Shown piece by piece: positions 1 to 61,758 of a DNA stretch of 61,758 nucleotides (the stretch's first letter is position 1; each line of letters begins with the position of its first letter). The stretch is from Aplysia californica (Eukaryota). The notes under the pieces are model-generated. The model saw nothing but the letters and a program-made list of their open reading frames with translations. It was not told where the DNA came from and did no database searches. The position numbers and the translations under genes are program-made. Location of the stretch: NCBI RefSeq assembly GCF_000002075.1, contig NW_004797434.1, positions 435,529 to 497,286 of the forward strand. The letters are read 5' to 3'.

Positions 1-251
1 TATATATATATTGCTTGTGTATATGAATGTGTGTTTGTTTGTGTGTTTATATAACATGTATGTATAAAATACATGTATATAGGCCTACTATTTATTTAAT
101 GTAGATGTTTTTATGCCCCCAATCGACACATTTTAGAATTTAGATAATTTAGAAAGCGGTCGGGCTGATAGAGATACAACATCCCAGCAGAAAGACAGAG
201 ATACTCGATATATAATATTCATGAATATATTTTTTTAATTTTCTCCTCATT

Positions 252-320
252 CGGGAACCGAATTCGAGTCTCCTGCGTGCGACAGTTAAGCTAAGCGCTT
301 TTAATTGCTACACCACAGAC
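252..320 (-). mobile_element. tRNA-derived SINE head fragment (Asp-like, GTC at the anticodon position)
   Basis: The reverse complement reads TGTGGTGTAG...CTGTCGCACGCAGGAGACTCGAATTCGGTTCCC. A related copy lies on + at 60690-60748. It is degenerate and is not an intact tRNA. Confidence 0.5.
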
Positions 321-1817
321 GACTGGTATAAATTTGTGGAACTGAAAACAATACAAAAAAAAAAGAAATATTTATTGAAAGCCGCAAATCACACAAGAGC
401 ACCTGCCACCTTCCTGTGTTGCTCGTGAGAAAGAAAGGAATATCAGTTTTAACTCTTTTAGGACGGAGCAGACACGTTGTGTCCGACTAGCGAAAGACCA
501 AAGGCAATGTTGTGCTCATTTTGAACCATCATACACAAATCAGGGGCATGGATTTGCAATGTTCATAGTACACATGTTTTTTGTCTGAACTGCCTTATTA
601 ACGGGATAAAACAGAATTAACACATCTTCATCAATATAGCGAAGCTATGCCTCTTTTATATAGTACTCCAAAAATAGCGAGCCTTAAATGAGTTAAGAGA
701 ATACTATTAAAAAGACGCATGGCCATTCAGCTCATCAAATAGAAACAAACTGAAATTGAAGACACGCAGAAAGAGTGCATCGAGGAGTATATGCCCACAA
801 ATGAGAGAAATGAAACATGAAAATTAATCAAGCTAACCTGCTTGCAGTTGGATGAGATATGAGGTGAGACTTCAAATAGACCTGAAAAAAGATGTATGAA
901 CAAAGCATTGCTAGTACTTGGGAGTTTATAAAGATAGACCGTCCACTTTTCCTTATCAGTTCTTTACTTAACCTCGTCCGGTTCGTCAGTTTTTTTGTTG
1001 ATTATATTATTATGTTTTCTGTGTTTTTATACACTTAGCGTTTTGTAATAAATTGTTAAACATGTAAACATGTCAATGCATCCAGTCTAACAAAGCGAAA
1101 ATAAAAATGAACAACTGTCTTTTCCTTTCAAGCCTTCGGAGATACAAACAGAACTTCTTATCTATAGGCCTACACCAGGCTGCATAATAACTTGGAAGAA
1201 CCCTGGAGATAGAACTAAAAACCAAAGAGACTTTTCATTCAGAATCTTTTCAAAAATGTTAAATTATGATGATCTGGGTGTCATTGCAAGGAGTGTGTTG
1301 TGTAAGTGATCATGTAGGCTACCAGTCGGGAGTAAAATGCAGATGAGATTTTTTTTTAAGGCAAGTCAAAGCACAGTACCAACATAAAACTGAAATAAAT
1401 CTTTTAAAGACAAATCAAGAATTCACAGAACGTTTTACTGTTGGTTAAAGCAAAAGATATCAAGCTCTGGAAAATATTACCAAATCTGAGGAAATGCAAA
1501 AGGCAAAGGGGGGGGGGGGATTAAAGGATTTGTGATTAGTTGTGGAAGAAAATATCCCCCCAAATGCGAAATACGTTCTGTGCGACAGAGCAGGCCCAGC
1601 AGTCCGTATTCCTAGAAAACACGTAGCAGCTTAGCTAAGGGAACAAGGGCTGCTTGTAGGCAAATAGACTTAGATCTAGTAACTCTAGCTCTGGCTAATA
1701 AATTTATTCTGCTACTTGTTTCGATGATTGGCAACCTCAAGGTAGGAAATTTAGCAACAGTTGTATTTTTTAACCTTCACCGTAAAAGAAACTAAACACC
1801 GTTCGGATTTCGTCTTG

Positions 1818-1852
1818 GTCACGTGACGTTCACAAAATCAACTTCCTTTTCC
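1818..1852 (+). promoter_or_regulatory. RPL18A core promoter: palindromic E-box GTCACGTGAC and TCT/5'TOP pyrimidine initiator
   Basis: GTCACGTGAC at 1818-1827 and CTTCCTTTTCC at 1842-1852, 18 nt before the ATG. This layout is typical of ribosomal protein genes. Confidence 0.75.
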
Positions 1853-1869
1853 GCTTCCGAACCCTCATC

Positions 1870-4800
1870 ATGAAGGCTAAAGGCGAGGTACGCTATGAAC
1901 AATTACGCTTTTTAAAATATAATTATGGACAATATTGACTTAGATTGGACTGGTGATGCTTATTTGAAGTCTTTTAAATCTTAGAATAGAACTTTTTATG
2001 TCAAAACTCTCCCAGTTATTTCAGTGTTGTTTCTTTTCGAAATGCCCACTGAGCCCACGTTGTGCTCGCCACCACATGTCGCAGGCATTGCTTATTTCCC
2101 TTCTGGGCAATCTAACGAATAACTGGCATGAAAATCTACAAAACTATTCGGCCAGTATCCTATTTCAGGGGAACGTAGGTTATTTCTCTTACATTTATTA
2201 GATATATCTAGATTGTCATTATTATTTGTAGGCGTTTTCTGTTAGGCTACTTGGCCTACCTTAGGCCTTTGGCCTATATTTTTCCTTTTTTTTGTTTGAG
2301 TTTGGCAGCAGAATGCAGCACTCAAAATGTTAGCAGAAAGGCAAAGGCAGGCCTAGATCTTAGACCTTTTGCTTTGCACTAGTCTACACTTACAAATTTG
2401 GCTACAATTAACTCTGAAGAAGTCAATGTTTCTAGCCTTGTCCCTTTTTCTTCTTGGTTAAATGGATGGTCCACTGATCAGTTTGTCCCTTTTTGTCCTG
2501 CCCTCTGACCCAACACTAACATTTAGATCAAGATTGGCTACATCCTCAAAAATGTCACATTCCACAGTTGGGTTGGTCATATGAGCTGGATTATCTAGAT
2601 CTAGATCTAGAGTAGGCCCGCATCACCGCGCTACTGTTTGGGTGCGCAACCCCCAGTCTCCTGCTTTGTTTTGGATAAGAACAGCGAAAACGAGGTTACT
2701 TTCTGTGAGCATGCGCAGAATGCAGCTTATTTCACTTTCGTTTTGGAGGTTCCTGTCAACACACGTGATTCTACGGTGTCGGAAAGTTTTGCCCCTTCAT
2801 ATTAATGGTTTTCGTAACCGGTATCGGTGAATTTACTAAGCGCTTGAGTAGTCGATTATTTAGCACATCTAGCTAATCTAGCTCTAATGTATCGTAGAAT
2901 GTATACTAGAATCGATAAATACTATCGCAGGCTGCTTCTTAATGCCCAGGAACATGCCAGATAGGGTTGCGCACTGAAGCAGACCAAATTTGTGCAGTCC
3001 GTTTCGGTGCACAATATCGGCTTTTTGCTGTTTGGCATTGATAGTGTGGCTTCTTACTTCTAGGCCCTTTGATTGTTTTACTTATTAAGTTATTTCTTTA
3101 TGACCTGCATTGTGCACTGAAACAGACTGTTTTCCTTCCGTTTGGATGCATTATATTATCATTGGAAGATGATCAGTTAATGTATTCATGTCAAAATTAA
3201 TTAATATGGAAATTTAATCTCCAAAATGTTCAATTTCTTCTTTTCATGTCTTTTTCTTCTTCTTTTTTGTCCTTTTCCTTTAAGAATACTAGTCTAGGTA
3301 TAGTCTAATTCTTGTTTTCTTTTTTAACCTCCTTGTGTCCACAGCACCTTTCTATTTCAATTTCTTCTTTTTTTGGGTCCTTTTCCTTCAAAAATACTAG
3401 TCTAGTCCTAGTCTAATTCTTGTTTTCTTCTTTCCCCTTCTTGTGTCCACAGCACCTTTCTTTTTATCCATTATCAAAACACATACACACAGTGTAAGGA
3501 AATCTCCTGTAAGGGGGCGCACAGCTCCCAAAAAGAACACGCCTCATTGACCTTTGCCTTCCGTTATGGTCAGTACAGGAACTTCTTGCAAGGAAAAGAA
3601 GACAAGGCCAGGATAGAGAAAGATGAAAAGTGTCAGAAAAGATCTAGATCTAGAGCTGTAAACATGGTACTATTGCGCACCCAACCAGACATGTTGCACC
3701 AAACCAGAAACCTTGCGCACCAAACCAGACACACGTTACCAAACACCACCACAACATATAGAAATTTTAAACTGCTGTTACAGTAATGCGCTACACCGTA
3801 TAGAGAGGAAGTTTTTCTAACTTCTGGTGAAAAAATCATGAAGATCGACCTGTAACTTCCAGAGATATCCACAAAAGATCGCTTACTGTATATCGCACCA
3901 CAGGATGTACTCTAGATTCAATAGCTGCCACTTTCCCGCTAAATAGCGGAAATTCCGTTTCATCTAGCTTTTCCCGCAACTTCCTCCGCTGGACCGCTCT
4001 TGGTCACAAATTTCATACTTTTTTCCCGGGCGGAAAACACAGAACCGGGAGAGAGATGAAAACGCTGCTTGCGCATGTCCGCCTGTAGCTTTCTACTTCC
4101 GTTCTTCTAGGCCCATCGCTAGTTTCAAATTGTTTATTGTTGTGGAGCAACACACTACAATAGTGTCGATCGGGCATCGGTGCGTTAGCGCGCCGAGTTG
4201 TCATTGAAATTGGCAGAAATTCGAGAGAAATTGATTCAAAATGCAAAATAAAAGGAGCTGGAATGAGAAAGAAGCAGCCGGTGTGCGACTTGAAAAGTTC
4301 ATTAGAAAATTGAACTAGATCTAGATCTAGGCCTAGCCGTTTTTTGCTAAAGAAATCGCGGCCCGCGGCACTCCTGTACAATTGCGGTCCCGTTTGTTTA
4401 CATAACTGCTATTGTGGCTGCTGTGGAAGTGAATCTAGATCTAAAAGATGTATCTCTAGATATAATCTAGATCTACACATATTTAGATATATCTAGATTA
4501 TGATTAGATAGCCTAGGCTATAATTTTAATTCAGTTTAAATCTCTAAATAAGAAACACACTACAAGGGCACTAAGTGCAAACGGGACCGCAATTGTACAG
4601 GACTGCCTGCATCCTTGATCCGATACTGCTCTACGTCTAAGTACAAGTTTAAAGTGAAAGAAATCTTTTTATGAGACACCAGCTGGCAAAAAACACTGGA
4701 TTTTTAGTCACCAAGTCCAAACTGTGTCAAATTGACTCAAATGCTTGTTAGTCAACTTACTGCCTTTATGGTTTTTTGTTGGGGTTTTTTTTTCAAATAC

Positions 4801-7800
4801 ATTTTAATTCAGTTGCCTATGGTTAACAATATGACAAGTTTTCCCTTCCAAAACCGCAGGCTAGATTTTTCAGTATATTTGCCTCTCACTGGTTTCGGAG
4901 AGCGCGCGTGCGCCATCGTGTGATTTTCCTCCTTTTAAAAAATTTCTGAGTGGCAGCTATGAGATTCTAGATCTAGGGCTTGGGTAATGTGTCATTTTAG
5001 GCAGGAATGTGTTGATTTGGTAAAGGACTTCTGTCTAAGACGTTGATTTTTGATGGCTCCATAGTGTTTCAGCAGTCAGTCGTCTTGAGAAAAAAAAACC
5101 TACTGTTGGTGTCCTTGTGGTCAAAAGGGGAAGTGCAAGATCTAGATTCTAGATCTATTTTTGGTTGGTCGTATGCATCAACACCAAGTTCTTCTAATAT
5201 AAATTGGCTTGTTTTAATAACTCAAGAGGGTTGAATTAAAAAAAAAATTTTACATTGATTTTCTTGACTCTTTTTCAGTTGCAAGAGTACAAGGTGATCG
5301 GCAGGGGTCTCCCCTCCGAGAAAAACAGAACGCCTGCTCTGTACCAGATGAGGATATTTGCCCCTGACAAGGCTGTCGCAAAGAGTCGTTTCTGGTACTT
5401 CTTGAGTCAGCTGAGAAAGCTGAAAAAGGCAACTGGTGAAATTGTCAGTGTCAACAGAGTAAGTTGCTTTGGAAGGACTTTCATGACGAGCGACCACCAC
5501 AACAAACACAATAAAGAAGAGACCTAAACCCAACCTCTACCCCTCTGTTCTACTGTTCGTAGTGGTCACTCGTTACGGAAGTCCTCTGTGCTGGAATACC
5601 AATGTACAATGTATGTGGTATTATTACAAAGGCGATTTACACATAAACATTTCTGTTGAGTATGTTTGTATTTCATGGATAATGGTGACAGCAAGTTAAA
5701 TAAAACTCCTCAAACTAGCCAGTTTCATTGTTTTTCAGTTATTATCCCCCTGTATTGTGTAATTGCTCTTACATAAAACACAAAAGAACCATGCAACCCA
5801 TCTATTGTGATAGCTTATTCAATTACCTTTCCAGTAATATCAAATAATTTAGAATATGTACCTTGATTGAAAAAATATGGCGAGAGAATCAATTTGAATA
5901 AGGTACCCTATTGTAGAAGGTGCTCCTGAGAAAATTTATTCCGTTTTGTGAGGGTCATTGGAAAAAAATTCCGGGCGCAAAGAGTTAATTCAATATTTTT
6001 ATTTTGTGTGCATCTGGAAAGCTGGTCAATGATATGGAAATAATTTTCCTATTTGTATCAAGGGGGTTGTGTTTTTATTTATTTCTTTTTTTTTTTAATT
6101 ATCTCTCCAACTAGATTTACGAGAAGAGGCCTCTGAAGATCAAGAACTTCGGTATCTGGCTTCGTTACAACTCCCGCAGTGGCACCCACAACATGTACAG
6201 GGAATACAGAGACTTGACCGCTGGCAAGGCTGTCACACAGTGCTGTAAGTTTACTTTCTCAAATTATATTTTGAGCTCAGCTGTTTTTGTTGTGAGTGGG
6301 CTTCTTTTTGCCTGTTTTCATTATTGTATCGGCTACTATCAGTACCTGTAGTGTAACACTTAACTGTTATTCTGCGTGCGCCCTGTCCTTACCTGCTCTG
6401 TTGGGAACTTGTTTTTTAGCAGTCAGCTGAAGTGGGGGGGGGGTAAAGAAAACCTGCCTGTGGTACCCTTCAACGTACTGCTGCAGTCATATTACTATAT
6501 TATTGTCTTATGTTTATGTCATTGTAATATATGCACATATCTGAAACAGGCAGTGATTTTTTTGCTTTCTGTTTTCAAAATGTGCTACAGTAATGTTCGT
6601 TCAGTCGCCTTCTATCTCAGACTTGTTGAGCGTGAAGTGAATCCTGGACGTTACAGACATAATTTCATTACTTCATTCTGGTTTCTAGATGACTAACATA
6701 AGTAAGACAGCCATACTCATATTCTCACAGCTGTTAACACCTCTATTGTTATTTTATAAAACCGCCTTCTTCATGTGATTACTATTGTCGGGTCCAGTGC
6801 TGCTCTTTGTCTTTTCTTAAGTCTAAGTGGTCCAGTAATCAAATACTGAGACTGAATGGTCTTTGCATGTCCCTGTCCTAGCGGGGTATTGCAATGACTT
6901 CGTCATTCTTATCCCTCGTGTTAACTTTATAGTTTGTGTTGGTCGTATTTTCTCTATGGTTGGTTGTTGGGACTCTCAATTGTGATCGGCTCCTTTTGCT
7001 TGTATTCTGCGTATTTGTTGTCTTGGTTCTTTGCTTCCTGACTGAACGTGAATGTCCTATTTTGTTTTAAGTAATCTGCACTCTCGTAGTCTGATGTTTG
7101 AGGGTTGTGTTCAAAGCAGCATCTCATTGAAGGTTGGGGGATTTTTTAAAAAATCTTTTAAATTTCATTCAATAGGATGTGAATTAGTATTTGTTCAAAA
7201 TATGGTATTCTCCCACCTATAGGGACAGTTTTTAACAACAATCATGTATTATATATACCTATGGATCTGTTCATTCTTTCTCTTATCCACAATCTTGCTG
7301 CTTCGTGTGGAATAGTTTTTTAACTTATTTCAACGTTATTAGTCTTTTGTAGAGACTTTAAAAAATGGGTTGGGGGTAAGTTTGAAATGTGCACATATCT
7401 GAAACAGGTAAAGTCATTTTTACTGTGCCTGTTTTCAAAATGTGCAACAGTAATGCACGACCAGTCGCCTTCTATCTCAGACTTGTTGAGCATGAAGTGA
7501 ATCCTGGTTGTTACACTAAATCCCATCCCATGTAACTTATAGAGCAAAAAAATGAGCATGGAAAAATACTGTCAAATTTCTTTTGCCTGTGCCTGGCTGA
7601 GGTTCAATGTGATAAAATAATGCAGTGTTGCGTTTTGGGTGATATGTTGTTTCACAGTTGCCAGTTCTTTTTTTTTCTTTTTTTTTTTATTAAATGAATT
7701 GAGCCCCTTGTAATCTGTATGAGCTTTTCTTCGAGGTTCTAAATCTAATAATACTGAGTAATTTAATCTGTGGTTCATGGGAGATGGCAGTCAAGTTGAT

Positions 7801-10800
7801 GTGGGCCGACTCCCTTTTTCTTCTGTGGATGTTTCAATGTTTGGCGGGTGCTCTTGTGTCGTTTGTTCCTTCTTTCCCATTAAACATTTTATCTTTATCT
7901 ATCCTCCTTTTCTCTGTCAGTGGTACAGATTATATGGATAAATCTAGAAATCTTTAAATTGTCCGTGGGTGGTTGGCGGGTGCTCTGGTGTGGTTTGCTC
8001 CTTTTTTCCTATCAAACATCTATCGTCTTTATCTCCCCTCCTTTTTTGTGTTTGTTACTTTCTTGTAACACCTCGTCTCTAATCTTTAGCACTTTTATGA
8101 CCTTATTGTGTTGCAAGGGCAGTAAAACTCATACGAAAACAACAAAAACGAAATTATCCAGATTTTGCAATGTTCATGAAGTGTTGCAAGTGCTGTAAAA
8201 CTTTAAAAAAGATGCATTTAACCCTTCTTTTTTTTTTTGTATGAGAGTGATGTCAAAATGCACAGAACTGAAGCAGTGATGAACTGTAGTGTTTGATCTG
8301 TTCAATATCTGTGCTATATTATTTATGCAGCCAGTCGCCTTCTCTCTCATTATATTTGAGTCTGAAGTGAATCTGGGTGCTACAATCAAATACAGCTAGT
8401 TGTATACCATAAGAGATTACCATAATATTGATGTAGGTATGCTTTACTCTTTTCTTCTGTGGATGGTTAGCAGATTCTCTGGCGTTGTTTGCTGCTCCTT
8501 TTCCATCCAACTTTGATTTTTATCTATCCTTCTTTTCTGTCTGTGGTGTGGATTATCTGGATAAACCTGGAAATCTATGGTTCTGAAACTGTCCAAATTT
8601 TGTAATATACATGAAGTATTTATATTATATTTAAGGCTCTTTTTGTATTTATATTGCTCCATGTATAAAAATAAGTAGCGATACAAGATGTATTAGACAA
8701 TATGATCTGCTTTTTTATGGCCTATTTGTGTTGCAAGTGCCAAAAATATTCTTACTCAAACTAAAAGGAACCACCTCAGTTTGGAACACCCCCCTCCCAT
8801 ATATATGTCTTTTGCACCTGCCATAGCTTCAGAGGTTTGTGTACTTCTTGCAGTCTTTGGTCCATGGGTAGACCTAAAGCACTTTGGTCCATGGGTAGAC
8901 CTAAAGCACTTTGTCCATGGGTAGACCTAAAGCACTTTGTCCATGGGTAGACCTAAAGCACTTTGTCCATGGGTAGACCTAAAGCACTTTGGTCCATGGG
9001 TAGACCTAAAGCACTTTGTCCATGGGTAGACCTAAAGCTCTTTGTCCATGGGTAGACCTAAAGCACTTTGTCCATGGGTAGACCTAAAGCTCTTTGTCCA
9101 TGGGTAGACCTAAAGCTCTTTGTCCATGGGTAGACCTAAAGCTCTTTGTCCATGGGTAGAACTAAAGCACGACATGAAACATCTTGAATTTATCCCTTAT
9201 CAAAGACATGTTTAAACATGATTTGTTTTTTGTTTGAGAGTGATGTGAAAATGCACAGAACTGAAGCAGTGATGAACTGTAGTGTCCGATCTGTTCAATA
9301 TCTGTGCTACATTATTTATGCAGCCAGTCGCCTTCTCTCTCATTATATTTGAGTCTGAAGTGAATCTGGGTGCTACAATATAATACAGCGAGTTGTATAC
9401 CATTCTTACGCTGTCTCGTGGTGCTCTTGCTTTTGTCTTTAGATTTCAGAAGGTTCTTGTTGCTTTTTTTCACTGTTGCTGTGAATTCAAAATCTAGGGG
9501 TGGAAGAAGACGTGGTGGTGTTCTATTGAATAACATCTCATGGAAAGTAGGCTTAACATAATATATCATGTTATGATTTTGTTTTTGTTTACGTCCCGAG
9601 TTCACTGCAGTTTTCTTTTCATCAGGTCTGCATGAATGTTTTCCCCCGGCTTGCTGTTAAACACTTCTTTTTGTTGTGATTTTTCCAGACCGTGACATGG
9701 GAGCTCGTCACAGGGCCCGTGCTCACTCAATCCACATTATCAAGGTGGAGGAGATTGCTGCCAACAAGTGCAGGAGACCCAGCACTTTGCAGTTTCATGT
9801 AAGTCTGTAGTGCTGTATCCCAGCAGGGCTGAGAATTGTCCGCCTAAAGGCGGAATTCCGCTCATCCAAACGCCTCTTCCGCCTTTTTTCCAAGTTTCGT
9901 ATTTTAATTTGTAGTAAGGATTTTCTTTAAAGAATTGAATAAAAGACGATAATAATTTTTACAAGTTTTTTTAACTGCTCGCTGGGCGAAACCGAGGTGC
10001 GTGTGGATCCATGTTCGGCCGATATTGTTCAATCGATTACTTTTTATTCTTCTTTACTGGTAGAATCACCTTCAGCTGTGGCAATCGAGTACTGGTAGTT
10101 AGGTGGCGACTTTGGCCCGCGCATATCACAACCTTGTTCATCATTGAAAATAAAATTTTGCTCCACAAAATCATTAACCCTAACTCTGGCAAGTGGTTTT
10201 AACAGGAATGGCAGGGCCAATCAGCCAAAACGTGCACATGCTTTACAAATCCAATTTATGGACTTGCATCAAATAAAAACCCGACAAAAGTATATATTTT
10301 CTGAAAGATAATTGAATGAACTTTTATATTTTGCCATTGAACATATGATTTTATTTAATTTTCAAGGGGTTATGTATTTTTGAAGTCCAGGATGGCTGAC
10401 AAAAAATATACATGCTCATTAGCATATTCACCATTCTAATGCATTTCCTGTTATAAAAAATGTGAGATAGCAGAAATATGAGTTTTTCAATTACCTTTCA
10501 GAAAATGTATAGTTTTATAGGATTGAGAAGAACAGGCAATGAGTTATGACTGTTTCAATTTGTCATGTGGTCTGTTTCGAGCGCAGCTGATACTCGCTAA
10601 TTTCATACCATACTCAACATAAAAACACTCTAAGTACAACCATGTGGCTTTCAGCAATCTGCTGGTAGTCTGTAATAATTAGTATAGCAAAAGGAACCTA
10701 CTTTACTCTATAGCTCTCCTTTTTCTGCCCCTATTCGACTCCCAAAGTAGTAGAATCTAGTGTTCCATTTGAAAGAGAAGTTGGGGCAGGATGAGAACTG

Positions 10801-21090: not shown

Positions 21091-24000
21091 ATGCCTGTGC
21101 ACTTCAAGGTGGTTTATTCTTGGTCAATCAAGCCCCGTGTCTGTCTCATTATTATTGTTTGAATTTCTAAATTGAAGCTGAGCAAAGTTTAGGTTATAAC
21201 AGTCGCTTACTGTGAGTTCCAGGGGGAAGACTTACCCGACCCAGCCCACCTGCATTTCTCTGATTAAATCATGTCCAAACACATCGCAAGAACTTATCTT
21301 AAAACTTTATTTGAAAATCTGATGTTTGAATCTTATTTCTCTTAATATTTTGCTTGCTTTAATACTGCCTTTAACTTGCTGTAAATGCAGGTAGCCTGAC
21401 AAAGTTGTATCTTTAGTTTGATTTCATGAATTTATTTTCAAAATGATAGAATTTATTCATGTAAATTGTAAAAGTAAAAGCTTCTTGGAAAGCCATTATC
21501 GAACCAGCTAACCCGCTCCCCCCCCCCCCTTTTAAAAGAGGCAAAACTGAGTTGAGTCTAGACCTTTGGCCCAGGACTGAAACAGTTAGCCGCGAATAGG
21601 GAGGATAGCTTTCTGGGCTATCAGTTCAATGGAAATCCCATGCCCATGGGCATCCACTTTCCAATGTTTTTATTTAGGTTTGGAGAATTCAGTCAATATG
21701 ATACGATTCAATAACCACATGGCTGGACCAATGTTTTGTACTAATAAAAAAAAATTCGAATCATGGGAAAGTTACACGTACCCCCCCCCCCCCCCCCCCC
21801 CCCCAAGTATGGGAAAATACATGGGGTGACACCCCACCCACTTGATTTTTAATTCATCGGGCTTCCCCTCCACCCTCCGGAATTGTAGAAAAGCAAAATG
21901 GCAACATAGGAGTGTATAGAACTACACAACAATTTATCCAGAAATGTGTTAGTCGAATATAGGCCTTCCTGAATTCTCCAAATCTACAAATCTGAATAAA
22001 ATGCTGGAAAGTGGAAATATATAACGTCTTATGGTATCTTTATATATAAATTTGTAATGAAAGCCATGTTATTTGCACATTTATTGATTAAGTTTAATGC
22101 CTTCTTTATTATTTTTTCATTGAAATATTTGGAAGCACTTTGAGGCGCTTGGAATTGGAATGTTGCCAGTCAATATAAAGCCTGCTCTATGAAAAGCTGA
22201 TTTTCTGTTTTGTAGGGAAAGTTTGTTCAAAGCCGTAACAATATCATCCCAAATCCTTCCTTTATTTCCTGAAAACAAAGAGAAATAAAATTGGAAGAAG
22301 AGCAGATGATATATAGACAGAATTGATAACTCCCATGTTGCAATGAACTCTCTAAATTAAACGTAAAATGCCTTCCTTGACACTGTAGTCAACAACGACT
22401 CCTTCAGAGTGATGTATGTTTCTTCTTCCTGCTATTTGTTTAGTAACACACTAGCACTAGCTAGCAAATCAATTATATTATTATTAGGTGATGTTCAGTA
22501 CGACTTGGTACAAGTGCAATCATGCACAATGTATTCATGTGCTGTTGTTGTTTTTTATAACTTCCTTTGACCTGGTTACAGGGTGCCTCAGAGTACAAGG
22601 TCCATTACAAATGGATGGACTCTTTCCGCAGCAAGTCATTCCAGCCCTCGCAGGAGCAGGCTGCCCGGCGTGCAGGCCAAATATCTGTCAATTCATGTGT
22701 GTAGTTTTCTGGTGAAATGCTGAAGAAAAATTCATCTGCCTCTTGTTGTTTTCCTACCCCAAGCTATCACGACATCCTGTATTATTATATAGTGATATAA
22801 TATTTATATAAATTTTATCAGTGTCCTTTGCTTGTTCCTCCAATGACTGCATCTTGAAGAGTTCCCTGAGTGGATGCTACCTTTCTTCAGTTTGTAGCTT
22901 GCAAGTTTTAACAATATATGATAGTTTCTTGGTGTTATGTTGATGCATTTAAGACCATTTTTTAATTTAGTGTACAGATTCTCACAGTTTATCTGTTGTA
23001 TTTTGCAATGTGTGCAATGTTAATTCACACCACCCTCTGAAATTTAAAGTAATTGAAACAGAACTCTTTATAGTCTTGAAAAAGACTACAATTTTATCAT
23101 GTTTCAAATCTTATAATTTGAGAATTTAAATAATTTTGACAAAACTTTTTTCAACTATTTTTGATGATCACAAATAAAACTAATACGCCCAGTCAGTAGG
23201 ATGAAGTGAGAAAGCTGCATATATTTTTTTTTTTAACATTTTTACTCTTGTCTTGAATTGAAAAGATGCAGTCAGTGGCTTGGGTGATACCTTTTTGCCT
23301 TGTATTTTGTGCATCGTAGGTTATTAATATTTAATAACCTTTGATATGAAACAGAGTGGATGGAATTTTTCATGTTTGCAGGTAGTAAAAGATTGATAAT
23401 AGTTTTTAACTCTTCACATTTTAGATAAAGATTTACTCACTTGAAAGTATGTTGAAATTTTTTCATCAAAGAAAACTTGATGCACAATCTTCTAGTTTTG
23501 TTCTTTGTTACTAGTCATAGAATTCTAACATTGGTCATTCATACTCACTCCAGATAATTAATTGGTTTGTCCAGTAATATCTTGGTAATTCTTGCACACG
23601 TCTGATCATCATTCATTTTTTAAGTAATGTTAATTGAAAGACCTACATCATGGTCAGTATTTCCATTCATTCAGTTTCATTTCCTTTTGCCAGCTGTGAT
23701 CGTGCATGGGCATCGCATGGAGTGCTAGCTCACCACTATAGCACTTATTCGTACTGTTACAATAACTGCTATGGTAACTTAAGTAGAAGCCCTTGCATTG
23801 TTTTGTTCAAATGGAGTCTTTTGGAATATCAGACAGATGCAGGTGGGAATATCTCCCAGATGGGGGTTCTTCCTTTCCTTTTAAGTTCTACCTCCGTGTA
23901 GTCACTTAATGACAAATCACTAATCAAGAAGGAAAGCTTTCTTGCACTTTTTTATTGCTGCATATCTGGGCTTGTAAAAAATCTGACCAGAGTGAAATAT

Positions 24001-27000
24001 TGGAGCAATGCAATGAAATCCTGTTGCTTTGAAATCGTATTAAAAGTAGAAGCCAGATGTGCTAACTCACTATAGTTACAGAAACCACTTCACTGTATAC
24101 TGGAAATTTTTTAATATTCAGGGCTTGTGGACAAAATAATGCTATCAGTCTTCTTTCTTTTCTACAGGCTCATGTCACATCTGTTGGTGGGGTTGCACTA
24201 ATGGTCTCACTTGTCACGTCATTGTCGTTTTGATAGTCACATGGTGTAAAAATCATTCTCACCTCAGAGCACTAAAATAATTTCCTCAGAAACTTGGCGT
24301 ACCCAGAACGTGGAACCTGATTCAAGACTCATGAGATTGAATTAAAGATTTTACCGTCAGACAGCTAAAACCCCAGATCCAAATATAACATAGTCCTCAA
24401 GTATTATTTTGTGTGTTATTCTATATTATTTATATTGTGCCTCTGCAGAGCACATCAGAGTATAAGCAGAAATTTGGCTCTGCACAGGCTGATGATGCTC
24501 CAGCAGGGCCCAGTGCTGGGATTGAATCTGACAAATTAGGTATTTTTGTTTTTTAATTAAACATTATATCTTTTCTTTTTGTTTCTATTTTTCTCACGTT
24601 TGAATCATCATGTGAAATTGCCACAGGCACGTTCGTTAGAAACTGCACAGTGGTACAGTTTGTCTGGAGAAGTTTTTTTCGTTTTTTTTGGTTATTTAAA
24701 AAAAAACATTTTTAACTTATTGCACCCAAGTGAGATACTAAGAAATGAAAATTTTAAGGCTGGCTTTTCATAAGAATGGCAATTCTTGCTAGCAGTTCCT
24801 TCAAGCTGATAACCATTCTGGCGTCTCCTTTCATCATATTCAGTTTTGTTGTTGGGTCATCCGTCCATAACTATAAACTGGTCAAAAATGAGTTTCCATT
24901 AGAATTTTTTGTGAAGTAAACAATTATCATAAAGGCAAACAATTTAAAAGCTATGAAATATGGTGTATTTTACTTTGCAGTTTATGACAATTTTTAAAAA
25001 TTTGATAAGATTCTGCTATGTGTAAGAGACAATGAAACGTTACACTGTTTTTACTATTATCTTCCTTTGGTAAATTATGAAGCTCAAAACAATTTTATGA
25101 AAATGCTGTAGAATGGTGCATATTATGCATAATATCAGCTTAACCAAACGCAGCAGTTTCTGCTTAAAATCCCATTGTCTTATAGAATAGGCCTACCCTG
25201 CTTTTCTTACAAAACCTTTTTAACTCTATAAAACCATCCACTATTAGGGATAAGATCTTGACCATTAGGGACAAAATTCTGCAAAGATCCGGCTTTTCTC
25301 AATACCAATTTAAATTTAGTCTTCAACTAGCATCTCTCTCTAGTGGCCACCTCTCCTGATAGTTATATTATGATCAGTGGGTGTCTTATACCACACTGCT
25401 TGTGTGTGACCACACTGCTTGTGTGTGACCACACTGCTTGTGTGTGATCTTATCTGAGGATAAGCATGAGATGGAAAGTTGCATGTAGGCTTTCTTTTCT
25501 GCCTGGCTATAGTATCTCATCTACACAAGTTGGTGCCTTGTTATCACGTTTGCTGGTTTAATTTTTGCAATGATACTTGATATGGTTCAAATGTGGCTGA
25601 ATTATCTGCAGTTTTACTTTTATATACTTTGATAAGCATCCTATTCCTATTGTTTTCTCATGTTATCTCGCTTTAGTGAGGGGAAAAATGTAGGTGTTTA
25701 ACTACGCAAAATACAATGACTACAGTTCCGACCAATTTGAGAGTTCAAGTTTATGGACAGCTCTTCACCAATTACATCGTAGGCTTCCCCTCCCTTGATA
25801 CAGATTTCACTAGGATTGTAACTGACATTGACCTCAAAGTAGGATGAATTTATTTGGGTCATGGGTTTGCTCAGTGTTCTAATTCAGTTAAGATCTCACC
25901 AACCTAAGATTAAGCTTTTTCCTGACATCTGAGCAGCAGAATCTTGAGCAGTGACAACTGTATACACTGCAGCTTGGAGGAAAACCCCCCCAAGGATTTT
26001 GTCTTGTAAAAATTTAATTTGCTCATTTTGAGCTCTCATCAAATATGAAATATATTGTAAGTACTGCAGACTTCCAGACTTCTTGCACTTTGTATGTGTC
26101 CATTAGCACTGTGTTACAATTGTGTGGTCAATAGTACACCACCCCACAGTGCCCTGAATTGTCACTGCATTAAAATACATAGGGCTAGTGATTCTAATAG
26201 TGCTGTGGCTAAGTGGTAATTTTTTCTGTGGAAAATCAAAAAGGTATATCTTATCTAAAAATCCATTTATTTTGTAGCTATGCCTTGTGTATCCCATGCT
26301 AGTCAAATGCCTTGAAATTACTCAATGATAAATCAGAATTTATAGGTGTGTCAAAACCCTTATTTTGTCTTAATATTGTAATCGGACATGCACTCATATT
26401 TTGGTTTGCTTTTAAGTACCAAAATTCAAGGGAGAAAAAAACGCTTGGTGCATACATATATATTTTTTTTTTTACATACACACGTAACTGACCCCAAAAA
26501 CTCTGGGTTTATGCAGATTGTGTATTATTCAGAAAAGTACCTGGTAAATGGGTAGTATAAGTTTTGTGATAACCTCCTGGTCAGAGAAGTACTGAAAGCT
26601 TTGCATATGTTATACATAGATGTGATTTTGTTTATAAGCTCTTAAAATCTGACAGGTTGACATGCACTAGATTAAGTGGTTGTACCCACACTCCATAATT
26701 ATTCTAAAAACAGAAGTGTAAATATTAATTTTCATAAGGTTTTTAAATTTCCTGAAGTGAGTAACAGTAAGTGAAGAATGTAATTTCCTAAGTCTAAATG
26801 GCTTTTTGCTCCTTCATTATTTGACCACCTTATCCAACTATTGCCCTCTTTCTTTGTTCACAATAATGAGAATGCTTTTGTCTCAGTCAAAATGTTTGCA
26901 TGATCGTCAACAACTAACTTGTGCACAGTGGTTTCATAGAAGTGGCAACAAACTTTGTACGTTCGATTTTCTTCTTAACTGGGAATGTGTGATAGTTTAA

Positions 27001-27228
27001 AACATTTATCAGAATTTGAAAAGTTAGCCTTTTGTTGAGCATTCTCAGTATTAAGAAATATGATGAAAGATTATTTGCTTGTAAATGAATTTGATTTTGC
27101 TTTTAAACAGATGATCTAAATAGAATTTGTGATTTTTGTCCTCTACCCATTTTCCTGGCACTTTCAAGTTACATGACCATTACTGTATCTATAGCGCCGT
27201 AAATACCTACCATACTATACCATACCTC

Positions 27229-27273
<45 letters not shown>

Positions 27274-30200
27274 CCCCTGTCCAATATCTGCCTATTTTGA
27301 CAAATACCAGTCCTTCACCCACATTTGCATTGCTTACAATTTTAATGTGGTTCAATCCCAGTCCTATATGTTAACCTCCTACTCTGGTTGTCATGAGGGA
27401 AGTAAACATAAATGACCTGATCATGCAGCTTATGTTTTTAAAAATACTATTGCGATTGCCTGTTCAAAGTTTTAATATTCCTTCAGTAAATACTGAAAGT
27501 ACATGTACATATATATCTCAGGCATTGCATTAATAGTTTTATCGCCCATTCAAAGTTTTGATATTTCCTCTGTAAATATGAAAATTACATGCACATGTTG
27601 ACTGCTTAGTGTTTAGACTTCACCGTACGCCATTTTGAAAAGTGACATATGACAGATCTTACTCCAAGCAGTGATATGTTCCTTAAGCACCGGGTTAACG
27701 TTTTTATAGCCCATACATAGTTTTGATATTCCTTCTTTAAATACTGAAAGTTTAACTTGTGCATAGTATGTACCTCATGCGTAGCATTAACATTTTCATT
27801 GTGCATTGAAAATTTTGATATTCCCTCTGTCCTGGATCGGAAAAGTAAAGTAATTGGATCGGAAAAGTATATTCCCTCTGTAAATACTGAAAGTTTAACA
27901 TGTGCATTGTGTGTGTACCTCATGCATTGCGTGAACAGTTTTATTGCGCGTTCAAAGTTTTGATATTTCTTCCGTAAATACTGAAACATTTTCATAGTAT
28001 GTACTTCATCCCTTGCGTTAACATTTTTTTTGCCCGTACAGTTTTGATATCCCCTCTGTAAATTCTGAAAGTTTAACATGTGCATAGTATGTACATCGTG
28101 CTTTGCGTCAACAGTTTTGTTGCCTGTACATAGTTTTGAAATTCCTTCTGTAAATGCTGAACCAACATGTGCATAGTATGCACCTCATGCGTTGCGTTAA
28201 CATTTTCATCGCACATTCAAAGTTTTGATATTCCTTCTGTTAACACTGAAAGCTTAACAAGTGCATAGTATGTGTCTCATGCATTAGGCCTATGTTTACA
28301 TTTCTTCCCTCAACCCCCCCCCCCCCCCCTCCCCCCCCCCAAACAGCCCTCACCGTGGAACCTCCACTGCAGCACAAGAAGCGACTGGAGGGTCCGCCGA
28401 CCTCCTTGTCCACCAACTACTTCAGTGTCCCGTCAAAGGAGATGGACTATGCTCTTCTGGGTAAGACATTCACGAACGAGTTTATGAGTTTTATAAATGT
28501 TTTTTTGGGGGTGGGCTTTTTGTGTGTGTGGTTTAATATTGAATGGGAGGGAGGGAGAGCAGGTGGTGAGTGGAGTTCACTGCTGACTGATGATACTTGT
28601 TTCATGTCTGTTTAATGTTCCTGTCTTTCGTCTTCCTATTTCTTAGCCCTTCCATCCGCCACCCCATCCACCCATTTTGTTTCACTCTTTTTGTGTCAGT
28701 ATTCTTCTCCTGAACATTTTTTGAGAAAGGATGTTTTTTTGTTTTTTTCGTATTTCCTTAGTAAGAAATTCATACTACTCTGCTTACAGCTTAAGCAGCT
28801 TCTCCTTCAAATCTGAAAAGAAACAGTGAACTGTAATGTGTTTCTTTTTGGTGCTTTTACAGTTTCATGTAGTGCTTATTTGCTGAAATATTCTACCTTA
28901 GTCTCTTCAATTTATATAACACTCGTTATATGTTAATATTTCTGTAATGAAATCCACAGGCCAACAAGAGAAATTTGCTCCCAATGTACGCTACCAGCCA
29001 AAACCATCCCATTCAGGCCAGAAAATCTACAAAAACAAAGAGAATTTTGATAATGCTCCTCCACCGAGCAAGCAGTTGAAAATGCAGAAAAGAATTGTAA
29101 GTTCTTCTTCTGGTTCTCTTTTGTTGGAAAGCTGCATGAGTGTGGTTGCTACAATTTGTTAGAAGAATGGTCTTGATGTTAAAAGTTGCATGAATACTTA
29201 TCTTTCCAGCACTGCAAAGGTTTTATATTTCATGTTTTATGTCTTATGAAAAATGTTTAATCGTTTGTTCTTAGAGCTGAAAATGAGTTATACATACAAC
29301 ATTCAGCAGTGCTTTTGAGTTAAAAGATTTTAAGATTCCCTTCTCAATACGTAATCATTGTAGAATCCAGGAACCATTTAAGGGATGTTTCAAATTGAAA
29401 TGTATTTTACGGATCCCAGGATTTTTTTGGTGTGGTTTCAATTCTTTCTTCGGACTGTATACAGAAAAGAATTGTAAATTCTTATTGGAGTTTTCTCTTT
29501 TGTTGAAAATCTGCACTAGTGTGATTGCTACAATAGGCTGGAAGAATTGTCTTGATATTTAAAGTTATGTGAAGCTAAATGCGCATTAACTTTGAAAGTG
29601 TTTAGATATTTCATGTACAAGAACACAATTTTTCAATCGAAAGAGTTCTTTCTTAGCTTCTGTGGCTACTTTAACCCTTGGTATCTGTCACCAGAAACCT
29701 TTGTTCAAGGAACGTCACCTCACCGTTTGTGGCCTCTGTTCTTTCTCCGGACTATATATTGCTCTAAATGCTCATTAACTTTGAAAGTGTTTTGATATTT
29801 TATACAATACAATGCAGTTTTGCTGTCAATAGAGTTCTTTTTTAGCTTCTGCGGCTACTTTTACCCCTGGTATTTGTCACCAGAAACCTTTATTCAAGGA
29901 GCGCCACCCCACCGTGAGCCGGTCCCCGCCCCGTCAGGCGCCGACCACCTCCACCATTCTGTCTCCACCTCCCGCTCCGAGAGTCCCTAAAGAAAGCCTG
30001 GACATCAAAGAAGCTCTCAGAGACAAGGACCTGAAGGATGTGCTCGGAGATCAGGCTCCTCCTCCAAAAGAAGCAGGGGTTAAGACACGGGAATCCGACG
30101 CTCAGCTGGAGAAGGGGCGTGGCAACAACATGAATGAGTTTGTCCAGACCAACATGAAAAAGGGCGTGGCCTTGTCAGGACCAGAGGCTCCAGTAAGTAA

Positions 30201-33200
30201 AAGGGAAAGACGAACAGAAAATTCCAGAAGGTGGTAGAAAAAAATTAGAACATATTTGTGTATTTCTGTCTGAAAGAAAATTTAATCACAATAGCATACT
30301 TGCCTCTCATTCCATTGAATCGGATTGGTCCCAGGTTTTTTTACATGTTCAGTAGATAAATAAGTTTTGGCGTTTCTAAACCCTGTTCCTCAGAGCAGGT
30401 TGGACAGAGTACCTTGAAAAAAGACCATGGACTTGGGAGTCCTGTGTAGTGCAGTCAAACATGTCTTAGACAACCAGTTTTTGTCACTGAGATAAGGTGT
30501 CATCTTAGGTAGCTGATCACCTTGGGCAGTGTCACTATAATATGGGAAAAAAGTGCTATAGTGGAAGTGAGAATGGTCGTTTTTACAGGCAGTTATTTTG
30601 TACAGGTTGCCGACAGATCAGGTTCAACTCTACTCTTTACTTGTTAACACTTACAGTACCGAATGCTCACATAGTGAAAAACCCTCAAGTACTGCACCAA
30701 TTTAGAACATTGAAGCTGTGGTAGAATTTTTTTAAATTAAAAAAACCTTGGCAGCCCCAAGAAACACGCCTTAAAAATTCATAGAGCTATTATATAGAGT
30801 GACTTCCTTTGTTTTTTTCTTCAGTGCAGTGCATCCGTTCGTTGCTTAATTATGTTTAGTGTGCCTGGTCGCGTCAGCGACTACTAAAGTCGCCAGCGGC
30901 AGTGACCGCATTCTACTGCCTGACGACTAAAATTGCTGACGGTACTGTAAGTGTGAAAGACACCTCACTGTTAAAAATGTTACATGTACTTTGCCTTTTA
31001 GCAGACCATTTCTGTGCTCTTTGGAGCTGGACAACTTATGCTATACACCTACTAGTTGTTCAGTGAGTCATGCTTGAGCGTGCATTGCTTCAGTTTTGTT
31101 CTTGTTTATAATCTAAAGCCGGCAATCCGGTTATTTGCAATTTTTCAGCTGCAAGTAAACAAGGACCAAACACTCTCTATGTCTGTTGGTTCTCTGTTCA
31201 TTCTTCTGATTGATGTAAAGAGGTAAATTTGCATGATTTCAAATGTACTACTAAACATTTACCATGTCTGTACCTCCAATGTTAAGTTTTACATTTAATG
31301 TGAGAGGTAGAATTGTGTAATGTTCTGTTTGTTTCCATGCACTTCAAAATTTTCAGGCTTTTTTTCCCAACAACTATATTTACCCCTGATCTCCCCCCAG
31401 GCTGAGTATGCGCTCAAGTACAAGGCCGGAGTGGCGCCTCCAAGGCCGGTGAAGAAGTTTTCCGAGTATCAGAGACAGTTCCAGTGGAAAGATGGCATGA
31501 AAGCTTCACCTCTTTTGGCAGCTGAAGAGGTAAAAACATAGAGGTTTTTTAAAAAAATCCTTTGACTGCCTTGCTCACATACAGTATTCGTAACTTTTCC
31601 AGTTGTTAGGTTTTTTTAACATTGCATTTATTTGACATTGTTACTAATTTTTGATATTACAGATATATTAAATCATCTCTCAGAAAGATTGGTGGCATTA
31701 CAGAAATGTGGAAACATCAGTCGCAATCTTTTAATTTGACTATAAATGACTTTTACACAAACTTTGTTTAGCATAAATTCTATTCTCAGATGCCTCTTTT
31801 GTATATTTTAAATGTAAAATGTAAAGTAAAGCTATGCATTACTAAATTTGGATCTTTTCATCACGTAAAGAGATATCTCTAGTTCTGATGAATCCAACTT
31901 CTATTTTGACAGCAGAAAAAGAAGAGAAAATTTTATCAGTATATGTATTCACCAAAGTGAATGATTCAGTCTGTTCTCCCCCCCCCCCCCCCCCAATGTA
32001 AATGTCTTTGTACAGATTGTGTACAAAAGCAATGCAGAGCTGGGCCCATACAAAACGGACGCCATTCCCAAACTGTCAGAGTACAGGCAGCAGTTTCAAA
32101 AGTGGAAAGCTCCCGACTTTGCCGCTGATGTCAACTTAAATGTGAGTGAGAAAATGGCTACTGCAGCAAGTCAACAGAAGCAGGAGAAGAAGAGAACCGT
32201 GGTATGTTACTTTTCACACTCAGGGATTTCATTTTCGCATCCCTTTGTTACACCCACTTATTTCTTCAATTCTTCGTTATTCTTATTTCTACTTTCTGTC
32301 TGCTGCTTGGTGCTGTACGATGATTGTTTTGATAGTATGCAAAAGAAATATTTAGAAAACTAGCAGGTCTTCAGGTGTAATATTTGTAAGAACTGAGAAA
32401 GACCAAGGCAAGAATTGTATAAAAATATTAAGCGTATGACTATGCAAATCACCGAAAAATGTTGTGGAGGAAAAATTTTCTTTGTGAGACACAATGTCGG
32501 GGAAGGTCTATTTTCAGCTGCTTGAAAAGTCACTGGGTTGTTTCCTTTTTTTGTTGAGATAACATAATTCTGGGGCACCAAGAGTGACCTGGAAAAGGTG
32601 AAAGACTTTGTCATATTTTGACTGCAGGAGAAAAAACAGAAACGTTGATGATACAGTGTATCGGTGCTTTAACATAACTTCAACTGAGATTATATATATA
32701 TGTGATGCGTGCTGACAAAATGAGTTACTTCTCGGATTCGAGCCTTATGGAAAAAGTTACATCACGCTTATAGGTGAAGTTTTTATAATTTTTAAGTACG
32801 AAATAATGAAAGGAATAATATACTTAAAGAATATGGCTTTAACAAAAAATCTACAAATTTGACCCTGGTTTCAATTTTTGACCAATATCTTGATTTTTGG
32901 ATTGCGAGAAGTGACCAATTTTGTCAGCACACCTCACATATAGACGATGCAAAGATGAGGGTCAGCCAACATCGTGTTTATGAAGTATTGTCTTTTGCCT
33001 GGAAAAACTTAAATATGAAAGTTTTGCAAACGCAGTTGTTGTTTCAAAATGAGATTTCTCTGTACTAGAGTGTGTCTGTCTTTTATTATATACCTTTTAT
33101 GATGTAATGTTCAAGATAGGATCGATGTCAATGTATTTTGGTGGGTGGTTGGCGGGTGCTCTGGTGTGGTTTGCTTCTTCTTTCCTATCAAACACCTATC

Positions 33201-36200
33201 GTCTTTTTCTCCCCTCCTTCTTTTTTGTGTTTGTTACCCTCTTGTAACGTCTCTAATCTTCGGCACTTATATGACCTTATTGTGTTGCAAGTGCCGTAAA
33301 ACACTTACTAAAACTAAACTATGTATTTTTGATTTTTTTTTTCTTTCACAATTACAGGCAAAGAGAAGCAAGAGTGCAGGAGGTAAATATAGTTCACTGG
33401 TTTTAATTTTTACAAAATATGTGTAAACTGTTTGCATGGGTCACTCACAAAATGAGCTGATAAACAAAGTTAACATGGTGTAGTTCTTGTGTATTTTTTT
33501 AAAGGAATGAAGCGGAAATTTTTTCTGATAAAAACCTGTAAATTCTTTGCCTTATCGACAGGCTGAAAGGCTAGAACTCTGATGGCCACTGGATTGGAAA
33601 AATAAAGTGAAGTTCTATAGAAATTGAATGTAGTAAAACCAGTTCAATGTTTTTAGCTAATTCTGATCTATCGCAACAACATTTAGTGTTTATTTTGCCT
33701 CTGATTACACCCTCTCTTTGTTCCATGATTGAGCAGAATTGTCTGGGTCGGGAATGATCTAAATTACATTGATGGGAGGGCATGATTATTTATTTGTGAG
33801 GCGTGCTGACAAAATGAGTTACTTCTCGTAATCCAAAATTGAGATATCAGCCGAAAATTGACACAAGGGTCAAATTTGTACTTTGTCACCTGAAGTCATT
33901 TTCTTCAAGTTTAACATGTTTTTTTTCATATCATACTTTAAAATTGTACAAAATTAACGTATATGAATTCGTTGCGTCTTTGTCCTTAGAACTAAAATCT
34001 GAGAAGTTTCTCATTTTGTCAGCACACTTCATGTTTACAACATTTCTGTATTATAGCAGTCATTATGTTTGTTTATATTATTTGACAGCTGTCTTGCACC
34101 AAGAGCCTGAGGAAGTCGATGACGAGATGGGAGCTGAGGGTGCCGATTCTGAGGAACAGCTGAAGACAAAGCTGCTGAAGTCTCATGGAAAGATTAAGTA
34201 AGTAGAACACGTAGCTTACTGTTGTGTCAATAGGTCATTTTCTGCCGGTCGCCGAAGTGTGGTTCTGAACTTTGAGAGATGAAGAAAGCTTGAGAATAGC
34301 AAAACATTTGGATTTTTTTTAAAGTTACAAATTCTGAACAGCATTTGCATTTTTTGTCTTGACTTTTCTTTTTTAGTTTCCCTCAACTTTGAGAGATAAG
34401 AAAAACTTGAGAACGAATTAGTAGCAAAACATTTGGGTTTTTTTTTTCAGGTAAGGAATCCTAAATGACATTTTTTCTCTGACGTTTTTTTGTAAAAATC
34501 TACTTCATACTGATCAGTGTTTCGAACTTCTTTAATTTATAGACTCGTGTGTATTGCGAAGTAAGCTTTTATCCTGACTAAATAGTCCTGAGTGGCAAAA
34601 GGAAAGTTTTCCAAATGTTTCCCCTTTGTCACATTTCACCTATGATGTAAACACAGCTGTGAACCCAATTAGTGATACGTGTAGTGTTTTCCTGATTGTC
34701 TTTTAGGCGCCTGGGGTCAGAGTACAAGGCCAACTTCAAATCTCCACTGCGGTACAGCTATGCCGAGGGGGCGTGGCGGGGGGCGGCCCCTCCACAGATG
34801 ATGCCCCAGACATCGGTGAGTTGTTATGGACTTGCTATGACTTTATGCAGTTGTGAGCGCCATAAAAAATTTCCAGGGGGCTCACATGGTCGAGAGGTTA
34901 CGGTATTCACCTCTCATTCAATAGGTATCGGGTTCAAATCCGGACAGCGACAGAAACTTTTCTTCTCTAAAATTATCTCCTTTCACCTCCTTTCCTGCTC
35001 GTTAACAATGTTCTGACGTCTGCTTTCATCTCTACTTTCTGAAAACCGATCCCCTCACCTCATTTGCCCCCTCCTCTGGGCTCCTGACTCTTTCTGCAGC
35101 CTTCTGCTGCTTCTCCATGGCTCCTTCTTACTGCTGTCTTTCAGCCACACCCCTGGTCTTATAATAGGTAAGATCTAATATCTAGCCTTTTTGGATAAGG
35201 GGGGAAAATCTCGGAGGACCCGTGTGCAAGTTGCACACATTAAAGATCCCTTGTTGGTCCAAAATTGTTAAAAGTTAATTTTGGCAGCCACCTGCGCAAA
35301 ATTCGAAATTTCCTACCAACCTGAAAATATTTAATGTGTTCCGCACACTCGTATGACCTTATGCAGTTGCTAGCGCCATAAGCTCTTACAAAAAAATTAA
35401 TAGATAAATAAATGAATTTCCTAAACACAAGTCAAGCCAGTTCAAAAAGTATACAACTTACTTATGCGATATTGTCTTAGTTTGCTCAAGTGACCCTTTG
35501 TGACAAGGCTATAGTTATGGAAAGATTATAATATTGTAATTCAACTTTTATTAGAGGAGATTTCATTTTCACAAAATTTTCATTCCTTTTGGGCTCCTTC
35601 AGTACTTCTTCCTCTTCCCCCCATCTAAATAATGATTTTTTGGTGGTTGGCGGGTGCTCTGGTGTGGTTTGCTCCTTCTTTCCTATCAAACATCTATCGT
35701 CCTTATCTCCCCTCCTTCTTTTTTGTGTTTGTTACTCTCTTGTAACATTTCTTATCTTCAGCATTTATGTGACCTAATTGCGTTGCAAGTGCTGTAAAAG
35801 GCTTACTTTAAAAAACCCACAACCAAATGATTTTTATCACTGTTTATCTGGACTTGATTATCTGTCTTTTCATGTTTGTGCATAGAGTGCTGAAAACACA
35901 GATGCCAACAATGACAAAGAGAACAACAACAACAACAACGCTAGCGAGGAGGCTCCTCTCTCAAACTGGTTTGCAGAAGTGTTGGAGCTGCGCCGGCGAG
36001 CGCAGGAGTACCGTAAACGTGCGCAGGGAACACACTTCTCCCGTGAGCACCTGGTGCAGCTGATGGCCAAACAGAACGAATGCTGGGACCTCCACTCGGA
36101 TGGCTCCTCAACTGTTCGAGCCCTGAACCTGGAGACCTCGGGTGCTCATCTCAGGTTACAGATTCTTTCTCTTTTCATCAGTTATCATGATTTGTTTTTG

Positions 36201-39200
36201 ATAGTGAGTCAATACTCTTTTTAGATGGAATGCCTAGATTTCTTATTACAGTCGGAACTCTCTTAAGACGACTGCCCATTGTCGAGAAGAAAAGTGGCTG
36301 TCTTAGGCAGTGTCATTTGTGAGGCAGCGTTGTGATATCAGGCGCTCGTCAATTTTTGGGCATCTGGAGCTATTGGTATCATTATAAAGCTTGTTCATTT
36401 GACCATCTTTTGATGAAAAAAAACACATGTCCATCTTGAATAGAAGTCGAGATATTTGTTATTGAAGGAGGTTAAGGTTGGCTGGTTTTAGACGTAAAAT
36501 TAATGAGAAAATGGCCGCCAAAGTTCGGTGATTTCCAAAGCTTGAGAGTCCCTGAAAACTGAAACTTTACATTTGTTGTGCCTTTAATCATTGTTTTTCA
36601 GTAAAATCTACACAGAAATATGTTTTTAAATGGACGTAAAAAGCGTTGAGCCAAAAAATGAAAATAAGAAAATTATTGTCAAACTGGAGGAAAAATGTCG
36701 ATATCTTCAATTTCATTATTTTGACGAGCGCCTGATTTCACCATGCCGCCTCACATTTTAATTTTTAAAAATACACTAGGGGGAAATTGGGATGTGGCTG
36801 TTAGAGGAGGTTTGACTGTAAATTTTTAAGACCCTAAAACTTTGCTTCAAATAATTTGCTCTCGCTTTGCAGGCATATTGCAGACTACAGAGTTTGTTTC
36901 TGCCAAAGTGTGAAACAAAGCTAAGTGTTATAAAGAAAGGTGCTGATTTTCTGGATAAATGAAAAAATCTGAATTTCTGAAACTGTCCATACTTTTCTCT
37001 CTGTATAAAAATAGTCTTCTCACAAGATGTTAAAGACAATGTGTTCCCTAAATTTGGAATCTCCGCTCATATGTTTTGAGAGGGTCTTAGAAGTTAAGGA
37101 TTTTTTTTTCATAGATTAGTGGCTTCTTTATAAAAAAGAAATGAAGCTTCTAGATATCCCCAGACTTTTCTCTCACATTTATCTTAACATAATCATTGCT
37201 CTCTGGGATCTGAAAACTCTTCTCTTTTCCTGCTGTGGGAAATTAAATCTTTAATTTTGAAGGGGACCGCAAAATGACTGAAACTGCTCCCTCTTAGCTA
37301 GCAAAATATGAAAAAAAACCCACCATACATCACAAATGGGGGTGGGTGGGGGTGGGGGGTTCGACAGGAATAAGTTCTATTCTGTGTCTAAAAAGGGCTG
37401 GAACACTGGAACCTTAACATTCTATGAGCACAAATGTACTTTGGTTTCACACTTTGCTGGTCACAGATATGTTTACCGTACACCAAAGTGAATGGAAATA
37501 CCAAAGTTTTGTTATTCTCATGTCAGCGAATGGCTTTCGTCTTCAGAGGTAAGGAAAAGAACCTGGCCCAAACAGCTCCTGCCGACCTGGTGGATGCCCT
37601 GTCCCATGAGGCCACAGAGGGAGATTCGCCGCTCATGTCGGACGTGGAGGAAGCTGAACCCCAAAGAAAGGAAGGAAAGAAGAAAAAAGGGAGGAGAGGA
37701 GGGAAGAGCAAGGGAGGAAGGAAAAGCAGAAAGATGGCCTGGTTGGAGGAGCAGAAGGAGAGTGTGGCTGAGCAGAGGAGGTGAGAAAGTTTACAGTGGG
37801 ATGGTGTTTTTAGTTGAAATGTGATGTGTTTTATTTTCGTACAGTCTCACTGTATTCTCTCAAGTTTTTGGCTAATCTCTCTGATTTTGTTTGGTTTCTT
37901 TTTGCTACAGCTATTCTTTGTCTGCTCCCCCCATCTCTTTTGTCTCGTCCGTCTTCTTTCTCACCTCTGCTGAGGAGTTTCATTGAGAAGCACGAGGAGA
38001 ATAGTTCTTGCGAAAATTAAATCAGTTACTGATAGGGACCATCGGTATGAATACCGTAACTTTTTATCTCAGAGGGGGGGGTAAATCCACTACGCCAGAG
38101 CCCTTTTTTGGTACTAAATCTAAAAATGACAGAAATGTCACTAAATGGGTAATAAAACGAAACAAGTGAACCAATTTGGATAGTTGGTCATCTAATGAAT
38201 GAACCTCCGGTAAAAGAGACCTGTTTTCGGCAATTGCCGAATAGTAATTTGATGTCAAAGTCGTTGTAAAGGAATGTGCCCAAGCCAATGCCAGCAGTTC
38301 CGACCTCGAGCCGCTGGAGAGTGGCTTGCTGGAAATAGGGAGTTAAGATGAACCCTGTTGAGGAGGGGTGAGGGGTTTTGAATGGAATCTGTCTCTGAAG
38401 ACCCCAGTTCTGAAAACAAATAATCAAGTAATCTCTCAAGTAGATGTTTAGCACTGTGAAAACAGAGAGAACCATGTGTTAGAAAAAAAGGAATATGAAT
38501 AATGGAATGGAATTAAAAGTATTATGAGGTAGTGAAAAAAAGTCTTGATGTTCTGTTCCTATGAACTACTGTCTATTTTTCCTTGTATGCATGTGTATGT
38601 AATACTTTCAAAGATAATTTGCTCAGTTGTGTTCCTTTCATACCTCCCTCAGTTATTTGTCATATTCTATCATCCTTTTTAGCATTTTATGAATGTCTTT
38701 TTGTCAAAAAGTGACCCCCCGACCCCCCCCCCCCCCCCCCCCTATAAAATCATTTCAGGCAACTTGAAGAAACGAGACAGAGAGAAGATATGAAGGACGA
38801 TGATGATAATGACAGCGAAGGGTTGGTGGGAAAAGAGGGTAGGCTTCCCACCCCTTTGCTACAAGGTGATAGCTCGGCCCGAAGACATCACTTGGACCTG
38901 ACCACCCCTGCAGTGGGCGGTGCCATTCTCACTTGTCCACCATCCAAGAGCAGCAAACTGATCATCACTTCTCGATCTGGTATGTTTGTTGAGTCAATCC
39001 GTGTGTCTAAGATGAACTATGGTATGCATACAATCGAAATTGTCTAAGATGCCCACAAATTGTAGTTGAGAAAAGTAGCCATCGTAGACGGGAGGACGGC
39101 TTACACAATTATTGTCAGTAGAATGTAAAAAAACGCAAGGGAAGGAAATGGGAAGTGGCCATTTGTACAGGAGATTGTCACAAACAGGTGGTTGTTAGAG

Positions 39201-42200
39201 CAGTTTCGACTGTATTTTGAAGTAGATTTTCATTTGATTTAAATAGTTTGAGCAACGCTAAATTTTGCGGTACATAAAACAAAAACAGACAAATGTGTTG
39301 TTCTTTTGCTGTAGAGAATGAATGATACTCAGAGTGCTGAATTTGAAATTCCTGTTTGTTGTAATGTTAGTTTGGGTCATTTTACTCAACTTTCTTTTTA
39401 GAAAAAAAGTGATCATGTTACTTTCTTTATCTTTAATTTGGCCAAAGTTTTTATGCTTATAAATTGATACGTGTTTCTGTTTATTTGTAAGAGTTATTGC
39501 AATATTTAATTGCTGGCTGGTCTAAACAAAAATTGTTTTTATGTTCTGTGGAAAATCAGTGGTTCAGGTGACTTTTTGAAACCTGAGAAGGATGGTTGAT
39601 GGGTGTTATGGTGTGGTTTGCTCTTTCTTTCCTATCAAACATCTATTGTCCTATTCTCTCCCCCTTCCTTATTTATTTGTTACTCTTTAATAACACCTCT
39701 AAAAATTGGCACTTATATGACCGTCTTGTGTTGCAAGTGCTGTAAAACTCTTACTAAAACTAAAACACAGATACCGAAGTAGTTGATTATGTGTGTTTGT
39801 CTCTTCATACATTTATGAAAATTTTTTTATTTGACGTTCAGGTGACAGCTATGTGACTGCATCTGATGATCTCCCGGTCAGAGGTGAACAGAAGGTCAGT
39901 GCCTGTGTCCATAGAAACCTTTGAGATAGATCATATCTAATAGTATAGGTTATTTAAGAGGCAGGATCTCAGAGTTTAACGTCCATCTCCGAAATGACCG
40001 AGCCAAATGGGAAATTTGTGTAAAGTACCCTTCCCAAGGACACTCAAACCCATGAACCCAAAATCTCACAATTACGGGTCCGGAAGCCTGACCACTAGTA
40101 GGTCACCGAATCCACTAAAGTTTTATTTGAAAAGTTAAAACAAACATTTGGATGAAGAGTAACCTCATGGTATACAGTTGACTCTGTGTCAAATTTACCA
40201 CTGCATTGATTACATGCACACATAGCAATCAATTTTTGGTATTAGTTTAGCTTGTCTGTAAGAAGTTCACTTCTTCATCACATATGTAAGTTGTATGCTT
40301 TTGAACTGGCTTAACTTGTGTTAAGGAAATTTATTTCTTTTTAAACTTTTGTAGAGTGGATTGATTTGTTTTTGGAAAATCCCTTCCAGCCTAATATACT
40401 ACTCCGTGTTGGTAAGCCTTCATCTATTTCTTATCTTTTCCACTAGTTGGAGATGTTGCCGTGGGTGGTTGGCGGGTGTTCTGGTGTGGTTTGCTTCTTC
40501 TTTCCTGTCGAACATCTATCATCCTTATCTCCCCTTCTTCTTTTTTATGTTTGTTACTCTCTTGTAACATCTCTAATCTCCTGGCGCTTATATGACCTTA
40601 TGCATTTGCGAGTACCGTAAAACCTTTACTAAAACTATTTAAAAAACAGGAGATGTTGCCTTTTGGACCCTTCTGCGATAAAACACTCTGCCTCTAGCCA
40701 TTCCCAGCCACATAGGTTTCTATGTCTTGTTCCCATCCTCTGTTAGTTCTCTCCCTCCCCACCCCTTTCCTCTCTTACTTTCTCTTGCCTTCTTGGTAGG
40801 CATTACATGTTACTTACATTATATTGGGACTCCCGTGGCCTAGTGATTAGCAAGTTCATTCTTAAAAGTAATGTAAAGCAAGTGTCATTGAAAAGAGATT
40901 TTGATGGGTGGTCACTGAGGTGTGTCTATTAGCAAAACACGATAACCCAAGTTTTTAAAAAAAAATTGAGGTGCTTCACAGTGGCGACCTCCAACGTCAT
41001 GTTGTAAAATTGTCTGCTTTGGTATTTATTTATTATTTTTTTTTATTCGTTCATTTATTCATTTTTATTTATTTATAGAAGAATGATAACATGATGTTTG
41101 TCCCTCTCTCACCCGACAGAAGTACAATATGGACAAACTGCTGACCCTGCCAGCCGGCGGCAAGCCCTCACCAGATACGCATGCCCTGAGGGACGACGTA
41201 GCCGAGTCTGATCAAGCGCTGGTCACTCAGTACATCGTGTCTCCTCCACTTCCTGGGTCAGAGGAAGGTATGGCTTAAGGCTATATAGGTCACAACATGG
41301 TGGAATCAGACGCTCGACAATTTTTGGGCATATGGAGTTATTGATTTGATCTGAAAGCTTGTTCTTTTGTCTTGCTTTGATGAGGAAAATACCCATCTAT
41401 CTGGAATAGAAGGGGGGGGGGGGGGTGTTACCTAGTGTCTAAAGTTAAATAAGCAAGAAAATGACCGCCAACATTAGGTGACTTCCAAAGCTTGAATGTT
41501 CTTAGAAACCGCAAAGTTATATTTTTTGTGCCTTTCAAGTTTTTCAGTTAACTCCACAAATAAGTTCTATTAATGATATTTTTGTTTTATCAAGGAATAA
41601 AATAAATTCTTCCAAGTTTTTTTAAAGAATATTCATAATATTTATGCCTTGTTCTGTACTTGACCTTTTCGTGTTGCAAGTGCTGTAAAACACTTACTAA
41701 AACATTTCAGATTGTCAATTGCTATTTCTGTGTTCCAGACAAAGAGAACAAAGGCCAGAGAAAGAAGAAGAGCAAGGGGCAGAAGCCAGGCAGTCTGACG
41801 ACCATCAAGGAAGGCTATGGAAAAACATATCAGCCGAAGCCCTTCCTGGACCTAGGTGAGATTTCTGATATCTTGTAGGCCCACTGCCTGCTGTGTGGTG
41901 AGGTCTTGGGAGATGGACAGTAAATTAACATCTTTTCTTCGGTCAACTGTTCAGATAGATGTACTAAGCCCAAAATTTCATTCTTTCGAAGTTCGTACCC
42001 TCTGTTTATCCTGGCTCTTCGTATAGTGTCTCATTGAATGGCTCTGTTCGTTAAATGACCAGACGATCGTTGTTCTCAGATGTTTTCCTAGTGGACAAAA
42101 GTGTATTGGTTCTGCTGATTAATATCAGAAGATTGTGTTAAAAAAGGATTGGAATCGTTATCTTTCACGGTGAGCTAAAATTCCCCATATGTTTATACAG

Positions 42201-42587
42201 TCTAGCATGCACAAAGGGAAGTCGGCGGGACGTAGAAATCTTTTTGTTGTGTATAAGTTTCAAGCTATCTCAAGTCAGACAATCGGGTTAAAATATTACA
42301 ATACATGAATTATTGTTTTCTCAACACGAACTTAAAAGATCTGAGCAGAATTCTCCTATAAATTAATTTTAATGCCTGGAGTGAACATAACCGACTACCT
42401 TCATGCTTTGAAGAATTTTCTTCTCCGTCTCTCCACAGATGACATAAAAGCTGGCACTCTGGACAAAAAAGATGACGACGTCCTGTCAGTATCTCTTATG
42501 TCCGTGGCATCCAGCGGCTCTCTCGCGTCTGAGGTCTTGGAGCGTGCCAGGAAGCGACAGGAGTTTTGGAACAAGAAAGATTCGTAG
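21091..42587 (+). CDS. MDM1: Nuclear/centriolar protein MDM1; exons 21091-21108, [2a 22582-22696 or 2b 24449-24539], 28347-28460, 28960-29096, 29884-30192, 31401-31529, 32016-32201, 33358-33382, 34089-34197, 34707-34815, 35886-36154, 37547-37780, 38759-38979, 39842-39894, 41120-41267, 41739-41855, 42439-42587; 813 aa (2a) or 805 aa (2b)
   Basis: Family motifs: MPVHFK-GASEY, four SEYxxx(F/Y) repeats (SEYQRQFQWK, SEYRQQF, SEYKANFKSP..Y.Y..GAW), WFAEVLELRRRAQEYRKRAQGTHFSREHL, GRLPTP...HHLDLTTPAVGGAIL, and C-terminal LERARKRQEFW. All junctions are GT-AG and phase-consistent. Confidence 0.93.
22582..22696 (+). CDS. MDM1: MDM1 alternative exon 2a (115 nt, phase 0 to 1)
   Basis: GASEYKVHYKWMDSFRSKSFQPSQEQAARRAGQISVNS; acceptor TTACAG, donor GTGTGT. 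Confidence 0.75.
24449..24539 (+). CDS. MDM1: MDM1 alternative exon 2b (91 nt, phase 0 to 1)
   Basis: STSEYKQKFGSAQADDAPAGPSAGIESDKL; acceptor CTGCAG, donor GTATTT. Confidence 0.75.
25391..25447. repeat. 3 x 19-bp tandem repeat CCACACTGCTTGTGTGTGA
   Basis: Seen directly. Confidence 0.9.
27455..28290. repeat. Degenerate tandem repeat, unit about 85-92 bp, about 9 copies
   Basis: Recurrent AAAGTTTTGATATTCC(C/T)TCTGTAAATACTGAAAGTTTAACATGTGCATAGTATGTACCTCATGC..GCGTTAACA. Confidence 0.85.
32702..32937. mobile_element. Sola-like MITE (AWWT TSD)
   Basis: TIR GTGA(T/G)G(C/T)GTGCTGACAAAAT, with ATAT on both flanks. A sister copy lies at 33796-34032. Confidence 0.7.
33141..33319 (+). mobile_element. 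Family A short retro-element, near-consensus copy
   Basis: Full length from GTGGGTGGTTGGCGGG to GGCACTTATATGACCTTATTGTGTTGCAAGTGCCGTAAAACACTTACTAAAACTAAAC. Confidence 0.85.
33796..34032. mobile_element. Sola-like MITE, same TIR family as 32702
   Basis: GTGAGGCGTGCTGACAAAATGAG...CTCATTTTGTCAGCACACTTCAT; left flank ATTT. Confidence 0.7.
34876..35398 (+). mobile_element. tRNA-Deu/Nin SINE, family B copy 2
   Basis: Collinear with 16707-17250 over its whole length. It is inserted directly behind another family tail (34836-34868). Confidence 0.85.
35641..35812 (+). mobile_element. Family A short retro-element
   Basis: Collinear with 33141-33319. Confidence 0.8.
36319..36754. mobile_element. Sola-like MITE (ATTT TSD)
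   Basis: About 34-bp imperfect TIR GTGAGGC.GC.T.GTGA.ATCAGGCGCTCGTCAA, with ATTT on both flanks. A partial relative lies at about 41295-41545. Confidence 0.75.
39591..39765 (+). mobile_element. Family A short retro-element
   Basis: Collinear with 33141-33319. Confidence 0.8.
39960..40095 (-). mobile_element. tRNA-derived SINE fragment with CORE/Meta-like and Deu-like blocks
   Basis: The minus strand has GTGTCCTTGGGAAGGGTACTTTACACAAATTTCCC followed by TTCGGAGATGGACGTTAAAC. Confidence 0.5.
40461..40636 (+). mobile_element. Family A short retro-element
   Basis: Collinear with 33141-33319; the tail is of the GGCGCTT type. Confidence 0.8.
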
Positions 42588-43138
42588 ACCAATAGCTCGC
42601 AGAAGTGCTTAGACCAACCAATTAAGTCCTTATGCATTACTGAATAGTTGAGAATCTAGAAAAACTATTAAGACAATTACAAATATATCATGCCTGTTTA
42701 AATTCAAATGTACAATTTTGTTTTGTGTAAACACATCGTAGGCTACCAGCTGTATCTGTCAAAATTCAACAGTGCATTATTGTTTTGCTTGTTACGGTGT
42801 ATCTAATTCTTTGACTTGACGTATACTTTTAGACAGTGGTGTCAATTGCATACCACAAATAGCATAAGTTAGCAGTTTGTGCAGAAAAGTCATAGTTTTA
42901 TAAATGAGAGTTTTAATTCAGGGAAGAAAATCCAACAGCTATGAAAGCACCTTTGTAAGAGGCAATGTTTTTTTTCCTCATAAAGATGTAGCAGTTTGAA
43001 TGGCCAGTCAGTACGAAAGAAGCTTGCTCATTATTATAATGTTCAAGAGCAATTTACATCCTAACAGAACCGCTTAGGTTCAAGACTGCTTCTTGCCAGT
43101 AGCTTTGCTACAAATTACATAATTGGGGGGGGGGGGGT

Positions 43139-43305
43139 TTAGTTTTGATTAGTTTTATGGCACTTGCAGCACAAAGAGGTCTTACAAGTGCCGAAGATTA
43201 GAGGTGTTTGTGGAGAGTAATATATAAAGAAAAGGAGAGGTAAGGATGGTAGATGCTTGGTAAAATAAAAGAAGGCACAAACACACCAGAGTACTTGCCA
43301 ACCTC
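43139..43305 (-). mobile_element. Family A short retro-element
   Basis: Reverse-complement match to the family consensus. Confidence 0.75.
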
Positions 43306-43577
43306 TCATCAATTGGTGGGGGGAAATTGCAGAATGCAAACAGTATGAAAGAAACATTTCCAGTGTCCTCTAATTGCCCGTAGAACAAAAAGAATTTTTA
43401 TTTATTTTAGAATGATTGAATATGAGCTCTTCAAGTGTTGGAACAATTTTAAACTTGGAGGCCAAACCACTTTACCACGACTTTGTTGGCTCATGTGACT
43501 GCTTTGGCGTCACTTGCAGACTGTTTTATAATCATATTTGAATTATTTGTGAAAGCCATGCCTCAAAATACCTTTAA

Positions 43578-43887
43578 CCCTTTGAGCCTCAGCCACCGGT
43601 GGCGTGTAAAATTACCTGTATGCGTAACCACCAGTACACCGGTAAGCAAAACTCAACCCGGCCCCTCTGGGACAAATCACAGACGGAAAACAGCAGCCTA
43701 CTACACAGGACATTATTATTTTGAAGATCTTTCTGAATTAGATGACTGGTAATGACGAGGACTACCCTGAGTGGAATATGAAGTGTGATTCTGACAATGA
43801 TACAAAAGTCAGAGTAATATAGGCGTAAATCGCCCAGGAGCTCGAGCAGAGGGACACGGTAGCATCAGGAGGTCAGGGCTCAAAGGG
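43578..43887. mobile_element. piggyBac-like MITE
   Basis: TIR CCCTTTGAGCC, with TTAA at 43574-43577 and 43888-43891. Confidence 0.8.
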
Positions 43888-44579
43888 TTAATGCTTTACA
43901 GAAGGCATGGCTGATTGTAATTGAGATTTTTTTTAATGCATGAGTAGCAAGCATGTAATCTGTGACGTTTATCTGTGATATTTTCATTAAAAATGTATAC
44001 CTTTCACAAAATTTCCCTCCTTTTCTGTACATATAGATTGATACCTTGAAGAAATTAACTCTGTGTCTAGTTCTGCTGAGATTTTAATGTGGTGGATCTC
44101 TACAAATACAAACTCAGTCATTGAAAAACAAATATTTGGAAACAGAAAAAGGCTCACATTTGTTGTTATCTGAAATGATCTTTACTTCCTTGGGAGGTTA
44201 CTCCATTCAACATGCGGTGAAGGTCTTTTCTTGGGAAGACCACAAACTCTTCCCGTTCTCTTTTATGTGGCATCATGGCTACAATGTCACCATTGACTGT
44301 ACTTTTTATAATTCTGAGACAACTTCAGAGGCAGCCTCCATTCTTTCACTCTTCGTTTGAGGCATATTTTGACTTGAATGAAAATGCCACTCCATAAGTC
44401 ACTCAAAAACACTGTGCCTTTTGATTATCACAATGCAATCATAGAGGTGTGTGTGCGTGTGTCTGCATGTTCATTTTCTTCTCATGTTTGTCTTGTCACA
44501 AGGTTTGCTTCCTCAAATAAAAAAGGGGAAGACAAGACTGTCTCTTAAACTGAAATTGCTGAAGACAAAAATCCTTTAA

Positions 44580-44701
44580 CACTTTGTCATCACATCTCGC
44601 TGATCGGCGTTTTACCACCCCGTTTCTTTTGATTTGCCCAAAAATGCCTTTGCCTTTGATGGCAAGGGTTTTTACTATATGAGCCTTGTGATGGCAAAGT
44701 G
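44580..44701. mobile_element. Small TTAA-flanked (piggyBac-like) MITE
   Basis: TIR CACTTTG(T/C)CATCACA, with TTAA on both sides. Confidence 0.7.
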
Positions 44702-45778
44702 TTAAATGAAGCTTTTATGCCTCTCTAATTGAAAATGCTAAAGCAAAGTAGCCTTAAAATGAATATGCCACAGCACATGTCAACCAAAAACCCTGTGCCT
44801 TTTGGTTTTCACAATGCCTTCATACAGATCATGCATGTGTGAGTGTCTGCATATGTCAGTTCATGCAATTTCTACATTTTTGGGGGGCCAAAGACACAAA
44901 AATTACTATCCCCAACTCTTGATCTTTATCTCAGGCATAAAGTATAAGAAGCGCGGCTTGAAAATGTCGTGTCTCAAACATATTCCTTTTTTTATTACTA
45001 AAAATGCATGCGTCTGAATCCGAGCCATCACTGTGAATTTAATGTATATATTCTTAGCGAAAGATGCGAATAAAGTAGTATGTTAATCGTATATGATGTT
45101 CTCTTTGCTCATTACATAACACAAACACGAGGGAATTGTTCAACATTTTATTCAGTTTGCTATATAAATGGCATCTAAGCAACAAGCAGGTGTGAGTGTA
45201 GGTGTGGGCTACACCCACCACAACATTGACACATCCACTGAACGAACTCCTCAGCTCACACTGAAATGTTTGCCAAGTTAAAAAATGACGACAAAGGTGT
45301 GTGGTAGTAGTAGGAATGATGGGGTTCTGCGTATGAAAAGCGATGAGGAAAATCGTGAAGTAAAGGTTCATACTAAATGGTATCAAAAAACATAGTATAG
45401 TAATGCACTGACTTAGGTAGATTAAGAAAGATGGTCTTATAAAACTCACAAGTTCTATACAGAAATTGAAGTTGCTAATACAAGAAATTAAGAACATATT
45501 TTTCCATTCTTAAACTCATGAATGAATAACATCTCTTTACCAGCGATAAAGTTAGTAAAAACATGAAATACCTCATACATCAAATTTCCCAACAAATCAA
45601 TGAACCTCTCTCTGCGACATGCCGAAATGATTCTCTTTTTATCCTCGACGTTCAACCCCAAAAAGAATATTGGTAAACCACAGAAACTTCAACAAAATTT
45701 GCACACATATCAAAAACTGAATGTTTCAGTCAATACATGCAGTGCGATGGGAGATTCTCATAGTAAGAAAACCCCATT

Positions 45779-59447: not shown

Positions 59448-60109
59448 GTGCTTTCATTTAATTAAGTTACTGCGCCCATGAGTAAGTATTACGCGTTTGG
59501 GATTGACGCTATCATTTTATAGGCTCTTGAATGAGCAGGAATACCACAGTATATTACTTTATTTTTCGCCCTAAAAAGTGCTGAAAAAAATACCGTTAAA
59601 TTGTTTATAAAACTACGTTCTAGACCTTGACCATTCCAATTTGCAGCGCGCTTTGTGACGACCCATACAGTAAATCTCACAGAAGTTTCCATCGTTTAAA
59701 CCGCGATAATGGGTTCTGAAACACATGGTCATGACCTAGTTAAAAACGTATCGGTACCGAGAGGAGCGTAGACCAGCATACTATAACGTTCTCCTCGACC
59801 AGTACACGATGTAAAGGTCACAGGATGGTGTGAGGGCAGCTCTATTGATTCAATGAAACCCCAGTGAATATAGCAGTTACTAAAAAGTGAACATTGAAAA
59901 CCTCATGAAGGTATGAGTCTGCCCGCTAGATCGTCAGGCCAAAATTTTGTTGGTTTGTTTTGGGGTTGTTGTTTTTTCGTAAAGCGCGCTTAGAATTAGG
60001 CGAGTGCGTGCGCGCGTGTGTGTGGGTGGTGGGTGTTATTTGTGTTTTAATTAATGCCGTCCTTGTTTTTATAGCTCAATTAATTGAAATCACTGCTGCG
60101 ATTAAAGTA

Positions 60110-60285
60110 GCTTATGACGGGTTTTGCAGAGTTTGCAACACAAATAGGTCATAGGTGCCGAAGATTAGGTAATATAACGAGAGATAGTAACATGCAAAGA
60201 AAAGATGGGGGGGGGGGGGAATAAGGACGAGTTGTTTGATGGGAGAGAATGAGCAAACAATACCAGAACACTCGTCATCCACCAA
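60110..60285 (-). mobile_element. Family A short retro-element (diverged)
   Basis: Reverse-complement match including CGGCACCTATGACCTATTTGTGTTGCAA. Confidence 0.65.
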
Positions 60286-61139
60286 CAATGAAAAAATATA
60301 TATTTTTCTTATATTTCATATAGTTTGTATCAATTCTGATCGAAGTCTTACGATGTACGACTTTGGATACCCACTGGCAAACTTAGCCTAATTTAATCGC
60401 TCCAATTCTCGCTCTCAGCCCCAGAAAGACATGAACACCACGGCATGAACCTTGCTCGGTGTTCAAACACTCTAGGCTGCTGACTGTCATAGGCTTACCT
60501 ATTCACAGCAGCTCCGTGGACCGAGATATGTAGGGTAAAGTATTTTATTATTCCTCCAGCCAAACATACCATTAATTCCACCACAAAATATGAGTTCTAA
60601 TCAGCGTTAGTATTTATAGGCTACCCTTGTCGTTTCCTAATTGTTGTCATATAATTAATTAAACAGGCTACGGGCGGCATAATAGGCCTATGTGGTATAG
60701 TGGTCGGTACTTCGCTGTCGCACGCAGAAGACCCGAGTTCGGTTCTTGTATGAGGACAATTTTTTATGGAGCATTATAATAGGTCTTTCTGATTATAGGC
60801 CTATATGTTGTACACGTATCCCCTCAGCCCCAGACTGTTCGGGTTCACCCTGTATACTGCAGAAGTCAAGCCAGCCACCTGAATGCTCTAAATCAGTTGG
60901 GGAGGGGGGGGGGGGCGATGTAAAAACTCGCACAATAAAAATAGGCACGTTTTTATTTTGGACTTACTCATTTTCTTAATCGATATCAGTTTTACTGGAA
61001 GCGTTTAAGTTGCCAGTGGGCTTCTATATCTGCTTCTACCGCTGAAGTTGTTATATACAATTATCAAAATTTCATTTTTATCCCTTGAAAACGTTGGTCT
61101 TAATTAATTCACTTTGAACAGTAACTGAAATCAAAATTT

Positions 61140-61269
61140 NNNNNNNNNNNNNNNNNNNNNNNNNNNNNNNNNNNNNNNNNNNNNNNNNNNNNNNNNNNNN
61201 NNNNNNNNNNNNNNNNNNNNNNNNNNNNNNNNNNNNNNNNNNNNNNNNNNNNNNNNNNNNNNNNNNNNN
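61140..61269. other. Assembly gap
   Basis: Run of N. Confidence 1.
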
Positions 61270-61664
61270 AGTAACGGTCACAGAAATAACATTAGCGTTT
61301 TCTTTATTGGGAAAATTCGGTGCTGAAATTAGGAATGAGAAAAAAAAATATTTGTAAGTGTTTAGCTTCAATGTCAAAGGTTAGAATGCCGGTAGAGTCA
61401 ATGTCACACTTGAGTCACTTGAGAGTGTACTTTGTAACTAATGTCATGATGCAGATATAGGTATATTGCCACCATATACCCTGCCCACCTTGAATAAACG
61501 AATGAAAAGTAGTTGAAAACACAAGCTTCTACGAGTGATAGGTACGGCATCTAGGCAAAGAAAGTCGTTTTGACTTTCTATCTGCTCTGAAAACGTAACC
61601 AAGTGTGTTTGATAACCATGCACTCACCCCAGCCATTTTTCTTCCTCTCTCTCTCTGCAACCTT

Positions 61665-61752
61665 TCTTCTTCTTCTTCTTCTTCTTCTTCTTCTTCTTCT
61701 TCTTCTTCTTCTTCTTCTTCTTCTTCTTCTTCTTCTTCTTCTTCTTCTTCTT
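61665..61752. repeat. (CTT)n microsatellite
   Basis: Seen directly. Confidence 0.95.
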
Positions 61753-61758
61753 CTACTA

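What the first reader, a model, noticed from the sequence alone, without database searches (positions are those of the whole stretch)
22582..24539. MDM1 has two paralogous, mutually exclusive versions of exon 2
Seen: exons 2a (115 nt) and 2b (91 nt) both start in phase 0 with xxSEYK, both end with AG plus 6 residues plus 1 nt, and both join exon 3 in frame. Including both creates TAG at the junction (T+AG), and skipping both causes a frameshift. Established: SEYxxxF repeats are the MDM1 microtubule-binding motifs; from memory, the human exon-2 peptide GLSEYQRNF..W...AGLRSDQL has the same 38-residue length as 2a. Inference: an exon duplication swaps the first microtubule-binding repeat, possibly giving centriole versus cilium/sperm isoforms. 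I know of no description of this.
Basis: partly seen in the sequence, partly recalled or inferred. Interest (0 to 1): 0.7.

Follow-up and report, generated by a model that had tools for sequence, protein, structure and literature searches.

The report
Ancient either-or exon in MDM1/SAXO6
This sea-hare gene for a microtubule-lining protein of centrioles and cilia carries two old, diverged copies of one exon and splices in one or the other, as snails, oysters, mussels and scallops also appear to do, which likely lets one gene make a version with a full-strength and a version with a weakened first microtubule-binding repeat.

Summary
Confirmed. The gene is MDM1/SAXO6 (Pfam PF15501); its product is identical to Aplysia californica RefSeq proteins. 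Exons 2a (22582-22696) and 2b (24449-24539) have the stated phases; each joins exon 3 in frame, both together stop at codon 45, neither stops at codon 84. Transcript contigs show exon1-2b-exon3 in 4 of 8 runs laid and 2a-exon3 in 1 (30 letters on the short side); none shows 2a-2b. Both forms are already RefSeq models (X1, X2), so the event is annotated, but I found no paper on it. The same swap appears in protein records of 9 mollusc genera, a brachiopod and a nemertean, and in 0 of 6 multi-member deuterostome clusters. 2a is the ancestral-type copy (38 aa, motif followed by Trp, 53% identity between molluscs); 2b is the derived one (no Trp, 26-40 aa, 24%), and has lost the motif in two snails. 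A single mollusc-wide origin is favoured, not proven. Tissue use and function are untested. A 20-bp intronic duplex around 2a is a weak mechanistic lead. Verdict: a real, old, new member of a known class.

The parts
21035..21108 (+). Exon 1 (coding part 21091-21108, MPVHFK; donor phase 0)
   Evidence: Transcript contigs begin at 21035-21079 and splice at 21108; aa 1-6 of X1 and X2
22582..22696 (+). Exon 2a, 115 nt, ancestral-type copy: Mn motif 1 followed by Trp; weak donor CAT|GTGTGT
   Evidence: Pfam MDM1 positions 1-31, E 0.0093; RefSeq X1; X9 contigs end at 22696 and join 28347
24449..24539 (+). Exon 2b, 91 nt, derived copy: Mn motif 1 without Trp, shortened middle
   Evidence: Exon1-2b-exon3 in single contigs of X2, X4, X16 and X15; RefSeq X2; homology test
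28347..28460 (+). Exon 3 (phase 1 acceptor, shared by both forms)
21245..21264 (+). Upstream arm of a 20-bp intronic inverted repeat that brackets exon 2a (candidate regulatory duplex, unproven)
23828..23847 (+). Downstream arm of the same inverted repeat, in the 2a-2b intron
21091..42587 (+). Whole MDM1/SAXO6 coding span, 17 coding exons per isoform, four (S/T)EYxxx(F/Y) motifs
   Evidence: Mapping of X1 and X2 on the window; motifs; Pfam

Best explanation
Exons 2a and 2b are a tandem-duplicated, mutually exclusive exon pair of MDM1/SAXO6 that likely dates to the mollusc ancestor or earlier and likely tunes how the first of four microtubule-binding (Mn) repeats engages tubulin. Shown: each exon is spliced to exon 3 in frame and only single-exon choice keeps the frame. 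Inferred: transcripts with both or neither carry early stop codons and would be removed by nonsense-mediated decay, which enforces exclusivity after splicing; 2a has a weak donor and appears to be the rarer choice, 2b the common one. Inferred: 2a keeps the ancestral repeat (motif, Trp two residues later, S-[FY]-[RK]-S...F-x-P...EQ tail, fixed 38 aa), whereas 2b has lost the Trp in every mollusc pair, has fewer aromatic residues and drifts in length, so it would bind the microtubule lumen or a neighbouring inner protein more weakly or differently. Untested: which cells use which form.
For: Junctions: exon1-2b-exon3 in 4 of 8 runs laid, from 4 studies; 2a-exon3 at donor 22696 in run X9; no 2a-2b or exon1-exon3 joint listed in any of the 8. 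Frame logic. Same substitution, with identical flanks, in 12 within-species isoform pairs examined, plus Elysia crispata: 9 of 14 multi-member mollusc clusters, Lingula and Lineus; 0 of 6 multi-member deuterostome clusters, 0 of 1 insect, 0 of 1 flatworm. 0 of 353 fetched proteins carry two exon-2 units in tandem, 209 carry one. In 9 of 9 mollusc pairs exactly one copy has the Trp; identity 2a-2a 0.53, 2b-2b 0.24, own 2a-2b 0.32; 2a to deuterostomes 0.44, 2b 0.29; aromatic residues fewer in 2b in 9 of 9 pairs. Best tree of 30 peptides splits 2a-type from 2b-type, SH-aLRT 88. All 11 unnamed mollusc-like ENA/Logan representatives that have an exon 2 carry the 2b type (mostly oyster near-copies, so not independent). 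The motif is needed for full microtubule binding of human MDM1 (PMC4626064, passages) and is an Mn motif (PMC10973386, PMC13087473, passages).
Against: The 2a-exon3 joint rests on one contig with 30 letters on the 2a side, one below the tool's 31-letter rule, in a run labelled organism B; the exon1-2a joint was not seen directly, only in RefSeq X1. Contigs show presence, not levels, and protein databases cannot show stop-containing double-inclusion forms, so their absence there is partly built in. Relatives were compared as annotated proteins only; their genomic exon order was not checked. AU tests do not reject own-species pairing of the two copies (p 0.11-0.40 in 4 tests), and the 44-row tree needs 3 changes for each class, so one origin is not shown. 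Both Lingula and both Lineus copies keep the Trp, so those pairs may be separate duplications. 5 of 14 mollusc clusters show no pair. Human MDM1 fragments with two motifs still bind microtubules, so changing one of four may matter little. No data on the role of the Trp were found.
Confidence: 0.7

Rival explanations
1. The pair is real, but 2b is a relaxed, functionally neutral spacer: what matters is switching the ancestral repeat on (2a) or off (2b), not a second specialised binding mode.
For: 2b-type peptides are only 24% identical between molluscs and 26-40 aa long; Littorina and Pomacea 2b lack the motif altogether; Mercenaria has a short motif-less alternative N-terminus.
Against: 11 of 13 2b-type peptides keep (S/T)EYxxx(F/Y), and all 13 score above at least 299 of 300 shuffles against the exon-2 profile; abalone, scallop, oyster, Solemya and unionid 2b types keep nearly the whole 36-38 aa pattern.
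Confidence: 0.3
2. The pairs in different lineages arose by repeated independent duplications of the same exon (convergence), not from one ancestral event.
For: AU tests do not reject own-species cherries; Lingula and Lineus pairs keep Trp in both copies and do not sort into the mollusc classes; convergent tandem exon duplication is well documented (PMC9741552, passages).
Against: In molluscs, 9 of 9 2a copies are nearest to another species' 2a and 6 of 9 2b copies nearest to another 2b; none is nearest to its own partner; Trp loss marks one copy in every mollusc pair; own-species constraints cost 3.7-16 log-likelihood units.
Confidence: 0.2
3. Exon choice is set by a long-range RNA duplex (21245-21264 with 23828-23847) that loops out 2a by default, so 2b is used unless the duplex is opened.
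For: 20 nt, 90% complementary, -32.3 kcal/mol; 0 of 200 dinucleotide shuffles as strong; the 18-letter pattern occurs only at these two places in the genome, so the arms are not a dispersed repeat (the pattern was made from the pair, so this shows uniqueness only).
Against: 17 of 107 overlapping real tiles, and 3 of 33 after repeat masking, hold an equal or stronger duplex; of 11 MDM1 exons tested one other has a stronger flanking duplex and one a similar one; no competing partner of similar strength exists (next best -19.5 and -22.3); conservation could not be tested.
Confidence: 0.2
4. 2a and 2b are consecutive exons joined through a phase-0 donor, adding a fifth repeat.
For: GT donors at 22686 and 22698 give an open 2a+2b frame; the crude U1 pairing energy of 22698 (-2.6) is no worse than that of 22696 (-1.9).
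Against: Consensus match 3-4 of 9 versus 7 of 9; contigs join exon 1 directly to 2b and 2a directly to exon 3; 0 of 353 proteins hold both units.
Confidence: 0.03

Closest known systems
Tandem duplicated exon substitutions (homologous mutually exclusive exons), e.g. the human catalogue of PMC9741552 (passages)
   Same: Adjacent homologous exons of equal phase, used one at a time, old, giving proteins identical but for one short region.
   Different: The term MDM1 has 0 occurrences in that paper's main text (supplements not read); vertebrate and echinoderm records seen here have one form. Here the region is a short linear motif in a disordered protein, and the copies differ in length and are only 18% identical in Aplysia.
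Human/mouse MDM1 (SAXO6), PMC4626064 and PMC13087473 (passages)
   Same: Same family, same four (S/T)EYxxx(F/Y) Mn motifs, motif 1 at residue 9.
   Different: Human isoforms described there and the skipped exon 4 of PMC12856215 (passages) are not a duplicated exon 2; no second exon-2 form was seen in mouse, bat, frog or sturgeon records fetched.
Tau/MAP2 repeat-number isoforms (3R/4R; recalled, not from a call)
   Same: Splicing alters one microtubule-binding repeat of a disordered, repeat-based microtubule protein.
   Different: Tau adds or drops a cassette exon and binds the outer lattice; here one repeat is substituted by a paralogous copy and Mn motifs bind the lumen.
Docking-site/selector control of mutually exclusive exons (Dscam1, srp, ATE1; search listing and abstract starts only)
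   Same: A long-range intronic duplex brackets one of the alternative exons.
   Different: Only one duplex was found, with no competing selector, and no conservation evidence.

Membership tests
MDM1/SAXO6 (PF15501) | Sequence match to the MDM1 family | tested here: met
   4 exon peptides pass the Pfam cut-off, 2 more match weakly, of 12 scanned; 100% match to named MDM1 proteins
MDM1/SAXO6 (PF15501) | Four (S/T)EYxxx(F/Y) repeats in the N-terminal half | tested here: met
   Positions 9, 252, 295, 385 in X1 and 9, 244, 287, 377 in X2
MDM1/SAXO6 (PF15501) | Binds microtubules; sits in centriole or axoneme lumen | not testable with these tools
   Shown for human and bovine protein only
Tandem-duplicated mutually exclusive exons | Adjacent exons that are homologous | tested here: met
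   2b scores 15.0 bits on a profile free of 2b-type and Aplysia peptides, 0 of 300 shuffles as high
Tandem-duplicated mutually exclusive exons | Same splice phases, each alone keeps the frame | tested here: met
Tandem-duplicated mutually exclusive exons | Each exon is spliced into transcripts | tested here: met
   2b: both joints in 4 runs; 2a: downstream joint in 1 run (30 letters) plus RefSeq X1; upstream joint not seen directly
Tandem-duplicated mutually exclusive exons | Never both, never neither, in mature RNA | tested here: inconclusive
   No such joint in 8 runs and 0 of 353 proteins with both, but contigs drop rare forms and annotation hides stop-containing ones
Tandem-duplicated mutually exclusive exons | Both copies kept in relatives | tested here: met
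   Protein records of 9 mollusc genera, Lingula, Lineus; genomic DNA of relatives not available
Tandem-duplicated mutually exclusive exons | Tissue- or stage-specific use (typical, not required) | not testable with these tools
   Runs carry no library or tissue record
Exclusivity by steric hindrance or distant branch point | Very short intervening intron, or long AG-free zone reaching the upstream donor | tested here: not met
   2a-2b intron 1752 nt; AG-free zone before 2b 45 nt
Docking-site/selector competing RNA structure | One docking site with competing selectors for each exon | tested here: not met
   One duplex of -32 kcal/mol; next partners -19.5 and -22.3, within the shuffle range
Docking-site/selector competing RNA structure | Conserved arms with compensatory changes | not testable with these tools
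   No related animal genomes are held

The most novel reading that the evidence does not exclude
Since the lophotrochozoan ancestor, MDM1/SAXO6 has used a splice switch to set the strength of a microtubule-inner-protein repeat: the Trp-bearing 2a form lines motile cilia or sperm axonemes, the weakened 2b form serves centrioles and non-motile cells, and a long-range RNA duplex hides 2a by default. It would be the first case of paralogous exon substitution tuning an Mn motif.
Probability: 0.15. Interest if true: 0.72.

Novelty: new member of a known kind. Interest (0 to 1): 0.47.

Why it matters
[quoted passage not shown] An exon pair kept since about the Cambrian split of snails and bivalves (date from my own knowledge) is a natural paired experiment: the same protein with and without the Trp and tail after motif 1. 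It points to residues beyond the published motif that may set specificity, and these residues are conserved in the human protein, whose loss causes retinal dystrophy. The splicing class itself is ordinary and both Aplysia forms are already in RefSeq.

Tried and rejected
No RNA holder is listed on record; the spliced GT..AG joints are what shows the contigs to be transcript-derived. Of 24 runs listed I laid 8: X1 is genomic DNA, X21 does not hold the gene, X8 covered only downstream exons; lack of cover of 2a or 2b in a run was not used as evidence. X16 has an unspliced 346-nt contig over 2a (22393-22738), which shows nothing about splicing. Tables of pieces were cut (30 and 44 rows hidden). 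Polymorphism test: 0 of 24 substitutions of the X1 contig 21946-23813 fall in 2a, about 1.5 expected, not significant. Steric, distant-branch-point and U12 explanations: intron too long, AG-free zone short, donors are ordinary GT. In one search I set exon 4 one base off, which produced false downstream stops; one search corrects it (its donor row 31527 is two bases off and was not used). Searches failed on script errors; one search is the working version. The 44-row peptide tree is mostly unresolved (3 of 41 branches starred). Two unnamed proteins with a Trp-less exon 2 (P0050, P0196) fall outside molluscs, one next to Capitella, with weak support; no partner form was listed for them, so they do not extend the claim. 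Singletons were classed as 2a- or 2b-type by the Trp, so only the 9 pairs count for the Trp pattern. No fold or complex was predicted: the protein is disordered and the partner is a filament. Literature: no description of the pair in searches for MDM1+centriole+microtubule, MXE+mollusc+exon duplication (22), MDM1+mutually exclusive+exon (33), MDM1 with mollusc terms (34, 61; the listed papers had 0 MDM1 mentions, and these loose searches listed only 20 of 2,222 and 15 of 5,146), Mn motif terms (56) and SAXO6 (62). Subscription papers and supplements were not seen; a genome-wide mollusc splicing table could list the event.
Full report
Observation. Exon 1 (coding 21091-21108) ends in phase 0. 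Exon 2a (22582-22696, 115 nt) and 2b (24449-24539, 91 nt) each follow a CAG acceptor and end in phase 1; exon 3 starts at 28347. Exons 1+2a+3+4+5 and 1+2b+3+4+5 are open and equal the starts of two stored proteins; both exons together stop at codon 45, neither at codon 84.

Gene identity. Of 12 exon peptides scanned, 4 pass the Pfam cut-off for MDM1 (PF15501) and 2 more, among them 2a, match weakly; 2b does not match Pfam by itself. The best homologue is 100% identical and is named Aplysia californica MDM1 isoform X2. Its cluster holds exactly two members, RefSeq X1 (813 aa) and X2 (805 aa); X1 carries 2a, X2 carries 2b, and the rest is identical after the junction residue. So the event is already in the automatic annotation. 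The gene has 17 coding exons per form up to 42587 and four (S/T)EYxxx(F/Y) motifs. Passages of PMC4626064 show this motif is needed for full microtubule binding and stabilisation by human MDM1, that two motifs suffice for co-localisation, and that repeat 1 starts at residue 9, as here. Passages of PMC10973386 and PMC13087473 class these as Mn motifs of microtubule inner proteins; the gene is now SAXO6. [quoted passage not shown]

Transcript evidence. I laid 8 of 24 listed runs, all contigs. Single contigs run exon1-2b-exon3-exon4 in X2, X4, X16 and X15 (four studies). In X9 one contig covers 22581-22696 and stops at the 2a donor, a second joins 22667-22696 to 28347-28427, and a third reads on into the intron. 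That is the 2a-exon3 junction at the predicted donor, but with 30 letters on the short side, one under the tool's bridging rule, and in a run with another organism label (no mismatches in those contigs). The exon1-2a joint was not seen; it rests on RefSeq X1. No 2a-2b or exon1-exon3 joint was listed. Levels and tissues cannot be read from these data.

Conservation. Twelve within-species isoform pairs differ only by this segment at the N-terminus: Aplysia, two Haliotis, Patella, Littorina, Pomacea, Magallana, two Mytilus, Pecten, the brachiopod Lingula and the nemertean Lineus (in 10 of 12 the whole remainder is identical); Elysia crispata also has both types. Of 14 multi-member mollusc clusters, 9 show the pair; Biomphalaria shows only the 2a type, the chiton Liolophura only the 2b type, Mercenaria 2a plus a short motif-less start, Dreissena and Physella neither. 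Six multi-member deuterostome clusters (three starfish or sea-cucumber clusters, sea urchin, acorn worm, sturgeon), one cricket and one flatworm cluster show one form only; single-member clusters (amphioxus, tunicate, Owenia) cannot tell. Of 353 proteins fetched, 209 have one exon-2 unit and none has two. These are annotated proteins; I could not see the relatives' genomic DNA.

Which copy is which. All 13 mollusc 2a-type peptides are 38 aa and have a Trp two residues after the motif, as do all 12 deuterostome peptides and all 6 other spiralian ones; in each of the 9 mollusc pairs the other copy lacks it. Mean identity is 0.53 among 2a, 0.24 among 2b, 0.32 between a species' own copies (0.18 in Aplysia); 2a is closer to deuterostomes (0.44 versus 0.29). 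2b types run 26-40 aa; 11 of 13 keep the motif, Littorina and Pomacea have lost it; all still score above at least 299 of 300 shuffles on a profile made without them. 2b has fewer aromatic residues in 9 of 9 pairs and lower net charge in 6 of 9. The best tree of 30 peptides separates the two types (SH-aLRT 88, not starred), yet AU tests do not reject pairing by species (p 0.11-0.40) and the 44-row tree is largely open. One duplication before the snail-bivalve split is the simplest reading; Lingula and Lineus keep the Trp in both copies and may be the same event before the Trp was lost, or separate events.

How exclusivity may work. The 2a-2b intron is 1752 nt with a 45-nt AG-free zone, so steric and distant-branch-point models fail. 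Both wrong outcomes give early stops far upstream of many junctions, so nonsense-mediated decay would clear them (established principle, inferred here). The 2a donor is weak by a rough U1 pairing score (-1.9 against -5 to -9 for the other correctly placed donors), in line with 2b being the form most often assembled. Two phase-0 GT donors near the 2a end could join 2b in frame but are poor matches and unseen. A 20-bp inverted repeat (21245-21264 with 23828-23847, -32.3 kcal/mol) brackets 2a. It beats 200 of 200 shuffles, and its arms are unique in the genome, but 3 of 33 repeat-masked real tiles are as strong and no competing partner exists. It is a lead at roughly one chance in five.

Function. 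Most likely the switch changes the grip or the partner of repeat 1: 2a is the constrained ancestral version, 2b a weakened or altered one that in some lineages drops the motif. Against a large effect, three other motifs and the C-terminal POC1-binding part (PMC11564547, passages) are common to both forms.

Comparison and verdict. This meets the tested criteria of a tandem-duplicated mutually exclusive exon pair, a class known to be old, often tissue-specific and often convergent (PMC9741552, passages; MDM1 not mentioned in its main text). I found no paper describing the MDM1 pair (limits under Tried and rejected). Real, old and apparently undescribed in print, but of a known kind and already in RefSeq: interest 0.47.

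Noticed in passing
window 45779-59040, minus strand: A multi-exon gene whose ORF translations look like transketolase (name recalled from the peptides, not searched) lies tail to tail with MDM1.
   Followed up: no
window 29575-29915: A 189-bp tandem duplication (1.8 copies) copies the acceptor and first bases of MDM1 exon 5 about 190 nt upstream; contigs use only the downstream acceptor at 29884.
   Followed up: partly
window 33358-33381, arms near 32896 and 33830: A 24-nt in-frame micro-exon of MDM1 is bracketed by a strong inverted repeat (-38.7 kcal/mol or better), probably a dispersed repeat; it could be a cassette exon.
   Followed up: partly
proteins P0004, P0066, P0134, P0136, P0339-P0352, P0037, P0114-P0127: The exon-3-type unit (EP.LQ.KKR) is itself tandemly repeated in freshwater pulmonate snails and in heterodont clams, where RefSeq models include the copies in many combinations.
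   Followed up: no
proteins P0087, P0090, P0100, P0112, P0171, P0177: Oysters, mussels, a starfish and an acorn worm have an alternative first exon that replaces MPVxFK and, in bivalves, combines with either exon 2.
   Followed up: no
proteins P0077 (Littorina), P0049 (Pomacea): In these caenogastropods the 2b copy has lost the Mn motif but keeps the terminal WAG segment, the part most like vertebrate WAGLRSDQL.
   Followed up: partly
window 27869-28285: An 89-bp tandem repeat (4.6 copies) and a poly-C tract lie just upstream of exon 3.
   Followed up: no
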